Positions 1 to 64,000 of a DNA stretch of 64,000 nt are shown here, in pieces (positions within the stretch are counted from its first letter, which is position 1; each line of letters starts with the position of its first letter). The notes under the pieces were generated by a model. That model was given only the letters and a program-made list of their open reading frames with translations. It was not told the DNA's origin and did no database searches. The stretch is taken from positions 160,001 through 224,000 of the IMG/VR virus record IMGVR_UViG_3300037851_000141. One strand, written 5' to 3'. Both the position numbers and the translations under genes were made by a program. The stretch is from a virus. Its lineage: Duplodnaviria > Caudoviricetes.

Positions 1-1
1 G

Positions 2-478
2 TTCCAAATAGAAGACGCTAAACAACAAAATACTGAAGTCAAGCATGAGGCAATTACAGCAGTTAAAGAATACTTCCCACCAGAATTTTGTAATCGGTTT
101 GATAGTATAATCGCATTTAACCTATTGACAGAAAAAGATTTACGAAAAATTCTAACCTTACATCTTGATAAATTTCAACAACAAATAATACATACATCAA
201 CACCAATTAAACTCTCATATAAGAAGAAATTTTTAGATTTAGTTATTAAAGAGGGTACAAGTGTTCAACATGGAGCCAGACACTTAAGTAGAGCCATACA
301 GAACTTGGTTATTACCCCTATTTCTAAAATGATTGCCAGTGAACAACTTATTGGTGGGGATAACGTTATATTGACTGTAAATAGAAATAAACCTAAATTT
401 ATAAGAGAAGAACGTACAGATAAACAAATAGAAAATTGGATTAAGAAAAAAGGCAAAAAGAAGCACATCAAATCTTAA
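2..478 (+). CDS. ClpA/ClpB-type AAA+ chaperone, C-terminal part (runs off left edge)
   Basis: Frame open from nt 2; contains FPPEFCNRFDSIIAFNLL and GARHLSRAIQNLV, typical of Clp D2/D2-small domains. Confidence 0.85.
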   Translation, partial: FQIEDAKQQNTEVKHEAITAVKEYFPPEFCNRFDSIIAFNLLTEKDLRKILTLHLDKFQQQIIHTSTPIKLSYKKKFLDLVIKEGTSVQHGARHLSRAIQNLVITPISKMIASEQLIGGDNVILTVNRNKPKFIREERTDKQIENWIKKKGKKKHIKS

Positions 479-503
479 TATAAACATCATAATTTCTTAA
501 TCG

Positions 504-1274
504 TTGTATTGTATAAATCCTGGTATGAAAATCAAAACACTATTCCTATCCGACATACATCTTGGTACCAAATTTTGCCAAGCAAGAAAACTACTACAAT
601 TATTAAAATCATTAGAATCAGAAGATGGAAAACAATATAATGTAGAAAATTTATTCCTCATTGGTGATATTATTGACTTTGAGCATCTAAATAGAAAAAA
701 TGAATGGGCGCATGAACATTGGCAGGTTATTCAGAAATTCCTAAGAATGAGTAGAAAAGGCGTTAATGTAGTTTATATTTCCGGTAATCATGATTTGGCT
801 GTATCTTGGCTCAAAAATCAATCATATGGAAATATCATGTTCAAGGATTCTATGATTTATACAGTAAATAACGGTAGAAAATATCTCTTACTTCATGGAC
901 ATCAGTTTGACACTGCTATACACTCAATGCCTTGGTTATATTGGTTGGGTGATACGTCTTATACCATAGCTCTTTATATAAATTCAATTTTTAGTTCATG
1001 TAGATCGTTGTTTGGATATAAAAGTGAATGGTCTTTATCACATTGGCTTAAATCAAAAGTGAAACAAGTTGTCAAATATGCCTCTGATTATGAAAAATTA
1101 GTTGTAAAATATTGCGAGAAATACGGTTGCGAAGGTATTATATTGGGTCACATCCATATAGCAGCCAATCATAATATTGAAAACATACATTACTTAAATT
1201 GTGGTGCTTGGGTTGAAATGTGTACTGCCGTGGTTGAATATCACGATGGTACTATGGAACTTATCACCTTATAA
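504..1274 (+). CDS. LpxH-like calcineurin-family metallophosphoesterase
   Basis: SDIHLG, GDIID, GNHD, HGH, GHIH motifs. Confidence 0.85.
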   Translation: MYCINPGMKIKTLFLSDIHLGTKFCQARKLLQLLKSLESEDGKQYNVENLFLIGDIIDFEHLNRKNEWAHEHWQVIQKFLRMSRKGVNVVYISGNHDLAVSWLKNQSYGNIMFKDSMIYTVNNGRKYLLLHGHQFDTAIHSMPWLYWLGDTSYTIALYINSIFSSCRSLFGYKSEWSLSHWLKSKVKQVVKYASDYEKLVVKYCEKYGCEGIILGHIHIAANHNIENIHYLNCGAWVEMCTAVVEYHDGTMELITL

Positions 1275-1333
1275 AGTCCTTGATTTCTTATTTTATCTTT
1301 ATATAATATGGTCCAGAATTAAAAGGACAATAT

Positions 1334-2677
1334 ATGTTAACGAGTTTATTTGCTGGCGGTGCTATTATAGGTACATTGGTTGGTTTTTGGTCAACTATTA
1401 AAATGTATCTGATGAAAATATATAGTTTGTTTGTCGTGACTATTCATTTCAAGAACCCATTAGCAATAGAATCCGCACTTTATTATTTGTTTGAGCATAT
1501 GAAGGTATCAAAAATAAAGACACATTCTGTTGTTGGTCTGTGTTTGTATAAGCGATCAATTAACGCATATCGTTCCTTTTTATTCGATATGCCACCAACA
1601 GGCTCTCAAATTTATTGGCGCGGGTGGAAACCAGTATTAGTGAATGTTGATGATAAAGCTTTTTCAATATCTTTCATACGAGGATTTTTTAATTACACTA
1701 AACTATTAAAAGATATAGAAGATTATTATAATAAAGTTTCATATACAAAAGAAAAGATGAACAGATTTCATATACAGCAATGCTTTGGTTCATTAAAACG
1801 TAAAGATTCTGAATCAGAATATCCATCACCTCTTTCGTATAATGGCAATTCCGCCGAGGCCACGGTTCCTGTTGAAACTTCAACGAATAATGGTATGGAG
1901 AAGACAATATTAAATATTATTTTAGGTGGAGCAGGGTCAAATATTTCTCCGCTATTCCATGATAAATCTGATGTTGGTCAACGTATCATAAAGAATCCTA
2001 TAGATATGATGGCATTAAATTCCGATTCAATGGCTATGGTTGAAGATATTAAGCATTGGTATAACAGTGAGTCTTGGTATAAAGATCGGTTTATTCCATG
2101 GAAGAGAGGGTTTTTACTTCATGGCAATCCTGGCAATGGTAAATCAAGTTTGACAAGATTGCTTGGTATGGAATTTAATATGCCCATTTTTGCTTTTGAT
2201 TTATCTACGTTTACTAATGGGCAATTTATTAACGAATGGAAATGTCGAACGTCTAATTGGTCCCCTTGTATTATGTTATTAGAAGATATAGATTCAGTAT
2301 TCAATGGAAGAAAAAATGTTACCGGCTATGAAAATGCTTTGACTTTTGACTGCTTGCTTAATTGTATTGATGGAGTTGGGTCAAATGATGGTGTAATAAC
2401 TATCATAACAACCAATAAAATTGACACTATTGACGAAGCTATAGGAAAACCAAATGGCGATGGATTAACAACTCGCCCTGGTAGAATAGATCGTCTTGTT
2501 GAAATGACTCCACCTAATGAAGAAGGTCGTAGAAAGATTGCTAAAAGAATATTAAGAGATTATCCTGACCAGATTGAATCCGTTGTACATGTAAGTCATA
2601 ACGATAGTGGCGCTCAATTCCAAGAACGTTGTACTCGTCTGGCACTTGAGTTATATTGGAAAGACAAAAAGGATTGA
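1334..2677 (+). CDS. BCS1-like AAA ATPase with N-terminal membrane anchor
   Basis: Walker A GNPGNGKS, Walker B LLEDID, WKRGFLLHG, RPGRID; hydrophobic N-terminus. Confidence 0.85.
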   Translation: MLTSLFAGGAIIGTLVGFWSTIKMYLMKIYSLFVVTIHFKNPLAIESALYYLFEHMKVSKIKTHSVVGLCLYKRSINAYRSFLFDMPPTGSQIYWRGWKPVLVNVDDKAFSISFIRGFFNYTKLLKDIEDYYNKVSYTKEKMNRFHIQQCFGSLKRKDSESEYPSPLSYNGNSAEATVPVETSTNNGMEKTILNIILGGAGSNISPLFHDKSDVGQRIIKNPIDMMALNSDSMAMVEDIKHWYNSESWYKDRFIPWKRGFLLHGNPGNGKSSLTRLLGMEFNMPIFAFDLSTFTNGQFINEWKCRTSNWSPCIMLLEDIDSVFNGRKNVTGYENALTFDCLLNCIDGVGSNDGVITIITTNKIDTIDEAIGKPNGDGLTTRPGRIDRLVEMTPPNEEGRRKIAKRILRDYPDQIESVVHVSHNDSGAQFQERCTRLALELYWKDKKD

Positions 2678-2719
2678 CTTTCAAGTTTCTTCAAGTAAAA
2701 TACAACCAAGGAGACGAAC

Positions 2720-3259
2720 ATGGGCAGATACGGTGATTTAGATCAAACTGTGGCTGGTTCTGTCATGGTTGTAAAAATGCCAGATGGATCTACAGAATTG
2801 GTCGAACAAGTAGAAAACAATGGTAAAAAAGAGTGGATTTTCGTTAAAGATCGCATTCGTAAACAAAAAGAAAATGAAGATTTTGATGCCAGATTCGCTA
2901 AAACTGAAACTAAACCAGACGATGAAAATAAAGTCAAAACTGAACCTATTACTCGTAAGAAAATAGGAAAACTTCATGAATTTGACCCACAACCTAATCC
3001 GGCAGAGCATATAAATTCTGACCTCGGTGACACAACTAAACAATTAACGAAAACACAAAAACACCTATATGCTCACTTGATTGAAGTTCTTGGCGGACAT
3101 CCTGCTTCAATCTTACAAAATGGATTAAGTCAAAAAATATTGGATAGTCTAAAGAAGAATCCAGTGATTGTATCGACTGTTTTAGAAATCATAAAGGCTA
3201 TTGATCATCCAGCATGGAACTCGGTTGGAGATTTGTTGAAAGAGTTTAGAAATGCCTGA
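2720..3259 (+). CDS. hypothetical protein
   Basis: ORF with AGGAG RBS and upstream TTGACT..TAAAAT promoter. Confidence 0.75.
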   Translation: MGRYGDLDQTVAGSVMVVKMPDGSTELVEQVENNGKKEWIFVKDRIRKQKENEDFDARFAKTETKPDDENKVKTEPITRKKIGKLHEFDPQPNPAEHINSDLGDTTKQLTKTQKHLYAHLIEVLGGHPASILQNGLSQKILDSLKKNPVIVSTVLEIIKAIDHPAWNSVGDLLKEFRNA

Positions 3260-3593
3260 CTTTATCTGTCCACTATGCCAAAATACCCTTCAACATTATA
3301 AAATAAATAAGAATCTTGATCATTATGCCGATAGTAATTTTGGCGTAAATATATCATATGAAATGGTTTCTTGTTCAAGTTGTTTGTATAATGTTGAACT
3401 TAATGAAAATTGGACTGGAAAATATTTAATAATCGCTAAAGATGAACTTAAGTTACTTAAAGATAATGGTTGGACTTTGGTTGGCTTATATCCTCTGAAA
3501 ATAAGAAAAGAAATGCTTAATGTTGTTGGTGATTATGAAGTTTTAAGTGAAGTGACTAAAATAAAACAAATTCTGTACAGTAAAAAGACTTGA
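3252..3593 (+). CDS. hypothetical Zn-ribbon protein
   Basis: CPLC and CSSC pairs; overlaps previous stop. Confidence 0.65.
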   Translation: MPDFICPLCQNTLQHYKINKNLDHYADSNFGVNISYEMVSCSSCLYNVELNENWTGKYLIIAKDELKLLKDNGWTLVGLYPLKIRKEMLNVVGDYEVLSEVTKIKQILYSKKT

Positions 3594-3617
3594 CAATCAT
3601 TTTTTATTTTGTATAAT
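3590..3617 (+). promoter_or_regulatory. sigma70-type promoter
   Basis: TTGACA-N16-TATAAT. Confidence 0.75.
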
Positions 3618-3638
3618 CATCAGCAGATATGAAGAACT

Positions 3639-4670
3639 ATGTATATCAGTCTGAATCCTTGTCATTCTCAAGAGTTGATTGATGATGTTCTGGCAGTTAT
3701 TGGTGTAGAAGATTTATATGAATTCTATGCTAAATGGTCAGAATCACATAGGTATTTCCATAACTTAGATCATTTATATAGTATTGTAATGGCTGTACAT
3801 GATAAATATAAAAATGATGAACATACGTATGTAGTTTATATGTTGGCCGCGATGTTCCACGATATTGTATATGAACCAAATAGAACAGATAACGAAGTAA
3901 AGAGTGTAGAAGTATTTAATCATTATGTCAATCCATTAGACTTATCCAAGAAAACAATAGATGAAGTCTGTTCTTTGATCTTGGCAACTGCGGATATGAA
4001 TGATGATAACGATTTCAACCAGATGGATCGAAAAATCTTAACAGAAACCTCCATCAGCAAACTCATTGATTACGAACACAAAATCGCTAAAGAATATCAG
4101 TATTTAGATTATCCAACTTATAAGAAAAATCGTATTGAATTCTTAACAAAATGTCTGACTAAGTATCCTAATTTGGCTCCATTAATCGATTATGTACAGA
4201 ATAGAAAAATCTCTGTGGGGTGTTATTTCGGAACCTTCAATCCATTTCACGTAGGGCATTATAATATCTTAGAAAAAGCCAATAAGTTATTTGATAAAGT
4301 TGTTGTTGTTTTAGGGATGAATCCAGATAAATCATATGATCATACTATGAATACTCGGCTAACAACGCTCAAGAATACACTAAAATATTACGAAGTTGAT
4401 GATATGGGCGCTGGAACGCAAGTACATTATATGAATAACATGATTGCGTCTGGTATGTATTCATTGGTGACTGCGATAAAAGGACTAAGAAATGAACGGG
4501 ATTTGGTTGATGGCTTTGAATCAGAATATTGGTCAAAGAAACTCGGTAATTATAATGTTGTTTATCTATCATGTGATGAACAATATAAAAATGTTTCTTC
4601 AAGAGGAATCAATATGTTAAACCGATATGATGCTCGTAAGGCTGAACAGTTAATTTTTAAACCAAAATGA
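3639..4670 (+). CDS. HD-domain / cytidyltransferase-like (CoaD/NadD-type) fusion
   Basis: HNLDH..FHDIVY HD motif; GTFNPFHVGH HIGH motif; C-terminal SSR. Confidence 0.75.
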   Translation: MYISLNPCHSQELIDDVLAVIGVEDLYEFYAKWSESHRYFHNLDHLYSIVMAVHDKYKNDEHTYVVYMLAAMFHDIVYEPNRTDNEVKSVEVFNHYVNPLDLSKKTIDEVCSLILATADMNDDNDFNQMDRKILTETSISKLIDYEHKIAKEYQYLDYPTYKKNRIEFLTKCLTKYPNLAPLIDYVQNRKISVGCYFGTFNPFHVGHYNILEKANKLFDKVVVVLGMNPDKSYDHTMNTRLTTLKNTLKYYEVDDMGAGTQVHYMNNMIASGMYSLVTAIKGLRNERDLVDGFESEYWSKKLGNYNVVYLSCDEQYKNVSSRGINMLNRYDARKAEQLIFKPK

Positions 4671-4978
4671 ATTTAGTTGTCCACTGTAAGAAATCAGAAT
4701 ATGCGGTTTACATTGGTCGTCCGTCTATTTGGGGCAATCCGTTTGAAATTGGTAAAGACGGAACCAGAAAACAAGTAATAGAAAAATATGAAGAATATTT
4801 ATTAAACAATCCAAATCTTTTAATTAAACTTCCAGAATTGAAAAATAAGATTCTTGGTTGTTGGTGTTCGCCACTTGCTTGCCATGGTGATATTCTGGTA
4901 AAATACGCAAATCAAGATAAATTAGATGAATGGATAAAAGAAAGACTTGAAATAATTAAAATGTTTGATATAATGTAA
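4667..4978 (+). CDS. DUF4326-like protein
   Basis: VYIGRPSIWGNPF and LGCWCSPLACHGDIL. Confidence 0.8.
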   Translation: MNLVVHCKKSEYAVYIGRPSIWGNPFEIGKDGTRKQVIEKYEEYLLNNPNLLIKLPELKNKILGCWCSPLACHGDILVKYANQDKLDEWIKERLEIIKMFDIM

Positions 4979-5014
4979 TCATCTGGCCCGTAAGCCGGTA
5001 AAGGAGTTGTTCCT

Positions 5015-5458
5015 ATGTTGTCTTATAATCCATTACACAATTGTGTTCATTTAGCAATAGATAATGCCTTAAACAATTATGAACAACTTAAAACAAAGCT
5101 TAACTTTATAAATTCTCGTAAAGCTTTTGTACAAGAATTCCTTACTTATCATATTCGGTTTCCTCGTCAATCTGGACACACTTCTTCTATTAAAGAATGT
5201 GTCAATTATTATGAGGAAATTTGCCCATCTGCCATTTTTCTTCCTACTATTCATTTTATTCGTGGTTTTCAGAGAGATGTTCCAAAAGATTGCTTAGTTC
5301 TTTGTGCTAAGTCGATATATGATGATAATTTACATGGTATTCGCATTAACAGTATGTTTGTTGATTGCACCAGCTTGATATCAAATGCTCAAAAAGATAA
5401 GATAATTGAGCATGCTTGTAATCAGCCTGACTTAAAATTTCTTATGTTTTTAGAATAA
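5015..5458 (+). CDS. hypothetical protein (degenerate P-loop-like PRQSGHTS)
   Basis: ORF with AAGGAG RBS. Confidence 0.65.
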   Translation: MLSYNPLHNCVHLAIDNALNNYEQLKTKLNFINSRKAFVQEFLTYHIRFPRQSGHTSSIKECVNYYEEICPSAIFLPTIHFIRGFQRDVPKDCLVLCAKSIYDDNLHGIRINSMFVDCTSLISNAQKDKIIEHACNQPDLKFLMFLE

Positions 5459-5496
5459 TCTTCTTGATTTGTCTTATAGTTTAGGTATAATATCGC

Positions 5497-6333
5497 ATGC
5501 CATCCAACGAAGCTACACTTAAATTGATTGCTGGCATTCGTGCTAAACACGTTGAACCACAATCATCTTCTACAGCTTGTCCAATGAAAGTAGAAAAACG
5601 AATAGAAGAGTTTGAATTAGAAAAGATATTTAATCAAATTCAGAAAGAAAGTCCTGTTGTAATTGATGATCATTGTCATGCTGTTCTAAATGATAGTTGT
5701 TGTCCTAAACCGCCGAATATGAAATCTGGAGACGATCTTTATATGCCAGTATGTAAAGAAAGTGCTGGTGTAATTTATCCTCCACCATATCAACCTGTGG
5801 ATGTGACCGTTGATCATAATCCACGAACAAGAGAATTCTATATAACTGATCTTAAAACTGGTCAAAAAACAACTATTACGGAATCTGAGTTTAGATTATT
5901 GCCAAAATATCGAAATATTGTTAATGTTGATGTTGGTAGTATGTTGTCAAAAGCAGCAAACGAATATGTTTCTGATCATATAGCAAGACTTAAAAAAGCA
6001 GCCCAAGAATATAAAGATTCGGTTGAAGATATTAAACCAATACAACCAAACGAAGACGGAACGTTTAATATAGGGCAATCTGTAAACATTGGTTCACTTA
6101 TTTGTTATCTCACCGGCTTTCACGTAGGTAATTGTGAACATAAAGAAGTATACGGAATAACAGAACTATATCAAAGAATAAATAAAAAGTTGACACCAGA
6201 CTATATTTTAAGAACTGTTTATGGTGATATTTCTAAACTAAAAATAGACATTGAAAACTTTGATAATGATGATATGTGGATAAAAATAAAAGAAAAGTTT
6301 GGTGAAAAAATAAAACTAAGGAATGTAGAATGA
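5497..6333 (+). CDS. hypothetical protein
   Basis: Long ORF after sigma70-like promoter. Confidence 0.7.
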   Translation: MPSNEATLKLIAGIRAKHVEPQSSSTACPMKVEKRIEEFELEKIFNQIQKESPVVIDDHCHAVLNDSCCPKPPNMKSGDDLYMPVCKESAGVIYPPPYQPVDVTVDHNPRTREFYITDLKTGQKTTITESEFRLLPKYRNIVNVDVGSMLSKAANEYVSDHIARLKKAAQEYKDSVEDIKPIQPNEDGTFNIGQSVNIGSLICYLTGFHVGNCEHKEVYGITELYQRINKKLTPDYILRTVYGDISKLKIDIENFDNDDMWIKIKEKFGEKIKLRNVE

Positions 6334-7205
6334 ATCAAAATTATGTTTTATACGATTTTGACAACAATTTACAAAAAGTTCTTGATTCTGGTATGCCACT
6401 TAAAGATCGTACTGGCACCGGATGTAAATTTCTCCCAGGTATATTAAGCACAGTTGATATTTCACAAAGGATTCCTGTTCCAACTCGTAGAGCAACGGTT
6501 TGGAAGTCAATGCTTAAGGAATATTTATGGTTTATATCTGGTTCCCATAATATAAATGACCTTAATAAAATGGGATCTAAAGTTTGGGATTTTTGGAGAG
6601 ACGATAAATGGACAGAACAGAATGGGTTTGATGAAGGTTCTATTGGATATGGTTATGGATTCAATTTATGTCATTTTGGATCTGATATACATAATAAAGA
6701 AACTCCAGGGTTCAACCAACTGGATTATGTAATAAATGAACTTAAAAATAATAGAAACTCAAGGCGCATTCTTTTTATATTCTATAGACCAGATAAATCA
6801 GATTCTAAGTCAGTAAAATTGCCCCCTTGTCACGTTGTTTATCAATTTATTCCTGAACCAGACGCTACCGGGGAACTAAATCGTTTATCTTGTTGTGTGT
6901 TCCAGCGGTCATCAGATGCGTTTGTTGGAAACTTAAGTACAAATCTTCAAGGCGCAACCTTTTTAACTTATATGTTGTGTCAGCAAGTTAATATGATTCC
7001 AAGTAAACTTTATCATTTTTCTGCGCATTTTCACATTTATGATAACCATTTTGACTTTGTTAAGGAATATCTTGCTCGACCAGCCCCAAATTCTCCGATT
7101 CTTAAGTTAAATAAACGAGATTCTATTTACGATTATGTTGCCGATGATTTTGTGCTTGACGATTACAATCCTTTAGATAAAATGCGTTTGCCAATAGCAG
7201 TCTGA
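6330..7205 (+). CDS. thyA: thymidylate synthase (ThyA, bacterial type)
   Basis: DRTGTG, LPPCH catalytic Cys, QRSSD, HIYDNH. Confidence 0.95.
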   Translation: MNQNYVLYDFDNNLQKVLDSGMPLKDRTGTGCKFLPGILSTVDISQRIPVPTRRATVWKSMLKEYLWFISGSHNINDLNKMGSKVWDFWRDDKWTEQNGFDEGSIGYGYGFNLCHFGSDIHNKETPGFNQLDYVINELKNNRNSRRILFIFYRPDKSDSKSVKLPPCHVVYQFIPEPDATGELNRLSCCVFQRSSDAFVGNLSTNLQGATFLTYMLCQQVNMIPSKLYHFSAHFHIYDNHFDFVKEYLARPAPNSPILKLNKRDSIYDYVADDFVLDDYNPLDKMRLPIAV

Positions 7206-7214
7206 AGGGATTGT

Positions 7215-7853
7215 ATGTTCCATCGACATAAGCATGAACACTTTTTCACTTGTACCTTGGATGATATAGGTTGTCCAGAATTTCGTGTAAAAACTGAACA
7301 TGGTCCAAAATCATCTTCGTTTTATTATACAAGAGATGGTTACGGTGATAAAATTAGACCTTATCCAAAACACGTTCAAGTTGTTGTAAAGCGATGTTCG
7401 TGTGGTGATATTACATTACGTTGTTCAGATGGTTCTACAGATTTTTTAATAGACCATGATTATGCTGTTGCCAAAGTGTTACAATTAAAGAAAATAGCAG
7501 ATCAAAAAGAAGAAGAACGATTGTTGAATATTTGTAATCCTGACTATCTTAAAGTTAAAATGTTGGAAGAAGAACTAAAAAACAAAGATAAAATAATAAA
7601 TGAAAAATTGAATAAGATTGATGCTCTGGAAGAAAAAATAAAAGCAATCATCCAAGATAATCAAGCCAAATCAAAGATATTAACAGAAGTTCAAGAGCAT
7701 ATTCAAGCAGTAAAGAAAATCAAGATTAAAGATGAAAAAGTAAAAGAAATACTTAAAGACATTTTTTACGAAATTGATATGCTAAAAGCCACGAAAAATG
7801 AATCTCCAATTATCAAACCATCTTATGAAATGATTGATAAAATACTTGCTTGA
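7215..7853 (+). CDS. hypothetical coiled-coil protein
   Basis: ORF; K/E-rich heptad C-terminus. Confidence 0.7.
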   Translation: MFHRHKHEHFFTCTLDDIGCPEFRVKTEHGPKSSSFYYTRDGYGDKIRPYPKHVQVVVKRCSCGDITLRCSDGSTDFLIDHDYAVAKVLQLKKIADQKEEERLLNICNPDYLKVKMLEEELKNKDKIINEKLNKIDALEEKIKAIIQDNQAKSKILTEVQEHIQAVKKIKIKDEKVKEILKDIFYEIDMLKATKNESPIIKPSYEMIDKILA

Positions 7854-7901
7854 TTTCTGTTTTTTCTACGATATAATAATACAACAACAAAGGAGCCGTA
7901 T

Positions 7902-8126
7902 ATGTCTCAACGTCAAATCAAAAACCTTCGTAAATCATTACCATACAAAGGTCAACCAAAATATGTTCCAGGTCCAGTAATAAACGAAGAAACTAAAATT
8001 CAAGAAACTGTTTCTTTACAAGTTGGTCCAAATACTATTACCTATCCTAAAGTTTCTCCGATATTTAATGAAAAATTTAATCAAGAAGCATTCAAATTCT
8101 ATAAACAAGCAAAGAAAGATCGCTGA
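7902..8126 (+). CDS. hypothetical protein
   Basis: AAGGAG RBS, upstream promoter. Confidence 0.65.
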   Translation: MSQRQIKNLRKSLPYKGQPKYVPGPVINEETKIQETVSLQVGPNTITYPKVSPIFNEKFNQEAFKFYKQAKKDR

Positions 8127-8129
8127 ACA

Positions 8130-8327
8130 ATGCCACTTGAAGAATATTTTTGTTTTGTTTGTGATAAAAATGGGTTATGGTATAAAATTCCCGTCAGAGT
8201 AAAAAATACATTTGATGAGTTTAGTGAAAACAATAACCCACTCATTAAAGAGTTTAGTAAATATCGGTCAATGCACCCGTGTAATTATATGTTTAATGAT
8301 ATATTCGTCCTAAAGGAATCAAAATGA
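8130..8327 (+). CDS. hypothetical protein
   Basis: Fills operon gap; stop overlaps next start. Confidence 0.55.
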   Translation: MPLEEYFCFVCDKNGLWYKIPVRVKNTFDEFSENNNPLIKEFSKYRSMHPCNYMFNDIFVLKESK

Positions 8328-9220
8328 AAAATATCCCCGTACTCCATGTATCAGGAAACTCATTAGCTGAAGCATATGAGAAATCACTTCTGGAACTCTA
8401 TCATAATGGCTGTCGGTTTAAGACCCAATATGATAAACCCGGTGATCCTGAATCTGTTGATGCTACTATGAATATTACGATAAATGATCCTGAAGCAGAT
8501 CCGATGATTCATAAAGCATTCCCTGGTGGATTCTCTGATCTTAGGGAATATGTTTATGAATTGATGGGTGTTAAAGATCATTGGGTAAAATTTCATGATG
8601 ATTTGAATGACACTCGTTGGGAATATACATATAGTGGTCGTATTCGTCATTGGGGTCGATTGAAGTATCGTGGTGTTGATAATTCTGTTAATTGGCTTGG
8701 TGAAAATATTGATCAAACCAAGATTGTTATTGATAAACTAAGCAAGCAGCCATTTACTCGTCAAGCACAGATGATTACTTGGGATCCTCGTTTTGACACT
8801 AATTGTTATGACCCAGCATGTTTACAATCTTTATGGTATCGTATTCTTGAAGATGATGGTGTATATTATCTCAACTGTAATGTTCGCTTCCGCAGCAATG
8901 ACGCTTGGGGTGCGAATTTTATGAATAGTTTTGGTTTTATTCAGTTCAATAAAGAGGTTATAGCTAAAGGTGTTGCTGAAAAAACTGGTAAAGTTGTTAA
9001 GCTTGGTCGTATGAATTGGCAGGCTGATTCATTCCACATTTACGGTAAAGATATTGCTGACTTTGAACGTCGTCTACTTGAAAGAGTTAAAACTACCTCT
9101 TTTGATGAACGTGTATATAACTTCCAAGATGAAGAAATACAAATGATGTACCATGAATGTGAGAACGAATTGCTTGCTAAGTTTAAGTCCGTAGAAGAAA
9201 CATTCAAGGAATCAAAATGA
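8324..9220 (+). CDS. second, divergent thymidylate synthase-fold enzyme
   Basis: YTYSGR, TRQAQ, PACLQ (Cys), RSNDAWGANFMN, SFHIYG. Confidence 0.85.
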   Translation: MKNIPVLHVSGNSLAEAYEKSLLELYHNGCRFKTQYDKPGDPESVDATMNITINDPEADPMIHKAFPGGFSDLREYVYELMGVKDHWVKFHDDLNDTRWEYTYSGRIRHWGRLKYRGVDNSVNWLGENIDQTKIVIDKLSKQPFTRQAQMITWDPRFDTNCYDPACLQSLWYRILEDDGVYYLNCNVRFRSNDAWGANFMNSFGFIQFNKEVIAKGVAEKTGKVVKLGRMNWQADSFHIYGKDIADFERRLLERVKTTSFDERVYNFQDEEIQMMYHECENELLAKFKSVEETFKESK

Positions 9221-9465
9221 AAATCATAGAAACTATAAAAAGTCCAGACGATTGTAGCTATCCTTATTTTACTATAATTGAACGTACATATCAAGATGGT
9301 GCGGTTGATTATATGTATGAAGAATATTCCAGAGATGGTGTTGTTTCTAAAAGCGTAAATCCTTTTGGCAGTTATGATGCTGTTTTATCTTATGTCAAAA
9401 CTCTTATTAAGCCAAAACCAAATATCACAAACGCTAAAATAATATCCTACGTGATGAGTGACTAA
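9217..9465 (+). CDS. hypothetical protein
   Basis: Overlapping start/stop coupling. Confidence 0.6.
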   Translation: MKIIETIKSPDDCSYPYFTIIERTYQDGAVDYMYEEYSRDGVVSKSVNPFGSYDAVLSYVKTLIKPKPNITNAKIISYVMSD

Positions 9466-9688
9466 AATGGACCTAATAAGCAAATATCTTCCAATAGCCC
9501 TGGACATCGTACTTTGGTGTTCAGGGTTATATTTTCTACTATCTATTGGTGGATTTATCTCTGGCATTATAATAACTCTCATGATAATATACAGCATTAT
9601 AAATCTAAAGATAATAACCCACTACTTTAGGCATGTTTGGTTGATTGGTAGACATGTAATTCGAGAAATAAAAAAGTTTAGATTTTGA
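9458..9688 (+). CDS. small membrane protein
   Basis: Two hydrophobic segments. Confidence 0.55.
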   Translation: MTKMDLISKYLPIALDIVLWCSGLYFLLSIGGFISGIIITLMIIYSIINLKIITHYFRHVWLIGRHVIREIKKFRF

Positions 9689-9700
9689 TATAATATTCGG

Positions 9701-10231
9701 ATGATTACTTCACTTATCGTTGCTATGACTCCAAAGGGTATTATAGGTCGAAACGGCAGAATACCTTGGAAGTCATCTGAAGATATGAAATATTTTAAGG
9801 AAACTACAATGGGGTTTCCTGTTATTATGGGTCGAAATACTTGGGATTCGTTAAGGATAAAGCCATTACAAGGTAGATATAACGTTGTAATTACCAGAAA
9901 CACAGCATTGGTTGGTAAAATTGTTGAAGGTGAGAACGGCCCCTGGTTTCATGATTCATTAGAAGATGTGTTGGAAAAGTTCAGAGAAATGGATACGCCA
10001 GAGGTTTTTATTATTGGTGGCGCTCAAATATATGATGAAGCTATATCCAAAGACATTGTTGACCAAATGTACATCAATATAATGAAAAAAGATGTTGAGG
10101 GCGATGCTTGGTTCCCATACATAGAAAAAACATTGTGGCAAATTGAAAAATCCGGCACAGAGTTCAATGATTTTGATGCTTACTTATATGTCAGAAATCC
10201 CGAGCCAGAAGAAATCAGTCCTATAATATAA
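9701..10231 (+). CDS. folA: dihydrofolate reductase
   Basis: IGRNGRIPW..ED, VIMGRNTWDS, FIIGGAQIY, EGDAWFP. Confidence 0.95.
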   Translation: MITSLIVAMTPKGIIGRNGRIPWKSSEDMKYFKETTMGFPVIMGRNTWDSLRIKPLQGRYNVVITRNTALVGKIVEGENGPWFHDSLEDVLEKFREMDTPEVFIIGGAQIYDEAISKDIVDQMYINIMKKDVEGDAWFPYIEKTLWQIEKSGTEFNDFDAYLYVRNPEPEEISPII

Positions 10232-10259
10232 ATAAGGTTGATGACTGATACTACTCTGG

Positions 10260-10598
10260 TTGCTGGTTATGTCTGGTAGCGGCAAAGAAGACCTTTATCA
10301 TTGCCCTATCTGTAATCGTCTCCATCGTAAAGAATTCATGACTATCCATCATTTGTTTCCTGCTCTCGGCGCTAAACCTAAACTTGAGCCAATAATTTAT
10401 ATATGTAGAACCTGTCACGAAGTTATACATTATTGCCATACAAACGCAGAACTAAGACTATATTGGAATACATACGATAAACTCATAAAATCTCCAAAGA
10501 TACAAAATCTACTTGAAATATATAAATATAAACCGGATAACTGTGTGTTCAAGTTGAAAAAACTCAAGAATACACTAAAATCATTACAAGTAGCATAA
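10260..10598 (+). CDS. small HNH endonuclease-like protein
   Basis: CPIC..TIHHLFP..ICRTCHEVIH. Confidence 0.75.
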   Translation: MLVMSGSGKEDLYHCPICNRLHRKEFMTIHHLFPALGAKPKLEPIIYICRTCHEVIHYCHTNAELRLYWNTYDKLIKSPKIQNLLEIYKYKPDNCVFKLKKLKNTLKSLQVA

Positions 10599-10611
10599 AA
10601 AGGAATATAAA

Positions 10612-11196
10612 ATGGCTGATGATAAAAAAGAACCAGAATGGATGAGTTATAAAGATAAAATCCAATCTCTCCTAAAACGTGTAGAAAATGGCGAAGAAAT
10701 ATATAAAAAAGAGGAAGAAAATCCCCTACATCAAAAAATAAAAGCTGAAGGTGTTAAACCAGTCCTCGTCCAAATATTTACTGAAGGTATGATTGGCGAC
10801 TATACTATAACCGAAGAAGAAACTGAAGAATCCTTAAGAATACCCGATACTAACCTTTTTCGAGTAAAACTGTCATCCGGTGTTGAAGATCAGGCCAGCG
10901 ATTATTGGGCAGGTATATTAACAACACTTAAATCAAAATGGAAGGTTTATGATAATATTGATGGACTCGCTACCGTTCAATTTGGTACAACTGGAAGTCC
11001 ACACGAAAACCTTGCCCTGACTCTCGTTCGTGATGAAGATCGACATGATAAACTTGCTATATTGTTCCAATGGACTGATGCTGAAAAAACAACGTCAGAT
11101 GAAATAAAAGATATATTATCAAAAGTCGGTATGATTCCAGAAGATGGCTCAATAAAAGACCTTGATGATAAAGTTGTTATGGCTCCAATAAAATAA
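10612..11196 (+). CDS. hypothetical protein
   Basis: AAGGA RBS, long ORF. Confidence 0.7.
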   Translation: MADDKKEPEWMSYKDKIQSLLKRVENGEEIYKKEEENPLHQKIKAEGVKPVLVQIFTEGMIGDYTITEEETEESLRIPDTNLFRVKLSSGVEDQASDYWAGILTTLKSKWKVYDNIDGLATVQFGTTGSPHENLALTLVRDEDRHDKLAILFQWTDAEKTTSDEIKDILSKVGMIPEDGSIKDLDDKVVMAPIK

Positions 11197-11204
11197 TATA
11201 AATA
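11197..11204 (+). promoter_or_regulatory. T4-type late promoter
   Basis: TATAAATA upstream of putative virion gene. Confidence 0.6.
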
Positions 11205-11209
11205 ATAAT

Positions 11210-11659
11210 ATGTCATTTAAGTCATTTCTAAACGAACAACTTTTATTTGAGGATACGTTTGAGGAAATTAAACGTTTGGGTGAACCAAGTCAAAGAACTT
11301 TTTTAGATATAATGAAACGGTCCATAAGTGCTAAGGCTCGTAACGCATTACAAATATATATCCTCGCTCTTATTATTGGTATTCCTAAAGAAAAACTGTT
11401 AGCAACATCAACACTTAATGACTCTCCAGAAATAAAAAATATGGTAACTGCTGCTTTAACTTCTCCAGCAGGAATGGGTTATATGAAAGATTTCGCTGAA
11501 CAAGTTAGAAAAATAAATGGAATAGATGATAACCAAATTCCTGACTTCACTAATCCTGAAGTTGTAAATCTAATAAAAACATTGTCTGATAAATATGGAC
11601 AATCCCTTGATATAGAAAATATTAAAGATAAGATCAAGGAACCAAAAGCGGCCGTATAA
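11210..11659 (+). CDS. putative internal head protein
   Basis: N-terminus MSFKSFLNE resembles T4 capsid-targeting sequence; late promoter. Confidence 0.65.
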   Translation: MSFKSFLNEQLLFEDTFEEIKRLGEPSQRTFLDIMKRSISAKARNALQIYILALIIGIPKEKLLATSTLNDSPEIKNMVTAALTSPAGMGYMKDFAEQVRKINGIDDNQIPDFTNPEVVNLIKTLSDKYGQSLDIENIKDKIKEPKAAV

Positions 11660-11687
11660 AATAATGTGAAAATAATAGATGAACGAA

Positions 11688-11695
11688 TATAAATA
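11688..11695 (+). promoter_or_regulatory. T4-type late promoter
   Basis: TATAAATA followed by AGGAG RBS. Confidence 0.65.
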
Positions 11696-11723
11696 ATAAC
11701 AGGAATAACATAGGAGTATCCAA

Positions 11724-12668
11724 ATGAGCAAAAAGCAACCACAATATTTTGATGCCAACAAGAGAGAAGAACTTTTTGAGAAGAATCAAACTGTTGAACG
11801 CTCACTTAAAACAAGTTGGAAGACTATGTTAACTGAAAGTGCTAAAAAAGGTATAAAGGCTCCAACAGGCGCAGACCTTATGAAGAAACAAGGTGTAAAA
11901 AAGATGGACGAGGAAGATGTTAAGCCTGTTGATGACATTGATACTCCTCCTGTTACCGATGCTCCAGTTGACGCTCCAGTTGACGCTCCCGCTCCAGTTG
12001 ATGGCGAAGTTCCTCCCGGTGTAGACCCTGCTGGCGAACCTGCTCCCGCTCCAATTTCAACCGACACTCCAGAAATGGATCCTGCCGCTGATGCTGCTGC
12101 TCCAACTGTAGATCCTGAAGCTGTTGAAGAACTTAAGAAATTTGCCGCATCTAAACTCACATCATTGCCTGCTAATGGCGGAACTGCTGAATCCTCTGTT
12201 GATGAAACTAAAGGTGTATTCAAGCAAGAGATTCAAGATGAACAAAGTGGTAAAACTTTCGTTGTATTAGCGTTCTCTAAAGATGTATATCCTGGTTTAC
12301 ATGATATGGCCAATGCTATCGAACCAATTGACCAAGCTGTTCCAGGTGCCGAAGTAGCTCCAACTGATGTTCCTCCTGTTGATGGTGCTGCTCCCGCTCC
12401 AACTGATATGCCTGCTACTGACGCCCCAGCCGGTGATATGCCTCCTGTTGATGGTGCCGCTCCAGTTGATGCTCCAGCCCCAACGCCAACAGAAGAACCA
12501 GCACCAGTTGAAGAACCAAAAGAAGATGCTGAAATAAAAGAATCTGATAAAGAAGAATGTGAAGTAGAAGATTGTGATGAAAAGAAACTTGAAGAAGCCC
12601 GCGACCCAACCGTTGTAGGTAAAAAAGATTGGAAGTTGTTCTTCGAATCTCGCTACTCAAAGAAATGA
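11724..12668 (+). CDS. Pro/Ala/Asp-rich putative head/scaffold protein
   Basis: PVDAP/PVDGAAP repeats, LTE/LEE/IKES motifs, late promoter. Confidence 0.7.
   Translation: MSKKQPQYFDANKREELFEKNQTVERSLKTSWKTMLTESAKKGIKAPTGADLMKKQGVKKMDEEDVKPVDDIDTPPVTDAPVDAPVDAPAPVDGEVPPGVDPAGEPAPAPISTDTPEMDPAADAAAPTVDPEAVEELKKFAASKLTSLPANGGTAESSVDETKGVFKQEIQDEQSGKTFVVLAFSKDVYPGLHDMANAIEPIDQAVPGAEVAPTDVPPVDGAAPAPTDMPATDAPAGDMPPVDGAAPVDAPAPTPTEEPAPVEEPKEDAEIKESDKEECEVEDCDEKKLEEARDPTVVGKKDWKLFFESRYSKK
11957..12006 (+). repeat. short coding tandem repeat (GAYGCTCCAGTT units)
   Basis: gatgctccagttgacgctccagttgacgctcccgctccagttgatggc encoding DAPV repeats. Confidence 0.6.
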
Positions 12669-12692
12669 TTGCTCTTAAATAATAATATAAGT

Positions 12693-12722
12693 AAAGGGTT
12701 GGGCCAAAAGTCCAGCCCTTTA
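12693..12722 (+). terminator. intrinsic terminator
   Basis: AAAGGGTTGGGC-caaaa-GTCCAGCCCTTT then T-run. Confidence 0.75.
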
Positions 12723-12780
12723 TTTTTTATCTAATTTGTCAAGATAAAAAATATAAATACAATAGATTAGGAGTCTTACT

Positions 12781-13251
12781 ATGGATACCCCAGAAATTCA
12801 ACCAACCCCAGAAGCCAAAGTCGAATTAGATGAGGCAACACAAAAACGCATAGCTAAAGCTGAAGAACGTAGAACTGCTTTAGAAGATGAAATGAAACAA
12901 CTTGAAGAAGAAATCGGATATCTACAACAACTTGGCGAGAAAAAAGCTAAACTCGCTCAAGCAAGAGAACAATCCGCTCAACTTCGTGAAGAAATATCTC
13001 AATTAAAAGAAGCTAAAAAGAAACCAGAAGCCAAAGAAACCACAGAAGAAATACCAGAAGAAACTCCTGTAAATGATGAGCCAATGACTCTTAAAGGTCA
13101 TAAACCTGGAGATGCTGAAGAAGTCGAAACTGATAAAATTGAAGAAAAGAAAGCTAAACTCAATGAAGGCTTCCAACAATATCTTAAGAATCGTAAACCA
13201 TTAAACGAATCTCAAATTAAACCAATCGGCTACAGAGTATCAATGGGATGA
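12781..13251 (+). CDS. coiled-coil putative head protein
   Basis: TATAAATA at 12752-12759, AGGAG RBS, LNE motifs. Confidence 0.7.
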   Translation: MDTPEIQPTPEAKVELDEATQKRIAKAEERRTALEDEMKQLEEEIGYLQQLGEKKAKLAQAREQSAQLREEISQLKEAKKKPEAKETTEEIPEETPVNDEPMTLKGHKPGDAEEVETDKIEEKKAKLNEGFQQYLKNRKPLNESQIKPIGYRVSMG

Positions 13252-13257
13252 TTCAAT

Positions 13258-14799
13258 ATGTTTCTTAAAAAAGCTTGGCGACAAATAAAAGAATCTAAAT
13301 CTTCAAACCCAGAACTTGAATCAGCATCAATCTGGGAACAAGGTCATGGTTTTGTTAAATTATCAGATATTAATGAAACTGTAGAAAATTTGTTGAAACA
13401 AGCTAAAGATGCTATCAAACATGAACAAGATCCATCAGCATCTATTCAAGAAATCAGACATGAACAAGATCGTATATCTAAATATGTCAGACACGCTCAA
13501 GAACATGGTAAAGATACATTTCAACATCAAGAACTCCTAAGAACTATATCAGATAAAATAGCAGAAGTAACACAAAAACAATTAAATGAAAAAGAAATAA
13601 TCAAAGGTGGACTTGCTGATCATAAATCACTCCAAGATATAGCTAAAAAACATAACGTCAGCTTAGAAGAAATCACTAAAGAATATGAAATGGGACTAAA
13701 AGTAGAAAAAGAACACACCAACAGTAAAGCAAAAGCAGCAGAAATAGCTAAGGATCATCTCATGGAAAACCCAAAATACTATTCTAAACTAAAAGCAGCA
13801 AAAATAGATGAGGCTGCTCCACCACAACTTGCTTTTGGTGATGATGATGAATTTATAATCGAACCAGATAAAGTACAAGAATATGTTGATGAAGTTTCTG
13901 ACCTCCAACCAAATGAAGCAGTTGAATATTTAAGTCAAATGAAATCTAAAATTGAAAAAAACCTACCAAGACTTGAAACAAAATTAGCTCATTATAAAGG
14001 AAGTTATAATCCGGCAAATCCATCAGAAGGTGGTCAATTCTCAACTCTTATTAATACACTTATGAAAGCGGGCAAAAATCAAAAAGGAGCAACATCAAGT
14101 ATCGGTCAAGTTCACGCACCATTCCAAACTATAGATGATGCCGTTAATGCGTTTTTTATGACTGATGACGAAAGACTTGAAAAATTTATAAACTATCTTC
14201 AAGTTATATCTCAAGCTAAAATTACTGCCACAGATCCAACACTTAAATACGGTTCCAAAGAAAAAGGTGGACAAACTCTCGGATCTACTGCCCGGCGTCG
14301 TCCAATGAAAAGTCAACTTACCGGAGAGTTTGATCGTAAACCAGAAGATACTGAAGCCAAATCAAAAGGAATGAAACTTGGTCCATTCCAAAGATTCGAT
14401 ATCATGCACGGACCACTTTTCGGACCTAATATCCAAGATGAAAATGCTGGTTGGCACGCATTATCTCAAATAAACGATAAACTCAATAAAGGTGAAAATA
14501 TATCTATCGATGAGTTCAATAATGCCGCTAAATATTTCAACGGCTCTATCGGTAAATTATTAAGATTCGTTCTACTTCATGATACATCTGTTATAAATGA
14601 ACCAATAAATAAAATGATAACAAAATACCATGATCAGGTAATTACAGTAAATCAAATAAAAGAAGATATTGCTGCCATTAATAAAGCTATACAAACAGTT
14701 GCCCAAAAACCTGAAGAACAATTTACTGAATCTACCATGCGTAAAGGAAGACTCAATTGGAATCAGTTTAAAAAGGATAACTACTCAAAAAAAGCGTAA
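13258..14799 (+). CDS. putative virion protein with DUF5661-like segment
   Basis: EKEHT..AAEIAKDHLMENPKYYSKL; IKES/LNE motifs. Confidence 0.75.
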   Translation: MFLKKAWRQIKESKSSNPELESASIWEQGHGFVKLSDINETVENLLKQAKDAIKHEQDPSASIQEIRHEQDRISKYVRHAQEHGKDTFQHQELLRTISDKIAEVTQKQLNEKEIIKGGLADHKSLQDIAKKHNVSLEEITKEYEMGLKVEKEHTNSKAKAAEIAKDHLMENPKYYSKLKAAKIDEAAPPQLAFGDDDEFIIEPDKVQEYVDEVSDLQPNEAVEYLSQMKSKIEKNLPRLETKLAHYKGSYNPANPSEGGQFSTLINTLMKAGKNQKGATSSIGQVHAPFQTIDDAVNAFFMTDDERLEKFINYLQVISQAKITATDPTLKYGSKEKGGQTLGSTARRRPMKSQLTGEFDRKPEDTEAKSKGMKLGPFQRFDIMHGPLFGPNIQDENAGWHALSQINDKLNKGENISIDEFNNAAKYFNGSIGKLLRFVLLHDTSVINEPINKMITKYHDQVITVNQIKEDIAAINKAIQTVAQKPEEQFTESTMRKGRLNWNQFKKDNYSKKA

Positions 14800-14832
14800 A
14801 GCCCCTCTCTCCTAAAATAATAAAAGAGGGGC
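14787..14832 (+). other. putative -1 programmed ribosomal frameshift signal
   Basis: A_AAA_AAA heptamer (14787-14793), 7-nt spacer, 8-bp GCCCCTCT/AGAGGGGC hairpin; -1 frame open 14781-15527. Confidence 0.7.
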
Positions 14833-15527
14833 AAGAACTTATTAATGAAGATCACCCAATTATTGATTCGTTCCAAAAAATAATATCTAAATTAAAAAAA
14901 TCAAACGAATCAAAAGATAAAAATGGTATCCACAATGCCGTTGCTGGATTAGCTTTTATTGATGACGCCCTAAGAAAAAAATCACAAGGCATCACAGGCA
15001 TAACTCAAGCATTCCTCACTGATTGGCATACAGCTACAAAAATATTAGATGAATGGCTGATGTTTATGGAACCAGAATATCAAGACGTATATAAAGACCT
15101 CCTTCAGAAAAATGGCGGAAACTTAGATAATATATTCAACACCAAAATGAAAAATATAGAACAAGAAACTGAAGCAAAATTAGATAAACTTATACAAACT
15201 ATCGGCTCACATGTTTCAGAAATACTTTGGGAAATGGTTAGAGTTGAAATTGAAGATGATCCAGATATGCTTAAAACTCTATTTAAAGGTATGATGAAAT
15301 CCTTTACGTTCGAGTTCAAAGATGTTCCAGATAGAATCAATTTACATTATCTAAAATCACAATCAGATCAACAAGCCGATTCTCAAGAACTAATCTATAA
15401 TCTCGGTGTTATGCTCGGACAAAAAATGGATGAAACTGAAATAAAAAATGCCTACGATAATCTGTTTGGACAAAATGATAAAAGTAAACAGTTTATAACA
15501 AAAATGGGCTTAGTAAAAGCAAGATGA
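14793..15527 (+). CDS. frameshift extension of 13258 protein (ORF-track start 15060 is internal)
   Basis: Frame is open from 14781 with no ATG until 15060 and carries IKE/INE motifs. Confidence 0.65.
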   Translation, partial: SVKPLSPKIIKEGQELINEDHPIIDSFQKIISKLKKSNESKDKNGIHNAVAGLAFIDDALRKKSQGITGITQAFLTDWHTATKILDEWLMFMEPEYQDVYKDLLQKNGGNLDNIFNTKMKNIEQETEAKLDKLIQTIGSHVSEILWEMVRVEIEDDPDMLKTLFKGMMKSFTFEFKDVPDRINLHYLKSQSDQQADSQELIYNLGVMLGQKMDETEIKNAYDNLFGQNDKSKQFITKMGLVKAR

Positions 15528-15743
15528 AAAAAGTTCTTGCTTTTGTATAATGGCGTGATATAAATATGGACGTAACGAGAAAGGATACCCCTGTGGCCAA
15601 TCTAAGCATGGATAAGAACCTACTGTCGGATAGCCAGAATTGGAATCAACCCCAACTCTGCCATAATAGCAGTATGTCCTCATATCCACGCGCCTTTATT
15701 AAGGATATGAGTTAGCCCCAGGAGAGTCCAAGAGACACTTTCC

Positions 15744-15780
15744 AAACCCTGGGGTCAAAAACTCCAGGGTTTCTTGCTTT
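15744..15780 (+). terminator. intrinsic terminator with competing antiterminator
   Basis: AAACCCTGGGG/CTCCAGGGTTT 11 bp; CCCCAGG (15716-22) can alternatively pair with CCTGGGG (15748-54). Confidence 0.65.
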
Positions 15781-15797
15781 TACAAGTATATATCTGC

Positions 15798-15811
15798 GGC
15801 AACTGAGAGTT
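15798..15811 (+). promoter_or_regulatory. tRNA-operon leader motif GGCAACTGAGAGTT (copy 1)
   Basis: Exact 14-nt repeat also at 19007-19020, each 3-4 nt before first tRNA of a cluster. Confidence 0.6.
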
Positions 15812-15814
15812 CAT

Positions 15815-15903
15815 GGTAGGTTGGGTGAGAGGATAAACCAACGGTTTTGAAAACCGTCGAGCCTCCGAAAGAGGCTCCATCCGTTCGAATCGGATACCTA
15901 CCT
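15815..15903 (+). tRNA. tRNA-Ser(TGA)
   Basis: GGTAGGT/ACCTACC acceptor, ACGGT-TTTGAAA-ACCGT, long variable arm, TTCGAAT loop. Confidence 0.9.
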
Positions 15904-15908
15904 TATAT

Positions 15909-15998
15909 GGAAAAGTGCCAGAGAGGCTGATTGGCGCATCTTGGAAAGATGATGGTGATCCAAAAGATCACACGGGAGTTCGAATCTCCCCTTTTCCG
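15909..15998 (+). tRNA. tRNA-Ser(GGA)
   Basis: GGAAAAG/CTTTTCC, loop TTGGAAA, long variable arm, G73. Confidence 0.9.
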
Positions 15999-16004
15999 TA
16001 GTAT

Positions 16005-16090
16005 GGGGGTTTGCCAGAGTGGTCAATTGGGTCGCACTGTAAATGCGATGGCTCACGCCTTCAGTGGTTCGAATCCACTAGCTCCCACCA
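16005..16090 (+). tRNA. tRNA-Tyr(GTA)
   Basis: TCGCA-CTGTAAA-TGCGA, long variable arm, encoded CCA. Confidence 0.95.
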
Positions 16091-16094
16091 TATC

Positions 16095-16169
16095 CCCTTT
16101 GTAGCTCACAGGTAGAGCAGAGGATTGAAAATCCTCCAGTAGTCGGTTCGATTCCGACCAAGGGGACCA
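16095..16169 (+). tRNA. tRNA-Phe(GAA)
   Basis: GAGGA-TTGAAAA-TCCTC, encoded CCA. Confidence 0.95.
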
Positions 16170-16295
16170 CAGAAAAGCGGTAAGATTCTCACGAAACGGG
16201 AGAATCCATTGTTGCCCGGCGATGGGAGGGGGCCAGGGCGAAAAATTGGTTGACTTTCTTATTTTGTTCGTTATCATGATGTCAAAGGAAATTAT

Positions 16296-17102
16296 ATGGA
16301 GTCAGATAGCTTCGGTGATCGGATGAAATTGCTTGAACAGGCTGAAGCAGGAAGACAACTCATTCCGCTTCTTCCTATTATGATCCGTCTTGATGGTAAA
16401 GGATTTCATAATTGGACTAAAGGCTTGAATAGACCATATGATATTGGCCTGTCAACCCTTATGAAAGAGACAACACGTTTTCTGGTTGAAGAAACTAATG
16501 CTAAAATCGGATATACTCAATCAGATGAAATAAGTCTGATACTTTACTCCGATACATATGATTCTCAACCTTTTTTCAACGGCAAAATACAAAAACTAAA
16601 TTCTGTTATATGCTCCATGACAACCGCTTTCTTTAATCATAATGTTCAGAAATATCTACCAGAAAAAACAGGCAAGTTAGCTATTTTTGATTGTCGCATC
16701 TGGAATGTCCCTACGAAAACTGAAGCAACTAATACAATTCTTTGGAGAGAACAGGACGCATCTAAAAATTCAATCAGTATGGCAGCAAGACACTTTTTCT
16801 CACATAAACAACTCCAAAATAAAACTGGTTCAGAGATGCAAGAGATGATGTTTACTGAGAAAAATGTCAATTGGAATGATTATCCTGCTTTCTTTAAACG
16901 AGGCACTTTCATCCAACGTAAAAAGAAAATGGTAAAATTCTCTGCTGAAGAAATCAATAACCTTCCAGAAAAACACCAAGCAAGAACAAATCCAGACCTT
17001 GTAATTGAACGTACGGTTGTTGAAGAAATCAATATGCCAAAATTCTCAACAGTTAAAAATAGAAATGAAGTTGTCTTTGATGGTGCTGATCCTGTTGTCT
17101 AA
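16296..17102 (+). CDS. thg1: tRNA(His) guanylyltransferase Thg1-like protein
   Basis: IRLDGKGFH, GYTQSDEISL, FDCR, WREQDASKNSI. Confidence 0.92.
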   Translation: MESDSFGDRMKLLEQAEAGRQLIPLLPIMIRLDGKGFHNWTKGLNRPYDIGLSTLMKETTRFLVEETNAKIGYTQSDEISLILYSDTYDSQPFFNGKIQKLNSVICSMTTAFFNHNVQKYLPEKTGKLAIFDCRIWNVPTKTEATNTILWREQDASKNSISMAARHFFSHKQLQNKTGSEMQEMMFTEKNVNWNDYPAFFKRGTFIQRKKKMVKFSAEEINNLPEKHQARTNPDLVIERTVVEEINMPKFSTVKNRNEVVFDGADPVV

Positions 17103-17106
17103 CTAT

Positions 17107-17180
17107 ACCCTGGCAGATGGTGGGTACATCGGTCAGCCTCCAAAACTGACGCTTAAAAGGTTCGATTCCTTTCCAGGGTG
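17107..17180 (+). tRNA. tRNA-Trp(CCA), atypical 9-nt anticodon loop
   Basis: ACCCTGG/CCAGGGT, GTCAG-CCTCCAAAA-CTGAC, G73. Confidence 0.75.
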
Positions 17181-17190
17181 CTTTTCATAC

Positions 17191-17281
17191 GGAATGGTGA
17201 GTGAGAAGGATTAAACTAGCTGTTTACTAAACAGCCGAGCCTCCCAAAGAGGCTCCGTGGGTTCGAATCCCACCCATTCCA
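17191..17281 (+). tRNA. tRNA-Ser(ACT)
   Basis: GCTGT-TTACTAA-ACAGC; variable arm nearly identical to tRNA-Ser(TGA). Confidence 0.85.
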
Positions 17282-17294
17282 TATAAATAATCTC

Positions 17295-17322
17295 TTGACT
17301 TAGTAAATTATGTTATTATAAT
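17295..17322 (+). promoter_or_regulatory. sigma70-type promoter
   Basis: TTGACT-N16-TATAAT. Confidence 0.7.
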
Positions 17323-17330
17323 GTGGTCCT

Positions 17331-18230
17331 ATGATTAAACTTCATATTAGACCCAGCCAAACAGTAGAAACCCTTCAACAAGCCAACCATTATGTGATGG
17401 CATTGGATGGTTATGTACCTAGCGCACCATATCATTTAGCTGATTGTAAACTAATTAATTTCAATCATCATGAAAATGTGGATCGACTGTCTACAAGAGC
17501 TACATGTTCACAAGTTCTTATTTCTATTCGTCAAGGAATGATGGATCTATTTAGAATTAATGGAGAGATAACCCTTGATGTGTATGTAAACGATTGTGAT
17601 CAAGATGTTTGTCTTTCTTGGTTCCTTCTTAAGAATCATCATCTTGTTGAAAATTCTATGAATCCTCTTATCAATAGATTAGTTCATATTGAAGATATGA
17701 TGGATACTTGCGGTGGTACATATCCATTTCATCGTGATACTCCAGTCTTAAAAGAAATAGCTTGGATCTTTCAACCATATACTTTGTTTAGACTCACAGG
17801 CGGAATTGAACGTAAAAATGTAAATGAATATCAAAATGTAATTGATAATGTATGTCAACGAATCATGTTACATATTACCGGAAACTCACATTCTATTGAT
17901 CTTGATATAAACTATAATGTTGATTACAGATCAGCAACATGGTCATTAGTTGAAGAAAAAGGTCGTGATGATCGTATGGCATATTGGGATGATGGGATTA
18001 AAGCTTTTATAGCATACCGCAAAAGAGTTGATGGAAATTATACGTATACTGTCGGAAAAATGAGTCCATTCATTGATTTTAATATCAGTGGAATTCTATC
18101 AAAGCTTAATCAGTTAGAAGAAGGTTGGGGTGGCTCAAATACTATTGGGGGCAGTCCTAGAACTGTTGGAAGTAAAATTAATCCACAAGAAATAATTGTG
18201 ATAGTTAATAATATACTTTCGCATAAATAA
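17331..18230 (+). CDS. hypothetical protein, possibly DHH-like phosphoesterase
   Basis: NDCDQD, NHHE and C-terminal GWGG/GGS motifs. Confidence 0.6.
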   Translation: MIKLHIRPSQTVETLQQANHYVMALDGYVPSAPYHLADCKLINFNHHENVDRLSTRATCSQVLISIRQGMMDLFRINGEITLDVYVNDCDQDVCLSWFLLKNHHLVENSMNPLINRLVHIEDMMDTCGGTYPFHRDTPVLKEIAWIFQPYTLFRLTGGIERKNVNEYQNVIDNVCQRIMLHITGNSHSIDLDINYNVDYRSATWSLVEEKGRDDRMAYWDDGIKAFIAYRKRVDGNYTYTVGKMSPFIDFNISGILSKLNQLEEGWGGSNTIGGSPRTVGSKINPQEIIVIVNNILSHK

Positions 18231-18245
18231 TAACAAGGAAACCAA

Positions 18246-18695
18246 ATGACTGACCTAAAATCTGCCTATAAAGAAATGTCTAAACCACCAAGAATGATCC
18301 AAGTCGTACTATCAGATGAATCAAGAAATAAACTACTTAATTACCTAAACCCATTAAAATACTCCAATAAATCAGCTAAACCAGATCAATACTGCCACCA
18401 TATCACACTCGCCGTCAACCCCAATCAAAAACAACTCATATTCCTTAACTCACAAATACAAGAAAATCAAGAACTGAATATAACTTGCTTTCAACGGGCT
18501 TGGAGCGATTCTCTACAAATTGAGGCTGTCCTTGTAGAAATACCTTATCTGGAAGTACCCTGGCAAACTCTTCATATCACAACCTCAATGGAACACGATA
18601 AACCCGCCCTAAGCAACCAAATGATTAAATCAACAGATAAACAAACACAACAAATAAACTTGGAACTAAAAGGAACCGTAAAATACTATAAATAA
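18246..18695 (+). CDS. 2H phosphoesterase (tRNA-ligase cyclic phosphodiesterase-like)
   Basis: Two HxT motifs: HHITL and HITT. Confidence 0.7.
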   Translation: MTDLKSAYKEMSKPPRMIQVVLSDESRNKLLNYLNPLKYSNKSAKPDQYCHHITLAVNPNQKQLIFLNSQIQENQELNITCFQRAWSDSLQIEAVLVEIPYLEVPWQTLHITTSMEHDKPALSNQMIKSTDKQTQQINLELKGTVKYYK

Positions 18696-18709
18696 TAACG
18701 AGGTCAATT

Positions 18710-18946
18710 ATGAAACAAACTCTAAAAGAACAACTCGAAAATGCCTGGAATCAAGTTCAACAAACTAATGATCCAAGCCCTAAATACCTCGTCGGTGATA
18801 TCAAAGCAGGATTAAAAGCAGTTATAGAATTAATCCAAGAAGGTATAGATCAAAAACAATTGGCTAAAGTCGAAGGTACTATGAATAAATTGATCGAAAT
18901 AAGTAATAAACTGGATCAACTTGAAAAGAAAATAGGACTTGACTAA
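18710..18946 (+). CDS. hypothetical protein
   Basis: TATAAATA at 18687-18694, GAGG RBS. Confidence 0.65.
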   Translation: MKQTLKEQLENAWNQVQQTNDPSPKYLVGDIKAGLKAVIELIQEGIDQKQLAKVEGTMNKLIEISNKLDQLEKKIGLD

Positions 18947-18966
18947 TTTCAGAACTGTGGTAGAAT
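18939..18966 (+). promoter_or_regulatory. sigma70-type promoter of tRNA cluster
   Basis: TTGACT-N16-TAGAAT followed by AAGAGCGT/ACGCTCTT hairpin. Confidence 0.65.
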
Positions 18967-19006
18967 AAGAGCGTTGAAAACAATATCTTTGACGCTCTTA
19001 TATCTT

Positions 19007-19020
19007 GGCAACTGAGAGTT
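19007..19020 (+). promoter_or_regulatory. tRNA-operon leader motif GGCAACTGAGAGTT (copy 2)
   Basis: Identical to 15798-15811. Confidence 0.6.
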
Positions 19021-19024
19021 TTAT

Positions 19025-19095
19025 CAGGCCGTGGGATAGCGGTAGTCTACTAGTCTTGGGCACTAGGGGTGAGGGTTCAACTCCCTCCGGTCTGA
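19025..19095 (+). tRNA. tRNA-Pro(TGG)
   Basis: CAGGCCG/CGGTCTG, CTAGT-CTTGGGC-ACTAG. Confidence 0.88.
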
Positions 19096-19100
19096 TATTT

Positions 19101-19172
19101 GTTGCGGTGACTGAATGGCTAGGTGGCGGTTTGCAAAACCGTTCTATGTGGGTCCGAATCCCACCCGTAACT
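19101..19172 (+). tRNA. tRNA-Cys(GCA)
   Basis: GTTGCGG/CCGTAAC, loop TTGCAAA, U73. Confidence 0.88.
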
Positions 19173-19175
19173 TAT

Positions 19176-19322
19176 TAATATGTTGATAGTTGACTTAAGC
19201 AATGACAAGAGAAATTGCCGTGGAAACCTCAGACTATAGCTAAGTTAGAGGGAATAACATGCGACTGCGAGCCGGAACTCCAGAGTGGGAGAATGCCCCA
19301 ACCTTTTTTCTTCAACATATTA
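19176..19322 (+). ncRNA. unassigned 147-nt closed-stem RNA, copy A
   Basis: TAATATGTTGA/TCAACATATTA terminal stem; internal hairpins GCAAT/ATTGC, CCTC/GAGG, CTCC/GGAG. Confidence 0.55.
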
Positions 19323-19332
19323 TTTCTTTTCT

Positions 19333-19479
19333 AAATAGAACACTGATAGGTTGACGAATCGAAAGAAATATTAAAACCGTCAATCGTTAACTTTGTCATG
19401 ACATTGTTGGTGTGTAGAACGACTATCTAAGGGGTAGGTAAGGAGTATGACCTTGTAATATTTTTTCGGTGTTCTATTT
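19333..19479 (+). ncRNA. unassigned 147-nt closed-stem RNA, copy B
   Basis: AAATAGAACACTGA/TCGGTGTTCTATTT 14-bp terminal stem; hairpins TTGACG/CGTCAA, TCGTT/AACGA, TAAGG/CCTTG. Confidence 0.6.
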
Positions 19480-19482
19480 TAT

Positions 19483-19569
19483 GCCCGTATGGTGGAATTG
19501 GCAGACACACAAGACTTAGGATCTTGTGCCTTAACTGGCGTGTAGGTTCAAGTCCTACTACGGGTACCA
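19483..19569 (+). tRNA. tRNA-Leu(TAG)
   Basis: CAAGA-CTTAGGA-TCTTG, long variable arm, CCA. Confidence 0.95.
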
Positions 19570-19573
19570 ATAT

Positions 19574-19646
19574 GGGGACTTAGCTCATCTGGTAGAGCGT
19601 TTGCCTTGCACGCAAAAGGTGAGGGGTTCGACTCCCCTAGTCTCCA
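19574..19646 (+). tRNA. tRNA-Ala(TGC)
   Basis: GGGGACT/AGTCTCC with G3-U70, loop CTTGCAC. Confidence 0.95.
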
Positions 19647-19695
19647 TTATATAAATTGTTTGGACTTACCGAAATAGTATGATATAATAATATCT

Positions 19696-20337
19696 ATGAA
19701 AAATAAACTTTGTCTTAAATGTAAAAAAGAATTTCCACAAACCATAAGAATTGATGGGAAAAGACGCAATCTAAACAATAGAAAATATTGCTTAGACTGC
19801 TCTCCATTTGGTTCACATAATACAAGAGAACTACAAGATAATGTGTCCAGTATAAATTTATGTAAACGTTGTGGTCGTCATTTAAGATGTAAAAGGCGAA
19901 GATATTGTCAATGGTGTACACTTAAAAGAAAAAGAGATAGTATTTCGAAAAATGTTTATAATTTATTAGGTAATAGATGCTGGATTTGTAATGAATGTTC
20001 TACAAATGATGATTATACCAATTATCTTTTTTGTTTACATCACGTATATCCAGAATATAAAAAATATAAACTATCTAAAGATAATATGAGTAGACTTTCG
20101 CATTATCAATTAAAAGAAGAAATAAAAAAATGTGTTTGTTTATGTCATAATTGTCATAGTACGTTTCATTATACTGATTTGATAACACAAAATCAAATAA
20201 TTACAGTATATAATAATTTTTGGTTAAATATTGTTGATGATGATATGAATAAACTTTTTAAATTATATGACTATGAAAACATCAAAGATAAAAATCAAAA
20301 AGATTTATCATATCCAGAAATCGAATATTATATATAA
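19696..20337 (+). CDS. free-standing HNH homing endonuclease within tRNA cluster
   Basis: Multiple CxxC pairs; LHHVYP..CVCLCHNCHSTFH. Confidence 0.8.
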   Translation: MKNKLCLKCKKEFPQTIRIDGKRRNLNNRKYCLDCSPFGSHNTRELQDNVSSINLCKRCGRHLRCKRRRYCQWCTLKRKRDSISKNVYNLLGNRCWICNECSTNDDYTNYLFCLHHVYPEYKKYKLSKDNMSRLSHYQLKEEIKKCVCLCHNCHSTFHYTDLITQNQIITVYNNFWLNIVDDDMNKLFKLYDYENIKDKNQKDLSYPEIEYYI

Positions 20338-20343
20338 TTTCAT

Positions 20344-20427
20344 TCAACGGTGCCCCGAATGATAAGGGACTCGGCTGTTAACCGAGCGGGAGAAATCCCA
20401 TTGCTGGTTTGACTCCAGCCCGTTGAG
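20344..20427 (+). tRNA. tRNA-Asn(GTT) with long variable arm
   Basis: TCAACGG/CCGTTGA, G73, CTCGG-CTGTTAA-CCGAG, GGGA-GAAA-TCCC variable hairpin. Confidence 0.8.
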
Positions 20428-20432
20428 TTAAA

Positions 20433-20450
20433 AGTCCTTGCAAAAGGACT
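20433..20450 (+). terminator. hairpin (possible terminator or processing stem)
   Basis: AGTCCTT-GCAA-AAGGACT. Confidence 0.4.
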
Positions 20451-20457
20451 AAAAATC

Positions 20458-20586
20458 AAAGACTGAATGCCTGAAAGTTTACATTAGGATCTCTTGGTAG
20501 GTGGTTCAATTCCACCCAACCCGCCTCGCGTGGTTGTAGCTCACCGGCAGAGCAGGAGAGTTAACTTTCAACTTTTGTCAGTCTTT
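20458..20586 (+). ncRNA. YrlA-like Y RNA (circularly permuted tRNA mimic)
   Basis: Terminal stem AAAGACTGA/TCAGTCTTT; order T arm (GGTGG-TTCAATT-CCACC), looped acceptor (CAACC/GGTTG), D arm (GCTC-ACCGGCA-GAGC); Ro60 gene in window. Confidence 0.8.
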
Positions 20587-20590
20587 TTAT

Positions 20591-20662
20591 GTTGATGAAG
20601 CTAAATGGCGCAGCGAAGGTTTCATAAGCCTTTTCAAGTGGGTTCGATTCCCACCATCAACA
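20591..20662 (+). tRNA. tRNA-Met/Ile2(CAT)
   Basis: GTTGATG/CATCAAC, loop TTCATAA. Confidence 0.85.
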
Positions 20663-20685
20663 TTAAAACCATAGAAAGGTATATT

Positions 20686-20835
20686 ATGAAGATTCTCGCG
20701 TTTATGATATTTGTGTTGATGTTATGTGGATGTAGTAGTCGTCCAGGGATTATTGCTAATATGTCATCTGATGCTGGTATAAATTGGGATGATGGTGACG
20801 TTATTCCGATTTGTATTTGGTCGTGGACGTTTTAA
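20686..20835 (+). CDS. small lipoprotein
   Basis: MKILAFMIFVLMLCGC signal peptide with lipobox; AAAGG RBS (true start 20686). Confidence 0.6.
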   Translation: MKILAFMIFVLMLCGCSSRPGIIANMSSDAGINWDDGDVIPICIWSWTF

Positions 20836-20841
20836 TTTTAT

Positions 20842-20913
20842 GAGGGTTGTAGTCTAGTGGTAAAACGCTTCGTTGTGGCCGAAGATACTCGGGTTCGATT
20901 CCCGGCAGCCCTA
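20842..20913 (+). tRNA. tRNA-His(GTG), G-1 encoded, A73
   Basis: AGGGTTG/CAGCCCT, CTTCG-TTGTGGC-CGAAG. Confidence 0.88.
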
Positions 20914-20922
20914 TTTTTATAA

Positions 20923-20994
20923 CCTCCCATAGTTTAATGGTTAGAACGCAGTCCTGATACGGCTGATATCACTGTTCAAATCAGTGTGGGAGGA
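20923..20994 (+). tRNA. tRNA-Ile(GAT)
   Basis: CCTCCCA/TGGGAGG, loop CTGATAC. Confidence 0.9.
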
Positions 20995-21190
20995 CTTTTA
21001 TAATATTTATAGTAAAAATAAATGTATATATTATCGGTACTGATATTTTACTTAGTTTTATTTCTACATTATAATCAACCAAATATATAAAAATTTTATC
21101 GTTTTATTTATATAATTGACGACAGAAAATATTTATCAAAAACTTAACACTCATGATATAAATACATGTATAACCAGAAATGGAGATAAG

Positions 21191-21349
21191 ATGAAAGATA
21201 CCAAAGATAATGAAGTAAGAATAAGACTAACAAGTGAAGATAAAAACTTGATTGAAACTAATGCCAAGAACTTCGGATTTGTCTCAGTAAGTGAATACCT
21301 TAGATATATAGGTAAAAACTGTAAAGAAATCAAAATAAAAATCCAATGA
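21191..21349 (+). CDS. ribbon-helix-helix (MobC-like) small protein
   Basis: EVRIRLTSEDKNLIETNAKNFGFVSVSEYLRYIG; GGAG RBS. Confidence 0.7.
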   Translation: MKDTKDNEVRIRLTSEDKNLIETNAKNFGFVSVSEYLRYIGKNCKEIKIKIQ

Positions 21350-22956
21350 TAAAATCTTACTCGTTCTACTGCTCTGACCTTAATAAGAAAAAGACAGATT
21401 TACTCTTACAAAAAGCAGTAGAATTGAGAGATTTTAAGAATCAAATATCTAAAGAAGTTTGTTCTAACTTTAGTTATTTCAACGAGATAAGTAAATTTGA
21501 CTGGATAACTTATTTCAGAACTCAACTTCCAAATTGTAATAATCAAGATATAAGTAATGCTATTTCAGATGTTTATGATAGTTATGAAAATAAACGAAAT
21601 AAGTTTATACAAAATATCTCATTCAAAGTCCAAAAAGAAATAAAATATACTTATTACAAAAATAACGGTAAAACTTATAAAAAAGGTGATGTTCGAGATG
21701 CTGAAGTTATCCTTGGAAGTAATAAGTTTACTAAATGCCTTACCTACTTATGTAGATACTGGAATCCTAACTTTATATCCTGGCTTGAAGAAAATAAAGA
21801 CCTTGATGAAAAGAAAGCCCAACTTCGTAATGATGCTCTGTCTTTGTTTAAGAAATATCCTGAACGAATAACGGTTCTTATTATCTCTCATAGAACCTCA
21901 GTAATAAACGAACTTGTTGAACATCCAATAACGTTCAACTCACTTAGTTTCAGAAGTTGTAATGAACTAAGAACTAAAATACTTAATAGAAATAAGAATC
22001 TCCAGGCTATATTTGGTGCTATTATAACTCTTGGAGGACAGAAAACATCATCAGGCAAACTCCATATTCCTGTAAAATATAGTTACTCTCATCATGGAAA
22101 TATAGATGACTATGATAAATCACCAAACGCTAAAGGGGTCAAAACTATATCATATACAGTCTGCTTCTATAAAAATAAAATAAGATTTGTATTAGGTAAA
22201 ACTGTAGATGATGAACTTCCGATAACTGACAAGAACGAATATTATGGAATTGATCTAAACGTTAAACATAATCTCTTCTGTGATAAACATGGGCAAACTA
22301 TAGATTATGATAGACGTATATTTCAAGATTATGTTAACTTCCTCAAAACCTTAGACTCAAAACATCAATATAAAAAACAACATAATCTCAATCTGGAATT
22401 AAGTAAAAAAGACCAAGACAAGTATGACACTTGGACTTCTCGTATAAAAGATATGTTGAAACGTAAATCTAATCAATTAGTCAAACAAGCAATAACTCAA
22501 GGCAAAAATCACATTGTAATGGAAGACCTTGGACAATTCTGTAAGTCATTTTCAAGATCAGAAGACTTTGACGGTTTCAAGTATTCTAGACTCATAAAGA
22601 TGTTAAATCTATCTGACTTGAAAAACATTGTCAAGTCAATTGCGAATAAACACGGAATTCAAGTCTCATTTGTTCATTCTCATTATACTAGCCAAACTTG
22701 CTCAAAATGTGGATTCATCTCAAGAGAAAATCGTAAATCGCAAGAAACTTTCTCTTGTCTTGAATGTGGACATACTAATAATGCTGATTCCAATTCTGCT
22801 GAAAATATAGAAAATAGAATGTCTGTAGATGATCTACAGGTCAAACTTCTATTGTCAGATAATGGTTCATGCTATCCTAAGAAACTAGGGAAGGCAACTA
22901 TTATCTCTATATTACATGATTACTATTCTCAAAAAGAAATAAACAAATTAGAGTGA
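21346..22956 (+). CDS. tnpB: TnpB / Cas12f-like RNA-guided nuclease (536 aa)
   Basis: RuvC GIDLN, VMEDL, NADSNSA; zinc finger CSKC..CLEC; YTSQTC. Confidence 0.9.
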   Translation: MIKSYSFYCSDLNKKKTDLLLQKAVELRDFKNQISKEVCSNFSYFNEISKFDWITYFRTQLPNCNNQDISNAISDVYDSYENKRNKFIQNISFKVQKEIKYTYYKNNGKTYKKGDVRDAEVILGSNKFTKCLTYLCRYWNPNFISWLEENKDLDEKKAQLRNDALSLFKKYPERITVLIISHRTSVINELVEHPITFNSLSFRSCNELRTKILNRNKNLQAIFGAIITLGGQKTSSGKLHIPVKYSYSHHGNIDDYDKSPNAKGVKTISYTVCFYKNKIRFVLGKTVDDELPITDKNEYYGIDLNVKHNLFCDKHGQTIDYDRRIFQDYVNFLKTLDSKHQYKKQHNLNLELSKKDQDKYDTWTSRIKDMLKRKSNQLVKQAITQGKNHIVMEDLGQFCKSFSRSEDFDGFKYSRLIKMLNLSDLKNIVKSIANKHGIQVSFVHSHYTSQTCSKCGFISRENRKSQETFSCLECGHTNNADSNSAENIENRMSVDDLQVKLLLSDNGSCYPKKLGKATIISILHDYYSQKEINKLE

Positions 22957-23006
22957 TATTTTATCATTCTATGCTGTTTTTAGTAATCATCCAGCGTAAT
23001 TTATAG

Positions 23007-23123
23007 TACTCCTTAGTTCAATGGTAGAACATCGGCCTTGATCGCTATAGGAAGCAATGTAGTTCAAGTCTACAAGTGATCACCATGGAGCCGAGAATGC
23101 TGGTTCGAATCCAGCAGGAGTAA
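23007..23123 (+). tRNA. interrupted tRNA, best reconstructed as tRNA-Gln(TTG), with 46-nt mini-tRNA insert at 23040-23085
   Basis: TACTCCT/AGGAGTA, D arm GTTC/GAAC, TCGGC/GCCGA stem; CTT+TGGA after removal of insert. Confidence 0.75.
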
Positions 23124-23129
23124 TTTTAT

Positions 23130-23201
23130 ACCCCTAAAGTGAAGATACCGTCACGTTAGCTTGTCGCGCTAAAGGGGAGAGTGGAAGTCTCTCTAGGGGT
23201 G
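23130..23201 (+). tRNA. tRNA-Asp(GTC), atypical D and T loops
   Basis: ACCCCTA/TAGGGGT, G73, TTAGC-TTGTCGC-GCTAA, T loop TGGAAGT. Confidence 0.7.
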
Positions 23202-23251
23202 CTTGCTTTTTCATTTTTTTATGGTACAATAATAATCTACGGAAAGAGGAT

Positions 23252-23734
23252 ATGCCGAAGTTAAAGATAACCCAAGAATTGTTAAACACGATATTAGCTG
23301 AGAGAATAGCGAAGTTTAACAAAGTGTGTACATCTGAGAAACTGAAGAATATCATAAACACAATACCTATAGTCATTTACGTTGATAATCGTACAGCGAC
23401 ATATTTAGGTTATGCTGATACAGTTAAGCGTAGAAACAAGAAAGAGATGAAGCGATACAAGATAAATTCACGTAAGAGTAAGAGTTATTTTTTTGAGGAT
23501 GACAACGTTTATTTTCTTATTGGAGTATGTACGAAGTTATTTAATTCGTATAATTTTAAGAATAATAAGAGTAGGCGTATGGAATTAACTGATACTGTTG
23601 CTCATGAGTTAGGTCATATATTGGAGTTTTTTGTTCATGGATATGAGGAACGTGTTTGTATTTTTCATACGAAGACATGGAAGAGATTTGCTCGTTTATT
23701 TGGATGTAGGAATGTTCGTGCTGTACAAGAATAA
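23252..23734 (+). CDS. SprT-like zinc metalloprotease domain protein
   Basis: VAHELGHI..HTKTWKR. Confidence 0.7.
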   Translation: MPKLKITQELLNTILAERIAKFNKVCTSEKLKNIINTIPIVIYVDNRTATYLGYADTVKRRNKKEMKRYKINSRKSKSYFFEDDNVYFLIGVCTKLFNSYNFKNNKSRRMELTDTVAHELGHILEFFVHGYEERVCIFHTKTWKRFARLFGCRNVRAVQE

Positions 23735-23737
23735 TAT

Positions 23738-23811
23738 GCCCGCGTAGTTTAACAGAAGAACAAAAGGCTACGGACCTTTAGATAGTTTTAGGTGCAAATC
23801 CTCTCGCGGGT
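23738..23811 (+). tRNA. tRNA-Arg(ACG), weak T stem
   Basis: GCCCGCG/CGCGGGT, AAAGG-CTACGGA-CCTTT. Confidence 0.75.
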
Positions 23812-23821
23812 GCTTTTATTT

Positions 23822-23902
23822 GTCCAAGTGGTGAAATGGCAGACACAGCATCTTGAGGGGGTGCCGCCGCGAGGCATGAAGGTTCGACTCCTTTCTTGGA
23901 CA
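23822..23902 (+). tRNA. tRNA-Leu(GAG)
   Basis: GTCCAAG/CTTGGAC, loop TTGAGGG, variable arm. Confidence 0.88.
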
Positions 23903-23909
23903 TAAGTAT

Positions 23910-23993
23910 GGGGCTGTACGCAAACTGGAAAAGCGGCTTGTTTTCTTAGAATTCAAGTGTTTTTGAAGGTTCGATTCCTTTCCAGCCCCACCA
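23910..23993 (+). tRNA. atypical tRNA-Leu(TAG)-like gene with expanded anticodon arm
   Basis: GGGGCTG/CAGCCCC-A-CCA; CTTG-TTTTCTTAGAATT-CAAG; extra C in T stem. Confidence 0.55.
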
Positions 23994-24020
23994 ATAAAAA
24001 CTCTCAGTTGTCGTTATAAT

Positions 24021-24581
24021 ATGTTGATGGAATATCGTCAAATAATACGTCGGTTATATAAGTGGGTATTTTTTAAGAAGCACCACAAGTTATTTTTTCA
24101 CAATTGTTATCCTATTAATTGGTTTGAGTCTGATTTTATTTCAATAACTGGATCTGATTTTATACATGAGTTTGAGGTAAAGCGTACTGCTGCGGATTTT
24201 AGGAATGATTTTACAAAGGAAGTGAAGCATAGTTGGTTAGGTGGAAAGCGTGATATAGTTAAGTTAGATGAGCGGCATAAGCGTGGTTTGTTGAATGTTG
24301 AGAAGAATGATGATGATACGGTAAAGATTCAATACGAGTATGATTTATCTAAGTTTGAGGGGCCTAATTATTTTTGGTATGTTTGTCCTGTTGGAGTAAT
24401 AAAGATTGAGGATATTCCAAGTTATGCGGGTTTAATTGAGGTAAATGATAAGAATTTAGTGATGAATATAGTTAAAGAGGCACCAAGGCTACATAAGAAT
24501 AAGATTACAATTGAGCGTAAGCAGCAGTTATGGATGGGCATTATGTTTAAGTACTGGAAGGCTTATTATAAAGAAAAGTGA
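24021..24581 (+). CDS. MmcB-like PD-(D/E)XK protein
   Basis: ESDFIS..EFEVKRTAADF; FWYVCP; YAGLI. Confidence 0.7.
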   Translation: MLMEYRQIIRRLYKWVFFKKHHKLFFHNCYPINWFESDFISITGSDFIHEFEVKRTAADFRNDFTKEVKHSWLGGKRDIVKLDERHKRGLLNVEKNDDDTVKIQYEYDLSKFEGPNYFWYVCPVGVIKIEDIPSYAGLIEVNDKNLVMNIVKEAPRLHKNKITIERKQQLWMGIMFKYWKAYYKEK

Positions 24582-24642
24582 AATCTCTTGAATGGTGATT
24601 AGATGTTGGTATAATAGTGTGAGCCATTGAAAGGGAACCCTG

Positions 24643-25002
24643 ATGCCATATATACAGCAATGTGATCGTGAGAAGTTTGAGGTTGACATAAATTCTACTG
24701 ATTATGCTGTTGGATTGCGGACAAAGATGGAGAAGTGTGTAGCTGGAATAAATGATGTTGGAGAGTTGAATTATTTTATTACTTGTATTTGTCAGGAGTA
24801 TATTAAGAAGAATGGTTTGAGGTATAAGTATCTGAATGATGTTATAGGTGTATTGGAGTGTTTGAAGCTTGAGTTATATCGTAAAATTGGTGGACCGTAT
24901 GAGGACATTGCTATTGCTAAAAATGGTGATGTTCATATTCTTGATGATTTGATGAATAAAGCGGCTAAGTCTGTTCAACAAGATTATTCTAAAAAGGATT
25001 GA
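24643..25002 (+). CDS. conserved phage hypothetical protein
   Basis: MPYI..GELNYFIT..IGVLECLKLELYR..PYED. Confidence 0.75.
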   Translation: MPYIQQCDREKFEVDINSTDYAVGLRTKMEKCVAGINDVGELNYFITCICQEYIKKNGLRYKYLNDVIGVLECLKLELYRKIGGPYEDIAIAKNGDVHILDDLMNKAAKSVQQDYSKKD

Positions 25003-25006
25003 ATAA

Positions 25007-25525
25007 ATGGGATACCTAAAGAACAAAGTTGTATATTTATGTGGACCAATAACCAATGTATCTGATGATGGGACGACATGGAGAAACTATTTAACTCCTA
25101 TACTTGAGACTAAGTTTGGTATTATAGTAGACGATCCATGTAAGAAAACTATTGATGGTGTTGGTGAGATTGGGGCAGATAAACTGTACTTTAAGAAATT
25201 GATAAAAGAAAGGCAATTTGAGAGAGTTAAGAAGGAATTTTACAAGATTATACGTAAGGATTTGAAATCAGTAGACAAGTCAGATTTTTTGATTTTTTAT
25301 CATGAGCCTAAGATTGCTACTGTTGGAACATATCATGAGGTTGTAAATGCTGTAAATAGTAAAAAGCCAGTATTATTGATGTGTGAGGAACAGAATCTTG
25401 ATAATCTGAATCCTTGGTTATTGACATTGATAAAGAGTCAGTGGTTATTTACAAATTGGGATGACATGTTATTGTATTTAGAGCAGATAGATAATGAGCG
25501 GTTGGATACGAGTCATTGGTGGTGA
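25007..25525 (+). CDS. nucleoside 2-deoxyribosyltransferase-like protein
   Basis: VYLCGPI, DLKSVDKSD, GTYHE. Confidence 0.75.
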   Translation: MGYLKNKVVYLCGPITNVSDDGTTWRNYLTPILETKFGIIVDDPCKKTIDGVGEIGADKLYFKKLIKERQFERVKKEFYKIIRKDLKSVDKSDFLIFYHEPKIATVGTYHEVVNAVNSKKPVLLMCEEQNLDNLNPWLLTLIKSQWLFTNWDDMLLYLEQIDNERLDTSHWW

Positions 25526-25526
25526 T

Positions 25527-26297
25527 ATGGAGGATTTTCAAGATGACAAGATTATGCGAGAGTTAAAAAATACCTGGAAGAATCAAAAACCACATCTTAA
25601 AAATATAAGTATTGTTTTAGAAAATAGGACTATAGTTGAACGAGAAGGTGATGAGACTCGGCGTACAGTTGCTAATGATTTTTTACAATTGCTTAAAGAA
25701 AATATTAATAAAATAAAACCTGAAATAGTAAAAACAAAAACTGGAGTTGGGTTATTTTTAGATTATTCCAGTTTATTAAAAGAAAAGTTTGAGATTCTTT
25801 TTTATGTATTTGAGGACGGTAATGCTGATTTAGGATATTGGGATAATGATAAAAAGTTAATGTATGTAAATATATTGGATAACGTTGAATTTACTAATAT
25901 TATAAAAAATAAAAAGTATTTAATGTTATTTGATATTTATAGTTCTGTAATCTTTCATGAATTGATACATAGATTTGATCATATGAGATATTTAGGAAGA
26001 CATAAGCCATTGGAGACTGATGCTTATGTTAATACTTATGAAGAGTTTAATGCGTTTTATCAACAGTATGCTCGTTCAGTTGATATATTAGTTAGCAAGA
26101 TGAAAACAATTGATGAGTTTTATAAAAGATTTGGAATAAGTGCTGCTGGATTAATTGCTGATTTTTGGAAGATTGTTCCTAATGATATGAAAAAAGAAAT
26201 AAAGTCGAGTAATAAGTGGAACAATAAATGGAACAAGAGGTTATATCAGCTTTATTATGAAAAATTGAGTAAGTTTCAGAAAAATAGAAACTCCTAA
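25527..26297 (+). CDS. hypothetical protein with HExxH motif
   Basis: IFHELIHRFD..EEFNA. Confidence 0.65.
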   Translation: MEDFQDDKIMRELKNTWKNQKPHLKNISIVLENRTIVEREGDETRRTVANDFLQLLKENINKIKPEIVKTKTGVGLFLDYSSLLKEKFEILFYVFEDGNADLGYWDNDKKLMYVNILDNVEFTNIIKNKKYLMLFDIYSSVIFHELIHRFDHMRYLGRHKPLETDAYVNTYEEFNAFYQQYARSVDILVSKMKTIDEFYKRFGISAAGLIADFWKIVPNDMKKEIKSSNKWNNKWNKRLYQLYYEKLSKFQKNRNS

Positions 26298-26327
26298 CCT
26301 TTTTGTTTATTTAATTGTATCTTATTA

Positions 26328-26549
26328 TTAGTTATAGAAAATAAAGTCATAAAATACTCCACATTTAGGACATCCAATACCTTTCATATGAGACATTATT
26401 TGTTGATAAAATTTTCCATGTATAGGACAAATAATCTCCATTTTATCATTTACTGTTTTTATAATTTGAGTTATATCATATGTATATTTGTTTTTATGTA
26501 TTTTATTTGAGCGAGCCATTATTTCGTCAAACGATAAACGTTTTCCCAT
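26328..26549 (-). pseudogene. truncated DUF723-type zinc-ribbon endonuclease remnant
   Basis: Single HKNKYTY..CPIHG..CPKC repeat, homologous to repeats in 57633-59213. Confidence 0.65.
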
Positions 26550-26697
26550 TTGAAGAAACCTCCACTTTAGCGTTTAATATAATAAATCTTATATATTCGC
26601 TAACTGTGTTAAATTTTAATTGTTTTGTTTTTTCTTTGATTTGATTTAATTCACTTTCTGAAACTTTTATGTTTATTTGTTTATTTTTTATAATCAT
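26527..26697 (-). CDS. ribbon-helix-helix small protein (56 aa, not in ORF track)
   Basis: MIIKNKQINIKVSESELNQIKEKTKQLKFNTVSEYIRFIILNAK; AGGAG RBS; TATAAATA at 26727-34 (minus). Confidence 0.7.
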   Translation of the reverse strand: MIIKNKQINIKVSESELNQIKEKTKQLKFNTVSEYIRFIILNAKVEVSSNGKTFIV

Positions 26698-26747
26698 TGA
26701 TGACTCCTATTATATACTATATGGTATATTTATATCTAAAAAAGAAC

Positions 26748-26776
26748 CTCCAACATAAAAATATTGGAGGTTCTTA
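26748..26776 (-). terminator. intrinsic terminator
   Basis: AAGAACCTCCAA/TTGGAGGTTCTT inverted repeat with A-run on left. Confidence 0.65.
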
Positions 26777-26790
26777 ATCATATCAATCTA

Positions 26791-27018
26791 TCAAACTGAG
26801 AATGCCCAGAAATCGTTCTTGGGGATGTGATGTACTTGTCCGGTTACTTGGTTGACGGCGATGATCTTTTGACCTTGAGTAGCGCCAGTATCAACTTTTG
26901 ATTGAACTTTCAATACGCCGAAACCGACCATATTGCGAAGGTCATAGAAAAGGGTTCCGACAGTAGCAGCCGCGAACGTGAGATTGGGCTTGCCGGTGTA
27001 GATGTAGTTAGTAGCCAT
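26791..27018 (-). CDS. small hypothetical protein, likely highly expressed early gene
   Basis: GGAGG RBS, own promoter and terminator, GC-richer codons. Confidence 0.7.
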   Translation of the reverse strand: MATNYIYTGKPNLTFAAATVGTLFYDLRNMVGFGVLKVQSKVDTGATQGQKIIAVNQVTGQVHHIPKNDFWAFSV

Positions 27019-27147
27019 AGTGGCCTCCTTGTTGTTGTGTACGATATTTCTTTATCTGTACAATAGTATTTAGAAAGAGATTTTATTTTTTCTTGTTATA
27101 ATATACGAATAGGATTATTTTATTAGAAACTTTTATAAATAACTATT

Positions 27148-27807
27148 ATGTATAAAAAAGATATTTACGAACAGGCTATGATGTTAAAACGAAATGGACT
27201 AAAAACTATCCAAGTCCATAGTATTACAGGAGTTCCGATAAGTACATTGAAGGGTTGGTTTAGAAAAAATAGTAGAAAAGACCACCGGGAATATGCTGAT
27301 CCTTTACAGTTGTTGGAATCATTCAAGGACGAAAACAATAGAAACTTTTTATATGATATTTATTCTTATTTGTTGGGATTTTACCTTATTCGTGGGCATT
27401 TATATGAACATGGTGACACTTGGGAGTTAAGTTTTTTCATATCAGACCATTTATTTAAGAATTTCAACAATAAGTTTAAGTTTTTATTTGGTCGTGGTTT
27501 TTTCATCATTAAGAACAAGAAGCAGGCATTCTCTTTATATTCTAAGTATTTGGACAAGTTATTTCCTAAACCAAAAGAGTTAAAAGAATGGCAAACCCGC
27601 ATATTGAATATTACTGAGTTATTTAAGGGAATGGTACATACAGTTGACATAAAAGATGGTTATTTTAGGATTAGGTGTAATGATGATAACGCTTTAAGGG
27701 TATTTCAAGGGTGTTGTATTCAATTGGGTATTGCTTTTCAAAAAAATGGGAATATAATTGAAGTAACTGACCGGGAATCCTGGCTACGCATCAGAAGGAT
27801 TTACTAA
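27148..27807 (+). CDS. HTH plus degenerate LAGLIDADG-like protein
   Basis: N-terminal HTH (GVPISTLKGW); YSYLLGFYLIRG resembles LAGLIDADG helix. Confidence 0.55.
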   Translation: MYKKDIYEQAMMLKRNGLKTIQVHSITGVPISTLKGWFRKNSRKDHREYADPLQLLESFKDENNRNFLYDIYSYLLGFYLIRGHLYEHGDTWELSFFISDHLFKNFNNKFKFLFGRGFFIIKNKKQAFSLYSKYLDKLFPKPKELKEWQTRILNITELFKGMVHTVDIKDGYFRIRCNDDNALRVFQGCCIQLGIAFQKNGNIIEVTDRESWLRIRRIY

Positions 27808-28622
27808 TGGACAAAAAGATTATTAGTTATAGCAATTCTGAGATACAAGCTGCTATTTCAGATTTATTAACTAAAGTATCAGTGATTAAAGATAAGATCA
27901 AGAAAGTTGTTGGTATTGCTAATGGTGGGTTGTATATTAGTATTCCTATTGCTGAAAGTCTAGGCAAGGAACATTCTGAAATAAATATCAAATTCTATAA
28001 TAAATCTGGTGTTGCTCTTGATAAACCGATGATAGATGTTGTTGATACGAGTAAAATACAAACTCCGTTTTTATTGATAGATGATTTGATAGATAGTGGG
28101 AGAACCATAAATTATTTTATTGATAAGACTGGTTATATTCAAGGTAAACATTTTTATATTGGTTGTTTATTTTATGATGAAAAGAATGAGTTTAGAGTTG
28201 TTCCCGATTTTTATGTTTATCCGAAACCTGATGCTTGGGTTGAATTTCCTTGGGAGAAGGTGACAAGTTATACATCATCACAAATTTCATTGGCATTAGT
28301 TGAGCGAACTCCATATTTGACATTAGATAAACTTAAACAATTGAGAGAGATTTGTTTGAAGGCTAGTCGTGGACCATGGACATTTGATGAAGATGAAGAT
28401 TGTCAAAGGATATTTTCTACAAATCTTCATGAAATTGCTAAAGATGAATATATGATTGGGCATCCTTTACAACTTGCTAAATGTCCGAAAAGGAATAGTG
28501 GGTTTGCTGAATATTGGTTCACTGAAAATGACCTGAAGTTTTTGATTTCGGCTTCCAAGTACATGTTGCCGATGGTTGAAACTCTTATAAAAGTTGCTGA
28601 GGAAGAAAATAATGAAAGCTAG
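27807..28622 (+). CDS. type I phosphoribosyltransferase with extra C-terminal domain
   Basis: GIANGG, LLIDDLIDSGRT, WVEFPWE. Confidence 0.85.
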   Translation: MDKKIISYSNSEIQAAISDLLTKVSVIKDKIKKVVGIANGGLYISIPIAESLGKEHSEINIKFYNKSGVALDKPMIDVVDTSKIQTPFLLIDDLIDSGRTINYFIDKTGYIQGKHFYIGCLFYDEKNEFRVVPDFYVYPKPDAWVEFPWEKVTSYTSSQISLALVERTPYLTLDKLKQLREICLKASRGPWTFDEDEDCQRIFSTNLHEIAKDEYMIGHPLQLAKCPKRNSGFAEYWFTENDLKFLISASKYMLPMVETLIKVAEEENNES

Positions 28623-28977
28623 GAGATACCCATTTCGTAGTCGTAGGTTGCGTAAGAAATATCGTCAAAAAGAATTTGCTGAATATGGATTTGAGGTATC
28701 TGGAAGTTATTTTGGTGAGTGTAAGTGTTTGTGGTTTGTTAGAGACGAAGTTTTTATAAATTTAGCTGAAATGATTGAAAAAGCCGGGTTTTATTTTGGT
28801 GGTGGATATAATGATAATACTTGGGGTTTTACGTTTGGTAAGTATCGTGGTTCCATTACTTTAGAAGATAAAAATAAGATACTCGAAGAGATTAAAAAGA
28901 TGGAAGGTGCTGGTCTAAAAATTGAAAAAGTTAGTGATTTGATTGACCTTTGGTACGAAAATCGGGATCCAAAATAG
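28612..28977 (+). CDS. yggL: YggL-like (DUF469) ribosome-associated protein
   Basis: RSRRLRKK..EFAEYGFEV and C-terminal LIDLWY. Confidence 0.75.
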   Translation: MKARRYPFRSRRLRKKYRQKEFAEYGFEVSGSYFGECKCLWFVRDEVFINLAEMIEKAGFYFGGGYNDNTWGFTFGKYRGSITLEDKNKILEEIKKMEGAGLKIEKVSDLIDLWYENRDPK

Positions 28978-28980
28978 TTC

Positions 28981-29008
28981 TTGACTTTGATTTTTTGTCG
29001 GCTATAAT
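28981..29008 (+). promoter_or_regulatory. sigma70-type promoter of Ro60 gene
   Basis: TTGACT-N16-TATAAT. Confidence 0.8.
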
Positions 29009-29063
29009 GTTCGTCGCAAAAGCCAATAAACCCTTGTCCCTCCAAGAAAGGAAGGAATGTATC

Positions 29064-30695
29064 ATGGCTAACAAGAATCTTTTCCAATCATCTGCTGGTA
29101 TGGCTCCAATCACTGACGCTCTTAATGAGGCTGGTGGTGTAGCTTATAACCTCTCTGATAAAGCGGCCCTTGCTCAGATGGTGGTTACTGGTTGCTTTAA
29201 TCAGACTTTTTATGCTGATGCCAAAACTCAGCTTGATACTGTGTTGAAGCTGGCAAACAAGGTTCCAACCAAGTTTGTCGCTCAACTGGCGGTATATGCT
29301 CGCACTAATGCTTATATGAAGGATTCTCCTGCGGTTCTTGCTGCTGTGCTGGCAAGTCGTGATATGGGAATGCTGAAGTCTATTTTTGCCACTGTAATTG
29401 ATAATGGCAAGATGGTTCGCAACTTCTGCCAAATCCTTCGTTCTGGTGTTGTTGGTCGCAAGTCATTTGGAACTGCTGCTAAGAAACTGGTTCAAAACTG
29501 GCTGATTAACCGTAAGCCAGAGCAGTTGTTCCGTGATATTGTCGGCAACGATCCTTCTCTGTCAGATGTTATTAAGATGACTCACCCTCATCCAAAGAAC
29601 AAGACTCAAGAGTTTATGTTTGCCTATATCTGTGGTCGAGTCAACATTGAAGTCAAGGGTAATACTTTGACTGCTACCAAGGTGTATAATGGCAAGACTC
29701 AAACCATCAAGTCTGAGAATATTCCAGATATTGTCAGAGATTTTGAGATTTTCAAGGCGAAGAAACTTGCTGGAAAGAGTGCTGGTGAGACTCCAGATGT
29801 GCCTTTCCAAATGTTGTCTTCATTGAATATGGGTACTGCTGAGTGGACTGAAATGGCTCGCAATGGGTCTTGGACGTTTACTCGCATGAATCTGAACAAT
29901 TTCTTGAAGTATGATGTGTTCAAGGATAAAAAGATGGTTGATATGATTGCTGATCGACTTTCTTCATCAACCGAAGTGAAGAAGTCCAGAGTATTCCCAT
30001 ATCAGCTACTTACTGCGTTCAAGTCAGTATCTTCAGAAATGCCAACCAAGATCACCAACGCACTTCAAGATGCTATGGAGATTGCTGTTGGGAACATTCC
30101 TGATCTTGACGGTAAGAAAATCTATGTTTGTGTTGATACCAGTGGAAGCATGCAGAGTGCTGTAACTGGTGATCGTGGCGGTGGTACTACTGCGACAACT
30201 TGTGTTGATGTAGCTGGACTTGTAGCCTCTGCGATTCTGCGTAAAAATCAAGATACCAGCGTAATTCCATTTGATACTGACGTTCACTTGGTTTCTCTTA
30301 ATTCACGGGATAGTGTCATGACCAACGCACAAAAGTTGGCTCTGCGTGGGGGTGGTACTGATTGTTCTTGTGCGCTTCGGTATCTTAACAACATTGAGGC
30401 TAAAGGGGATGTCGTTATCTTTGTCTCTGATAATGAGAGTTGGGCTGATCGTGGATATGGTCGTGGAACCGGAACGCACAACGAATTCCTGAAATTCCGT
30501 AAGCGTAATCCAAATGCGGTTCTGATCAATATCGACATTCAGCCAAACACTTATACTCAAACCAAGGAATCACCTTATATCTTCAATATTGGCGGATTCT
30601 CTGATCAAGTATTTGAGATTATCGCTGCCATTGCCAAAGATAGACTCAATAAGGATTGGTTCGTGACTGAGATTGAAAAAGTTAAGATTGGCTGA
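29064..30695 (+). CDS. rsr: Ro60/Rsr TROVE-domain RNA-binding protein with vWA domain
   Basis: NEAGGVAY..LAQ..TG..NQTFY TROVE start; VDTSGSM, GGTDCS, SDNESW, GGFSD; AAGGAAGGA RBS before 29064. Confidence 0.93.
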   Translation: MANKNLFQSSAGMAPITDALNEAGGVAYNLSDKAALAQMVVTGCFNQTFYADAKTQLDTVLKLANKVPTKFVAQLAVYARTNAYMKDSPAVLAAVLASRDMGMLKSIFATVIDNGKMVRNFCQILRSGVVGRKSFGTAAKKLVQNWLINRKPEQLFRDIVGNDPSLSDVIKMTHPHPKNKTQEFMFAYICGRVNIEVKGNTLTATKVYNGKTQTIKSENIPDIVRDFEIFKAKKLAGKSAGETPDVPFQMLSSLNMGTAEWTEMARNGSWTFTRMNLNNFLKYDVFKDKKMVDMIADRLSSSTEVKKSRVFPYQLLTAFKSVSSEMPTKITNALQDAMEIAVGNIPDLDGKKIYVCVDTSGSMQSAVTGDRGGGTTATTCVDVAGLVASAILRKNQDTSVIPFDTDVHLVSLNSRDSVMTNAQKLALRGGGTDCSCALRYLNNIEAKGDVVIFVSDNESWADRGYGRGTGTHNEFLKFRKRNPNAVLINIDIQPNTYTQTKESPYIFNIGGFSDQVFEIIAAIAKDRLNKDWFVTEIEKVKIG

Positions 30696-30709
30696 AACAG
30701 TCAGATAAT

Positions 30710-30750
30710 AAAATCCCCTTGACAACTAAAAAGGTCAAGGGGATTTTTTC
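30710..30750 (+). terminator. intrinsic terminator
   Basis: AAAATCCCCTTGAC/GTCAAGGGGATTTT. Confidence 0.85.
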
Positions 30751-30785
30751 TTTTTCTGATATAATACAAACGCAACGGAATAATA

Positions 30786-30980
30786 ATGAGATATATAGTC
30801 GCTAAACCAACAACACAAGAAATAGCGGAATATGGATTTTATAGTTCGTATGATGATGCCGCTCGTCGTTGTGAAGTTCTTAATCATCGTGCTGGCGCTC
30901 CTGAACGTGAACCTTGGGTTGTATGCCAGCTTGTTAAAGTAAATCCAACAGATATAAAGAGGAACCAAGATGACATTTGA
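30786..30980 (+). CDS. hypothetical protein
   Basis: Short ORF coupled to next gene. Confidence 0.55.
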   Translation: MRYIVAKPTTQEIAEYGFYSSYDDAARRCEVLNHRAGAPEREPWVVCQLVKVNPTDIKRNQDDI

Positions 30981-31617
30981 CTTTACAGCTTTAGCAAAAA
31001 TGATTGAGCAAAACCAGTTGATGATTCAATTCTTATATTCTATTGCTCTTGAGCGGAAGGTAACAATTGATGATTATAATTCAGTAAAGCCTCAGAATCT
31101 TAGTAATGATTATGCGTTTGATATATTGGCAAAATGTATATCTGACTTGGAACAGAATTCTCAAATTGAATATTATAAAGTCATGTTAGGTTCCAAGGAT
31201 TTAACTGACTCGTTTTTCAATGATGTTCAAGGCTTTATTAAGAAGTTTGAAGACCTTACTGATGTTGAAATTGATGAAACTACTTCAGATGGTAAGATGT
31301 CAGAGATTGAAATGAAATTGATTGCGGATGGAATATCTTTGTCAAATACTATGTTGAGCCGAAGTTTATCATATATTGCTGATTTGATTCAACGGTTACA
31401 TGCTTCCACATTTAAGAAGATAATAATTACACTTCTTCGTAATGGAGTTGATATCAATAGGATAATACAGACAAAAGCTAATGAAAAAGATAAAGAATAT
31501 ATTAAACAAAAGATAAAAACTGAACTTGAAAAATTACCAGATGGTTTACAAAAAGAAAAAGTAAAAAACTACCTTTGTAAGAGATTTGACATTGATCCAA
31601 CTGAACTTGAGGCTTGA
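30970..31617 (+). CDS. hypothetical protein
   Basis: GAGG RBS, long ORF. Confidence 0.7.
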   Translation: MTFDFTALAKMIEQNQLMIQFLYSIALERKVTIDDYNSVKPQNLSNDYAFDILAKCISDLEQNSQIEYYKVMLGSKDLTDSFFNDVQGFIKKFEDLTDVEIDETTSDGKMSEIEMKLIADGISLSNTMLSRSLSYIADLIQRLHASTFKKIIITLLRNGVDINRIIQTKANEKDKEYIKQKIKTELEKLPDGLQKEKVKNYLCKRFDIDPTELEA

Positions 31618-31664
31618 CATTCTAAAAATTGATGTAGAATGATGGCGTTAGAAAGGGGTGGATT

Positions 31665-32456
31665 ATGCCTCTTCAAGAAGTACGCGCCAAGCATTTTAGC
31701 AACGGATCGGTATATGCTCTTAAAACCGATTCTGGACACCCTATTGAAACAACTGATACTTTTCTTCCGTTCTACACAAAGAATGCGAAAGATCAACATA
31801 CTAACGTTCTAACGGATTATAATTTAGGTGATCGTAGTGAACGTTGGATGGTTGGTGTTTCTGTAAGTTCAAGCTGTCTAGTTCGTTGTAAGTTTTGTGC
31901 TACTGGTAAGTTAAAAGGATTCCGTAATTTGGCTGCGGATGAAATTGTTGACCAAGTTGAATTTGTATTGGCCAAGAATCCAGAATATAAGTTTAGTAAT
32001 GCGAACGAACATAAAATCAACTATACAAGAATGGGTGAACCGTTTCTTAATATTGAAGCTGTTCGTAAAGCGATTGAGATAATTGATCAACGATATCCAA
32101 ATACTCACCATTATGTCAGCACTATCGGAATTGCTGGTGCTGATTATTCGTGGATCAAAGATAACATCACTTTACAACTGAGTTTACATAGCCTTGATGA
32201 CGCTCGTAGAAATGACCTAATTCCATATAAGAACAAAGTTAGTGTTGAAGAGTTAGGCAAGATCAGAACCAAGAGTCATTTGAAGACTACAATCAATCTG
32301 ACTCTCGTTGATGAAGCAGATTTTGATATTGATATTATTAAGAAATATTTTGATCCAGAGTATTTCTTTATCAAGTTATCGCCTATTAACAAAAACGACA
32401 TTTCAATTGCTAATGGGCTTGGTGACGGTATAATCAAAGCAACAAACCTGAAGTAA
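31665..32456 (+). CDS. RlmN/Cfr-like radical SAM enzyme, N-terminal part
   Basis: CLVRCKFC, MGEP, STIG, LSLH; lacks AACGQL C-terminus. Confidence 0.85.
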   Translation: MPLQEVRAKHFSNGSVYALKTDSGHPIETTDTFLPFYTKNAKDQHTNVLTDYNLGDRSERWMVGVSVSSSCLVRCKFCATGKLKGFRNLAADEIVDQVEFVLAKNPEYKFSNANEHKINYTRMGEPFLNIEAVRKAIEIIDQRYPNTHHYVSTIGIAGADYSWIKDNITLQLSLHSLDDARRNDLIPYKNKVSVEELGKIRTKSHLKTTINLTLVDEADFDIDIIKKYFDPEYFFIKLSPINKNDISIANGLGDGIIKATNLK

Positions 32457-32466
32457 GGAGCCTACC

Positions 32467-32604
32467 ATGGACACTCAAACCATCCAAGAACAACTCACTC
32501 AAGCCGGCTATGATAATGCGATTGCCTGTGCTACTGAAGCTGAAATCAATGCTAAAGCGGCTTGCGGGCAATTGGCTATCATTACCGAGGCTGATGCGCA
32601 ATAA
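32467..32604 (+). CDS. 45-aa peptide carrying the RlmN-type AACGQL catalytic-Cys motif (not in ORF track)
   Basis: MDTQTIQEQLTQAGYDNAIACATEAEINAKAACGQLAIITEADAQ; AAGGAG RBS. Confidence 0.75.
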   Translation: MDTQTIQEQLTQAGYDNAIACATEAEINAKAACGQLAIITEADAQ

Positions 32605-32608
32605 AATA

Positions 32609-32616
32609 TATAAATA
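32609..32616 (+). promoter_or_regulatory. T4-type late promoter
   Basis: TATAAATA upstream of CCA enzyme. Confidence 0.6.
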
Positions 32617-32638
32617 GTGGGTATAAGGTAAAACAATT

Positions 32639-33979
32639 ATGCCCACTTTTTCGATAAAACACATTCTGGATGAAGCATTTGGTCGTACTGTTGATGACTT
32701 AAATGCTAAACTTGTTCAATTAGCTAAAACCTGGGGTGGTAAAGTATATATTGTTGGTGGTGCCGTTCGTGATGAATTGATGGGCATTAAACCTAAAGAT
32801 ATTGATTACCTTGTCACTAAAATTGAATCATCTGATCTTGCTAAAAAACTACAAAATATTCTTCCTGGTGCCAAGGTAAATGAAGTAGGTAAATCTTTTG
32901 GTATCATAAAACTTGTTGTTGGTGATGATGAATATGATTTTGCTATTCCAAGAGCCGATGTTGATAGAGATAATGTAAAAACTGATCCAAATATCCCGGT
33001 TGAACAAGATTTATTGAGAAGAGACATAACAATAAATTCTATGGCTAAGGATGTTGAAACTGGAGAAATAATATCTGCTTTTGGTGAAGATGGCGTTGCT
33101 GATGTTAAGAATAAGATAATAAAAGCAACAGGCGACCCAAAACAGAGATTTAAGGAAGATCCGTTAAGGATGTTAAGGTGTATACAATTTTCTGCTCGTT
33201 TTGGATTTGATATTGAACCAAACACATTTAAAGCAATTCAAGAACTTAAAGATGATTTCAATCAATTATCAGTAGAACGATTTAGAGACGAATTCTATAA
33301 AGGTTGGACTAAAGGTAATAAAGACACCACGAAATTCTTACAACTATTAGTGGATACTGGTGTAGGTAATCTCTTATTTGGTTCAGATTTTAAGCCTATT
33401 GCCATTGATATAAAGAATAAAGATCCAGAGTCAGCATTCAATGCGCAATATATAGCAATGTTCCTTAATGGCGGCGACCCAACCAGATTAAGCAACTTTA
33501 ACTATGATCATGATTTGATTTTTGTTGCTCGACTCTTAAAATCTTTTATTGATAATGGTATTGATTGGAATGAATTGAAAAAGTTATATAAACATGGAGA
33601 TTTATTCCCAATTATTGCTGAAGCTTTTTATCTTATTGATCCTAAATTGGGTGATAAACTAAAGAGTATGTTATCAAAACCTCTTATACAACGGTTAAAT
33701 AAATCTCGTTGGAATATATGGGAGTTGCCGATTCAAGGTGGAGAAATACTTGAAATAATGGGTGGTAAAATACAAAATAAATCAATACCAGTTGTTATAC
33801 AGAAACTCATAAAAGCCTATCAAAATGGAGAAATAGCAATAAATCCAGATAATGAAGATGAATCTAAAGAACTTGCTAAAAAATATATATCAACTGTACT
33901 GGTAAACGATAAAGATATAAAAGAATCAGATCGTCTTGGTATATTTGAATCAAGAATCTTCAACATTTTCAACCGATAA
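32639..33979 (+). CDS. cca: class II tRNA nucleotidyltransferase (CCA-adding enzyme)
   Basis: VGGAVRD, DIDY, RRDITINSMA, EDPLRMLR..F..RF, ER. Confidence 0.92.
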   Translation: MPTFSIKHILDEAFGRTVDDLNAKLVQLAKTWGGKVYIVGGAVRDELMGIKPKDIDYLVTKIESSDLAKKLQNILPGAKVNEVGKSFGIIKLVVGDDEYDFAIPRADVDRDNVKTDPNIPVEQDLLRRDITINSMAKDVETGEIISAFGEDGVADVKNKIIKATGDPKQRFKEDPLRMLRCIQFSARFGFDIEPNTFKAIQELKDDFNQLSVERFRDEFYKGWTKGNKDTTKFLQLLVDTGVGNLLFGSDFKPIAIDIKNKDPESAFNAQYIAMFLNGGDPTRLSNFNYDHDLIFVARLLKSFIDNGIDWNELKKLYKHGDLFPIIAEAFYLIDPKLGDKLKSMLSKPLIQRLNKSRWNIWELPIQGGEILEIMGGKIQNKSIPVVIQKLIKAYQNGEIAINPDNEDESKELAKKYISTVLVNDKDIKESDRLGIFESRIFNIFNR

Positions 33980-34012
33980 AAGAATATAAATACAATACGA
34001 GGAACTTATATT

Positions 34013-34747
34013 ATGGCTAAACTATCTCATCTCCTTGAATCATTCTTTAAGTCAGACACAACATCATTTGAGAAACATAAAAAAAGTCAAGAAGACGTTG
34101 AACGTATCCAATCATATGTTCAAGGATTAAAGAACTTCTACCTTGCCCTAAATGGTAAAAAGATAGAAGTTATTAAAGAGTCATTCGCATCTCTACTTCC
34201 TATATTTGAGTCATATAAGTCTGATAAACTGTTTGCTATTGAAAAAGATATTGCTGTTAAACTCAATGATGCTAAAGATGAAACTGTTATTGCTGATATT
34301 ATGAAGATGTTTGGTCAAATAAAAGAGGTATTAGTTGAAAATAAGGCTCCAGAAGCAGTTATCAATGAGATTTCTGTTGACACCACTGGAACACCCGATA
34401 GAATAGAATCACCAAAAGACATACCAGCAGAACCCGCCAAAACTATAACTCCAGAAACTCCGGTTGTAGCTGATGGAACAGCCGAACCTACACCAGAACA
34501 AAAACAATCAGCAATTGAGGATGGTTTTAATGAGGGTCGAAAGTGGTATCGTGAAAACTTTGATAAGCCAGAAGCTAATGCCAAATCTCACGTTAACCAA
34601 CTTGCCGAAACTGTACATGCTGAACGGCCTTATAAGTGGGTTACGAACTATATGTCTGGATTTAATCAAGGTTGTAAGTTCGAAGAAACCATCCAACGTG
34701 ATCTTAATCCAGATAAGTTTCCAAAAGAAGATGCTCAACAAGCCTAA
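34013..34747 (+). CDS. putative internal head protein
   Basis: TATAAATA 33985-92; LLES, IKES, LVE, INE motifs. Confidence 0.65.
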   Translation: MAKLSHLLESFFKSDTTSFEKHKKSQEDVERIQSYVQGLKNFYLALNGKKIEVIKESFASLLPIFESYKSDKLFAIEKDIAVKLNDAKDETVIADIMKMFGQIKEVLVENKAPEAVINEISVDTTGTPDRIESPKDIPAEPAKTITPETPVVADGTAEPTPEQKQSAIEDGFNEGRKWYRENFDKPEANAKSHVNQLAETVHAERPYKWVTNYMSGFNQGCKFEETIQRDLNPDKFPKEDAQQA

Positions 34748-34988
34748 ACCTCTTGAAAATGTTGCCGTCCATCATATAATTTATTTGTATGTTCCATTTA
34801 AGTTATTTAATGTCAAAATTCCATTTATAAAAAAGAAACAAAGATTTTTCTTATGTACAACTTACACTGGATTAAAGCTAATGGATGATAATGCTTATAT
34901 TGTCTCCGACCCACATATATTAAATTTGCCAGAAATCGCAGCATTATGGCAAAAATATAAGAATCATTATTTGTTCTTGAATCAATAA
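34731..34988 (+). CDS. hypothetical protein
   Basis: 3' part of ORF-track 34473-34988; fills gap. Confidence 0.4.
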   Translation: MLNKPKPLENVAVHHIIYLYVPFKLFNVKIPFIKKKQRFFLCTTYTGLKLMDDNAYIVSDPHILNLPEIAALWQKYKNHYLFLNQ

Positions 34989-35037
34989 AAAACCATGTTA
35001 TAATATCAACCTCAACAAAAGGAGTTAATTCTCTCAT

Positions 35038-35565
35038 ATGGTCCCTTTTCAACAACCTGATCAAAAACAGGCTATGATTAATGAACGAATCTCAGCCAGA
35101 GAAGTCTTATTAATCTCTTCAACCGGCGAGAAGCTTGGAATAATAAATACCAAGGAAGCACTACAAAAAGCAAAAAATGATGGTTTAGATTTGGTTCTTG
35201 TAGCCGAAACATCTAAGCCACCAGTTTGTAAAATAATGGATTATAACAAACTTATTTACGAACAAAAGAAACGCGAAAAGAAAAATGAATCACATGGTAA
35301 AGTCGAGATAAAAGAACTCCGTTTCGGCATCTGTATTCAAGACCATGATCTACAAATTAAGGCTAAACAAGCAAAAGAATTCTTGGAAAAGGGTTGGAGA
35401 GTCAAGTTATCAGTTCAATTCTCTGGTCGCGAAAAACAACATCCCGAATTAGGTATTGATGTCCTAAATCGTTTTATCAAGTTTGTTGGCGAAGATAAAT
35501 CAAAATTCGAGAACCAACCAAGACTTGAGGGACGATACATGAATACATACTTGCTCAAAAAATAA
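35038..35565 (+). CDS. infC: translation initiation factor IF-3
   Basis: INERI, GLDLVLVA..PPVCKIMDY, IKELRF, HDLQIK, GRE, P.LEGR. Confidence 0.95.
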   Translation: MVPFQQPDQKQAMINERISAREVLLISSTGEKLGIINTKEALQKAKNDGLDLVLVAETSKPPVCKIMDYNKLIYEQKKREKKNESHGKVEIKELRFGICIQDHDLQIKAKQAKEFLEKGWRVKLSVQFSGREKQHPELGIDVLNRFIKFVGEDKSKFENQPRLEGRYMNTYLLKK

Positions 35566-35593
35566 TATAAATAAGGTAATATAGGAGCAAGTT

Positions 35594-36100
35594 ATGACAT
35601 TCAAAGACACATTAAAGAAAAAATTGGAAGAAACTGTTGGTTATGGTGTTCAATTCCCCGGTCAAATGCCTATACAAATGATAGATTTCCCTTCCCAACA
35701 ACCAGAAGTAAATGGAATTGAACCAAAAATAACCTCTGGTGAAACAACTCCATTTGGACAACCAAGACAAGATAAGGCTATGGAAGTAAATCAACCACAA
35801 GCTGATACCGCTGTCATTGATGAAGTTGGAAATCTCTTGCTCACTATTGGTTTTATCCTTAACAATGCTGGCTTAATTTCAGATCGTTTTAATGCTGGTG
35901 AAATTCTTGATTTTGTTAACCATAATTTCGAACAACCTATGGCTCCAACTGAACAAAATCCTCTAAGTCCTGTAAATGGTGGATGTTGTGGCGGCGCGCA
36001 TAGTTGTGGATCAGAATGTTCTTGCGTTTCTCAAAATCCTGGTTATACTTATCTTCAGGAGAAACGCAAACTATTTGAGTCAAGGCACCGACCCAAATAA
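35594..36100 (+). CDS. putative internal head protein
   Basis: TATAAATA 35566-73; MTFK..LEE leader; LFES C-terminus. Confidence 0.65.
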   Translation: MTFKDTLKKKLEETVGYGVQFPGQMPIQMIDFPSQQPEVNGIEPKITSGETTPFGQPRQDKAMEVNQPQADTAVIDEVGNLLLTIGFILNNAGLISDRFNAGEILDFVNHNFEQPMAPTEQNPLSPVNGGCCGGAHSCGSECSCVSQNPGYTYLQEKRKLFESRHRPK

Positions 36101-36123
36101 GTAATAGATAAGGCCAAAGACTT

Positions 36124-36825
36124 ATGAATAACATTAAACAACAATCTTCTGATATTATTTTAGAAGGCTATTGGAAATATGGTTGGGTTATTCCAGTTAG
36201 TCTTTTTGTTTTTTGTATTATCTTTATGATTTTACGTAGAATTGATACTGATACTGATCAACGTATTTTATCCCAAACAATTATAGCTGCCGCACCTTCG
36301 CAAGACGATAAACAGTTGATGGTGCGGTTTGAAGATATTGATATTAAACCTGAAGATAAACAAGTAATAATGAACGATCCACCAGTTTTTATCAATTATG
36401 GTGGTAAAATATATAAAGAACTTGAAAATGGACTATATGAAGATAAAGATGGTGGATTGTGGCGAAAAATAAAGGTTTCTACCACAGCATATACTTGGAT
36501 TGATGATGGATTTGATTCAAGTATTGGTGCGGGCGATGGGGTCACTTCTATTGGTAAATGCGCAATTAAAACCTATGGAATTGCCGCTGATCCTAAAGCA
36601 ATTCCCTATGGGTCAACTGTTCATGTAGCTGGTTATGGCGTTTACAAGGTTGATGATACTGGTGGAGCTATGCGAAAATCATATAAAAAAGGTGAAATAC
36701 GTCTTGACCTTAGAATTCCTCAAAAAGCTTCAAATGGTCAATGGAGAAGTATATCAACCTGTCGTAATATAGCTAAAAGACATGGATATCAGCAAGACCG
36801 AGAAGTTCTGTTGAAAATTCGTTAA
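36124..36825 (+). CDS. membrane-anchored 3D-domain (MltA-like) protein
   Basis: TM helix; IAADP..IPYGS..DDTGGA..RLDL. Confidence 0.8.
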   Translation: MNNIKQQSSDIILEGYWKYGWVIPVSLFVFCIIFMILRRIDTDTDQRILSQTIIAAAPSQDDKQLMVRFEDIDIKPEDKQVIMNDPPVFINYGGKIYKELENGLYEDKDGGLWRKIKVSTTAYTWIDDGFDSSIGAGDGVTSIGKCAIKTYGIAADPKAIPYGSTVHVAGYGVYKVDDTGGAMRKSYKKGEIRLDLRIPQKASNGQWRSISTCRNIAKRHGYQQDREVLLKIR

Positions 36826-36930
36826 GACAAGATATAATTACTATTAGTTAATTTACATCATGAAGCATATCCGCCTTGGTGACTTTAATTCCCGTTGGCT
36901 AGTCATCCCAACTAAAAGAAAGGAAGGAAC

Positions 36931-37722
36931 ATGGACATGCACTTTCAATCCGTAGTCGTAACTCTCGTTGGAGCCGACAATAAACCCTTTAGGGAATATG
37001 ATCCACACCAAGTAGAAAATGGCAGACGTTGTAATCTGATTATGCCATTTGATACTGAATATAAGGTTTTCGTTAAGAATCTCGCAGACCGTAGAATTAA
37101 ACTTGATATTGAAGTTGATGGAACTAATGTATCAGGTAAAGGTCTTATTATTGGTTCTAAAGAAAATGCCTATATTGAACGATTTGTTGATGCGGCTCGT
37201 AAATTCAAGTTTGTAAAGGCTCAAGGTGCTGGCGCAAACCCAAATGTAGCCGATCCAACAAGTCCTGAAAATGGTATAGTGAAAATCCGAGTAGCCAAAG
37301 AGAAACAAGCTACATTAAATTGGAATTATTATTACAATCAGCCTTCAATATGGACTTCCCCAATAAATCCATATCCACTAAATCCAGAAATTATTTGTTA
37401 TGGGTCACAGTCAAATCCGACAGGAACACCAATATCATGTTCATATAAAGGTGGTGCTGGAGATAATATAAAACGAGGGTTCAGCACCAAATCAATGAGT
37501 TTTAGTAGTTTGGCATCTGCTGAGACACAACCAAAGACTGATGTTGGTGCTACTGTAGAAGGTAATAATAGTGGTCAATCTTTCGGCACAACTTACTGGA
37601 ATGGTGATGACGGAGATTCAATGGTATTTACGTTTTATGTTCGTGGCGTCGAGAATGGAATAACACCAGAAGAACAACGTCAATATGAAGAATACCTGCG
37701 TCTCAAAGAAAAATTTGGTTGA
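36931..37722 (+). CDS. conserved hypothetical protein
   Basis: AAGGAAGGA RBS, long ORF. Confidence 0.75.
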   Translation: MDMHFQSVVVTLVGADNKPFREYDPHQVENGRRCNLIMPFDTEYKVFVKNLADRRIKLDIEVDGTNVSGKGLIIGSKENAYIERFVDAARKFKFVKAQGAGANPNVADPTSPENGIVKIRVAKEKQATLNWNYYYNQPSIWTSPINPYPLNPEIICYGSQSNPTGTPISCSYKGGAGDNIKRGFSTKSMSFSSLASAETQPKTDVGATVEGNNSGQSFGTTYWNGDDGDSMVFTFYVRGVENGITPEEQRQYEEYLRLKEKFG

Positions 37723-37746
37723 CAAATAGAAAAATGTTGGTAAAAT
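37719..37746 (+). promoter_or_regulatory. sigma70-type promoter of tRNA
   Basis: TTGACA-N16-TAAAAT followed by 11-bp leader hairpin AGGGGCGTATC/GGTACGCCTCT. Confidence 0.7.
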
Positions 37747-37790
37747 AGGGGCGTATCAGATATAAATCACTTGGTACGCCTCTTTTACAT

Positions 37791-37907
37791 GCTGGTTTAG
37801 CTCAGGGGTAGAGCAGTTGTTTTGCTGGAATATAGGAAAGCAAGACGGTTCGAGTCCGTCATTCTGGAATAAACAACAGGTCGGGGGTTCAAATCCCTCA
37901 ACCAGCA
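37791..37907 (+). tRNA. interrupted tRNA, best reconstructed as tRNA-Thr(TGT), with 45-nt mini-tRNA insert at 37825-37869
   Basis: GCTGGTT/AACCAGC, GCTC/GAGC D arm, GTTGT/ACAAC stem, AGGTC variable loop; TTTG+TAA after removal. Confidence 0.8.
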
Positions 37908-37921
37908 TTATAAATAATACT

Positions 37922-38260
37922 ATGAACATAAACCATATCTTTGACAACTTTATAGAAACTGGAAAAATGAGTGTTGATGATGCTAAATTGTTTCTTGACC
38001 AAATCTTAGAGTTCACCAAAGGTCAAGAATTTACAAGTGTCATTGATGTTTATTCTTTTTTAGTTGAACATGGTTTGGTTGAAGATAAACTAAAATTCCA
38101 TGAGCCAACTAAAAGAATGTATCTTGATTCGTCTAAAGCACATAAGGTAATAAGATTCTTTAAGTCATTGGATCTTATTGAATATACAGACGAAGATTTT
38201 GAGGACTTCAAGAAAAAAGTACTTGACTCTGAAACATCTCTTGGTAAAATACTACCATGA
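37922..38260 (+). CDS. hypothetical late protein
   Basis: TATAAATA 37909-16; ORF-track start 37817 overlaps tRNA and is rejected. Confidence 0.65.
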   Translation: MNINHIFDNFIETGKMSVDDAKLFLDQILEFTKGQEFTSVIDVYSFLVEHGLVEDKLKFHEPTKRMYLDSSKAHKVIRFFKSLDLIEYTDEDFEDFKKKVLDSETSLGKILP

Positions 38261-38351
38261 GACATAAACATGAGTCAAATCATCTTTTATCTATCTGAGT
38301 GCGGACCCTAAACAGGTCGTTGGCACACGAATTGACAAGTATATATCGTAC

Positions 38352-38426
38352 TGCGGGATGGTGTAACGGTTAGCATAGCGGCCTCATAAGCCGCAGATTT
38401 AGGTTCAAATCCTGATCCCGCCACCA
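38352..38426 (+). tRNA. tRNA-Met(CAT), initiator-like
   Basis: 1:72 T-C mismatch, GCGGC-CTCATAA-GCCGC, CCA. Confidence 0.85.
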
Positions 38427-38428
38427 AT

Positions 38429-38490
38429 AATCCGAATGCTGATAAGATTACATATCATTAAAAACCAATCTTATCAAATTTTGTCGGATT
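38429..38490 (+). ncRNA. short Y-RNA-like RNA 2
   Basis: AATCCGA/TCGGATT, ATGC/AATTTTG internal loop, TGATAAGATT/AATCTTATCA. Confidence 0.7.
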
Positions 38491-38503
38491 TTATTTCTGA
38501 GTT

Positions 38504-38575
38504 AATACCGAATGCTTGTTGAGAGTACATTTCCTTGTAAGAAACCAACCCCTCTCAACCACTTTTGTCGGTATT
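38504..38575 (+). ncRNA. short Y-RNA-like RNA 3
   Basis: AATACCGA/TCGGTATT, GTTGAGAG/CTCTCAAC, loop TACAT-TTC-CTTGTAA-GAA. Confidence 0.7.
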
Positions 38576-38583
38576 TTTCTTTA

Positions 38584-38693
38584 TGAGGGTTCGAATTCAA
38601 GTTGCTGGTGGAATTCCCACGACCTACCTACCAGTAGTAAAGAGCTTGATAGTAGAATAGCTAAGCGCGGCCAGTCGTGACCTCAAAACTGGC
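38584..38693 (+). ncRNA. unassigned structured, possibly pseudoknotted RNA
   Basis: TGAGG/CCTCA, TCAAG/CTTGA, 10-bp TTGCTGGTGG/CTACCAGTAG, GCCAGT/ACTGGC. Confidence 0.4.
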
Positions 38694-38698
38694 GTTAC

Positions 38699-38776
38699 GC
38701 TCTCATCGTCTAGCCCGGTTAGGACATTTGGTTTTCATCCAAAAAACGTGGAGTTCAAATCTCCCTGAGAGTACCA
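38699..38776 (+). tRNA. tRNA-Glu(TTC)
   Basis: GCTCTCA/TGAGAGT, TTTGG-TTTTCAT-CCAAA, CCA. Confidence 0.88.
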
Positions 38777-38778
38777 AT

Positions 38779-38841
38779 GAAGCGAATGCAGATAAGATTA
38801 CATTCTGGAAAAAATAAAATCTTATCAAATTTTGTCGCTTC
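38779..38841 (+). ncRNA. short Y-RNA-like RNA 4
   Basis: GAAGCGA/TCGCTTC, GATAAGATT/AATCTTATC, AATTTTGTC. Confidence 0.7.
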
Positions 38842-38847
38842 TTATAT

Positions 38848-38953
38848 GCTGCGTTGACAGATCGGTTATGTGCTAGCCTTCCCGAGAAAAGGAGCCTAAA
38901 GCTTTAATTCTCGACCAAAGCTAGAAAGGCGGGTTCGATTCCCGCACGCGGCT
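38848..38953 (+). tRNA. interrupted tRNA, best reconstructed as tRNA-Gly(TCC), with 35-nt minihelix-ACCA insert at 38883-38917
   Basis: GCTGCGT/ACGCGGC, U73, CTAGC/GCTAG stem; CTTCC+AA after removal. Confidence 0.75.
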
Positions 38954-39026
38954 TAGATAGTTTAGTGTGGTGTTTTTTGAGAAATAAGAACGATTGGCTG
39001 GTCGGAAGCTACCAAGAGTTAGTGAT

Positions 39027-40343
39027 TTAGTTATCAACTGTTATCACTTTGGTTGTTGGGTCAAGATGGACTCTAAGCTCATCTCCGTCCAGAGTATAGA
39101 AACCAGTTTCCTTCCAGTAGAAACCCTTCCTATTTAACTCTAACTTACGTAATTTGGGAGGTATGTCGGGTAAGGTCTGTTCGTGGTTGCACGACGCATT
39201 ATAGTCTGCGTCGTCAGAAAAGCCACAACCTCGACAGATGTAAATCTTACCCTTCCTATTACTCTTACGTACCAATCCGCAACAACTACACCGTTGACTT
39301 CTGTAAGTACAAGACTGTAAAGTGAAGTGGACCCCAGCCTCTTCACAGCGGCTACTTACTTTGTCTCTGATGAGTGTGTTTGTCCAGTGGGACATCTTAC
39401 GACTCGTTCTACGACCATAGTTTATGTTATTTATCTCTTCCAACTTTAGATGCTTGATGTTCATTAAGTTTAGTTGGTTGACTGACCAATTAATGAAGTT
39501 CTCACGGTGAGATTGGGCTTTAAGGAAGGCTCGACTTCCTTTACGTTTGGCACTCAATTTATCTATAATAGAATCTAATGAGTGTCCATGAGAGTCTGTC
39601 TTTGGTGTTGTTTGTCTGTCCGACAACGATATTATTGTCAATTTACCTTGGTCAGCACCAACATCAACACCTTTGGTCTTAGGTGGAACATCTTTTTCCC
39701 ACCGTAGATTTACGAAGTTGGTTCCGATGAGGAACGAGTTGAGCATCTTCCAATCAGCATATTTTGAGTTATGTTTGTGGAATCTTATAGGTAGTTTGAT
39801 ATGACCATATTCATCACCGATACATTTGAGTCTGAGGACTCCGTTGAAATATGATGTATTTTGGGTTGGTTCCCAATCTATACATTTGCTTGATAATTCT
39901 GGGTTGATATTACTAAGATCAGGCTTTAGAGCCTGGAATTTCTGTAGATTTTGATATAGTCTCTCATTATAAACTCCTTCATCACAGAGTTTATTGAATA
40001 CCCATAATCTTCGTCTACGGACTTCCGTAGTTGCTGATATACATCCAGCAACCTGAGTTACCAGAGAGGATAATGCTCGGGCTGATAGTGGAGTTTGAAT
40101 ACCAAACAATTTGTAATCTATGAAACTTGGAGTTTCAAGGTTATCATCTTTGATAGAGAACTGATGCTCTGTAGATACTCCAGTTTCTTTATTTGTAGTA
40201 GTCCACTTGTATCCATGTTCCCAAATAAGGTCAACTATGAGTTGCCCAACTCTACGATACTCGGCAATAAACTTGTTCAACTTGTCAAGTTTATTCTTAT
40301 TTGTATCTTTAAGAGAATGAGAAGTTGACCGTATAGTAGTCAT
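39027..40343 (-). CDS. tnpB: TnpB RNA-guided nuclease (438 aa)
   Basis: RuvC GADQG, LEEIN, DADYNAS; YRSQRCSCC..CRGC. Confidence 0.88.
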   Translation of the reverse strand: MTTIRSTSHSLKDTNKNKLDKLNKFIAEYRRVGQLIVDLIWEHGYKWTTTNKETGVSTEHQFSIKDDNLETPSFIDYKLFGIQTPLSARALSSLVTQVAGCISATTEVRRRRLWVFNKLCDEGVYNERLYQNLQKFQALKPDLSNINPELSSKCIDWEPTQNTSYFNGVLRLKCIGDEYGHIKLPIRFHKHNSKYADWKMLNSFLIGTNFVNLRWEKDVPPKTKGVDVGADQGKLTIISLSDRQTTPKTDSHGHSLDSIIDKLSAKRKGSRAFLKAQSHRENFINWSVNQLNLMNIKHLKLEEINNINYGRRTSRKMSHWTNTLIRDKVSSRCEEAGVHFTLQSCTYRSQRCSCCGLVRKSNRKGKIYICRGCGFSDDADYNASCNHEQTLPDIPPKLRKLELNRKGFYWKETGFYTLDGDELRVHLDPTTKVITVDN

Positions 40344-40519
40344 AGTTTGATAATTATGTCCTTGACATTAAGAGTAACATAGCGTATAAATTCAGAGGTA
40401 GAATGGAATCCAAATTTAACAGCATTTTGTTCGATAAGTTCTTTTTCATGTTTAGAGACACGGAATCCGTAGTTTATCTCTTTATCTTTAGGTTTTTTAG
40501 TTTGGGGTTTATTTGTCAT
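40340..40519 (-). CDS. ribbon-helix-helix small protein
   Basis: FRVSKHEKELIEQNAVKFGFHSTSEFIRY, homologous to 21191-21349. Confidence 0.7.
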   Translation of the reverse strand: MTNKPQTKKPKDKEINYGFRVSKHEKELIEQNAVKFGFHSTSEFIRYVTLNVKDIIIKL

Positions 40520-40678
40520 TAGTAATCCTTTCTTACTTGTATTTATATATCTATTATACAATGTTTGCTAACTTTTTTCTCTTGATTTTATATTTGAGTT
40601 AGGTATAATTTTATTTAGATGATAACAAACTTATACATTTCACATGAAATGACTTTAGACTATACTAAACTGTCGTAT

Positions 40679-40754
40679 GGGCGCTTCAGTATAATGGCTA
40701 GTACATCTGTTTTACACGCAGAAGATGGGGGTTCGATTCCCTCAGCGCCCACCA
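40679..40754 (+). tRNA. tRNA-Val(TAC)
   Basis: GGGCGCT/AGCGCCC, loop TTTACAC, CCA. Confidence 0.9.
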
Positions 40755-40757
40755 AAT

Positions 40758-40797
40758 AAAATCCACTAAATCTTAACTGGTTTGGTGGATTTTTTGT
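40758..40797 (+). terminator. intrinsic terminator
   Basis: AAAATCCACTAAA/TTTGGTGGATTTT. Confidence 0.7.
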
Positions 40798-40827
40798 TTG
40801 TATTCTTATATATTTTGATTATAATGA

Positions 40828-41319
40828 TTGACCACAAAAAGGAATCAAATGGAAGAATCAGATTACGAAAATGACAAATATAATGACTTGCTGGAGAATT
40901 ACGTAATACCAAGATTAAATGTAATTATAAGTACCCTGATACAAGAGAATCCTGGTAAAAATCATCAAGAACTTATGACAGAAGCACTAAAGCTGGTGTT
41001 TACTGATGATATAAAGGAAAAGTTTTTAGAATTGGGAATTGATACTGATACTTGTAAACTTGATGTATCATTCTTTTTTATTAGTGATGATTCGGTTCGT
41101 GGTAATATTATTGAATCATTATCTGAAGCTACGGATGATACAGAGCGGCTTTCAGTTATAGATAAATATATGGCTGAAACCGATCATTATAAACTTATGG
41201 ATGCTACTGTTGATAATGTATCTATTGATGCTGTAGAACTTAAGCCAAGACTATCAATAGATGACGTTGAACCTATTTCGGAGGAAGACTTTAGAAAGGC
41301 ATTTGAAAATGGAAATTGA
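40828..41319 (+). CDS. acidic hypothetical protein
   Basis: Long ORF, coupled to macrodomain gene. Confidence 0.65.
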   Translation: MTTKRNQMEESDYENDKYNDLLENYVIPRLNVIISTLIQENPGKNHQELMTEALKLVFTDDIKEKFLELGIDTDTCKLDVSFFFISDDSVRGNIIESLSEATDDTERLSVIDKYMAETDHYKLMDATVDNVSIDAVELKPRLSIDDVEPISEEDFRKAFENGN

Positions 41320-41848
41320 ATATATACATGGTGATTTGTTTGATAACTTAGAAGATATAAACTATCCTGTTGTAATCCCGCATTGCTGTAACGACGTTTG
41401 TGCTTGGGGTGCGGGATTTGTTACTGCTATATCTAATAAATGGGCTGAACCAGAGATTGAATATAAGAAATGGCATTATAATAAGACTGTAAATAGGTTT
41501 AATAAGAATCGTCCATTTTGTCTTGGTGAGGTTGATTATGTACAAGTTAGGAAGAGTCCATTTATTTTTGTTGCTAATATGATAGGTCAGCGCGGCGTGG
41601 TTAGCTCGAATAATCATAAACCAATCAGATATCTATCATTAGCTAATTGTATGAATGATGTTGCTCACACCGTAAATGGATTAAACAACTATTTTCGAAA
41701 CAAATATCCAGATAATCATAAACCAATTCAGATATATGCTCCTAAATTTGGTGCTGGTTTGGCCCAAGGTAATTGGAGTTTTATTGAAGAGTTGATAACT
41801 GAGATTTGGGTTGATCGTGGTATTCAAGTTAAAGTTTTCGTAATATAG
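41309..41848 (+). CDS. macrodomain (Poa1p/phage-type ADP-ribose processing) protein
   Basis: GDLF, HCCNDVCAWGAGF, APKFGAGLAQGNW. Confidence 0.85.
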   Translation: MEIEYIHGDLFDNLEDINYPVVIPHCCNDVCAWGAGFVTAISNKWAEPEIEYKKWHYNKTVNRFNKNRPFCLGEVDYVQVRKSPFIFVANMIGQRGVVSSNNHKPIRYLSLANCMNDVAHTVNGLNNYFRNKYPDNHKPIQIYAPKFGAGLAQGNWSFIEELITEIWVDRGIQVKVFVI

Positions 41849-41857
41849 AAAGACATT

Positions 41858-43357
41858 ATGACCTCTCAACAAATTGACCAAAAGACCAAGATTCTAAATG
41901 AAGTTTTTGGATATGAAACATTTAGAAAAGGTCAGGAAGAGATTATTGATGCTGTAATGGATGATAATAATAAAGGTGTATTGGTTGTTATGCCTACTGG
42001 CGGTGGTAAAAGTATAACATTCCAAATACCGGCGTTGATGATGAAGAATATGACTTTGGTTATTAGCCCATTGATTTCTCTAATGAAAGACCAAGTTGAC
42101 ACATTAGAGAAAAAAGGCGTCAACGTAGCCTATTATAATTCCAGCATGACGGAGAAACAAAAGAAAGAAACCATCAATAGCATACAGCTTGGAATTGTCA
42201 ATCTGTTATATGTTGCTCCAGAGAGATTTGATGATGAAAACTTTATGCTATTGGTTGAAAGTGTTGGTGTTGATTTAATAGCAATCGATGAGGCACATTG
42301 TATCTCATTCTACGGACACGATTTCCGACCATCATATCTTAGGATTCGTGAAGTTATTGAAAGATTGCGGCCTCGCCAAGTTATTGCTGTTACTGCGACT
42401 GCTCCACCCAAAGTACAAACAGATATATGCGAAAAGTTGGGTATTCCGAAGGCTAAAAAGTTTATTCGTGGTATATATCGTGATAACCTTATTATAAAGA
42501 TAAACATTTTAGATAGTGGCGGTAATTATAGGGTAAACAAGATTATAAGCAAGTTAAAGTCTTATCATGAAAATGGGATAAAGACTGGAATTGTTTATGT
42601 TGCTACACGAAAAGCAGCAGAAGGTATGCACGCCCTTTTAAAATCCAGAGGTATCGAATCTGTCGTATATCATGCTGGTTTGGAGGATAAAGAACGAACC
42701 AAAGTACAAGAAGAATGGTTCAAGAAAGGTGGTACTGTTATAGCTACTATCGCTTTCGGTATGGGAGTTGATAAAGCTGATGTAAGATTTGTTATACACG
42801 CAAATATGTCTGGAAGTATTGAAGCGTGGTCGCAGGAGTGCGGTCGTTGTGGTCGGGACGGTGAACCAGCAGTTTGTACATCATTTATTAGTCGTGGCGA
42901 AGATTATAGAACGCATATGTATTTTATTGATCTTAGTAATCCTCCGAGTGAACGAGTAAGAAAGTTTTGGTATGCTTTAAATGAGTTTGCCAGAAATAAG
43001 AAACCAAATGAAGATGAAGTTATATTGGATATGACTCAGAAAGATATGGAAGAGGCATTTGATTTTGAGAATGGAATGGTTAGTGGATGTATTGGGGTAT
43101 TAAAGAGATATCAGTTGGTTAAGACTCTTGGGCGTGGTAAATACATGGTCAAGACGTATGAAGATCCAGACCGCGCCCGTATTAACTATGCTGATATTGA
43201 TAAAAAGCGTCAAGATAAGATTGATAAGTTAAATGAGACATTGGAGTTTATGTATAATGACTCTGAGTGTAGGTTTAAGCAGATTGGTAAATATTTTGGT
43301 ATAGATGATGATATTCGTTGTAAAAAATGTGACGTATGCTTAGGGGAGGTTGAATGA
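41858..43357 (+). CDS. recQ: RecQ-family DNA helicase
   Basis: MPTGGGKS, DEAHCIS..GHDFRPSY, TATA, AFGMGVDK, QECGRCGRDG, C-terminal Zn Cys. Confidence 0.95.
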   Translation: MTSQQIDQKTKILNEVFGYETFRKGQEEIIDAVMDDNNKGVLVVMPTGGGKSITFQIPALMMKNMTLVISPLISLMKDQVDTLEKKGVNVAYYNSSMTEKQKKETINSIQLGIVNLLYVAPERFDDENFMLLVESVGVDLIAIDEAHCISFYGHDFRPSYLRIREVIERLRPRQVIAVTATAPPKVQTDICEKLGIPKAKKFIRGIYRDNLIIKINILDSGGNYRVNKIISKLKSYHENGIKTGIVYVATRKAAEGMHALLKSRGIESVVYHAGLEDKERTKVQEEWFKKGGTVIATIAFGMGVDKADVRFVIHANMSGSIEAWSQECGRCGRDGEPAVCTSFISRGEDYRTHMYFIDLSNPPSERVRKFWYALNEFARNKKPNEDEVILDMTQKDMEEAFDFENGMVSGCIGVLKRYQLVKTLGRGKYMVKTYEDPDRARINYADIDKKRQDKIDKLNETLEFMYNDSECRFKQIGKYFGIDDDIRCKKCDVCLGEVE

Positions 43358-43542
43358 ACAAGGTTATTATAATATTATTTTTTGGATTTCTTGGTTGGTT
43401 CTTTTATCAGGCATCGTTATTACAAGCATCTTTAGGGTTGAATGTTATATTTATTCTATATGCTGTTTACATTTTTACGTCGGTTATATATGAGAACTAT
43501 ATAAATAAGGATGAGGAATCAGATAATGGATCTAAAGAATAA
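43354..43542 (+). CDS. small membrane protein
   Basis: Two hydrophobic segments. Confidence 0.55.
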   Translation: MNKVIIILFFGFLGWFFYQASLLQASLGLNVIFILYAVYIFTSVIYENYINKDEESDNGSKE

Positions 43543-44278
43543 GATTAAGGAATTGTTTATTGAATCGATGACTGGTGCCGATCCTTTTAGTAATTCTGGT
43601 GGTGGCGGGAAGAATGGTACTGTTGTAAACATGGGTGATAAAGATTCTGCTAATAGAAGAGATGATACGAGAAGAAAAAGAGTTGAACGAGAAAGAGCAA
43701 AAAGATTAAAAGGCAAGAAATCCGGTAAAACTGTTAAGAATGAAGAACCAATAGATCCAAGATCACTTCTATTAGGTGAATTCCGCTTTACATTAAAAGA
43801 ATCATTTATAAACAAGCTTATTGAATATGTTGTAACCAGAAAAACGTCAATTTTGCGTGATGCTCTTGATTTGATGGAAGAATATCCTCAATTAAAGAAA
43901 CACATTATAGAAGAGAGTAAAAAGGCCCTTCCTGAGCGTGGATTTTCTGTTTATGTATGTCGAGAGAGTACATTAAACGAAGAAATAGGGAGTGCCGGGG
44001 AGAGAACTGGAAATGGCCCTCATCGTTGGTATTTATCTGAAATGTCTGCTGTATCGCATAAGGGTGGTTTAGAATCTTATTATGTTATGGAAGCTAAGGT
44101 TAATCCATCACATACATTGTTATATGTTCCAGCATTTACTAAAGATATGGAAAAATTGATATTAAGTGGTAAAATAGATGAGCCGAATGATAATGTCCTT
44201 AGATTGGCGAGAAAAATGGGCGAAATAGTACTCGTTCCAGAAGTCAACCAAGGACAAATCATAAGACTTTGCCAATAA
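43526..44278 (+). CDS. putative virion protein
   Basis: TATAAATA 43500-07; FIES, LKES, LNEE motifs. Confidence 0.65.
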   Translation: MDLKNKIKELFIESMTGADPFSNSGGGGKNGTVVNMGDKDSANRRDDTRRKRVERERAKRLKGKKSGKTVKNEEPIDPRSLLLGEFRFTLKESFINKLIEYVVTRKTSILRDALDLMEEYPQLKKHIIEESKKALPERGFSVYVCRESTLNEEIGSAGERTGNGPHRWYLSEMSAVSHKGGLESYYVMEAKVNPSHTLLYVPAFTKDMEKLILSGKIDEPNDNVLRLARKMGEIVLVPEVNQGQIIRLCQ

Positions 44279-44289
44279 AGGACTTAGAT

Positions 44290-44718
44290 ATGTCAGAAGA
44301 AGTTAAGAAACAATCAAATCCAACTCCACCAGATGACTTAAAGTTGCGCGGATTAGATGCTTTAATGTCTGCGTCTCAAGGTTGGAAACAAATAGTATCT
44401 GGTAAGAAAGAAACTCGTCAAGAACGTATTATAAAAGAGAATCAAGAACTTTCTGCTGCTATTAAATCTGGTAAGAATCCAAATGAAGTACATGGTTATC
44501 GTCCTGGAGATGAAGAAACATATTCTGAAGTACCATCATCTCGTCAATTGAAAGAAAGCTATAAACAATCAGCAGCCAATAGAAAAGTATTTAACGGAAC
44601 TGCTGATCAGGTTGCTCTAAAAATGGTTGTGTTGTTTGAAAAAGAATCAAGAGTAAAGATTCTTAAAGTCGAGCAATCAGGATATAATACATTCAAGATA
44701 ACATATGAAGTTGGTTGA
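44290..44718 (+). CDS. putative virion protein
   Basis: IKE/LKES/LFE motifs. Confidence 0.6.
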   Translation: MSEEVKKQSNPTPPDDLKLRGLDALMSASQGWKQIVSGKKETRQERIIKENQELSAAIKSGKNPNEVHGYRPGDEETYSEVPSSRQLKESYKQSAANRKVFNGTADQVALKMVVLFEKESRVKILKVEQSGYNTFKITYEVG

Positions 44719-44722
44719 TTGA

Positions 44723-47710
44723 CTATAAATGTTCTGGTCGTTTATCTACAACATTATCAACTTGTTTCATATTTGATTTGACATCCCTTGCAGCTTGTTT
44801 TATCCCTGTTGATGGGAAGCTACCGTTTCTGCCAGTAGATTGCCAAGCAGCATCTAATCCAGCCGAAGCTAATTTAGATAATGTGTCAAATATTCCAGAA
44901 CCAGTATATCCGGCAACTTTTTTCAATCTGTTTAAGGCATTTTTAGCCGCAACTTTAAGATTAACAGAGCCACCAACGATTGTAGCTGGCGTTTTTCTCT
45001 TAACCATAGATTTTGTAGCAGGGTCAAATTTATAGTAATGTTTCATATTTGCTATATGTTTTTTTCTAATCATTTCAGAGTTAAAGTCATTACCAACTGG
45101 CCAAGATTCAATTATATCTGGGTTGAATCTGGCCGCCGCTAATGTTTCTATTGAATTTTGTAGATTCTTTTTCTGTTTATATGTAAGTATATCCCAATCG
45201 GCATTCTGATATTTTTCAATGTTTTCTCTGACATTTCTGAAATATTTTTTAACTGCTTCATCTTGGATTTTATCTTCACGTTGGTCTTGTTTTTTGTCTT
45301 CTGTTCCACTATATCCCCAACCACGATCATCTCTCCATTCAATATCGGCTGAGTTTAACTTATCTTCAATTGTTGCTGATGATTTCTTTGGTCTTAATTT
45401 TTCATTTTGAGATGGATTGCCAGCGAATGAAAGATATTCAAGTCCATTTTTAGAATTTAGAGCGGCAATAAGGCTACGACCAATGAATGTTTTTAAGTCA
45501 TCGCCAGTTATTGATTTAACTGCTTTAGGTACTTGTCCTTCTTTATCTGACCAGTATGGATTTTTCCCAATTTTATATAATTTATAACCAGCTTTGGATA
45601 ATTTATCTTCAACTGACGTATCATCCATAATCATATTTGATGTTGAAGGGTATGAATTTGATGCTAATGGATCTTCTTTTAAGTCAAGTTCTTGTTTTTG
45701 AGTCTTATCTACGCCAGCTACAACTTTATCTTGTTCTTCCATTTTTTGTTTATCGTTTAATAGTTGATGGGCTTTAAGTACCATTCTTCCATTTAATATA
45801 CCAACATCGGACAAGTCAAGTTTCTTATTTTCTGTAAGTTTTCTTGCCTCGTTAAGTTGTTCTTTTGGTTGAGCTACATATTCCCATTTTCCCAAATCAT
45901 CATCGTATGAAAATCCTGTTGTTTCCATAGCAGTTGATATCTGTTCAGGTCCAACAATAGGATCACCAACATCATCAGTCTTTATATAATCAAGATTTCC
46001 AAGAGCAGCAAGATAAGAACGACCAGTTAATGACATTTTGTTTTCATTTTTTGTATATAGTTGTTCGGGTATGGTCATGCTTTGATTGAGCCATACATTT
46101 TTATCTGAATACCAGTCATAAAGAAGGTTATTCATTTGTTCTAATACGTTTTCGGACGACATTACTGGAATCCATAGTGATTTTTCTTCGTCCAAGTTAA
46201 ACTTATTAGCCTCTTTTATATTATGAGCTAAAGCAAGAATGAATCTGGCTTGATAATCTTTTATTTTTTCAGTATCTTGTGGGTTTGATAGTGGGACGGT
46301 GATATATCCTAATCCATCTCCTGTTGCTGTGGTATTTCCAGTAGTTCTTATTGGTGTTGATTCTGGATCATTAGAAATAGCAGGTTTTGGTAATGAAGAG
46401 TCGCCATCAATTGATCTTTGGGTTTCAATTGGTGGTAATTCTGGTTTTTTTTCGGCATCTTGATTATCAGTTCCACCACCGCCACCACCAGCATTATCAT
46501 CTTTCTTTTTAGATACTTTAATCCATTTCTTAGATTCATCATCATATGTATATCCAAACTTATACATCATTTTTTCAATACCATAACGGTCAATTATATA
46601 CGCTTTACCACCGGGTTCTTTTTCAAGTGCTTTTTTTTGTTGGTGTTTGGATGCTAATACTTCTCTTGCTATTTGTATTTTAGAATAACGCTTCCATTTT
46701 TCAAGAAGGTTTGTATATTTTTCTGGAAGATCAAGATCGGCCATGTTATTATCAGTTTCATTGAAGAAATTTATAGCATGTGATGATATTGATATTCTTT
46801 CTTCTTTTGTCATTTCATCTGGATTATACCCCAATTTAGTTAAAGCTCTATTACATGCTTCATAACAATCAGAATATGTAAGGAATCTTGTTCGTCCGAT
46901 TGATTCTTTTAGTTCTTGAGTTTCATTTTCATTTTTTTCTTTTTTAGCTATTTTTATAATAATGTCTTCAAGTTCTTCTTCTGACATTGAATTTAGATCA
47001 TCGATATCATACCCATTATCTTCAAGAGTCCGAGCAAGATCACCCATAGGTCCACCCCATAGGTCTTCTTTAGCTTGTTGATATTTATTACGTTCTATGT
47101 CTTTCTGACGATATTCCCCATCTTGAGTCATCTGAACAGTCCAAGGTTTATAATTACTTACTTTTGGAGCAACCATAACAATAGCAGGATCACCATTTTT
47201 ACTTCCTATTTGAGCAACGCCATCACCCGTAGAAAGGTTATTTGGTACAGCGCCATAAACTCTTGTACCTTGGCGACTCTTACCACCAAGCATGCCATCG
47301 CCTAATCCACCATATCCTGGAGTTGATCCGCCACCAGTTGAGCCTCTACCAGCAACACTATATGCTAATCTTGAACCAGAGTTTGGACCATACCCAGCAG
47401 TAGAAAGCATAAACATATCAACATATTCTGATAACAATTCCATATTATCATTTTGGTGTTTATCGAATATAGAGTTGATTGCTGTATTTTTTTCTTCTTC
47501 AGTTAATTCGCCATAAACCGGGTGATTATATACGAAATGCTTTATTTTCTTCCAAGTATCATTTTCTTCCAAGTGAGAATTTGGAGTATTTGCGTAGACT
47601 GCTTTCATTTGTTCTTTAGCATCAGTTTCGGTGGCATGTGTACCTAAAACCTTACCAGAAACGGTTTCAACAGCCCATTTACCGTCTTTTTTTACGATTT
47701 TGTATGGCAT
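44723..47710 (-). CDS. large (995 aa) putative internal virion protein
   Basis: TATAAATA (minus) 47736-43, GGAG RBS; LEE/LKES/LNE/LTE motifs; repeated G-Y/F-x-Y-DD..KW units. Confidence 0.8.
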   Translation of the reverse strand: MPYKIVKKDGKWAVETVSGKVLGTHATETDAKEQMKAVYANTPNSHLEENDTWKKIKHFVYNHPVYGELTEEEKNTAINSIFDKHQNDNMELLSEYVDMFMLSTAGYGPNSGSRLAYSVAGRGSTGGGSTPGYGGLGDGMLGGKSRQGTRVYGAVPNNLSTGDGVAQIGSKNGDPAIVMVAPKVSNYKPWTVQMTQDGEYRQKDIERNKYQQAKEDLWGGPMGDLARTLEDNGYDIDDLNSMSEEELEDIIIKIAKKEKNENETQELKESIGRTRFLTYSDCYEACNRALTKLGYNPDEMTKEERISISSHAINFFNETDNNMADLDLPEKYTNLLEKWKRYSKIQIAREVLASKHQQKKALEKEPGGKAYIIDRYGIEKMMYKFGYTYDDESKKWIKVSKKKDDNAGGGGGGTDNQDAEKKPELPPIETQRSIDGDSSLPKPAISNDPESTPIRTTGNTTATGDGLGYITVPLSNPQDTEKIKDYQARFILALAHNIKEANKFNLDEEKSLWIPVMSSENVLEQMNNLLYDWYSDKNVWLNQSMTIPEQLYTKNENKMSLTGRSYLAALGNLDYIKTDDVGDPIVGPEQISTAMETTGFSYDDDLGKWEYVAQPKEQLNEARKLTENKKLDLSDVGILNGRMVLKAHQLLNDKQKMEEQDKVVAGVDKTQKQELDLKEDPLASNSYPSTSNMIMDDTSVEDKLSKAGYKLYKIGKNPYWSDKEGQVPKAVKSITGDDLKTFIGRSLIAALNSKNGLEYLSFAGNPSQNEKLRPKKSSATIEDKLNSADIEWRDDRGWGYSGTEDKKQDQREDKIQDEAVKKYFRNVRENIEKYQNADWDILTYKQKKNLQNSIETLAAARFNPDIIESWPVGNDFNSEMIRKKHIANMKHYYKFDPATKSMVKRKTPATIVGGSVNLKVAAKNALNRLKKVAGYTGSGIFDTLSKLASAGLDAAWQSTGRNGSFPSTGIKQAARDVKSNMKQVDNVVDKRPEHL

Positions 47711-47755
47711 CGAATATACTCCCTAAATCAAACAGTATTTATATATATTTTAGGG

Positions 47756-48040
47756 TTAACGAACAAGACGATCTAATAAATGTCCTAAATAGTTATCTTC
47801 TTCGGCTTTGTTTAGTAGGTCAATTACTGCTTTAATCCTATCTCGTTCAATTTCATCCATTTGATAAAATTTCATATTATCACCGAATTCCATTTGATAA
47901 TCTTCAAGTTCATCAGTATCATGACAGAATATAATTTCTCCGTCATTCTCAATCGCATACTTACAATTTATTGATTCTTCTAATGCTTCAACATCATGTA
48001 TTAGTAATAAATCAAGAGGTAAGCGTAGGTATGATTCCAT
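47756..48040 (-). CDS. hypothetical protein
   Basis: Likely start MESYLR after AAGGG RBS. Confidence 0.55.
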   Translation of the reverse strand: MESYLRLPLDLLLIHDVEALEESINCKYAIENDGEIIFCHDTDELEDYQMEFGDNMKFYQMDEIERDRIKAVIDLLNKAEEDNYLGHLLDRLVR

Positions 48041-48056
48041 CTTATTCCCTTGCTTG

Positions 48057-48782
48057 TTATTTATCACTTCCTTCAAGGAGGATTGCTTGTTTTTCTTTTT
48101 CTTGCTTTTGTTTTTGGGTGTTAATGTAATCATCTGTTATATCTTTCGTTAGGGTTATATCTATTTCGTAGACACCAGTTGGCCATTTAAGTTCCGTTAG
48201 ATTGAAGCTTACTTTTTGATTATCTACTATTAATTGTCCAGACATTTTTTCTGATAGTTGTCGGCGTCTAATTTCGTTGATTAAGAGTTTTAATGGAACT
48301 TCTTTAATCATATCTGTCATTGTCATAATAGGTTGTTCTTTTTTATCGGCATATTTTACTTGTTCAATTTTTCTATTTAAGATTTCATCTGGTACTTTTG
48401 GAGAATCTGTTGGTTTATTTTCTTTAGCTTTTTCAAGTCTTTCTTTTATTTTTGCTTTTCGTTCTAACATTGATTGATTTTCTTCTTCTTTTTTAAGGAT
48501 TGCTTCATTAGATGATATTTTTGGTTCTTCAATTTTCACAGTTGGTGCTGCCGCCTGAACCGACTCGTATATATCCTTAAATCTCTTAGTAAATTCATCA
48601 ATTGATATTTGTTTTTCATATACAACTGGTTTTTCAAGAAGAAACACTATATCGTTTTTATCGGTATCGGATATTGGTTCTACATAATCTACATAAATAT
48701 GGTCAGATTTATCATCAGGTTTTTTATCTCTATATACATCAATTATCTTAAATTGTTTGGCTATATATGGTTTGATGTTCAT
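48057..48782 (-). CDS. hypothetical protein
   Basis: Long ORF. Confidence 0.7.
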   Translation of the reverse strand: MNIKPYIAKQFKIIDVYRDKKPDDKSDHIYVDYVEPISDTDKNDIVFLLEKPVVYEKQISIDEFTKRFKDIYESVQAAAPTVKIEEPKISSNEAILKKEEENQSMLERKAKIKERLEKAKENKPTDSPKVPDEILNRKIEQVKYADKKEQPIMTMTDMIKEVPLKLLINEIRRRQLSEKMSGQLIVDNQKVSFNLTELKWPTGVYEIDITLTKDITDDYINTQKQKQEKEKQAILLEGSDK

Positions 48783-48997
48783 TCGTCAATCCCCCAACGT
48801 ATATAATGGTTGTTTTTATATAATACTAATGTTATACCAACAAAGTCAAGCCATTCTGTATTATTTTGTAATAGCTTGAGTAAGGCTTTTTCTTTTATCT
48901 GAATGAATGTATGTCCAGATAAGGTTCTTTTATTTATTTGAGTCGTGAGTTTAAGAATCTGCTCATGACCAAAAAATTCTTCTCTGCCAAGTTTCAT
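48779..48997 (-). CDS. hypothetical protein
   Basis: Operon-coupled ORF. Confidence 0.55.
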   Translation of the reverse strand: MKLGREEFFGHEQILKLTTQINKRTLSGHTFIQIKEKALLKLLQNNTEWLDFVGITLVLYKNNHYIRWGIDE

Positions 48998-49004
48998 TCC
49001 TATA

Positions 49005-49964
49005 TTATAACTGAAGTTCTAAAATTTTATCTACATAAGTTTGACATATCTTCTCAAGGTTTTCCATGTCTGTATAACCCAATCCACCAGCATGAGAGTG
49101 ACCACCACCACGAACATTAGAATTCATTACAAACTCTTCATTTATTTTACCGATATGGAAGTCTGGGGTTGTTATTTTCTTATTTGCTCTGATACTCACT
49201 CTTTTTAGTCGAGCATTAGCAAGAATCGCAACTTGATAACCCTTATTAACAAGCAAATAATCAGCGAGTTCATTTATTTCATCGGATTCGTCCTTCAATA
49301 TTACGAATGCCACCTTATTCTTATTTATGGGATCATCAGCTAAAAGGTCAGTTTCCTGTAAATTCTTTATATCGGATTTTATTTTACTCCATTTATCTTT
49401 TAGGAACGTTTTTTCATATTCAGTAAACCCATTGAAACCATTTTTATAACGTTCAATGAATTTCTCACCCCAATAATGATAAAATAGGAAGTTAAGATTT
49501 TTAGCCACTTTATTAGGCAGTTTATTTCTCCAGTTGTCGTAATCGTCAGCTATACGTGCCAAAGTTTCGACTTCTTTATTTTCATATCCATTCTTTTTCA
49601 TAAGTTCCTGGTAACATAATGTAGCACCGCATAATTTACCGGAAGTATCAACAATACAGTTTTTATATTGAGATAAGTGAGTTGCGGTGTCATGATGGTC
49701 AAAAAGCATTAGATTATCGGGAAAATCTTTAGCAACGTGTTCTTGAACTGAAATATCTGCTATTATTATTTCTTGGAATATGTTATTATTTAAGATTTGT
49801 TCAGTATATAGATCGACGTTGGTGTAAGTTTTAAATCCCACAGCATATTGGATATTTTTGCCGTATTTGTTAAGAAGATAATTGATTATTACGATTGCTG
49901 AACACCCACCGTCAAGGTCTTGGTGTGTGATGATCTTAAATGGTTTATATTTTGATGATGCCAT
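49005..49964 (-). CDS. DHH/DHHA1-family phosphoesterase (NrnB-like)
   Basis: THQDLDG, ADIS, FDHH, GGGHSHAGG. Confidence 0.88.
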   Translation of the reverse strand: MASSKYKPFKIITHQDLDGGCSAIVIINYLLNKYGKNIQYAVGFKTYTNVDLYTEQILNNNIFQEIIIADISVQEHVAKDFPDNLMLFDHHDTATHLSQYKNCIVDTSGKLCGATLCYQELMKKNGYENKEVETLARIADDYDNWRNKLPNKVAKNLNFLFYHYWGEKFIERYKNGFNGFTEYEKTFLKDKWSKIKSDIKNLQETDLLADDPINKNKVAFVILKDESDEINELADYLLVNKGYQVAILANARLKRVSIRANKKITTPDFHIGKINEEFVMNSNVRGGGHSHAGGLGYTDMENLEKICQTYVDKILELQL

Positions 49965-50000
49965 TGAAAAATTCCTTGACCTATTATATCAAGGAAGATT

Positions 50001-50306
50001 TCAATTACAAGTATTTTTAGCTTCCACGCACTTATTACATGGAAGTAAGGTAGCGCCACAGCCAGTACGATCTGTAGCTATTGCCATTGGTCTTCCATTC
50101 ATTAGCCCACGATATCCACCACATGGACCTTGAATAATTGGGGTGACTCCGTGTGGGGTGTCTCCAGTATATTGTGGACAAGCATGTAAATCGCCTATTC
50201 TTGCTACCGGAACACCGCAAACTGTCGCAATAGGATCGCCAGTTATAACGACTCCACCATGATCAGACATACAGCCTACAGTTATTATTGTATTTCCACC
50301 AGCCAT
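50001..50306 (-). CDS. PAAR-domain tail spike tip protein
   Basis: DHGG, PVARIGDLHACP, HG, PMAIATDRTGCGA. Confidence 0.88.
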   Translation of the reverse strand: MAGGNTIITVGCMSDHGGVVITGDPIATVCGVPVARIGDLHACPQYTGDTPHGVTPIIQGPCGGYRGLMNGRPMAIATDRTGCGATLLPCNKCVEAKNTCN

Positions 50307-50917
50307 TATTTATTTTCCTTTAATATATCTTCAATGCTTGGTCCAGTATCGTCTTTTTTATCTTCTTCAACCACAATAGGAAGATTATCCCAACCACCTT
50401 CATATACGTGTTTTTCAAGTCCAGACACAGCTTGATTTATTTCTTCTATTGCGTCTTTAAGTATTCCTTGTCGTCTTTCAACTGTTGATTTTACATATTC
50501 TTTTAGTTCTGTTATTTCTTTAGCTAAATTGGCAACCGGATTATCGCCCAATAAATTTTCTATTTCTGTTATTTTTTTAGCCACACGTTCAAGTTCTTCT
50601 TGTTCAACGGCTGGAGTTGATTCTAATATTTCTATAACTTTAGATTCAATAGTTTCTGGCAATCTTTGTATTTTGTCATTAAGTATAAGTATTGCTTTTT
50701 CAAGTTTACGAAAATCATTCTTCTCAGCAATTTCAACTTTTTTTGGTTCTTCTTTTTTAGGTTGAAATGTTGGATTATCGTTTACAGGTTCGAAAAAGTC
50801 ATATACTGTTCCTAAGTCACGCTCTGAGTAAAATACCTGTCCTGGAGGAACATTAATTCTTTTACCATTTACAGTTATTTGTTTATAGAACTTTGATTTG
50901 TTTTTATAATTTGGCAT
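50306..50917 (-). CDS. hypothetical coiled-coil protein
   Basis: Long ORF. Confidence 0.7.
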   Translation of the reverse strand: MPNYKNKSKFYKQITVNGKRINVPPGQVFYSERDLGTVYDFFEPVNDNPTFQPKKEEPKKVEIAEKNDFRKLEKAILILNDKIQRLPETIESKVIEILESTPAVEQEELERVAKKITEIENLLGDNPVANLAKEITELKEYVKSTVERRQGILKDAIEEINQAVSGLEKHVYEGGWDNLPIVVEEDKKDDTGPSIEDILKENK

Positions 50918-50924
50918 AGAATCC

Positions 50925-51686
50925 TTAGAACGAATAACTATATGTACTATTATTTATAAATTCTGTTGTTCTTCTCATTGATTCTGGTACACCCATATCA
51001 CTCCAATAACCAGTAAGTTGAGTAGATATCATATTCCCGATCTTGGCATAATGGTCGTTTATATGTGATATCTCAAGTTCTCCACGATCACTAACTTTAC
51101 ATTCTTCAGCTAACTTATAAACATCTGGTGTGTAAAAATATAAACCCGTGACAGCCAAATCACTCTCTGAGTTCTTTGGCTTTTCTACGATTTTTATAAC
51201 TTTGCCATCTTGGTCTACTGTAGCACAACCAAAACGAGTAATTTCTGAACCAACTGATTTTAAGAATACCTGTGCCTGTTTATCTCCATTCTTAAAATTG
51301 TTTACCTCTTTAGCGAATGATTCCTCGTAAAAATTATCACCCAATATAACTGCGAATTTTTGCTCTCCAGTATAGTTTTTACATAACTTAAGTGCGCTTG
51401 CGATTCCTATTGGTTTCTTTGGGTCGTGCATGGTCTGAATCTTATATGTAAAGTCTGCTCCAAAATTAGAACCATCACCAAGAGTTTCAACAATCAAACC
51501 AGCAGCTTCATCGGATGTTATTATGAGTATATCTTTTATTCCAGATTTTACCAGTGTATGAATGGGATAATAAATCATCGGAGTTGCACCCTGATGAGAA
51601 TACACAGATAAAAGATGTTTGTTGATAACGTTAGTTGCGGGTTTACAGCGAGTACCAAATCCACCAGCAAGTATAATTCCGCGCAT
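50925..51686 (-). CDS. rmlA: glucose-1-phosphate thymidylyltransferase-like sugar nucleotidyltransferase
   Basis: GIILAGGFGTR, KHLL, LGDN, EKP, RGELEI, WSDMG. Confidence 0.88.
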   Translation of the reverse strand: MRGIILAGGFGTRCKPATNVINKHLLSVYSHQGATPMIYYPIHTLVKSGIKDILIITSDEAAGLIVETLGDGSNFGADFTYKIQTMHDPKKPIGIASALKLCKNYTGEQKFAVILGDNFYEESFAKEVNNFKNGDKQAQVFLKSVGSEITRFGCATVDQDGKVIKIVEKPKNSESDLAVTGLYFYTPDVYKLAEECKVSDRGELEISHINDHYAKIGNMISTQLTGYWSDMGVPESMRRTTEFINNSTYSYSF

Positions 51687-51729
51687 AATAAATTCCTTTT
51701 GGTTGGAATCTATTATAACATCATTTATA

Positions 51730-51990
51730 TTATTTTTGTTTAATCTTGAATCTATTGCGGAACATTATAGCCAATCCACAATCGACCCAAGATTTAGCTG
51801 TTTCATTAAATCCAACATCATAACCGGCTTTTTGCGAGAGATAATACTTGTGGACATTCATCCATTCAATTTGTATTTTATTATATTCAGATAACGTTAA
51901 TTCAACTCGTTCAACAGTTTCATTCTTACAGATACATTTTTTACATTCACAATCTTGGTTAGTCTTAGTATCATCTTCAACCATGAACAT
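51730..51990 (-). CDS. DUF4032-like protein
   Basis: HKYYLSQKAGYDVG..A..W. Confidence 0.6.
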   Translation of the reverse strand: MFMVEDDTKTNQDCECKKCICKNETVERVELTLSEYNKIQIEWMNVHKYYLSQKAGYDVGFNETAKSWVDCGLAIMFRNRFKIKQK

Positions 51991-52032
51991 ATTTATATTT
52001 TAGAACGAAGAAATAAGAAATCAAGAAAAAAC

Positions 52033-52063
52033 TAAAGGCGACCAAATTAATGATCGCCTTTAG
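52033..52063 (-). terminator. terminator hairpin
   Basis: TAAAGGCGA/TCGCCTTTA. Confidence 0.6.
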
Positions 52064-52099
52064 CTGTGCTGTGTTTTCTCGACCTAAGTTTTTTATTTA

Positions 52100-52375
52100 T
52101 CAGCGTTTACGTGCGTCGGACTTATCACCCTTACCGACATTCTTATAGCCTTGTCCAGTTCCGGTTTCTTGGAATGGATGATTACGGTCGGCAGTTTGAA
52201 TGCCTTTACCAGCAGTACGGGCATCAGTCTTATCGCCTGAACCAACGTTTGAGTAGCCTTCATTGGTGCGAGGATGAGTACGGCAGCAATCCTTCTTCTT
52301 ATAGAAAGTTTCTTTGCGTTCTTCACCTAGACTTCCGAATGGTTTAGTGAAAGATGGGGTTTCTTTGGCTTTCAT
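52100..52375 (-). CDS. small basic protein with internal repeat
   Basis: GGAG RBS before 52375; GYSNVGSGDKTDAR / GYKNVGKGDKSDAR. Confidence 0.6.
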   Translation of the reverse strand: MKAKETPSFTKPFGSLGEERKETFYKKKDCCRTHPRTNEGYSNVGSGDKTDARTAGKGIQTADRNHPFQETGTGQGYKNVGKGDKSDARKR

Positions 52376-52376
52376 A

Positions 52377-53084
52377 TTATATCTCCTGATTGAGAGTAAT
52401 TTCATCATTATTTATATCAGCTTCATCACTTATTTTACAATCTTTTTTTATTCGCAATACTCGTAAATGTGTTTCAGGATTTTTACCATGAGTCTGAATC
52501 CAACCCTGTAACCAACGAATATATAGCTTTTTCTGTTCTGCTTCAAACTCTTTATGATTCTCAGTTTTACAAGACCAATTATACATTAATTCATCTTGAT
52601 CTAATTTAATAGGGAATTGTCCAAAAGCATGTGTATATTTTTGTTTATCTTCAATCAAACACATTGCTGAAATAAATGCCCATGCTGCTCTATCCATATC
52701 AGTATATCTATCAACTTTTACAATAGCTTCTCTAAATTGCGCCCAAGAATCCAAATAGTTTATATAATATTTTTCACCACTTAGCCCAACTCCACGAACA
52801 ACATGAGTGCCACCACCAGGAATTAGATATCTACCGTCTTCCTTCCAAATTATAGGTTCACCAGCTTCGTTTATTGGTACTATTGGATAATCAAAGTTAG
52901 GAATATAAACCCCAATATGTATTTCAATAATGGGATCTTCTGGATTATTTTCGTATTTAGGTTTTCCATGAAGTAAACATTCTATTTGCTCCAGACACAC
53001 TTTTTTACGTGAATCTGAATCAAAAGTAAATGTTCCATCTTCTATTCGATCAAGAGCATAACGAGCTAATGTCCGTGGTTTCAT
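52377..53084 (-). CDS. hypothetical protein
   Basis: Long ORF. Confidence 0.7.
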   Translation of the reverse strand: MKPRTLARYALDRIEDGTFTFDSDSRKKVCLEQIECLLHGKPKYENNPEDPIIEIHIGVYIPNFDYPIVPINEAGEPIIWKEDGRYLIPGGGTHVVRGVGLSGEKYYINYLDSWAQFREAIVKVDRYTDMDRAAWAFISAMCLIEDKQKYTHAFGQFPIKLDQDELMYNWSCKTENHKEFEAEQKKLYIRWLQGWIQTHGKNPETHLRVLRIKKDCKISDEADINNDEITLNQEI

Positions 53085-53115
53085 AAACTATATTATACCA
53101 CGAACAAAAAAAATA

Positions 53116-53325
53116 TTACGCTCGATTCTCAAGTTCTCGAATATAAGTGATGTACCAAGTCATTGACCAACGAGGTTCTTCACAGCTATAGTCTGCGGTT
53201 TCTCTCGCTCCAGCAATTAACTGACGAGCAAGTTTCTTATCCGTCTTATATTTATCTTTGATTTTCTTAATGAGTTTTTCAGTTTCCAAACCCATTTTTT
53301 CAAGTACGTGAGCCATGATAGTCAT
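53116..53325 (-). CDS. hypothetical protein
   Basis: GGAAGGA RBS. Confidence 0.6.
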   Translation of the reverse strand: MTIMAHVLEKMGLETEKLIKKIKDKYKTDKKLARQLIAGARETADYSCEEPRWSMTWYITYIRELENRA

Positions 53326-53529
53326 CCTTCCAAAGTTGAATATAACCTTTTTGGTGAGACTACATTATATATACCATTTTTTATTTAGCAAGAACTTTTT
53401 TATTTGGCACGAAATTTTCTGATGAATCTTACATAGTTTAGAACATATTACTGAAAAGTTTATATAAAAATGATAATTTCAGTAAATCTAAACAAATTTG
53501 ACATCTATTTAAGAAAGGAGTATGTCAAA

Positions 53530-53898
53530 ATGCTATACTTAACCCCTTATCGTTCTCTTTTTGACCGTCTTTTGGATGAATTCTGGACCGAAGACGTTTA
53601 TTCTAAGCGAGTTAATGGAGAATTATTGGTGTACGTCAACGATCAGCTTGTTAAACGCACCTTAAAAGATGGTACAGTTGAATGGTACAAATCTGGTCGT
53701 TTACATAATGAGTCTGGTCCTGCTGTTCAATCAAAAGCTGGCGATGAATACTGGCTTAATGGTCGGCAAGTTTCTAAAGATGAAGTTGAAAAATATAAAC
53801 AGAAACTTGAGGACGAAAAGAAGATTGATTATAAACTTAGTCTGACAAAAGCAGAACGAGAAAAGATTGAATCTGCTTTAGGTCGTAAATTAGAATAG
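53530..53898 (+). CDS. hypothetical protein with WY..G.LH...GPA repeat unit
   Basis: AAGGAG RBS; EWYKSGRLHNESGPAV. Confidence 0.65.
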   Translation: MLYLTPYRSLFDRLLDEFWTEDVYSKRVNGELLVYVNDQLVKRTLKDGTVEWYKSGRLHNESGPAVQSKAGDEYWLNGRQVSKDEVEKYKQKLEDEKKIDYKLSLTKAEREKIESALGRKLE

Positions 53899-53906
53899 TC
53901 AAAAGA

Positions 53907-53940
53907 AATGGGGTGAGAACTAAAAGCCTCACCCCATTTT
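53907..53940. terminator. bidirectional terminator
   Basis: AAATGGGGTGAG/CTCACCCCATTT between convergent genes. Confidence 0.75.
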
Positions 53941-54196
53941 ACTTAGGTTTAGTTTCTGATATCTGACCTAAAATAAGTGCCGCATTTATTTGTCTCATAT
54001 CCACTTCATATCCAAATTTGGCACATAATGCTTTTCTTAGGTCTTCCATTTGATTTTGTTTGCTAAATCCCATATATACCGTTGTATCCAATTGGTAAAA
54101 TTCGTTGTCATCAAGATAAACTGGACGATAATTTCCATCTGGTCTTTGTTGTTCTGGTCCTATACGGAATTTTAGCATATTTGATATCCTTTTCAA
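53939..54196 (-). CDS. hypothetical protein
   Basis: ORF with AAGGA RBS. Confidence 0.55.
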   Translation of the reverse strand: MKRISNMLKFRIGPEQQRPDGNYRPVYLDDNEFYQLDTTVYMGFSKQNQMEDLRKALCAKFGYEVDMRQINAALILGQISETKPK

Positions 54197-54216
54197 TATT
54201 ATATCAGATTATTATA

Positions 54217-55878
54217 TTATTTACTTGCGATTGGTAAATATCTAAACGCAACTTCCAGAGCCAATGTATAGTAGCAATGATTTAGGATTCTTGAAGTATC
54301 TCCACCATGAAATGATTGTTTCTCAAAAGGCCAAGAACCATCTAAACAGTCTGCGGTCTTGAATTGAGTATCGATGACCCACTTGACATAACCAGTTTCT
54401 TCATCAGCCCACTTCTTCCAATGTTCTCCGTTATACATGAATGCCGATAATGATGCGTAATATAGGGCATAACTGTTGGTCTTATATTTACCACCAACAA
54501 GCCAACGTTCAGTCATATCATTCATCATAGTGTCAAGTAATATGTCTCCCTGTTTATAGCTAAGAAATACCGCACATAATGAACCTACGAAACTAAGGTG
54601 GTCTTTAGAGACTTTACCATCAACTGACCAAGTATAAGGGAATACAGATTTACCATATGGATCAAGTTTCTCATAACCAGGATTAGCAGCCTTCCAAGCC
54701 TTCTCAACCCAAACTTTTGTACCATCAAGAGCGCCTTTAGTGTCAATTCCTGCGGCTTTTGCTGACTTCAAACAAAGACAATTCCAGCCTGAGACACTTG
54801 AATCCATGCGATTAGGGTTAGCATTTACATAATCCCAAGCAAGACCAGCATAAGCTTGATCCGCAGCATTTGGGTCTTTTACTTGTCTACTGATAATGAT
54901 ATTGACTGCTTTTTCTAATGGCTCTTTTAGTTCTGGGTCATTTGTCATTCCATATGCTTCTGCGAGTGCCATTGTACAAATTGGATGTTCGTAATTTCTA
55001 TTTCCAATAAGTCCATCTGGCTTTTGTACAGCTAATAACCAACTGATACCAGTTTTTATGGAATTGCGATATCTACTCATTTGTTTATGTGTATATCCAG
55101 CCCCAAGGAAACACAATAATGAATATCCTGTCATAGCTTCATCGGCACCATTTACATTTTTTCCAGGTTCGCATTGATTGCCATCTTTACAGTTTGTGAA
55201 ATAGTTGTCAGAATCCCAACTTCCATTTTCAGATTGATGTTTTTGTAACCAACGTAGCGCAGCATCTATAGCACTTGTAGCTCCAGACGCATTCTTTGGG
55301 CCATATTTACTTCTCATTTTTGTCTTATCACCACCGGGTTTGCGCCATCCCCAAGCACCAGATCCGCCTCCACCCACACCCATAACCATAGCAAACCCTT
55401 GCCCACCAGCCTCGCTAAATGCTTTGGCTTCTTCTCTTCCATTTACTGAATTATCATCGGTTACATCTTCTCTTTCCATAGTATCATCGATTGCCATGTC
55501 TGGAACAATAACAGTCATTTCATCTTTTATATTCTTGTCATGTTCAACATTAGATATTTTTGGACGCTCAACCAATGCTCTTTCTTCAGTTTTATCAGGA
55601 GGAGGCGGTGGAATATCAATTTGTACTACTTGAATGGGCGGTTTGTCTTCAATCATTTGTTTGGCAAAATATACCATTGAAACAAGTAAAATCATTATGG
55701 CGTGTAAAGACAAAGAAATGCCCCAACCCGCGATGCCTCTTGCTTTTGATTCAGTATCATTTTCATCAAGATACTCGTTTATTTCATCAAATTCTTCTTT
55801 GACTTCATCTTTATTTTCGGTGTTTATAAGTGCCATAACCCTCTCCTTTAAGTCTGGTTGTGAATACGGTGCCTTCAT
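54217..55878 (-). CDS. membrane-anchored prenyltransferase/squalene-oxidase-repeat protein
   Basis: TM WGISLSLHAIMILL, Pro-rich linker, ALRWLQKHQSENGSW, WLLAVQKPDG QW-like repeats. Confidence 0.8.
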   Translation of the reverse strand: MKAPYSQPDLKERVMALINTENKDEVKEEFDEINEYLDENDTESKARGIAGWGISLSLHAIMILLVSMVYFAKQMIEDKPPIQVVQIDIPPPPPDKTEERALVERPKISNVEHDKNIKDEMTVIVPDMAIDDTMEREDVTDDNSVNGREEAKAFSEAGGQGFAMVMGVGGGGSGAWGWRKPGGDKTKMRSKYGPKNASGATSAIDAALRWLQKHQSENGSWDSDNYFTNCKDGNQCEPGKNVNGADEAMTGYSLLCFLGAGYTHKQMSRYRNSIKTGISWLLAVQKPDGLIGNRNYEHPICTMALAEAYGMTNDPELKEPLEKAVNIIISRQVKDPNAADQAYAGLAWDYVNANPNRMDSSVSGWNCLCLKSAKAAGIDTKGALDGTKVWVEKAWKAANPGYEKLDPYGKSVFPYTWSVDGKVSKDHLSFVGSLCAVFLSYKQGDILLDTMMNDMTERWLVGGKYKTNSYALYYASLSAFMYNGEHWKKWADEETGYVKWVIDTQFKTADCLDGSWPFEKQSFHGGDTSRILNHCYYTLALEVAFRYLPIASK

Positions 55879-56090
55879 AAAAGGATAAACGACATAAATA
55901 AGAATAGGTTCATCTTATTTTTAGGAGACGACTATGGATTGGCGAAAACTGATATCCGAAGAAAATAAAAAAGGAATAAAAGAAATAAAAATTGAAAATG
56001 GAAAAATTACTTTATATGTAGATCCAGCTTTTCTTCAACCAGTTAGAAGTAGTTTAAGAATGTTATATGAACAAATTAATATTAAACCAT

Positions 56091-56573
56091 TCATTCGTAT
56101 AGATATTTGTTAAGCGAGAATCTATCCTTAATCATATTACAAACAACATCATCGTCAATCTGTGTTATTTCTGGGATTAGTTTGGCGTATTCATCCCATA
56201 TATCTTTATGTTGTAGATTATCATAAGCTTTATTATATACAACACGGGTAATTCCAGCATTTATAATCAAACCAAGACACGAATGACACGGTTGATGGGT
56301 AATATAAATCGTACATCCACTGGTATCAAAAGGACAGTTAATTATTGAGTTAGGCTCTGCATGGATGACCCTTAAGTACTTGGCAGGCCGCTCCCATTTT
56401 TCTTTAGTTTCTTCTGTACCTTTAGGAAATCCGTTATATCCAGTACTTATTTGTCTACCATTTGGATGAACTATAACACACCCGACTTTAGTTGTTGGAT
56501 CTTTACTTAAATCATATGCCGTCATCCAAGCAAGACGAAGGTAATGTGTATCAATTGTTTTTTGATTAGGCAT
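56091..56573 (-). CDS. dCMP deaminase
   Basis: SKDP.TKVG, GYNG, HAE, PCHSC. Confidence 0.92.
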   Translation of the reverse strand: MPNQKTIDTHYLRLAWMTAYDLSKDPTTKVGCVIVHPNGRQISTGYNGFPKGTEETKEKWERPAKYLRVIHAEPNSIINCPFDTSGCTIYITHQPCHSCLGLIINAGITRVVYNKAYDNLQHKDIWDEYAKLIPEITQIDDDVVCNMIKDRFSLNKYLYE

Positions 56574-56877
56574 TTTCAGTTCCAGTTTGATTGTCAGAAT
56601 TATTATCTTCTTTACTTTTAACTATTGCTTCGTATTTTTTCTTGATATCAGCTTTAAGATCATCAGTCATCTCAACATTATCAATGAGCCAGTCTATTCC
56701 CGATTCTATAAAATGATCTAACGTGAATGCTGTTAAGTAATGAATTCTATCTTTTGTATTATAGTCAACGATAAATCCAAACCAATCAAATCTGGCTTTT
56801 TGGAATGGAACTATGAGATAATGTCCATATTTGAATGCTTTTTTCTGATTAGTTGGTTCTGCGTTGAATAATGTCAT
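56566..56877 (-). CDS. hypothetical protein
   Basis: Operon-coupled ORF. Confidence 0.6.
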   Translation of the reverse strand: MTLFNAEPTNQKKAFKYGHYLIVPFQKARFDWFGFIVDYNTKDRIHYLTAFTLDHFIESGIDWLIDNVEMTDDLKADIKKKYEAIVKSKEDNNSDNQTGTENA

Positions 56878-57368
56878 GTTCTTAGTTTGTTAATCCTATT
56901 TTGTACTTTGCGACGATCAAAGTTAGATAGACGATCAATAAATAGCATACCATCTAAATGATCGATTTCATGTTGACAAATAATAGCAAATAATCCATCA
57001 ACATCAATTTCTTTTTGTTCGCCAGTTATCGTTTGGTACTTTAATGTAAACTTGCTAAATCTTTTATTAAGACAAGAAACATCAGGAATTGATAAACAAC
57101 TCTCAGGATACATAATAATATCTTTTGGGTTTTCTATAACTGGATTGAAAAATACTTGGTCATATTTCTGTAATTCTGGTTTTGTTGATGGTGCTAATAC
57201 AAAGAATCTTTTCTGAATGTCTATCTGTGGGGCAGCTAAAGCAAACCCACATAGTTCTTGACAATATTTCTTCATTTCTTCGCATAATGGAATAAGATCA
57301 GGTGTGAAATCAATTACTGGTTCACTCTTTAGATATAATTTTAGGTTGGGATATTTTAGTAGATTCAT
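56874..57368 (-). CDS. def: peptide deformylase
   Basis: LAAPQI, ESCLS, QHEIDHLDG. Confidence 0.92.
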   Translation of the reverse strand: MNLLKYPNLKLYLKSEPVIDFTPDLIPLCEEMKKYCQELCGFALAAPQIDIQKRFFVLAPSTKPELQKYDQVFFNPVIENPKDIIMYPESCLSIPDVSCLNKRFSKFTLKYQTITGEQKEIDVDGLFAIICQHEIDHLDGMLFIDRLSNFDRRKVQNRINKLRT

Positions 57369-57450
57369 TTACATTATTATACCAGCCTATGATAAAATTT
57401 CAACAAGAATGTTATAATGAACGTATAAATAACTTACATAAGGAGTTATC

Positions 57451-57636
57451 ATGATTGAACTAAATAATAAAAAGTACTATACAACTAAAGAAGTATCTCA
57501 GAAATTGGGGCTACATTTTAGGACTATTCAAGGTTGGGTAAGTGCTGGTAAATTGATTCCACTAAAATTCGGACCTAAAAAATTCTATTACGATGAAGAA
57601 TCAATTGAAAAATGTTTAAGAGGAGAAAATAAGTGA
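57451..57636 (+). CDS. excisionase/MerR-like HTH protein
   Basis: YTTKEVSQKLGLHFRTIQGW; TATAAATA 57424-31, AGGAG RBS. Confidence 0.75.
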   Translation: MIELNNKKYYTTKEVSQKLGLHFRTIQGWVSAGKLIPLKFGPKKFYYDEESIEKCLRGENK

Positions 57637-59213
57637 AGATTATTGACAATGTTGAATATTATATACAAAATGACATTCCTAAATATTTTGATATATGCTT
57701 AGATGCTATTAGGAGTAGAATTCGAGATAAAAAATTATTGCCAAGTATCATCGTTGGTCGTAAAAATATGTATTCTAAAAATGATATAGAAACTTGCTTA
57801 AAAAATTATCCACTTATTTCTCTATGGACAACCGAGAAAGTAAAAGATATAGTTAGTAAAAAACATCCAAATATAAAGTTTCAAGAAAATTATGAATATA
57901 CGAAATTAGAAGATAAAATTTCTGTTACATGTTCTAAACATGGTTCTGTTCTAACAACAGTTTATAGATTATCCACTAAAGAATTTGGGTGTCCTGAATG
58001 TGGAAAAGAGGTTGGAAATAAACGAATGATGGAAACAATATCAATTTTAGTTGATGAGTTTATTGAATTAGCCAGAGAAAAACATGGCGATAAATTCCAA
58101 TATAATAAAGAAACATATTCCGGTTTATCTTATCCTATGGAAATAATTTGTCCTATTCATGGCTTGTTGAAAATAAAACCATCATCACATCTAAAAAAGT
58201 ATGGATGTAAATCGTGTTCCGGTGAAAATAATGTTAAAATAATGAATAAAGATAAAAGGTTAACACAAGAAACGTTTATCAATAGATGTAAACTTGCTCA
58301 TAATTGTTTTTATACCTATGAAAAAACTGTTTTTACAACTACGATCAATAAAGTGGTTATAACATGTCCAATACACGGGGATTTTATCCAAATATCATCA
58401 CATCATTTAAATGGGGTTGGTTGTCCACAATGCGCTTATAAGAATGTTAGCGATCAAAGAAGAAAAAGCCAAGAAGATTTTATTAAAGAATGTTTATTAA
58501 CTCATGGTAATAAATACGATTATAGTAAAGTCGTATATAAAGGTATTGATGAAAATGTTATAATAATATGTCCTCTTCACGGAGAATATCAACAAACTCC
58601 ATATAATCATCTTAAAAGCCATGGATGTCCAACCTGTGGATTCATAGTAGCAAAAAATGCTCAACGATCAAATGTTGAAGAATTTATAAAAAATGCCAGA
58701 TTAGTTCATGGTAAGAAATACGATTATAGTAAAGTTGTATATATAAATTGTGATACTAAAGTAGAAATAATTTGTAATAAACATAAAAAATCTTTTTTCC
58801 AATCACCATATTCACATCTTAAAGGAAATGGATGTCCAAGATGTTATAATAGAATATCAGCAATAGAAGAGATGTGGTTAGATCATTTACAAATACCAAA
58901 CGATAAAGAACATCGACAGGTAAGAATTCCATTATGTACTGGTAAATATATAATTGCTGATGGTTATATTCCAGAGACAAATACTGTATATCAATTTAAC
59001 GGCGATTATTTCCATGGTAATCCAAAATATTACAAACCAGAGAGATTTAATGTTGTTTGTAATAAAACCTACGGAGAATTATATAAAATTACATTAGAAA
59101 AAGAAGATATTATAAGAAAATCTGGATATAATTTAATTGTAATGTGGGAGCGGGATTATAGATTACAACTAAAATCAATTAATGGCAACAATCCTCGTAT
59201 TCATAAACGCTGA
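57633..59213 (+). CDS. DUF723-repeat homing-endonuclease-like protein
   Basis: Five HG.KY.Y..CP.HG..H..G.GCP.C repeats, C-terminal ADGY..QFNGDYFHG nuclease domain; inserted against the flanking orientation. Confidence 0.8.
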   Translation: MKIIDNVEYYIQNDIPKYFDICLDAIRSRIRDKKLLPSIIVGRKNMYSKNDIETCLKNYPLISLWTTEKVKDIVSKKHPNIKFQENYEYTKLEDKISVTCSKHGSVLTTVYRLSTKEFGCPECGKEVGNKRMMETISILVDEFIELAREKHGDKFQYNKETYSGLSYPMEIICPIHGLLKIKPSSHLKKYGCKSCSGENNVKIMNKDKRLTQETFINRCKLAHNCFYTYEKTVFTTTINKVVITCPIHGDFIQISSHHLNGVGCPQCAYKNVSDQRRKSQEDFIKECLLTHGNKYDYSKVVYKGIDENVIIICPLHGEYQQTPYNHLKSHGCPTCGFIVAKNAQRSNVEEFIKNARLVHGKKYDYSKVVYINCDTKVEIICNKHKKSFFQSPYSHLKGNGCPRCYNRISAIEEMWLDHLQIPNDKEHRQVRIPLCTGKYIIADGYIPETNTVYQFNGDYFHGNPKYYKPERFNVVCNKTYGELYKITLEKEDIIRKSGYNLIVMWERDYRLQLKSINGNNPRIHKR

Positions 59214-60134
59214 TAAATCAGTCCCGCCGGCATATGATATACCAGATTGAATACTTTGTTTGAGTTCAATCAAGAAGTCTTCCATATCACCATTGTAATC
59301 CATGATGACTTTTTTGCCTTCTACGTGTATCCTTTTTCCTTTTTTAGCTTGTTCCGACGCATTACCAAAATATACACACTTTTTATGACCATCTATTTCA
59401 ATTATTTCAGAACCACTTTGATTGTATCCGCAAAATAATGATCCAACCATTACCATTGTGGCTCCACATGCTAATGCTTTATTTATGTCACCAATCTCTC
59501 TAATTCCACCATCAGCTATAACAGGTTTTTTGGCTGTACTAACACACTCCAATAAACATGAAACTGTTGGTCGAGTAAAACCAGTCATAACCTTTGTCGT
59601 GCAAGCTTTCCCAGGGCCAATATGAACCCTACAGCAATCCGCGCCCCATTCCTCAATTTCTTGAACGGAATTTTTACACGCCATATTTCCAACAATCAAA
59701 AACGAATTTGGAAGATTAGTTTTTATAAAATCAATCATTATTTTTGTTTTTTCGGACCAAGCATGAGCGACATCAATTGTAATATAATCTGGATCTAATT
59801 TTTCTTCTTTTATTCTTTTTATTTGATCTTTTGATTCTTGATTTACGCCAACACTAATTGAGGTAAACAATTCAAGAGATTTCATTTTACGAAGAAACGA
59901 TACTTGATCATGATCGAATCGGTGCATTACGTAAAAGATATTTTTCTTAGCCAAAAACTCACAGGTATATTCATTTATAACTGCTGGCATGTTGGCTGGC
60001 ATTACCGGAACATCAAATTTTCTTCCACCGAAAACTACACTTGTATCACATTCACTTCTACTATTTACTACGCATTTATTAGGTACAAGATAAACGTCAC
60101 TATAGTTATATTCTCTGGTAATTTGACGGGTCAT
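59175..60134 (-). CDS. guaC: GMP reductase
   Basis: PANM, MHRF, IDVAH, GPGKACTT, IADGGIR, VEGK. Confidence 0.92.
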   Translation of the reverse strand: MTRQITREYNYSDVYLVPNKCVVNSRSECDTSVVFGGRKFDVPVMPANMPAVINEYTCEFLAKKNIFYVMHRFDHDQVSFLRKMKSLELFTSISVGVNQESKDQIKRIKEEKLDPDYITIDVAHAWSEKTKIMIDFIKTNLPNSFLIVGNMACKNSVQEIEEWGADCCRVHIGPGKACTTKVMTGFTRPTVSCLLECVSTAKKPVIADGGIREIGDINKALACGATMVMVGSLFCGYNQSGSEIIEIDGHKKCVYFGNASEQAKKGKRIHVEGKKVIMDYNGDMEDFLIELKQSIQSGISYAGGTDLSAFMNTRIVAIN

Positions 60135-60529
60135 GATTTCTCCTTGCTTCGGTAGATTATTTTTTCTTGTTGTGGGTCATATACCATCTCAAATGAACCT
60201 TCTTCACAGAGATGATTAAGGACTTTGGTTACAATTTCATTGGTCAACTTAATAACAAATTCTTCATAACCAGAATAAGATATTATGAATTCTCCATCAT
60301 CATTTTTGGGGAAGAAGCAGTTTATAAATTGGTTAAACTCAGTTAAATCATATATATTGAATACTTGTTCATCTTCGTATGTATCGACAATATTTGGTTT
60401 AATGTCAATATCAACACCCATTTCATTTACTTTTTCATATAGAATCTTAATTGACCAGCGTATGGATTTAGCAGCAAACTCTGGTATGTTCTGCTTTGGT
60501 AATAAAAAGTATTCTTGTTCGTCGTTCAT
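60131..60529 (-). CDS. hypothetical protein
   Basis: Operon-coupled ORF. Confidence 0.65.
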   Translation of the reverse strand: MNDEQEYFLLPKQNIPEFAAKSIRWSIKILYEKVNEMGVDIDIKPNIVDTYEDEQVFNIYDLTEFNQFINCFFPKNDDGEFIISYSGYEEFVIKLTNEIVTKVLNHLCEEGSFEMVYDPQQEKIIYRSKEKS

Positions 60530-60562
60530 GCGAGAACAATTATACCAACTTTTAGTCAGACT

Positions 60563-61147
60563 TCAATCTAAAATTCCGAATCCCAATTTATCTTTGGTTA
60601 ACTCAGATTTTTTCTCAAATATATGTTTATGTGATTGATCTGAAACAACATGTATATTTAGTTTAACTTTTATTCTATGGATACGTTGGTTGAATTTAGG
60701 TATAGATGAACCTTGGTATCCTTCATAAAGAGTTATATGTGGTTTATATGTTGGATAATCACTTGGAGAATAATTTCCGACATTTGTTAACCAAGAATTG
60801 ACCTTATTGAACCAGTTATGTATCTCATCAGAGTCGAGGGCGAAGACAAGGCATTTATCATCACCAAGGATCTTAAAATTTGATGTAAATGCTGTAATTT
60901 CAGGTAGTTGTATTGTATTTAGCCATTCGAGGAATAAGTCTGGCGTTTGTCCAAGTTGTAATCTGACATAGCGTATAGTTGCGTGGAAGTCATCTTTAGG
61001 TTGTGGTTTAGCTTCCTTAAATTGTTCTGGATACATTTCTTTTAAGGTTTCTTGTACTTCTTCCAAACAAGCCGAGAATTCTGGATAAACCATATAGCAG
61101 AAATTTCGTTTAGTTTCTTCATTAATAAGATATTGTTTGAAGGTCAT
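60563..61147 (-). CDS. 2H phosphoesterase (T4 57B/Acb1-like fold)
   Basis: FHATI and PHITL motifs; MTFKQYLINE leader. Confidence 0.78.
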   Translation of the reverse strand: MTFKQYLINEETKRNFCYMVYPEFSACLEEVQETLKEMYPEQFKEAKPQPKDDFHATIRYVRLQLGQTPDLFLEWLNTIQLPEITAFTSNFKILGDDKCLVFALDSDEIHNWFNKVNSWLTNVGNYSPSDYPTYKPHITLYEGYQGSSIPKFNQRIHRIKVKLNIHVVSDQSHKHIFEKKSELTKDKLGFGILD

Positions 61148-62106
61148 ATAGAATCATCCGAGAAAATATTGTACAGTTTTTTATTTAGTTTTTCGTAGAT
61201 AAACTCTTCTTCCAGTTCATAGTTTATATCTAATGCTTTAAGTGCTATTTCAACTTCAGAGAGACATTCATTTCTTCCACCGCCACATAGTTTAACGTGC
61301 CCTGATACCATATTTTTTAACTTAAACATTAAATCAGGTAAATTGATATTGTCATCAGCAAATTCTAAAAGTTCTCTTAAATGAGGTTTATCGTATTCTT
61401 TTACAAAATTATCCCACATTTTTGATTCTGTTATATCTCGACTATCATATATTTTATTTTTATACATGAATTTCACCAATAGAACAATATCATCTACATC
61501 AATCCCAGAATCCATACAATATCTAAAGAAAGCATAACCTTTATCGAAGAATGTTATATTATCTAAGTAATCTGCGTTTAATCCTTTTTCAATATACCAA
61601 TTCATTAATTCGGTTTCTTCAATCATATCCAAAGTTTCTTTACCATTATATAAGACAACTATATTAGTATTTGATTCAAGTTCTTCGTTTATTTTATTCA
61701 TAAGGTCATATACGTCAAATGATATGTATTTTTTATATTCTGGTTGGATATCTACTAAAATGTGGGTATAAGATTGTTTTTCATTTATTTCGGTATTAAA
61801 TATTTCTACTATTTTATTGGTGAGGATTCGTTTTCTTTCTACATTTTGAGTTGCTTCGTCAAAAAGTATATCCCAGATTGGTTTACCTTTGACATCGGTA
61901 TTCATTAGATATTCGCCGGGGTTTGATGCTGGCCTAATATCTTTTGTTTCATCCATATATGCTTTGATGACCGTATAATCTTCCCCGTTATAAATGGCAG
62001 ACGTTTCGGCATGTTCAAGTGCGAAACGTTCAGATGGGGTTACATAGTCATCTTTACGGAATATTGGTTCAGTATTTTTCGGTAAAGCCCTGTAAATAGT
62101 TTTCAT
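61144..62106 (-). CDS. hypothetical protein, C-terminal isochorismatase-like fold
   Basis: LVDIQPEY and LCGGGRNECL. Confidence 0.6.
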   Translation of the reverse strand: MKTIYRALPKNTEPIFRKDDYVTPSERFALEHAETSAIYNGEDYTVIKAYMDETKDIRPASNPGEYLMNTDVKGKPIWDILFDEATQNVERKRILTNKIVEIFNTEINEKQSYTHILVDIQPEYKKYISFDVYDLMNKINEELESNTNIVVLYNGKETLDMIEETELMNWYIEKGLNADYLDNITFFDKGYAFFRYCMDSGIDVDDIVLLVKFMYKNKIYDSRDITESKMWDNFVKEYDKPHLRELLEFADDNINLPDLMFKLKNMVSGHVKLCGGGRNECLSEVEIALKALDINYELEEEFIYEKLNKKLYNIFSDDSI

Positions 62107-62744
62107 TTTTTATCTGGAAACTCTGGTTCATTTTTCTTTTCTGGCTTGACGAATTTATGTTCTTTGCGGAGTTGTTCTACGGTTTTTTCGGCACCAGTTT
62201 TCTTACTTGCGTCTGGTGTGTCTTTTGCTGCTCTCTTGAATTCTTTACCACTGACTTCAGATATTTTATCCATTACGTCTCTGAGATTTGTAAGAGCGGC
62301 TTTATCTTCATCCGCCAGTTTTTCTTTATTTGGAGAGTTTGTACCTACTGCGCCAAGGAACCAAAATGGAACATCATCTTGTATTTTTTCCCATTCAGCT
62401 TTTACTTTTTTCATATCTGGAGATTTAGAATCAAGTTCAGCTTGGATCACATCAATGGCATCAGTAAATGTTGATTTTAGTCCGTGTTTATGAGCTAGAC
62501 GCTTTAAAGCAACCCAATCAATAGCATTTTCTAAGATTGATTCGTCTTCGGTGTCAAGAGCGCCCAGGAGAGCCTTTATATGTTGACGATATTTCTCCAT
62601 AGGATGTCCACCTGGAGTTTCTGACCCTTTACCATTTTTGTCAGTTTCCCAATCGTGCATGCGAGCGGGGGTTGGTTGCTTATTTTCTGGAAGATTCTTT
62701 GTAAATCCGAACTTCTCATTTAAGATTTCTTCGATTTTTGACAT
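62103..62744 (-). CDS. putative internal head protein
   Basis: TATAAATA (minus) 62767-74, AGGAG RBS, ILNE leader. Confidence 0.65.
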   Translation of the reverse strand: MSKIEEILNEKFGFTKNLPENKQPTPARMHDWETDKNGKGSETPGGHPMEKYRQHIKALLGALDTEDESILENAIDWVALKRLAHKHGLKSTFTDAIDVIQAELDSKSPDMKKVKAEWEKIQDDVPFWFLGAVGTNSPNKEKLADEDKAALTNLRDVMDKISEVSGKEFKRAAKDTPDASKKTGAEKTVEQLRKEHKFVKPEKKNEPEFPDKK

Positions 62745-62790
62745 ATGATAACTCCTGGGCTAATTGTATTTATATATTTAGGATAACAAA

Positions 62791-62823
62791 ATGACCCAAG
62801 AGATTTTATCCTCCTGGGTCATT
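62791..62823 (-). terminator. terminator hairpin
   Basis: AATGACCCA/TGGGTCATT. Confidence 0.6.
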
Positions 62824-62845
62824 AAGTGGATATAAACTTAAGTTA

Positions 62846-63517
62846 TTATGCTTGGTAGATTACGATCTTATCAGTAAACACAGCATAACGAACATTTTTA
62901 GTGAGATTAGCTTGGGTCAGGGTCATCTTACGGACTCGGCAACCCTTTGAAGCCTTCATTTGGATAACATCTGGTTGGGTGCTGACGGTGATGCTATTTG
63001 GATGAATCTTGACGAAAACAGTCTTATCAAGCAAGTTAGATGAGATAAGGACTGCCAGAGGAATTTCAATTGCGCCATCTGACCGGATTTTCGCTGGAAC
63101 ATCAAGTTGTGCGCCAGGGATGCCAGTAGAATACGGTTGAGTATCCACATTTGATTGCTGGTGCGGCTGTGGTGCTTGTTGAGGCTTGGTAGCAACCTTA
63201 TTTCGTTGAGTATAGTTATCTGGATTGAAGCCGATTGGGTGATAGAGACGAGCATGAGCCGGTCCGCTATTAGTCACCACTTCTATATCAGTGTGAGTCC
63301 AGTCACCAAGAAGATTATTGACTGAAGCATTGAAAATAGGCTTGGCTACCTCATGAACGTCCCGATGGCGAACAAAGGGACCACCATCATTCTTCACCTT
63401 TTCAGATATATCAAGAATAGTAAAAGGTTCATCAGACTGTATTGAATCGACAAATGCTTCCATTACTCGTTCAATGAGTTCTGATACAGTATGGGTTTGG
63501 GTTGCTTGGTTGGTCAT
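62846..63517 (-). CDS. hypothetical protein
   Basis: Long ORF with host-like codon usage. Confidence 0.7.
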   Translation of the reverse strand: MTNQATQTHTVSELIERVMEAFVDSIQSDEPFTILDISEKVKNDGGPFVRHRDVHEVAKPIFNASVNNLLGDWTHTDIEVVTNSGPAHARLYHPIGFNPDNYTQRNKVATKPQQAPQPHQQSNVDTQPYSTGIPGAQLDVPAKIRSDGAIEIPLAVLISSNLLDKTVFVKIHPNSITVSTQPDVIQMKASKGCRVRKMTLTQANLTKNVRYAVFTDKIVIYQA

Positions 63518-63590
63518 ATGACACCTGTGCTTTCTATGTGCTGGTGTTGTTGGGTTTATTGTACCCAGGGTTTGATGATTGTCAAGAACA

Positions 63591-64000
63591 TTATCTTTCG
63601 AGTTCTACTAAGTATTTGATAGAAACTTGTTCAACAGTTGGGAAGATAAATTCGTTGTTGTATAAGCCCTTACCTTCCTTGGCGAAAACCGAATCAAATC
63701 CTTTTTCGCGGCATTTATCTGCTTCATATCCACTACCCCAATATACTTCTTGTTGTTTGCCTGCTTTTACATTACATACAAGCAAGAAACAGTTATCAGT
63801 ATGAATCATGTTTGGGAACGGATACAAAGAGTAGTTGAGAGATTTTGTTGAGTTTGATGCCGCGTAAATACCAAACCCAAACGCCAAACCAGACCGGGGA
63901 GCTTCTTTAGGTGCGATTAATAGTCCACGCTTAAAAATGCCCAAAAAATTACTGTTTCTACTGCCATGAAATAGTTCAAGTTCATTTTTGATTGAACATG
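63591..64000 (-). CDS. PARP-like ADP-ribosyltransferase catalytic domain (runs off right edge)
   Basis: Frame continues upstream of ORF-track start: LFHGSRNSNFLGIFKRGLLIAPKEAP..FGFGIYAA..KSLNY..YNNEFIF (H-Y-E triad). Confidence 0.85.
   Translation of the reverse strand, partial: CSIKNELELFHGSRNSNFLGIFKRGLLIAPKEAPRSGLAFGFGIYAASNSTKSLNYSLYPFPNMIHTDNCFLLVCNVKAGKQQEVYWGSGYEADKCREKGFDSVFAKEGKGLYNNEFIFPTVEQVSIKYLVELER

What the first reader, a model, noticed from the sequence alone, without database searches (positions are those of the whole stretch)
31665..32604. Split RlmN/Cfr-like radical SAM enzyme with the catalytic cysteine on a separate 45-aa peptide
Seen: the 263-aa ORF has CxxxCxxC, MGEP and SLH motifs but stops before the C-terminal helix. 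A different-frame ORF 10 nt downstream, with an AAGGAG RBS, encodes ..EINAKAACGQLA... Established: in RlmN/Cfr the Cys of AACGQL carries the methyl group and forms the covalent RNA adduct. Inference: a two-chain class A methyltransferase (tRNA A37 or rRNA target), or a substrate-like peptide acted on in trans. It sits directly before the CCA enzyme.
Basis: partly seen in the sequence, partly recalled or inferred. Interest (0 to 1): 0.6.

Follow-up and report, generated by a model that had tools for sequence, protein, structure and literature searches.

The report
Two-piece phage RlmN-like radical SAM enzyme
This giant freshwater phage makes a relative of the RNA-methylating enzyme RlmN in two separate pieces. 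The key cysteine sits on its own 45-residue mini-protein and RlmN's second essential cysteine is missing; many phages share this layout, I found no paper on it, and its target is unknown.

Summary

- **The two genes.** ORF1 (31665-32456, 263 aa) is an RlmN/Cfr-type radical SAM core. ORF2 (32467-32604, 45 aa, own AAGGAG ribosome-binding site) carries the AACGQL cysteine loop.
- **Conservation.** 80 of 85 related phage loci keep a separate peptide gene. It lies in all three frame relations to the core gene, and in 38 loci other genes sit between the two.
- **Selection.** The peptide is under purifying selection.
- **No core-peptide fusion.** None appeared among the 85 loci, the 150 best-scoring core relatives, or the 50 longer proteins that contain the peptide.
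- **Homology.** Together the two chains are colinear with RlmN residues about 79-346.
- **Docking.** The complex model scores ipSAE 0.85 against 0.00 for the best control. This may partly reflect likeness to solved RlmN structures.
- **Differences from RlmN/Cfr.** The resolving cysteine (E. coli C118) is glycine in every member checked. The N-terminal RNA-binding domain is absent. The peptide is instead found fused to a small class-I methyltransferase (17 clusters) or to a second radical SAM enzyme (3 clusters).

I read it as a dissociable cysteine-carrier subunit of a one-carbon-transferring radical SAM enzyme. The target is unknown. Here the module sits between two tRNA arrays; elsewhere NAD-salvage genes are common neighbours.

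I found no paper on it. This scan has already reported the same system in at least 10 other genomes.

The parts
31614..31643 (+). Sigma-70-like promoter match (TTGACA-N18-AATGAT) 22 nt before ORF1
   Evidence: 10 of 12 consensus positions matched. This is a weak lead, because such matches are no more frequent in this region than in shuffled sequence (21 found against 18.1 expected).
31665..32456 (+). Radical SAM core chain (263 aa), homologous to RlmN residues about 79-299. It lacks RlmN's N-terminal domain.
   Evidence: Pfam PF04055 scores 8.4e-07. TIGR00048 scores 76.7 bits, far below its cut-off of 290. PDB RlmN 6FZ6 matches at 3.7e-10. hhalign against RlmN gives E 8.5e-39.
31854..31856 (+). 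Gly64 codon (GGT) at the position of the RlmN resolving cysteine C118
   Evidence: One search aligns 'wmvGvsvsssC' of ORF1 with 'ttvCvscqvgC' of RlmN. One search finds Gly at this position in 79 of 79 family members scored.
31875..31898 (+). CX3CX2C motif (C71, C75, C78) that binds the [4Fe-4S] cluster. These are the only cysteines in ORF1.
   Evidence: the three cysteines are invariant in the family alignments.
32028..32042 (+). RMGEP motif (residues 122-126), equivalent to GMGEP of RlmN
   Evidence: Residues 121 and 123 are among the modelled interface residues with the peptide.
32455..32460 (+). AAGGAG ribosome-binding site for the peptide gene. It overlaps the ORF1 stop codon and lies 6 nt before the ATG.
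   Evidence: Read directly from the sequence.
32467..32604 (+). Gene for the 45-aa cysteine-carrier mini-protein (helix, beta strand and AACGQL loop), homologous to RlmN residues about 308-346
   Evidence: - hhalign against the RlmN C-terminus.
- Separate peptide gene in 80 of 85 loci.
- pN/pS 0.22.
- Complex model ipSAE 0.85 against a best control of 0.00.
- Single copy in this genome.
32563..32565 (+). Cys33 codon (TGC), the equivalent of the RlmN methyl-carrier cysteine C355
   Evidence: A-C-G-Q is invariant in the 36 aligned peptides; both Cys codons are used across the family.
32609..32616 (+). TATAAATA promoter-like motif between the peptide gene and the CCA-enzyme gene; likely the downstream boundary of the two-gene unit
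   Evidence: 26 copies in the window against 11.5 expected, mostly in intergenic DNA on the coding strand. Another copy lies at 33985, before the next gene.
32639..33979 (+). CCA-adding enzyme gene. This is context only and is not shown to belong to the module.
   Evidence: It is not a neighbour of the module in the related loci.

Best explanation
The two genes encode a self-contained two-chain enzyme derived from an RlmN/Cfr-type (class A) radical SAM methylase.

**Architecture**
- The 263-aa chain is the [4Fe-4S]/SAM-binding barrel.
- The 45-aa mini-protein adds the barrel's last helix and beta strand.
- It also places its loop cysteine (Cys33, equivalent to RlmN C355) next to the cluster and SAM site.

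**Proposed chemistry (inferred by analogy with RlmN)**
1. Cys33 is S-methylated from SAM.
2. A 5'-deoxyadenosyl radical abstracts a hydrogen atom from that methyl group.
3. The resulting Cys-CH2 radical adds to an sp2 carbon of the substrate, most plausibly an adenine ring.

**Why the peptide is a separate chain**
- The cysteine is deliberately kept on a dissociable chain.
- I read the peptide as an exchangeable one-carbon carrier that can leave the core and visit other enzymes.
- In related phages it is fused to a small class-I methyltransferase or to a second radical SAM enzyme.
- No fusion to its own core turned up.

**Product release**
- The RlmN resolving cysteine is absent, so release of the product must use a different base or thiol.

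**Target**
- In this phage the module sits between two tRNA arrays, beside Ro60, Thg1 and the CCA enzyme.
- tRNA or another RNA is therefore my favoured target here, but the target is not established.
For: **Shown**
- **The split is conserved.** 80 of 85 loci have a separate downstream peptide gene on the same strand. Among the 42 adjacent pairs, all three frame relations occur (7, 13 and 22 loci). In 38 loci 260-2855 nt of other genes intervene.
- **It occurs in unrelated phages.** Examples are crAss-like Kehishuvirus tikkala, Moorella phage MTATph1, Vibrio phage D479, and the Ounavirinae phage Wc4 with its relative P778.
- **The peptide is translated and constrained.** Across 52 distinct sequences pS is 0.78 and pN 0.17. 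The invariant ACGQ is written with all synonymous codons.
- **The two chains are colinear with RlmN.** The core matches RlmN 79-299 and the peptide matches 308-346.
- **The complex model supports docking.** ipSAE was 0.85 in all three runs, and the best of three controls scored 0.00.
  - That mark was reached by 58 of 80 solved complexes and 2 of 110 mismatched pairs.
  - The runs agree in at least 80% of contacts, and the partner's pLDDT is at least 72.
  - Peptide residues 15-19 pair with core strand 234-238.
  - Core residues 77-83 (cluster loop) and 121/123 (MGEP) are in the interface.
  - So are the family-specific N-terminal residues 9-16, 28-32 and 41-47.
  - The pass may come partly from likeness to solved single-chain RlmN structures.
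- **Fusions exist with other partners, but no core-peptide fusion turned up.**
  - Among 50 longer proteins containing the peptide, 17 are fusions to a small class-I methyltransferase, in both orders.
  - Three are fusions to the second radical SAM enzyme.
  - None is a full core-peptide fusion.
- **The second radical SAM enzyme is the commonest neighbour.** It occurs in 13 of 34 dereplicated loci, always on the same strand.
- **Context in this window.** There are 20 tRNA genes at 15.8-23.9 kb and 37.8-40.8 kb. Ro60, Thg1, IF3, YggL and the CCA enzyme are also nearby.

**Inferred**
- The chemistry, the carrier role of the peptide, and the target.
Against: - **The resolving cysteine is missing.** Gly replaces C118 in 79 of 79 members. 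The window's ORF1 has no spare cysteine, and no extra cysteine is conserved in the core or peptide alignments. C118 is described as indispensable in RlmN/Cfr (PMC9692996). A catalytic methyl transfer like RlmN's is therefore not assured.
- **RNA-binding features are reduced.** RlmN's N-terminal domain is absent. The complex is also less basic than RlmN: core net charge about 0 and peptide -4.6, against +7.8 for canonical RlmN. Both points weaken an RNA target.
- **The tRNA context is not conserved.** Only 5 of 34 dereplicated loci have tRNA genes within 3 kb. NadV occurs in 6 loci, and NUDIX, NMNAT-like, PARP, NADAR and NAD-kinase genes also recur as neighbours.
- **The complex model cannot show binding.** It may be recalling the RlmN fold.
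- **No experimental data exist.**
Confidence: 0.5

Rival explanations
1. The architecture is the same, but the target is a small adenine nucleotide of NAD metabolism or immune signalling (NAD+, ADP-ribose or a derived signal) rather than RNA.
For: - In 150 neighbour proteins from dereplicated loci, the top Pfam families are NAPRTase/NadV (6), a further radical SAM (6) and NUDIX (4).
- CTP_transf_like (2), PARP, NADAR and NAD kinase also occur.
- NadV lies directly upstream of the module in several loci, for example L026:1610-3001 and L013:1401-2801.
- A PRPP synthetase lies upstream in L043.
- The loss of the RNA-binding N-terminal domain and the lower net charge fit a small substrate.
- Earlier notes of this scan reached the same idea independently.
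Against: - In this genome NadV lies 66 kb away and the NMNAT-like gene 27 kb away. The immediate neighbours here are tRNA-related.
- NadV is next to the module in only 6 of 34 dereplicated loci, some of them related lineages.
- NAD-salvage genes, tRNAs and accessory enzymes commonly share the same auxiliary regions of large phages, so adjacency may not mean a shared pathway.
- No radical SAM chemistry on NAD of this kind is known to me.
Confidence: 0.2
2. The peptide is a consumed co-substrate. Without a resolving cysteine the reaction stops at the covalent Cys-CH2-adenine adduct, so the 45-aa peptide ends up covalently attached to the RNA or nucleotide target. The core is freed because the cysteine is on a separate chain.
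For: - RlmN C118A and the equivalent Cfr variants accumulate exactly such a protein-RNA crosslink (PMC9692996).
- All family members carry Gly at that position, and no other cysteine is conserved.
- No fusion of peptide and core turned up, as expected if a fused enzyme would be a suicide enzyme.
- Vibrio phage D479 encodes two tandem peptide modules in one ORF, which would supply more of a consumable.
Against: - A related clade lacks C118 yet keeps the Cys loop fused in one chain (I/N/T at that position with ..SNCGQ..). Loss of C118 therefore need not stop turnover.
- Another general base or a cellular thiol could resolve the adduct.
- The peptide gene is single-copy with an ordinary ribosome-binding site, with no sign of large excess production.
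- It is unclear what a phage would gain from peptide-tagged tRNA or rRNA.
Confidence: 0.15
3. The peptide is the substrate and end product (RiPP-like). The radical SAM core, and where present the second radical SAM enzyme and the methyltransferase, mature the small protein into a modified peptide with its own activity.
For: - The arrangement of a small conserved peptide gene beside one to two radical SAM genes and a methyltransferase resembles RiPP clusters.
- The inserted cassettes in L019, L043, L006 and L009 also carry 103-116-aa proteins with Cys/Gly-rich C-terminal tails next to the second radical SAM enzyme.
- ORF1 gives weak hits to peptide-maturase models (E 4e-4 to 0.09).
Against: - The whole peptide, not just a leader, is conserved. 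It is homologous to structural elements of RlmN itself, namely the last helix, the last strand and the Cys loop.
- It is modelled as a strand of the barrel.
- The peptide has no hypervariable core region.
- The minimal system in this window has neither the second radical SAM enzyme nor the methyltransferase.
Confidence: 0.1
4. The split is an artefact: a one-base assembly error, a decaying pseudogene, or a programmed +1 frameshift that restores a single chain.
For: Removing one T of the TAA at 32454-32456 would join the two frames.
Against: - The split recurs in 80 of 85 independent loci, in all three frame relations, with 2-2855 nt and often whole genes between the two ORFs.
- The peptide has its own ribosome-binding site and ATG.
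- It is under purifying selection.
- No core-peptide fusion was found among the loci, the 150 best-scoring core relatives or the 50 longer peptide-containing proteins.
Confidence: 0.01

Closest known systems
RlmN (dual-specificity 23S rRNA A2503 / tRNA A37 C2-methyltransferase; TIGR00048; PDB 3RFA, 4PL1, 5HR7, 6FZ6)
   Same: - It shares the radical SAM barrel with the CX3CX2C, GMGEP-type and SLH motifs.
- The beta hairpin before the cluster loop is present ('NGxV..L....G..IE').
- The C-terminal helix, strand and A-C-G-Q-L cysteine loop are colinear with RlmN 79-346.
   Different: - The cysteine loop is on a separate 45-aa chain.
- C118 is replaced by Gly.
- The N-terminal domain of about 78 residues is absent.
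- A family-specific insertion of about 20 residues lies between 'LP' and 'ERW', and in the model it touches the peptide.
- The TIGR00048 score is 76.7 against a cut-off of 290.
- Net charge is near neutral or acidic rather than basic.
Cfr (23S rRNA A2503 C8-methyltransferase; TIGR04432/NF000424; PDB 9P0P)
   Same: It has the same class A mechanism and fold. ORF1 matches the Cfr models at 5.5e-15 to 2.8e-14 and PDB 9P0P at 1.2e-06.
   Different: Scores are far below the cut-offs (about 55 bits against 530-550). Cfr has both cysteines (C105 and C338) in one chain.
Uncharacterised short single-chain RlmN-like proteins lacking C118 (I/N/T/M at that position, C-terminal ..SNCGQ..; for example P0191 from a candidate division WOR-3 bacterium)
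   Same: They have no N-terminal domain and no cysteine at the C118 position, and they retain the CGQ loop.
   Different: Their loop is fused in one chain. They form a separate clade, sister to the C118-containing forms, in a quick tree. Their function is also unknown.

Membership tests
RlmN/Cfr class A radical SAM methyltransferases | CX3CX2C motif binding the radical SAM [4Fe-4S] cluster, in an RlmN-type barrel | tested here: met
   C71, C75 and C78 are invariant. hhalign against RlmN gives probability 99.96%, E 8.5e-39.
RlmN/Cfr class A radical SAM methyltransferases | Methyl-carrier cysteine (RlmN C355 / Cfr C338) in the C-terminal A-C-G-Q-L loop of the same polypeptide | tested here: not met
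   The loop and cysteine are present and invariant. They lie on a separate 45-aa gene product in 80 of 85 loci, and no fusion to the core was found.
RlmN/Cfr class A radical SAM methyltransferases | Resolving cysteine (RlmN C118 / Cfr C105), seven residues before the first cluster cysteine | tested here: not met
   Gly64 here and Gly in 79 of 79 relatives. ORF1 has no non-cluster cysteine. PMC9692996 calls this cysteine indispensable.
RlmN/Cfr class A radical SAM methyltransferases | N-terminal helical domain preceding the barrel | tested here: not met
   The alignment starts at RlmN profile position 79, and ORF1 has only 17 residues before it.
RlmN (TIGR00048) / Cfr (TIGR04432) equivalogs | Whole-protein score above the curated cut-off | tested here: not met
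   76.7 bits against 290 for RlmN; 53.2 bits against 550 for Cfr.
RlmN/Cfr class A radical SAM methyltransferases | Forms m2A or m8A in 23S rRNA A2503 or tRNA A37 | not testable with these tools
   This needs an enzyme assay or nucleoside mass spectrometry.
RiPP radical SAM maturase with precursor peptide | Precursor with a conserved leader and a variable core. Maturase with a peptide-recognition (RRE) or SPASM/twitch domain. | tested here: not met
   The peptide is conserved along its whole length with no variable core. ORF1 has no extra cysteine motif or RRE hit, only weak partial hits to maturase models over the cluster region.

The most novel reading that the evidence does not exclude
The module is a natural 'C118-less' RlmN that ends at the covalent adduct. 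It would enzymatically graft a genetically encoded 45-aa peptide, through a Cys-S-CH2 bridge, onto an adenine of host or phage RNA, or of an NAD-type nucleotide. The separately encoded peptide would be a consumable tag. This would be a new kind of peptide-nucleic acid conjugation used by phages.
Probability: 0.15. Interest if true: 0.92.

Novelty: new variant of a known kind. Interest (0 to 1): 0.7.

Why it matters
- **Enzymology.** RlmN and Cfr are the textbook examples of methylation through a protein-bound methylcysteine, and both of their cysteines are considered essential. Here a large phage family keeps one cysteine on a detachable mini-protein and has dropped the other. Either the crosslink is resolved in a way not yet known, or the peptide is a one-carbon carrier shuttling between enzymes, or it becomes covalently attached to the target. 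Each outcome would extend radical SAM enzymology.
- **Phage biology.** Each outcome would also point to an undescribed phage activity on RNA or adenine nucleotides during infection.
- **Testability.** The system is small, at two genes. Cultured phages carry it: Kehishuvirus tikkala, Pectobacterium phages Wc4 and Arno, Yersinia phage P778, Vibrio phage D479 and Moorella phage MTATph1. It is therefore directly testable.

Tried and rejected
- **Reads.** The junction could not be checked in raw reads and no expression data were obtained.
- **Assembly error, pseudogene or programmed frameshift.** Rejected on conservation, frame diversity, intervening genes and pN/pS.
- **Pfam, NCBIfam, PHROGs and PDB sequence searches with the 45-aa peptide alone.** No hits. 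Only the profile-profile comparison shows the homology.
- **A more distant clade with Gly at the C118 position (for example P0206, P0201).** I checked it for a separate peptide. It ends in ..EGFTYAFRH, with the helix and strand but no Cys loop, and has no downstream peptide gene. It is a different variant.
- **Accessory genes in this genome.** There is no homologue of the small methyltransferase. The second radical SAM enzyme gives only a generic 20%-identity hit at 276.9 kb. The module here is the minimal two-gene form.
- **Names of the related fused clades.** These gave only automatic 'radical SAM' or 'RlmN' labels.
- **Position 37 of the window's tRNAs.** A in 13 of 20, and G in His and Arg(ACG) among others. 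This is uninformative about the target.
- **Tree.** Only the quick tree finished. It places all forms with Gly at the C118 position on one side of a branch with SH-aLRT 85. My group labels in that call were partly wrong, so I use it only as a rough guide.
- **Literature.** Six full-text searches found no description of a split or phage RlmN-like system.
Full report
**1. What is in the sequence**

ORF1 (31665-32456, + strand, 263 aa) has the radical SAM motif at C71/C75/C78, RMGEP at residues 122-126 and SLHS at 173-176. It ends at TAA 32454-32456. AAGGAG (32455-32460) overlaps this stop and lies 6 nt before the ATG of ORF2. ORF2 (32467-32604, 45 aa, +1 frame) contains ..INAKAACGQLA...

ORF1 is Pfam Radical_SAM. 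Its best NCBIfam hits are RlmN (TIGR00048, 1.6e-21, model positions 101-244 of 355) and Cfr, all far below the curated cut-offs. Its best solved relatives are RlmN structures (6FZ6, 4PL1, 5HR6/7, 3RF9) and Cfr 9P0P. The peptide alone hits nothing in Pfam, NCBIfam, PHROGs or the PDB.

The window belongs to a 331,849-bp phage record.

**2. The split is real and conserved**

The closest GenBank relative is the crAss-like Kehishuvirus 'tikkala' (64% identity). It has a 262-aa core gene followed by a 43-aa gene encoding ..AQAACGQLAS... Other GenBank phages show the same pair:

| Phage | Arrangement |
|---|---|
| Moorella phage MTATph1 | core gene followed by a 40-aa peptide gene |
| Vibrio phage D479 | ORF carrying two tandem copies of the peptide module |
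| Pectobacterium phage Wc4 and Yersinia phage P778 | an unrelated gene of about 90 aa lies between the core gene and the peptide-bearing gene |

A scan of IMG/VR found 272 relatives, and I examined the best 80 loci. Together with the five GenBank loci:

- 80 of 85 have a separate peptide gene of 37-68 aa downstream on the same strand.
- Of the five without one, one locus is cut 271 nt after the core.
- In the 42 loci where the genes are adjacent (gap 2-66 nt), all three frame relations occur (7, 13 and 22 loci).
- In 38 loci 260-2855 nt intervene.

No single indel can explain this pattern.

The peptide is under purifying selection. Over 52 distinct 28-codon segments pS is 0.78 and pN 0.17. The invariant A-C-G-Q is encoded by all synonymous codons.

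The core family is large. It has 2013 clusters at E <= 1e-5 in the 5.8-billion-protein set, and the best 120 are all 257-282 aa. An exhaustive HMMER search finds 295 representatives at E <= 1e-10.

**3. Homology of the two chains to one RlmN**

Profile-profile comparison aligns the core family with RlmN profile positions 79-299 (probability 99.96%, E 8.5e-39). It aligns the peptide family with positions 308-346 (probability 88.8%, E 2.5e-6). The break therefore falls in the loop after the 'NLIPYNP'-type strand. The peptide is the last helix, the last strand and the cysteine loop. The first 78 or so residues of RlmN (its N-terminal domain) have no counterpart.

A complex model of core alignment, peptide alignment, 4Fe-4S and SAM gave ipSAE 0.85 in all three runs. 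The best of three controls scored 0.00. That mark was reached by 58 of 80 solved complexes and 2 of 110 mismatched pairs. The runs agree in at least 80% of contacts, and the partner's pLDDT is at least 72.

In the model:

- Peptide residues 15-19 pair with core strand 234-238.
- Core residues 77-83 (cluster loop) and 121/123 (MGEP) are in the interface.
- The family-specific conserved N-terminal residues (9-16, 28-32, 41-47) are also in the interface.

Because these are the halves of a fold with solved single-chain relatives, the pass may come from that likeness. It shows compatibility, not binding.

**4. How it differs from RlmN/Cfr**

The RlmN resolving cysteine (C118; 'tvCvs') aligns with Gly64 ('mvGvs'). 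Gly occupies this position in all 79 relatives scored. ORF1 has only the three cluster cysteines, and the peptide family has only one conserved cysteine. A review of the field states that C118 (Cfr C105) is indispensable for resolving the protein-RNA crosslink and probably acts as the base that triggers its fragmentation (PMC9692996).

I inspected the 150 best-scoring representatives for two features: the residue at the C118 position, and the presence of a C-terminal CGQ motif.

| Residue at the C118 position | C-terminal CGQ motif in the same chain | Note |
|---|---|---|
| Gly | never present | the family described here, plus a related clade with no Cys loop at all |
| Cys | present in most full-length proteins | canonical type |
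| I/N/T/M | present (..SNCGQ..) | a third group |

A quick, not fully converged tree puts all Gly-type proteins on one side of a branch (SH-aLRT 85). The Cys-type clade has support 99 and the I/N/T-type clade 99.

The two-chain complex is also less basic than RlmN. Core net charge is about 0 and peptide -4.6, against +7.8 for RlmN.

**5. Partners of the peptide elsewhere**

The commonest neighbour in 34 dereplicated loci is a second radical SAM gene of generic type (243-298 aa). It occurs in 13 loci, always on the same strand, and often lies between the core gene and the peptide gene. There are two cassette types:

- a 103-116-aa protein with a Cys/Gly-rich tail followed by the second radical SAM enzyme;
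- the second radical SAM enzyme followed by a 147-aa class-I methyltransferase-like protein.

I searched the 5.8-billion-protein set with the peptide profile for longer proteins and obtained 50 hits:

- 17 are fusions of that small methyltransferase with the peptide. In 16 the peptide is C-terminal and in one it is N-terminal.
- Three are fusions of the second radical SAM enzyme with the peptide (330-336 aa).
- The rest carry assorted other N- or C-terminal extensions.
- None is a full core-peptide fusion.

So the peptide behaves as a portable module that is tethered to other enzymes, and I found no case of it tethered to the barrel it completes. This is why I favour a dissociable carrier role.

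This window's genome has one peptide gene, no such methyltransferase and no close second radical SAM enzyme. It holds the minimal two-gene form.

**6. Target**

In this window the module lies between two tRNA arrays: 20 tRNA genes at 15.8-23.9 kb and 37.8-40.8 kb. It is in a region that also encodes Ro60, Thg1, IF3, YggL, a DHH phosphoesterase and the CCA enzyme.

Four of the five GenBank carriers have 22-27 tRNA genes; Moorella phage MTATph1 has one.

The adjacency is not general, however:

- tRNA genes lie within 3 kb in only 5 of 34 dereplicated loci.
- NadV is a neighbour in 6 loci. NUDIX, NMNAT-like, PARP, NADAR and NAD-kinase genes also recur among 150 neighbour proteins.
- In this genome NadV is 66 kb away and the NMNAT-like gene 27 kb away.
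- A TATAAATA motif lies between the peptide gene and the CCA gene. It is enriched in the window, with 26 copies against 11.5 expected. This suggests the CCA gene has its own promoter.

The target is therefore open. RNA is favoured by ancestry and by this genome's context. An adenine nucleotide of NAD metabolism is a serious rival.

**7. Verdict**

It is a true two-chain RlmN-like system, but not a canonical class A methyltransferase, and its target is unknown.
- I found no paper on it in six full-text searches.
- Earlier follow-ups of this scan described the same system in at least ten other genomes, with the same main conclusions. My checks here were made independently of them, except that I took up their NAD lead and tested it by neighbour counts.

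Noticed in passing
L019:3946-5159, L043:3781-4983, L006:3901-5115, L009:3783-5000, L021:3796-4680, L057:4090-4902: A cassette is inserted between the core gene and the peptide gene. It holds a 103-116-aa protein with a Cys/Gly/Ser-rich C-terminal tail ending in Cys (for example ..DDGCGRGGYPRSSC), followed by a second radical SAM enzyme of 271-298 aa with a C-terminal CxC motif. It looks like a second pairing of an enzyme with a cysteine-bearing small protein.
   Followed up: partly
L036:3780-4965, L018:3799-4961; proteins P0284-P0307, P0318: A small (about 147 aa) class-I methyltransferase-like protein (phrog_5399) lies just before the peptide gene. In 17 protein clusters it is fused to the peptide, in both orders. 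This suggests it acts on the peptide's cysteine or is docked through the peptide.
   Followed up: partly
proteins P0305, P0308, P0313: These are natural in-frame fusions of the second radical SAM enzyme with the cysteine-loop peptide (330-336 aa). No fusion of the RlmN-like core with the peptide was found.
   Followed up: partly
L005:2800-3081 (Vibrio phage D479): One ORF carries two tandem, nearly identical copies of the peptide module (..GAACGQMAIL.. twice).
   Followed up: no
proteins P0180, P0188, P0197, P0201, P0206 and others; L089:863-1681: A related clade of 258-287-aa proteins has Gly at the C118 position. It keeps the last helix and strand (..AAEGFTYAFRH) but has no cysteine loop and no peptide gene nearby. 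It therefore has neither RlmN cysteine.
   Followed up: partly
proteins P0191, P0210, P0219, P0227, P0235 and others: These are short single-chain RlmN-like proteins (298-335 aa, one from a candidate division WOR-3 bacterium). They have I/N/T/M instead of C118 but keep a fused ..SNCGQ.. loop. P0235 has two adjacent cysteines (..LCCGQ..).
   Followed up: no
protein P0331: A 154-aa protein joins the core's N-terminal part, up to just after the cluster motif, directly to the end of the peptide (..EIVE|AVAIATQAEIENGAACGQL..). It is probably a deletion or assembly chimera.
   Followed up: no
window 10227-62774 (26 sites, for example 32609, 33985, 35566): TATAAATA is enriched in the window (26 copies against 11.5 expected; none of 100 shuffles reached 26). 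It lies mostly just upstream of genes on the coding strand, like a phage promoter.
   Followed up: partly
window 1-50000: The region encodes an unusual set of translation-related proteins for a phage: IF3, a YggL-like 50S-binding protein, Thg1, the CCA enzyme, Ro60 and a DHH phosphoesterase. It also encodes two thymidylate synthases, DHFR and two TnpB-like (Cas12f1-like TNB) proteins.
   Followed up: no
L023:3929-4009: ARAGORN calls a tRNA with a four-base anticodon (catc) immediately after the peptide gene of this locus.
   Followed up: no

What the first reader, a model, noticed from the sequence alone, without database searches (positions are those of the whole stretch)
37791..37907. tRNA-Thr-like gene with a homologous mini-tRNA insert lacking CCA
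Seen: insert 37825-37869 reads CTGGAAT / ATAGGAAAGCAA / GACGG-TTCGAGT-CCGTC / ATTCTGG / AA. The stems differ completely in sequence from the Gln insert, yet architecture and linker are retained, which is natural covariation. The host body has G1-C72, C2-G71 and an AGGTC variable loop typical of tRNA-Thr. The gene has its own sigma70 promoter and leader hairpin, arguing against decay. The 3' boundary differs from the other two inserts (AA rather than ACCA), which is unexplained; cleavage right after the discriminator would leave an 8-nt loop.
Basis: partly seen in the sequence, partly recalled or inferred. Interest (0 to 1): 0.8.

Follow-up and report, generated by a model that had tools for sequence, protein, structure and literature searches.

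The report
tRNA-shaped mini-intron in phage tRNA-Thr
A threonine tRNA gene of a 332-kb freshwater phage is split in its anticodon by a 45-base insert shaped like the top half of a tRNA; such inserts must be cut out by a route nobody has demonstrated, and this copy, with no CCA tail, breaks the boundary rule its three siblings obey.

Summary
Window 37791-37907 is a full-length tRNA (Rfam 58.4 bits) carrying a 45-nt insert (37825-37869) in the anticodon loop. Alignment to uninterrupted, annotated phage tRNA-Thr(tgt) genes places the gap exactly there and leaves the loop TTTGTAA, so the gene is tRNA-Thr(UGU).

The insert belongs to a mini-tRNA family: a 7-bp acceptor stem, the linker ATAGGAA(A)GCAA and a canonical T arm. 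The stems covary strongly (100% paired, 11 of 12 pairs compensatory). Copies sit nested in tRNA-Gln and tRNA-Arg of this genome and stand free in three other viral contigs.

A close relative in a groundwater metagenome keeps the Thr insert but has an intron-less tRNA-Gln.

Best reading (about 0.5, untested): host RNase P cuts at the insert's first base, a 3' endonuclease cuts behind it, and a phage RNA ligase seals the halves. The phage has Rnl1-like and Rnl2-like ligases and a CCA-adding enzyme, but no RtcB and no splicing endonuclease.

The AA tail remains unexplained. A cut after the discriminator would give an 8-nt loop.

The closest known are the 'enigmatic' Lak megaphage tRNA introns (Devoto 2019). 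Unchecked notes of this scan report the same design in at least 14 other genomes. No RNA data were available.

The parts
37719..37746 (+). sigma-70-like promoter match: TTGACA, 16-nt spacer, TAAAAT with TG extension. The -35 hexamer overlaps the stop codon of the upstream ORF (36931-37722).
   Evidence: 11 of 12 matches; consensus match only, no transcript data
37747..37786 (+). strong hairpin followed by UUUU, terminator-like. Probably the terminator of the upstream ORF; the predicted start site (about 37752-37755) lies inside its 5' arm.
   Evidence: -18 kcal/mol, z -5.0, 0 of 200 shuffles as good; position relative to the promoter is inference
37791..37824 (+). 5' exon of tRNA-Thr(UGU): acceptor 5' strand, D arm, anticodon stem 5' strand, loop positions 32-35 (TTTG)
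37825..37869 (+). 45-nt mini-tRNA insert. Acceptor 5' strand 37825-31; linker ATAGGAAAGCAA 37832-43; T stem 37844-48 / 37856-60; T loop TTCGAGT 37849-55; acceptor 3' strand 37861-67; discriminator A 37868; extra A 37869. No CCA.
   Evidence: (62 bits to model R1)
37870..37907 (+). 3' exon: loop positions 36-38 (TAA), anticodon stem 3' strand, variable loop AGGTC, T arm, acceptor 3' strand, discriminator A. CCA is not encoded.
23007..23123 (+). sibling: tRNA-Gln(UUG) gene with a homologous 46-nt mini-tRNA insert (23040-23085) ending in ACCA. A relative in run X2 has this gene without the insert.
38848..38953 (+). sibling: tRNA-Gly(UCC) gene with a 35-nt hairpin insert ending in ACCA (38883-38917)
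32639..33979 (+). phage CCA-adding enzyme (446-aa ORF, PolyA_pol domain). Needed for the roughly 18 of 25 phage tRNAs that lack an encoded CCA; could also act on an excised CCA-less insert.

Best explanation
The gene encodes a precursor of tRNA-Thr(UGU) that carries a protein-dependent, tRNA-shaped mini-intron between anticodon positions 35 and 36. The insert mimics the acceptor/T-arm half of a tRNA, the part that tRNA end-processing enzymes recognise. Proposed route, all steps inferred: (1) Host RNase P cuts at the first base of the insert's acceptor stem (37824|37825), leaving a 3'-OH on the 5' exon. (2) A 3' endonuclease of the RNase Z type cuts behind the insert's tail (37869|37870), leaving a 5'-phosphate on the 3' exon. 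(3) These ends need no healing and are sealed by one of the phage's ATP-dependent RNA ligases (Rnl1-like or Rnl2-like), giving the 7-nt loop UUUGUAA. (4) The released 45-nt mini-tRNA is a by-product or a small RNA in its own right, since the same RNA stands free in other phages. What is shown: the gene's identity, the exact DNA-level boundaries, the family and its covariation, gain/loss of a sibling insert between close relatives, and the enzyme inventory. What is inferred: every RNA-level step.
For: Identity and boundaries: the Rfam tRNA model scores 58.4 bits full length with a single loop gap. The 5' exon matches only annotated tRNA-Thr genes. The 45-column gap falls exactly at 37825-37869 against four uninterrupted tRNA-Thr(tgt) genes, and this placement is unique because the flanking bases differ. 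The genome has no other Thr, Gln or Gly tRNA and no other tRNA-Arg(UCU), while the codons these tRNAs read are heavily used: ACA 36%, CAA 81%, GGA 31%, AGA 42%. Selection on the RNA shape: 100% of cells are paired, 11 of 12 pairs show changes on both sides, and 0 of 500 shuffles reach this; 60 of 60 cells are paired in five members. The linker and T loop are nearly invariant, with canonical G53-C61 and UUCRAGU. Boundary rule: in all four genes the 5' boundary is base 1 of the insert stem, and in three the 3' boundary follows NCCA, each time restoring a 7-nt loop with U33 and a purine at 37. Too small and of the wrong shape for known introns: 45 nt, no Rfam ribozyme or intron hit, no bulge-helix-bulge, no splicing endonuclease, no RtcB. 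Enzymes present in the phage: Rnl1-like (54.5 bits; T4 Rnl1 structures at E about 1e-9), Rnl2-like (76.4 bits), a CCA-adding enzyme and a small AAA_33 kinase. About 18 of 25 phage tRNAs lack an encoded CCA. By established tRNA biology, CCA-less precursors need an endonucleolytic 3' cut plus CCA addition, so the host presumably has that pathway. Three viral contigs with only free-standing copies show no Rnl1 or Rnl2 hit; only one of those contigs is complete, so this is weak. A close relative (run X2) lacks the Gln insert precisely, and its gene then reads CTT|TGGA.
Against: There are no RNA data at all, so neither transcription nor any cut or junction has been seen. The Thr insert is the poorest RNase P-type substrate of the four: G at -1, C1-G72, no CCA. 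Its tail is 2 nt (AA) rather than 4 (NCCA), so no single measuring rule for the 3' cut fits all four genes. Canonical RNase Z cutting after the discriminator would give an 8-nt loop here, and in most bacteria RNase Z is inhibited by CCA, which three siblings carry (my knowledge, not tested here). The nested fold is 4.4 kcal/mol above the minimum-energy fold of the precursor. The Rnl2-like ligase, the CCA-adding enzyme and Ro60 also occur in relatives' contigs whose fetched stretches hold no insert-bearing tRNA, so these enzymes are not specifically tied to the inserts. The Rnl1 match covers only the nucleotidyltransferase domain, not the tRNA-specific C-terminal domain of T4 Rnl1. The phage encodes no RNase Z-like metallo-beta-lactamase and no RNase P RNA, and the host is unknown.
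Confidence: 0.5

Rival explanations
1. The tRNA-Thr gene is not spliced. It was disrupted by insertion of a mobile mini-tRNA element. It now either serves only as an expression and processing platform that releases the mini-tRNA (RNase P and a 3' nuclease free it and leave two dead halves), or it is a young pseudogene.
For: The same mini-tRNA stands free in three unrelated viral contigs, so it does not need a host tRNA. Inserts come and go between close relatives: the Gln insert is absent in run X2. The Thr copy has lost the CCA tail that defines the 3' boundary in its siblings and has poor RNase P determinants. No uninterrupted paralogue is needed if the host supplies tRNA-Thr.
Against: All stems of both exons are intact, and the tRNA score (58.4 bits) lies in the upper half of the phage's own tRNAs. 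All four insertions restore perfect 7-nt loops with the anticodon expected for the body. The four interrupted genes are the phage's only tRNAs for heavily used codons. The phage has two RNA ligases. A close relative keeps the Thr insert at about 97% identity over 37777-38218, 13 differences in 442 nt.
Confidence: 0.2
2. It is a real intron giving tRNA-Thr(UGU), but it is removed by machinery other than RNase P plus RNase Z. One possibility is an unrecognised phage nuclease that reads the mini-tRNA shape or the 4x5-nt internal loop between the anticodon stem and the insert stem, with end-healing by the small kinase before ligation.
For: The variable tail length (AA here, NCCA in siblings; ACTA reported in another genome by an unchecked scan note) fits poorly with a single host 3' nuclease. 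Lak-phage introns carry a roughly 30-nt leader before their tRNA-like part, which an RNase P cut alone cannot remove. The phage encodes an AAA_33 kinase and many ORFs of unknown function.
Against: No candidate nuclease was identified. The exact coincidence of the 5' boundary with base 1 of the acceptor stem in four of four genes is what RNase P would produce. There is no RtcB for cyclic-phosphate ends.
Confidence: 0.15
3. The insert is cut directly after its discriminator (37868|37869), as RNase Z does on CCA-less precursors. Ligation then yields a tRNA-Thr with an 8-nt anticodon loop (UUUGAUAA), a potentially frameshift-prone or quadruplet-reading tRNA. Alternatively a shifted 5' cut gives anticodon UAU (Ile).
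For: The boundary arithmetic allows it. CCA-less family members exist. Most phage tRNAs are CCA-less and so presumably processed after the discriminator. ATA makes up 45% of Ile codons.
Against: Uninterrupted homologues all have the 7-nt loop TTTGTAA, and the alignment gap includes both A's. The body lacks Ile-type features and matches tRNA-Thr genes only. G at -1 cannot pair with A73, so a shifted RNase P cut is unlikely.
Confidence: 0.07
4. It is an intron of a known class: a self-splicing group I intron, or an archaeal/eukaryal bulge-helix-bulge intron removed by a splicing endonuclease.
For: Group I introns do occur in bacterial and phage tRNA anticodon loops, and tRNA introns of archaea lie in the anticodon loop.
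Against: 45 nt is far below the size of any group I core, and there is no Rfam hit at E up to 1. The two junctions face each other across a 4x5 internal loop rather than lying in two 3-nt bulges 4 bp apart. The phage has no tRNA_int_endo and no RtcB. The position is 35/36, not 37/38.
Confidence: 0.02

Closest known systems
'Enigmatic' introns of Lak megaphage tRNAs (Devoto et al. 2019, Nat Microbiol; PMC6784885, text and Table S6)
   Same: They are phage tRNA genes, including Thr(TGT) and Gly(TCC), interrupted in the anticodon loop by short inserts with no Rfam intron hit. The 3' part of each insert is a tRNA-like acceptor stem plus T arm. Intron-less alleles exist in related phages. The 3' boundary lies 1-3 nt after the acceptor strand with no CCA, as in this Thr gene. 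The mechanism is unknown.
   Different: Lak introns are 80-114 nt, carry a roughly 30-nt hairpin leader ahead of the tRNA-like part, and have longer middle sections (the Thr one is a nearly full tRNA). Here the insert is only 45 nt, starts exactly at base 1 of the acceptor stem, has the conserved 12-nt linker ATAGGAAAGCAA, and three of the four siblings end in CCA. I saw no sequence similarity to the Lak introns by eye; this was not tested formally.
tRNA repair by T4 Rnl1 and Pnkp after anticodon-nuclease (PrrC) cleavage (established knowledge)
   Same: A phage ATP-dependent RNA ligase seals a break in a tRNA anticodon loop. This phage encodes an Rnl1-like ligase related to T4 Rnl1.
   Different: Repair rejoins a single cut made by a host defence nuclease, with end-healing. 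Here two cuts must remove 45 nt from a genome-encoded precursor, and ends made by RNase P and RNase Z would need no healing.
RNase P / RNase Z processing of tRNA-like structures embedded in longer RNAs (minihelix substrates; eukaryotic mascRNA from MALAT1; from my knowledge)
   Same: A tRNA-like acceptor/T-arm module directs both tRNA end-processing enzymes to release a small RNA from inside a larger transcript.
   Different: In those cases the flanks are not rejoined into a functional RNA. Here the flanks are the two halves of another tRNA.
Group I introns in tRNA anticodon loops (for example tRNA-Leu(UAA) of cyanobacteria; bioRxiv 10.1101/2020.01.27.920355, seen only as the abstract excerpt in the listing)
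   Same: They interrupt bacterial-type tRNA genes at variable positions in the anticodon loop, and their presence or absence differs between relatives.
   Different: They are self-splicing ribozymes of more than 200 nt. This 45-nt insert cannot hold such a core and matches no ribozyme model.

Membership tests
tRNA gene (Rfam RF00005), isotype Thr(UGU) | Cloverleaf scoring above the family's gathering threshold over the full model | tested here: met
   58.4 bits against a gathering score of 29, model positions 1-71
tRNA gene (Rfam RF00005), isotype Thr(UGU) | 7-nt anticodon loop with U33 and a purine at 37, as encoded | tested here: not met
   The encoded loop is 52 nt. A 7-nt loop TTTGTAA arises only after removal of 37825-37869.
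tRNA gene (Rfam RF00005), isotype Thr(UGU) | Homology to accepted tRNA-Thr genes and Thr identity elements (acceptor-stem pairs plus anticodon bases; PMC9976931; G1-C72, C2-G71, G35 and U36 from my knowledge of E. coli) | tested here: met
   The 5' exon hits only annotated tRNA-Thr genes. It aligns with four Thr(tgt) genes. G1-C72, C2-G71, G35 and U36 are present.
tRNA gene (Rfam RF00005), isotype Thr(UGU) | Expression, splicing and aminoacylation | not testable with these tools
   No RNA run was listed.
Mini-tRNA insert family (model R1 built here) | 7-bp acceptor stem continuous with a 5-bp T stem on the 3' strand; linker AUAGGAA(A)GCAA; T loop UUCRAGU with G53-C61 | tested here: met
   62 bits, E 7e-14. 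All 12 pairs form. The linker is identical to those of L009, L019 and L020.
Mini-tRNA insert family (model R1 built here) | 3' tail NCCA | tested here: not met
   The tail is AA. L009 (ATTA) and L019 (GAAA) also lack CCA, so CCA is present in only part of the family.
Lak-type 'enigmatic' phage tRNA introns (Devoto 2019) | Short non-ribozyme insert in the anticodon loop of a phage tRNA gene, ending in a tRNA-like acceptor/T-arm module | tested here: met
Lak-type 'enigmatic' phage tRNA introns (Devoto 2019) | Intron-less allele of the same gene in related phages | tested here: inconclusive
   Shown for the sibling Gln gene, not for this one. The only close relative (X2) keeps the Thr insert. More distant phages have uninterrupted Thr(tgt) or Thr(agt) genes.
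Lak-type 'enigmatic' phage tRNA introns (Devoto 2019) | Leader hairpin of about 30 nt before the tRNA-like part; length 80-114 nt | tested here: not met
   The insert starts at base 1 of the acceptor stem and is 45 nt long.
Bulge-helix-bulge introns (archaea, eukaryotes) | Two 3-nt bulges separated by a 4-bp helix at the splice sites; splicing endonuclease and RtcB or Trl1 available | tested here: not met
   The junctions face each other across a 4x5 internal loop. The phage has no PF01974 and no PF01139 match. The host was not examined.
Group I self-splicing introns | Catalytic core P3-P9, more than 200 nt | tested here: not met
   45 nt; no Rfam match at E up to 1.
Bacterial RNase P / RNase Z substrate (minihelix type) | 12-bp coaxial acceptor/T helix with a canonical T loop | tested here: met
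Bacterial RNase P / RNase Z substrate (minihelix type) | Favourable end determinants (U at -1, G1-C72, 3' RCCA; from my knowledge) | tested here: not met
   The Thr insert has G at -1, C1-G72 and no CCA. The Gln and Arg siblings have U at -1, G1-C72 and NCCA.
Bacterial RNase P / RNase Z substrate (minihelix type) | Actual cleavage at the predicted sites | not testable with these tools
   Needs enzyme assays or RNA end mapping.

The most novel reading that the evidence does not exclude
Bacteria infected by such phages splice tRNAs by a third, so far undemonstrated route. The intron is itself a miniature tRNA, so the universal tRNA end-trimming enzymes (RNase P at its 5' end, an RNase Z-type cut at its 3' end) excise it, and a phage RNA ligase joins the 3'-OH and 5'-phosphate halves without end-healing. 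The excised mini-tRNA, which stands free in other phages and here carries G3:U70 with A73 (the alanine identity mark), would be a second functional RNA made from the same gene. In a more exotic form, these inserts arose when mature mini-tRNAs were ligated into nuclease-cut anticodon loops, and the CCA-less Thr copy yields an 8-nt-loop tRNA.
Probability: 0.4. Interest if true: 0.9.

Novelty: new variant of a known kind. Interest (0 to 1): 0.7.

Why it matters
tRNA introns in bacteria and their phages are known only as self-splicing group I ribozymes. Protein-dependent tRNA splicing is thought to be confined to archaea and eukaryotes. A 45-nt insert that cannot splice itself, sits in what is probably an essential phage tRNA, and is shaped exactly like the substrate of RNase P and RNase Z makes a concrete, cheap-to-test prediction of a new splicing pathway. 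It would also give the RNA ligases common in large phages a routine job beyond repair of defence damage.

This Thr copy is the informative exception. Its 2-nt tail separates models in which the 3' cut is measured from the insert from models in which it is not. Practically, standard tRNA finders mis-call the gene: ARAGORN's default gives tRNA-Ser(gct) at 37792-37868, and its intron mode gives Ile(aat). Phage tRNA inventories therefore miss such genes.

Tried and rejected
- **RNA evidence:** no RNA holder was listed for the 5.3-kb stretch or for 37600-39000. This says nothing either way about expression.
- **Differences in the X2 relative:** Read laying showed that X2 covers 37777-38218 with 13 differences and 1 gap, but the truncated tables do not show where they fall. 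I could not see whether the AA tail is conserved.
- **Searches for close relatives that found nothing:**
  - Megablast of 37000-39000 against cultured phages: no match.
  - Single-sequence search with the upstream protein in viral contigs: none.
  - Homologues of the downstream ORF: only itself.
  - T-arm plus acceptor pattern in viral contigs: none.
- **Linker plus T-loop motif scans:**
  - Viral contigs: 24 hits, of which only 3 have the stems.
  - 185,579 bacterial and archaeal species genomes: 26 hits, none with the stems, so no cellular copy with this motif was found.
- **Model R1 over 42 relatives' loci:** nothing convincing. L033 186-231 belongs to a different, longer tRNA-like gene.
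- **L009 as a second nested case:** rejected. No 3' half of a host tRNA follows it.
- **Known intron classes:** group I, bulge-helix-bulge and self-cleaving ribozyme readings are rejected.
- **Integrase att-site scar:** rejected. The insert does not duplicate the host tRNA's own 3' end and has its own complementary 5' strand.
- **RNA-mediated origin through a phage reverse transcriptase:** no RVT_1 match in the genome.
- **Phage-encoded RNase Z-like enzyme or RNase P RNA:** none found.
- **Ile(UAU), Ile(AAU) and Ala(UGC) splice registers:** rejected on homology.
- **Literature:** five full-text searches found no paper on the mechanism of such introns. The library lacks most subscription journals.

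Full report
**What is there.** Window 37791-37907 (+) holds a complete tRNA body: acceptor GCTGGTT/AACCAGC, a D arm, anticodon stem GTTGT/ACAAC, variable loop AGGTC, T arm GGGGG-TTCAAAT-CCCTC and discriminator A. The anticodon loop is 52 nt instead of 7. The Rfam tRNA model matches it end to end at 58.4 bits (gathering score 29) with one 49-nt gap in the loop. This is one of two such 117-nt genes in the window; the other is at 23007-23123. Standard tRNA finding fails here. ARAGORN's default setting reports a chimeric tRNA-Ser(gct) at 37792-37868, and its intron mode reports Ile(aat).

**Which tRNA, and where exactly the insert lies.**
- The 34-nt 5' exon, which runs through the G that I read as position 35, was searched against 50,697 phage records. 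It hits genes that are annotated tRNA-Thr wherever the record carries annotation, for example Hafnia phage Zyzzx and Listeria phage LPML1, both tRNA-Thr(tgt).
- A MAFFT alignment of the gene with those two and with two uninterrupted Thr(tgt) genes from metagenomic relatives places one clean 45-column gap at exactly 37825-37869, between TTTG and TAA. Because the bases on the two sides differ, this placement is unique.
- One comparator (L058) has the anticodon arm CTTGT-TTTGTAA-ACAAG, against GTTGT-TTTG|TAA-ACAAC here. The only differences are a compensatory swap at pair 27:43.
- In a syntenic relative (L031) the homologue of the upstream protein is followed by Thr, Met, Glu, Met, Gly(TCC). That is the same order as here, with both the Thr and the Gly gene uninterrupted.
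- The 331,849-bp genome has 25 tRNA genes. It has no other Thr, Gln or Gly gene and no other tRNA-Arg(UCU), while Ala(TGC) and Ile(GAT) exist.
- The gene is therefore tRNA-Thr(UGU), and both A's of the tail belong to the insert.

**The insert.** Positions 37825-37869 read CTGGAAT / ATAGGAAAGCAA / GACGG-TTCGAGT-CCGTC / ATTCTGG / A / A. That is a 7-bp acceptor stem, continuous on its 3' strand with a 5-bp T stem, a canonical T loop, and a 12-nt linker in place of the D and anticodon arms. Alone it folds this way as its minimum-energy structure, but not better than shuffled sequence (z -0.86). The case for the structure rests on comparison:
- Homologous inserts sit in tRNA-Gln (23040-23085) and tRNA-Arg(UCU) (C1:275629-275676). 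A simpler hairpin ending in ACCA sits in tRNA-Gly (38883-38917).
- A structural scan finds this architecture nowhere else in the genome apart from one probable chance hit.
- A scan of IMG/VR for the linker plus T-loop motif gave 24 hits. Three have the stems (L009, L019, L020), and all three stand free rather than nested. One lies in a complete 41.9-kb phage with only two tRNAs.
- A covariance model built from four members scores Thr 62, Gln 59, L020 65, L009 64, L019 44 and Arg 17 bits.
- Stems are only 21-46% identical between members, yet 60 of 60 cells pair. On the four-sequence alignment, 11 of 12 pairs show changes on both sides, and 0 of 500 shuffles reach the observed values.
- The motif has no structurally valid copy in 185,579 bacterial and archaeal species genomes, and Rfam has no family for it.
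- This is a phage RNA family under selection for a tRNA top-half shape.

**Gain and loss.** A groundwater metagenome (run X2) holds a close relative.
- Over 37777-38218 it differs at 13 positions and one gap, so it keeps the Thr insert.
- At the Gln gene its contig joins 23039 directly to a 39-nt 3' half beginning TGGAGCCGG. That is an intron-less tRNA-Gln with the loop CTT|TGGA, precisely lacking the 46 nt.
- The 42 fetched loci from more distant relatives hold no insert-bearing tRNA.

**Surroundings.**
- A near-consensus promoter-like site lies at 37719-37746: TTGACA, 16 nt, TAAAAT with TG, 11 of 12 matches.
- The hairpin after it (37747-37783, -18 kcal/mol, z -5.0) is followed by a U run and starts one base after the -10 hexamer. 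A transcript from this promoter would begin inside its 5' arm. I therefore read the hairpin as the upstream gene's terminator overlapped by the tRNA promoter, not as a leader structure (inference).
- About 18 of the 25 tRNA genes, including all four interrupted ones, lack an encoded CCA. Sixteen of those have T directly after the discriminator.

**Enzymes in the phage genome.**

| Family searched | Result |
|---|---|
| Rnl1-like RNA ligase (PF09511) | 54.5 bits; matches T4 Rnl1 structures at E about 1e-9, nucleotidyltransferase domain only |
| Rnl2-like RNA ligase (PF09414) | 76.4 bits |
| CCA-adding enzyme | present, window 32639-33979 |
| AAA_33 kinase | present, 150 aa |
| RtcB | none |
| tRNA splicing endonuclease | none |
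| RNase Z-like metallo-beta-lactamase | none |
| RNase P RNA | none |
| Reverse transcriptase | none |

- Relatives' contigs carry the same kind of RNA module near the homologue of the upstream protein: CCA-adding enzyme and IF3 in three of four, an Rnl2-type ligase in three of four, and Ro60 in two. The fetched stretches of relatives hold no insert-bearing tRNA, so these enzymes are not specific to the introns.
- The three contigs with only free-standing mini-tRNAs show no Rnl1 or Rnl2 hit.

**How it most likely works.** Size, shape and the enzyme census rule out self-splicing and bulge-helix-bulge splicing.
- What the four genes share is that the insert begins at base 1 of a tRNA-type acceptor stem, which is where RNase P cuts. 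In three of them it ends right after NCCA, the mature tRNA 3' end.
- By established enzymology, RNase P leaves a 3'-OH upstream and RNase Z-type cleavage leaves a 5'-phosphate downstream. These are exactly the ends that Rnl1- and Rnl2-type ligases seal, and T4 Rnl1 is known to seal anticodon-loop breaks.
- I therefore rate 'RNase P plus a 3' endonuclease plus a phage ligase' as the best explanation, at about 0.5. Every RNA-level step is inferred.
- Heavy use of ACA, CAA, GGA and AGA codons and the intact exons argue that the genes are needed.

**The unexplained part.** This copy ends in AA, not NCCA, and has G at -1 with C1-G72.
- Lack of CCA alone is not decay. L009 and L019 also lack it, and the linker and T loop here match the family consensus exactly.
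- However, no single ruler for the 3' cut fits both AA| and NCCA|. A cut after the discriminator would give the 8-nt loop UUUGAUAA.
- Lak-phage introns also end 1-3 nt after the acceptor strand without CCA.
- My rough odds: 7-nt UGU product 0.55-0.65; 8-nt loop or another anticodon 0.07; not productively spliced 0.2.

**Comparison with what is known.** Devoto et al. 2019 (PMC6784885) reported 'enigmatic' introns in Lak megaphage tRNAs, including Thr(TGT) and Gly(TCC). They noted that one 'may itself encode a tRNA', found no Rfam hit and proposed no mechanism. The present insert is a compact variant of that kind: no leader, 45 nt, a conserved linker, CCA in its siblings, and free-standing relatives. 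I found no paper on the mechanism in five searches. Unchecked notes of this scan report the same design in at least 14 genomes, with tails TCCA, ACCA and ACTA. Hence 'new variant of a known kind'.

Noticed in passing
window 39027-40343 (-): A 438-aa ORF with a Cas12f1-like TNB domain (TnpB/IS605-type, E 3.5e-11) lies directly downstream of the interrupted tRNA-Gly gene. Its guide RNA region would abut the tRNA.
   Followed up: no
window 37825-37869; L072 230-277: The Thr insert has C1-G72, U2:G71, G3:U70 and discriminator A73. G3:U70 is the universal alanine identity pair, and the Arg insert also has G3:U70. This could be chance, since 6 of 35 acceptor pairs in the family are G:U.
   Followed up: partly
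L073 1300-1620 (-) = G003:C1 about 21570-21890: The free-standing mini-tRNA of a complete 41.9-kb, 27.6% GC phage is followed by three direct repeats, CGAGGARWAAACCTGGCTAAAAAT, that run up to the ribosome-binding site of the next gene.
   Followed up: no
L009 904-1524 (-): A ROOL RNA (Rfam RF03087, 253 bits) lies about 1 kb from a free-standing mini-tRNA and next to a seven-tRNA cluster in a 110-kb viral contig.
   Followed up: no
window 23039-23125 against run X2: The groundwater relative's intron-less tRNA-Gln has a different acceptor stem (3' strand CAGCGTA against AGGAGTA here). The sequence upstream of the gene does not align either, so the gene may have been replaced rather than simply having lost the insert.
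   Followed up: partly
window 20343-20428 and 17191-17281: ARAGORN calls an 86-nt tRNA-Asn(gtt) that the Rfam tRNA model does not report at its gathering score, and a 91-nt tRNA-Ser with the unusual anticodon ACT.
   Followed up: no
relatives' contigs: Relatives' contigs carry an RNA module near the homologue of the upstream protein: Ro60 (TROVE) in two of four, ADP-ribosylglycohydrolase in two, an Rnl2-type RNA ligase in three, the CCA-adding enzyme and IF3 in three. One relative's ligase gene carries weak intein and Hint hits.
   Followed up: no
L033 155-232 (+): A 78-nt tRNA-like gene (acceptor GCTGCTT/AAGCAGC, T loop TGCAAGT, encoded ACCA) sits just upstream of tRNA-Trp and is not called by ARAGORN.
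   Followed up: no
window 37719-37790: The stop codon of the upstream ORF lies inside the -35 hexamer, and a strong terminator-like hairpin starts one base after the -10 hexamer. This is a compact overlap of terminator and promoter.
   Followed up: partly

What the first reader, a model, noticed from the sequence alone, without database searches (positions are those of the whole stretch)
38429..38841. Family of three short Y-like RNAs with a conserved Ro-binding scaffold and swapped loop payloads
Seen: 38429-38490, 38504-38575 and 38779-38841 share with the YrlA-like RNA the pattern stem-(C/T)GA ATGC-stem-TACAT-variable-stem'-(A/C)TTTTG TC-stem'. Terminal stems covary (AATCCGA/TCGGATT, AATACCGA/TCGGTATT, GAAGCGA/TCGCTTC). 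They lack the tRNA-like module, and two begin 2 nt after a tRNA CCA end, so they could be released by tRNA processing. The payload of RNA 3 is TTC-CTTGTAA-GAA, an anticodon stem-loop mimic of tRNA-Thr(TGT), one of the interrupted tRNAs; RNA 4 contains CTGGAAA (Ser-GGA-like loop). Inference: a modular Ro60-RNA system with several adaptors or decoys, for example baiting anticodon nucleases or recruiting different partners. The anticodon-mimic reading is weak for RNAs 2 and 4.
Basis: partly seen in the sequence, partly recalled or inferred. Interest (0 to 1): 0.8.

Follow-up and report, generated by a model that had tools for sequence, protein, structure and literature searches.

The report
Minimal Y RNAs in phage tRNA array
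Three 62-72-base hairpin RNA genes between the tRNA genes of a 332-kb freshwater phage carry the same conserved 'handle' as the known Ro60-binding Y RNA YrlA but lack its tRNA-like body. They are new members of the known class of short Y RNAs, and the same family turns up by the hundred beside Ro60 genes in other phages and bacteria.

Summary
38429-38490, 38504-38575 and 38779-38841 (+) share CGAAUGC / UACAU / UUUUGUCG on two covarying stems. The YrlA-like RNA at 20460-20587 has the same handle, and the phage Ro60 gene lies at 28950-30695.

- **Copies in the genome.** A covariance model finds exactly these four copies in the 332-kb genome.
- **Family.** It finds 223 matches in 75 Ro60-bearing viral loci and 290 in 80 bacterial Ro60 loci, all on the Ro60 strand.
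- **Controls.** No matches in 80 random viral loci; matches in one of 80 viral tRNA-array loci.
- **Structure.** Covariation is strong: 93% of cells paired, score 0.83 against 0.21 for shuffles.
- **tRNA context.** 46% of the best 150 phage copies lie within 10 nt of a tRNA, which fits release by tRNA processing.

They are best read as minimal Y RNAs of the YrlB/Yrn2 type that bind the phage Ro60. Neither expression nor binding is shown.

The 'swapped loop' picture holds. The specific anticodon-decoy idea does not: near relatives keep the handle but change the loop letters. RNA 3 does belong to a recurrent subtype with a CU-NNN-A(A/C) heptaloop on a short stem, commonest in bacterial copies.

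This is a known kind. This scan has found phage Y-like RNAs beside Ro60-like genes before, on other DNA.

The parts
38429..38490 (+). Short Y-like RNA 2 (62 nt): stem 1 AAUCCGA/UCGGAUU, internal loop AUGC / AAUUUUG, stem 2 UGAUAAGAUU/AAUCUUAUCA, open 17-nt apical loop ACAUAUCAUUAAAAACC
   Evidence: Covariance-model scores 87.7 bits (R1) and 72.4 bits (R2). Starts 2 nt after the CCA of tRNA-Met.
38504..38575 (+). Short Y-like RNA 3 (72 nt): same handle; the apical part can form UUUC-CUUGUAA-GAAA followed by ACC
   Evidence: The model places it at 38505-38574, 68.8 bits (R1) and 62.4 bits (R2). It belongs to the heptaloop subtype. The double change 38523 G>A with 38554 C>U in a relative keeps a stem-2 pair.
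38779..38841 (+). Short Y-like RNA 4 (63 nt): stem 1 GAAGCGA/UCGCUUC, stem 2 nearly identical to that of RNA 2, open 18-nt A-rich apical loop
   Evidence: Scores 80.8 bits (R1) and 71.7 bits (R2). It lies 2 nt after tRNA-Glu and 6 nt before tRNA-Gly. In relatives only loop letters change.
20460..20587 (+). YrlA-like Y RNA: same handle enclosing a permuted tRNA-like module (T arm, closed acceptor-like stem, D arm)
   Evidence: Rfam RF02553 47.6 bits, E 1.5e-9, below the gathering score of 69. R2 41.7 bits, E 2e-8.
28950..30695 (+). Ro60 (Rsr) ortholog, the presumed protein partner
   Evidence: Pfam vWA_Ro60 8.8e-12 and TROVE 4.7e-10. More than 7000 homologues, several named 60 kDa SS-A/Ro ribonucleoprotein.
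38352..38426 (+). tRNA-Met(CAU) with encoded CCA, directly upstream of RNA 2
   Evidence: ARAGORN; Rfam tRNA 57.8 bits.
38699..38776 (+). tRNA-Glu(UUC) with encoded CCA, directly upstream of RNA 4
   Evidence: ARAGORN; Rfam tRNA 52.6 bits.
38848..38953 (+). Interrupted tRNA directly downstream of RNA 4. RNase P cleavage at its 5' end would define the 3' end of RNA 4.
   Evidence: ARAGORN with introns; cloverleaf in the fold; earlier finding e1-5369794.
37719..37746 (+). Promoter-like site TTGACA-16-TAAAAT (11 of 12, with TG), upstream of the tRNA / Y RNA cluster
   Evidence: This is a consensus match only.
38223..38250 (+). Second promoter-like site TTGACT-16-TAAAAT (10 of 12), upstream of tRNA-Met
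   Evidence: This is a consensus match only.

Best explanation
The three elements are genes for minimal Y RNAs, the short hairpin class exemplified by YrlB and Yrn2.

They are most likely transcribed with the neighbouring tRNAs as one precursor. Ordinary tRNA-end processing would free them: RNase P at the 5' end of the downstream tRNA, and 3'-end processing of the upstream tRNA.

Each RNA closes its ends into a 7-8-bp stem. That stem, the adjoining internal loop (5' AUGC, 3' UUUUG) and the next helix ending in U-ACAU form the same handle as in YrlA. The handle is the presumed docking site for the phage's Ro60 ring.

The apical part is free to vary. The phage would therefore load its Ro60 with four RNAs, one tRNA-like and three minimal. 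These either gate the Ro60 cavity or tether it to different partners, such as a host exoribonuclease.

What is shown: sequence, structure, covariation, the genomic link to Ro60 and the adjacency to tRNAs. What is inferred: expression, processing, Ro60 binding and partner choice.
For: 1. Only four copies of the handle exist in the 332-kb genome. All lie within 8.5 kb of Ro60 and on its strand.
2. The model built from the three copies alone found about 100 matches at E<0.01 in 82 Ro60-bearing viral loci. Of 135 matches at E<10, 133 were on the Ro60 strand. It found none in 80 unrelated viral loci of 645 kb.
3. The widened model found 223 matches in viral and 290 in bacterial Ro60 loci, all on the + strand. 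In 80 viral tRNA-array loci it matched only one contig.
4. Covariation on 90 members: 93% of cells paired against 62% for shuffles. There were 436 double changes against 119. The score was 0.833 against 0.213 for shuffles and 0.05-0.08 for slid partners. Fifteen of 16 pairs have double changes.
5. The same model hits RNAs that pass Rfam's YrlA gathering score, for example L324 2637-2752 at 81.4 bits and L351 4699-4815 at 75.9 bits. The handle is therefore YrlA's own.
6. The family consensus g-N-C-G-A-A-U-G fits the published Ro60-site motif GNCGAAN0-1G (PMC4201824).
7. 69 of the best 150 phage copies lie within 10 nt of a tRNA, 21 of them on both sides. Co-transcription of Yrn2 with tRNA-Asp and Yrn1 is published (PMC4201824).
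8. Near relatives keep the handle through compensatory changes.
9. A phage Ro60 binding short phage-encoded hairpins with a CGAA motif has been shown for Thermus phage phiLo (PMC12135203).
Against: - There is no expression, end-mapping or binding evidence for these RNAs.
- They lie 7.7-8.1 kb from Ro60, beyond the 4 kb used as a criterion by Chen et al. 2014.
- The first G of GNCGAANG is U, A and A in the three copies.
- Rfam's YrlA model does not score them at all.
- Cultured phages with Ro60 gave no match within the 6-10 kb flanks searched on each side: Myxococcus phage Mx1 (47.6% identical Ro60), a mycobacteriophage, a Streptomyces phage and a Vibrio phage. The handle is therefore clade-specific, not universal.
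- One viral contig with two copies shows no Ro60, though it is only 19% complete.
Confidence: 0.75

Rival explanations
1. The elements are Ro60 landing sites that act in cis within the tRNA precursor. They would recruit Ro60, and through it an exonuclease, for trimming or quality control of the neighbouring tRNAs. They would not accumulate as free RNAs.
For: Spacing of 0-10 nt to tRNAs is common in phages. The locus is rich in tRNA-related genes, including a CCA-adding enzyme, IF3 and interrupted tRNAs.
Against: In bacterial Ro60 loci only 18 of the best 150 copies abut a tRNA, yet the handle is the same. Published Y RNAs of this build accumulate as Ro60-bound small RNAs (PMC4201824). Closed terminal stems are typical of stable RNAs.
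Confidence: 0.1
2. The apical loops are anticodon stem-loop mimics that bait anticodon nucleases or recruit anticodon-binding factors, with RNA 3 mimicking tRNA-Thr(UGU).
For: RNA 3's loop CUUGUAA matches 6 of 7 letters of the restored loop UUUGUAA of the phage's interrupted tRNA at 37791-37907 (e1-5369793). Across the family a CU-NNN-A(A/C) heptaloop on a stem of 4 bp or more recurs. Among distinct apical regions that contain this heptamer, 20 of 33 bacterial and 7 of 23 phage regions have such a stem, against 0-1 when the 3' flank is slid. Heptaloops are the commonest terminal loop in bacterial copies, 29 of 56. A nuclease-inhibitor role has been floated for YrlA (PMC7790460).
Against: The closest relative changes RNA 3's loop to a 6-nt AUUUAA. 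RNA 4's C and U are replaced in relatives. RNA 2 and RNA 4 have open loops. RNA 3's stem (UUUC/GAAA) does not resemble that tRNA's anticodon stem (GUUGU/ACAAC). The central triplet takes at least 11 values with no visible bias. RNA 3's hairpin is not its minimum-energy fold.
Confidence: 0.1
3. They are decayed YrlA copies that lost the tRNA-like module and no longer function.
For: The handle is shared with YrlA. RNA 2 and RNA 4 look like a recent duplication, with near-identical stem 2.
Against: Short forms are the majority, 95 of the best 150 phage matches. They keep both stems through compensatory change. They sit at conserved places such as tRNA-Asp-Y-tRNA-Ile(UAU) in four contigs, and they also occur in bacteria.
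Confidence: 0.03
4. They are plain transcription terminators or RNase processing hairpins unrelated to Ro60.
For: T-rich runs follow RNA 2 and RNA 3.
Against: The terminator scan finds none on the + strand. Conserved unpaired letters (AUGC, UACAU, U..U.G at 96-100%) and the exclusive link to Ro60 loci are not expected of terminators.
Confidence: 0.02

Closest known systems
YrlB (Salmonella Typhimurium, Mycobacterium smegmatis) and Yrn2 (Deinococcus radiodurans): the second, short Y RNAs bound by bacterial Ro60 (Chen et al. 2014, PMC4201824)
   Same: They have a terminal stem with the Ro60-site motif and no full tRNA-like domain. They are long hairpins with a small loop, encoded beside Ro60 and a tRNA-like Y RNA. 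Yrn2 is made from one precursor with a tRNA.
   Different: I could not compare sequences with YrlB or Yrn2. RNA 2 and RNA 4 have open 17-18-nt A-rich loops rather than a small pyrimidine-rich loop. The three RNAs lie in a phage tRNA cluster 7.7-8.1 kb from Ro60, two of them 2 nt after a tRNA.
YrlA (Rfam RF02553)
   Same: The handle is identical (CGAAUGC, stem 2, UAC, UUGUCG). My handle model hits RNAs that pass Rfam's YrlA threshold.
   Different: The T arm, acceptor-like stem and D arm that define YrlA are absent. Rfam's model gives no match at E up to 10.
Yrl1 and Yrl2 of Thermus phage phiLo with its Ro60 (NAR 2025, PMC12135203)
   Same: Phage-encoded short hairpin RNAs with a CGAA motif near a phage Ro60 gene. 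Binding to the phage Ro60 and a ternary complex with host PNPase were shown in vitro.
   Different: That paper identified them by eye upstream of the gene. It describes no family model, no tRNA-array context and no multi-copy sets. I did not test sequence relatedness to the present family.
Metazoan Y RNAs (Rfam RF00019)
   Same: Modular build: a terminal stem binds Ro60 and a variable loop binds other factors. Several paralogues occur per genome.
   Different: The metazoan motif is a bulged helix (GGUCCGA / UUGACU). They are pol III transcripts ending in a U tail. There is no detectable sequence homology.

Membership tests
Y RNA (Ro60-associated noncoding RNA, bacterial/phage type) | Encoded near a Ro60 ortholog and on the same strand | tested here: met
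   Ro60 is at 28950-30695 (+). The RNAs lie 7.7-8.1 kb downstream on the + strand. That is further than the 4 kb used by Chen et al. 2014. All 223 viral and 290 bacterial matches are on the Ro60 strand.
Y RNA (Ro60-associated noncoding RNA, bacterial/phage type) | 5' and 3' ends pair into a stem carrying the Ro60-site motif GNCGAAN0-1G | tested here: met
   The three copies read UCCGAAUG, ACCGAAUG and AGCGAAUG, 7 of 8 positions each. The family consensus is g-N-C-G-A-A-U-G.
Y RNA (Ro60-associated noncoding RNA, bacterial/phage type) | Physically bound by Ro60; accumulation depends on Ro60 | not testable with these tools
   Needs EMSA, RIP or a Northern blot. The complex predictor takes proteins only.
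Y RNA (Ro60-associated noncoding RNA, bacterial/phage type) | Accumulates as a discrete small RNA | not testable with these tools
   No RNA holder was listed for this stretch.
YrlA (RF02553) | Permuted tRNA-like domain (T arm, acceptor-like stem-loop, D arm) | tested here: not met
   The apical parts are 17-24 nt with no T or D arm. The feature is met only by 20460-20587.
YrlA (RF02553) | Reaches Rfam's gathering score (69 bits) | tested here: not met
   The three short RNAs give no YrlA match at E up to 10. The long copy scores 47.6 bits.
YrlB / Yrn2-type short Y RNA | Ro60-site stem without a full tRNA-like domain; long hairpin with a small terminal loop | tested here: inconclusive
   RNA 3 can form a 4-bp stem with a 7-nt loop. 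RNA 2 and RNA 4 fold with open 17-18-nt loops. No YrlB or Yrn2 sequence was at hand for comparison.
Anticodon stem-loop mimic | Stem of about 5 bp closing a 7-nt loop with pyrimidine-32, U33 and purine-37, kept by selection | tested here: inconclusive
   RNA 3 has 4 bp plus CUUGUAA, so the letters fit, and the subtype recurs in the family. The nearest relative has AUUUAA instead. RNA 2 does not fit. RNA 4 has three A-U pairs only, and its C and U vary in relatives.
Intrinsic terminator | G+C-rich hairpin with a 3-8-nt loop followed by a U run | tested here: not met
   No + strand site in 37600-39100.

The most novel reading that the evidence does not exclude
A large subset of minimal Y RNAs carries a true anticodon-arm mimic at the tip. 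This includes RNA 3, about a twelfth of the phage copies and about a third of the bacterial copies. The module is a 4-5-bp stem closing a CU-NNN-A(A/C) heptaloop whose central triplet is hypervariable.

YrlA copies the elbow and acceptor end of tRNA. Ro60's RNA partners would then present every face of a tRNA between them. The heptaloop forms could bait or recruit enzymes that read anticodon loops, such as anticodon nucleases, loop-modifying enzymes or repair ligases. This fits the link between Ro60 operons and anticodon-loop cleavage (PMC7790460).
Probability: 0.2. Interest if true: 0.7.

Novelty: new member of a known kind. Interest (0 to 1): 0.45.

Why it matters
Ro60 and its Y RNAs are conserved from bacteria to humans, and their bacterial and phage roles are still poorly understood. 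Published searches relied on the tRNA-like domain and so missed short partners. The authors themselves noted that such RNAs 'eluded bioinformatic discovery'.

A handle-only model recovers hundreds of unannotated short Y RNAs beside Ro60 genes, several per genome. In phages, many lie directly against tRNA genes. This gives three things:
- a concrete annotation tool;
- a set of natural 'same handle, different tip' variants for testing how Y RNAs direct Ro60;
- a testable route of biogenesis, by tRNA-end processing.

For this phage it points to a Ro60 particle with four alternative RNAs. They sit in a translation and RNA-maintenance module with tRNAs, a CCA-adding enzyme and IF3.

Tried and rejected
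- **Loose DNA pattern in IMG/VR.** It gave 118 stretches, none of which scored with the covariance model. I kept them only as a negative control.
- **Ro60 as a single-protein query in IMG/VR.** It found nothing. An alignment of homologues was needed.
- **Closest Ro60 homologues.** The contigs of P0003 (66% identical) and P0010 could not be fetched.
- **Expression.** No RNA holder was listed for the stretch.
- **L237, the only tRNA-array control locus with matches.** Neither TROVE nor my Ro60 profile found a Ro60 in its 94-kb contig, which is 19% complete. This says nothing either way.
- **Cultured phages.** Myxococcus phage Mx1, Mycobacterium phage Catera, Streptomyces phage Jollison and Vibrio phage VB_VaC_TDDLMA gave no credible match, even with filters off for Mx1. 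The model is specific to the Ro60 clade of this phage, so no cultured host-phage pair was identified.
- **Spacers.** 38576-38698 and 38261-38351 do not fold better than shuffles.
- **Literature.** Two reviews (PMC10870794, PMC6047535) are not held.
- **Contigs laid from other metagenomes.** One relative (X2) shows the 5' strand of RNA 3's stem 1 changed without the matching 3' change. I cannot tell a decayed copy from a chimeric contig, so I left this out of the argument.

Full report
**Where the window lies.** The window is bases 160001-224000 of a 331,849-base IMG/VR virus record that CheckV rates 92% complete. A freshwater metagenome run holds the whole stretch searched (window 38300-38900) and may be its source. 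The window holds 20 tRNA genes, or 22 counting interrupted ones. It also holds a Ro60 ortholog at 28950-30695 (+), with Pfam vWA_Ro60 at 8.8e-12 and TROVE at 4.7e-10. Nearby are a CCA-adding / poly(A) polymerase family enzyme (32639-33979), a radical SAM protein and IF3.

**The observation.** GAATGC-N20-50-TTTTGTC matches only these three places in 64 kb, against 0.11 expected. Each folds as stem 1, an asymmetric internal loop (5' AUGC, 3' A/C-UUUUG), stem 2 and an apical region, with z-scores of -3.9 to -4.2. Both stems covary among the copies.

RNA 2 and RNA 4 begin 2 nt after the encoded CCA of tRNA-Met and tRNA-Glu. RNA 4 ends 6 nt before the next tRNA. Rfam's YrlA model aligns it end to end at 47.6 bits (E 1.5e-9), below the gathering score of 69. 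The alignment shows the same CGAAUGC...UAC...UUGUC handle around a T arm, a closed acceptor-like stem and a D arm. Rfam has nothing for the three short elements at E up to 10.

**Is it a family, and does it go with Ro60?** A covariance model built from the three copies alone (R1) finds only those three in the whole genome. I fetched 80 viral loci around Ro60 homologues, at 36-51% identity, plus two contigs of closer homologues.
- R1 gave 135 matches there at E<10, 133 of them on the Ro60 strand, about 100 at E<0.01 and often several per locus.
- It gave none in 80 unrelated viral loci of 645 kb.

A second model from 90 matches (R2) behaves as follows.
- It finds exactly four places in the window with filters off, and the same four in the whole genome. 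They are the three short RNAs and the YrlA-like RNA.
- It finds 223 matches at E<=0.001 in 75 sources (74 viral Ro60 loci plus the window), all on the + strand.
- As a matched control I took 80 viral loci chosen for tandem tRNA genes, 694 kb in all. R2 matched in one only, a 94-kb contig rated 19% complete in which I found no Ro60.

**Structure.** On the 90-member alignment, 93% of cells form standard pairs against 62% for shuffles. There are 436 cells with changes on both sides against 119. The covariation score is 0.833, against 0.213 for shuffles and 0.05-0.08 when partners are slid. Fifteen of 16 pairs show double changes. The alignment was fitted to the model, which favours the structure. 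The size of the effect and the slid controls still leave little doubt.

The unpaired letters are the most conserved: A-U-G-C at 96-100%, U-ACAU at 97-100%, and U..U.G on the 3' side at 96-97%. The consensus g-N-C-G-A-A-U-G is the published Ro60-site motif GNCGAAN0-1G (PMC4201824). UACAU is kept even in copies with no tRNA-like body, so it seems to belong to the handle rather than to the tRNA mimic. That last point is my inference.

**Link to bona fide YrlA and to bacteria.** In 80 bacterial Ro60 loci (Acidobacteriota, Verrucomicrobiota, Myxococcota, Planctomycetota and others), R2 finds 290 matches, all on the Ro60 strand. Of the best 150, 63 are 85 nt or shorter. In a sample of 13 of these loci, Rfam's YrlA model passes its own threshold at seven places (69.1-81.4 bits). 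Each of the seven is also an R2 match. The short R2 matches beside them are invisible to Rfam. The handle is thus YrlA's handle, and short handle-only RNAs are a general companion of Ro60 genes, not a peculiarity of this phage.

The model did not reach Ro60 loci of actinobacteriophages or a Vibrio phage, whose Ro60 is only about 22-25% identical. It also did not reach Myxococcus phage Mx1, at 47.6%. The handle is therefore clade-specific.

**Biogenesis.** Of the best 150 phage matches, 69 lie within 10 nt of a tRNA gene on the same strand, 21 of them on both sides. In bacterial loci the figure is 18 of 150. Some positions recur: tRNA-Asp-Y-tRNA-Ile(UAU) in four contigs, and Y-tRNA-Tyr in about ten.

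A strong promoter-like site lies upstream of the cluster (37719-37746), with a second at 38223-38250. No terminator-like site lies on the + strand. Co-transcription of a short Y RNA with a tRNA and another Y RNA is published for D. radiodurans Yrn2 (PMC4201824). Release by RNase P and tRNA 3'-end processing is therefore the likely route. It is inferred, not shown.

**Apical parts.** They vary freely. Among 72 short members found with R1 they are 10-34 nt long, mostly A-rich and unstructured. The family also holds intermediate forms with a T-arm-like hairpin and full tRNA-like forms. RNA 2 and RNA 4 are of the open-loop kind.

RNA 3 is of a recurrent subtype: ACAU, a 4-5-bp stem, a 7-nt loop, then often AACC.
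- In bacterial short copies the minimum-energy terminal loop has 7 nt in 29 of 56. Fifteen of 21 distinct heptaloops begin with CU, and 12 of 21 fit CU...A..
- Of 33 bacterial apical regions with CU-NNN-A(A/C), 20 have flanks of 4 bp or more, against 0-1 when the 3' flank is slid. These have ten different stems and eleven different central triplets.
- In phages the subtype is rarer, 7 of 94 distinct regions, again 0 when slid.

The specific reading does not hold, however. RNA 3's loop shares 6 of 7 letters with the restored loop UUUGUAA of the interrupted tRNA at 37791-37907. I checked that by reading the sequence, and the cut is taken from e1-5369793. Its stem is unrelated to that tRNA's. Its minimum-energy fold is another hairpin. 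A near relative from a groundwater metagenome has 38534 C>A and 38537 deleted, giving AUUUAA. In RNA 4 the letters C38805 and U38806 of 'CUGGAAA' are replaced in two other relatives, and one relative has a 4-nt deletion in the loop.

In the same contigs the handle is untouched or changed in a compensatory way. 38523 G>A goes with 38554 C>U. The loose ends of two contigs give an RNA 3 counterpart with stem 1 CUUGUGA/UCACAAG and stem 2 GUUGAAAG/CUUUCAAC.

**What is known.** Chen et al. [quoted passage not shown] They suggested that the additional Y RNAs let Ro60 form particles with more partners. They reported YrlA in 22 phages and expected more Y RNAs that their model missed (PMC4201824). A phage Ro60 that binds two short phage-encoded hairpins with a CGAA motif, and joins host PNPase, was described in 2025 (PMC12135203). 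A nuclease-inhibitor role has been proposed for YrlA (PMC7790460). I found no paper describing the handle-only family, its numbers or its place in phage tRNA arrays. The library is incomplete, though. This scan has repeatedly noted phage Y-like RNAs beside Ro60-like genes on other DNA.

**Verdict.** The feature is real, well supported and correctly placed. It is a new member of a known kind: minimal Y RNAs of a phage Ro60 particle, very probably freed from a tRNA precursor. The modular 'same handle, different tip' picture is right and matches published thinking. The anticodon-decoy idea is unsupported for these three RNAs. It survives only as a family-level lead, the heptaloop subtype.

Noticed in passing
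window 39027-40343 (-): A 438-aa ORF with a Cas12f1-like TNB domain (TnpB-like, 3.5e-11) lies on the opposite strand directly after the interrupted tRNA. In one metagenome relative (X5) the sequence jumps from 38957 to about 39018, so roughly 60 nt at the ORF's 3' side are variable.
   Followed up: no
window 23007-23123, 37791-37907, 38848-38953: Three tRNAs carry 35-46-nt inserts in the anticodon loop that fold like the top half of a tRNA. Two share TATAGGAA(A)GCAA before a T-arm-like hairpin. Other findings of this scan already cover them.
   Followed up: partly
window 38576-38698: The 123-nt spacer between RNA 3 and tRNA-Glu does not fold better than shuffles. It seems absent in one relative (X6), where the RNA 3 counterpart appears to run straight into tRNA-Glu.
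   Followed up: partly
L370, L402, L359, L398, L333, L335, L351 (contigs of bacterial MAGs, mostly Pyrinomonadaceae): In these contigs the Ro60 gene sits beside arrays of about 10-25 tRNA genes and 5-10 Y-like RNAs. They may be phage or prophage DNA binned into bacterial genomes, or tRNA-array islands.
   Followed up: no
viral loci, e.g. L194:19487-19697, L139:18618-18861, L190:19287-19563: Some handle matches span 200-277 nt, so the two handle strands enclose much larger inserts than a YrlA tRNA-like module. I did not examine what is inside.
   Followed up: no
L237:1138-1216 and 1789-1920 (IMGVR_UViG_3300020508_000005): Two good handle matches (42.8 and 46.6 bits) lie in a tRNA-array contig in which no Ro60 was found. 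The contig is rated 19% complete.
   Followed up: partly
family alignment A5, columns 31-36: U-ACAU after stem 2 is 97-100% conserved in short and long forms alike. In many bacterial copies ACAU pairs with AUGU to close the heptaloop.
   Followed up: partly
bacterial short copies (A7): 14 of 21 distinct heptaloops have A at position 5 and 16 of 21 have A at position 6; loops such as CUUGAAA and CUGUAAA carry a run of three A. From my own knowledge, such a run is what the tRNA isopentenyltransferase MiaA recognises in real tRNAs.
   Followed up: no
L337:8534-8647 (-): Two Acido-Lenti-1 RNA matches (47-51 bits, above the gathering score) lie about 2 kb from a bacterial Ro60 gene.
   Followed up: no
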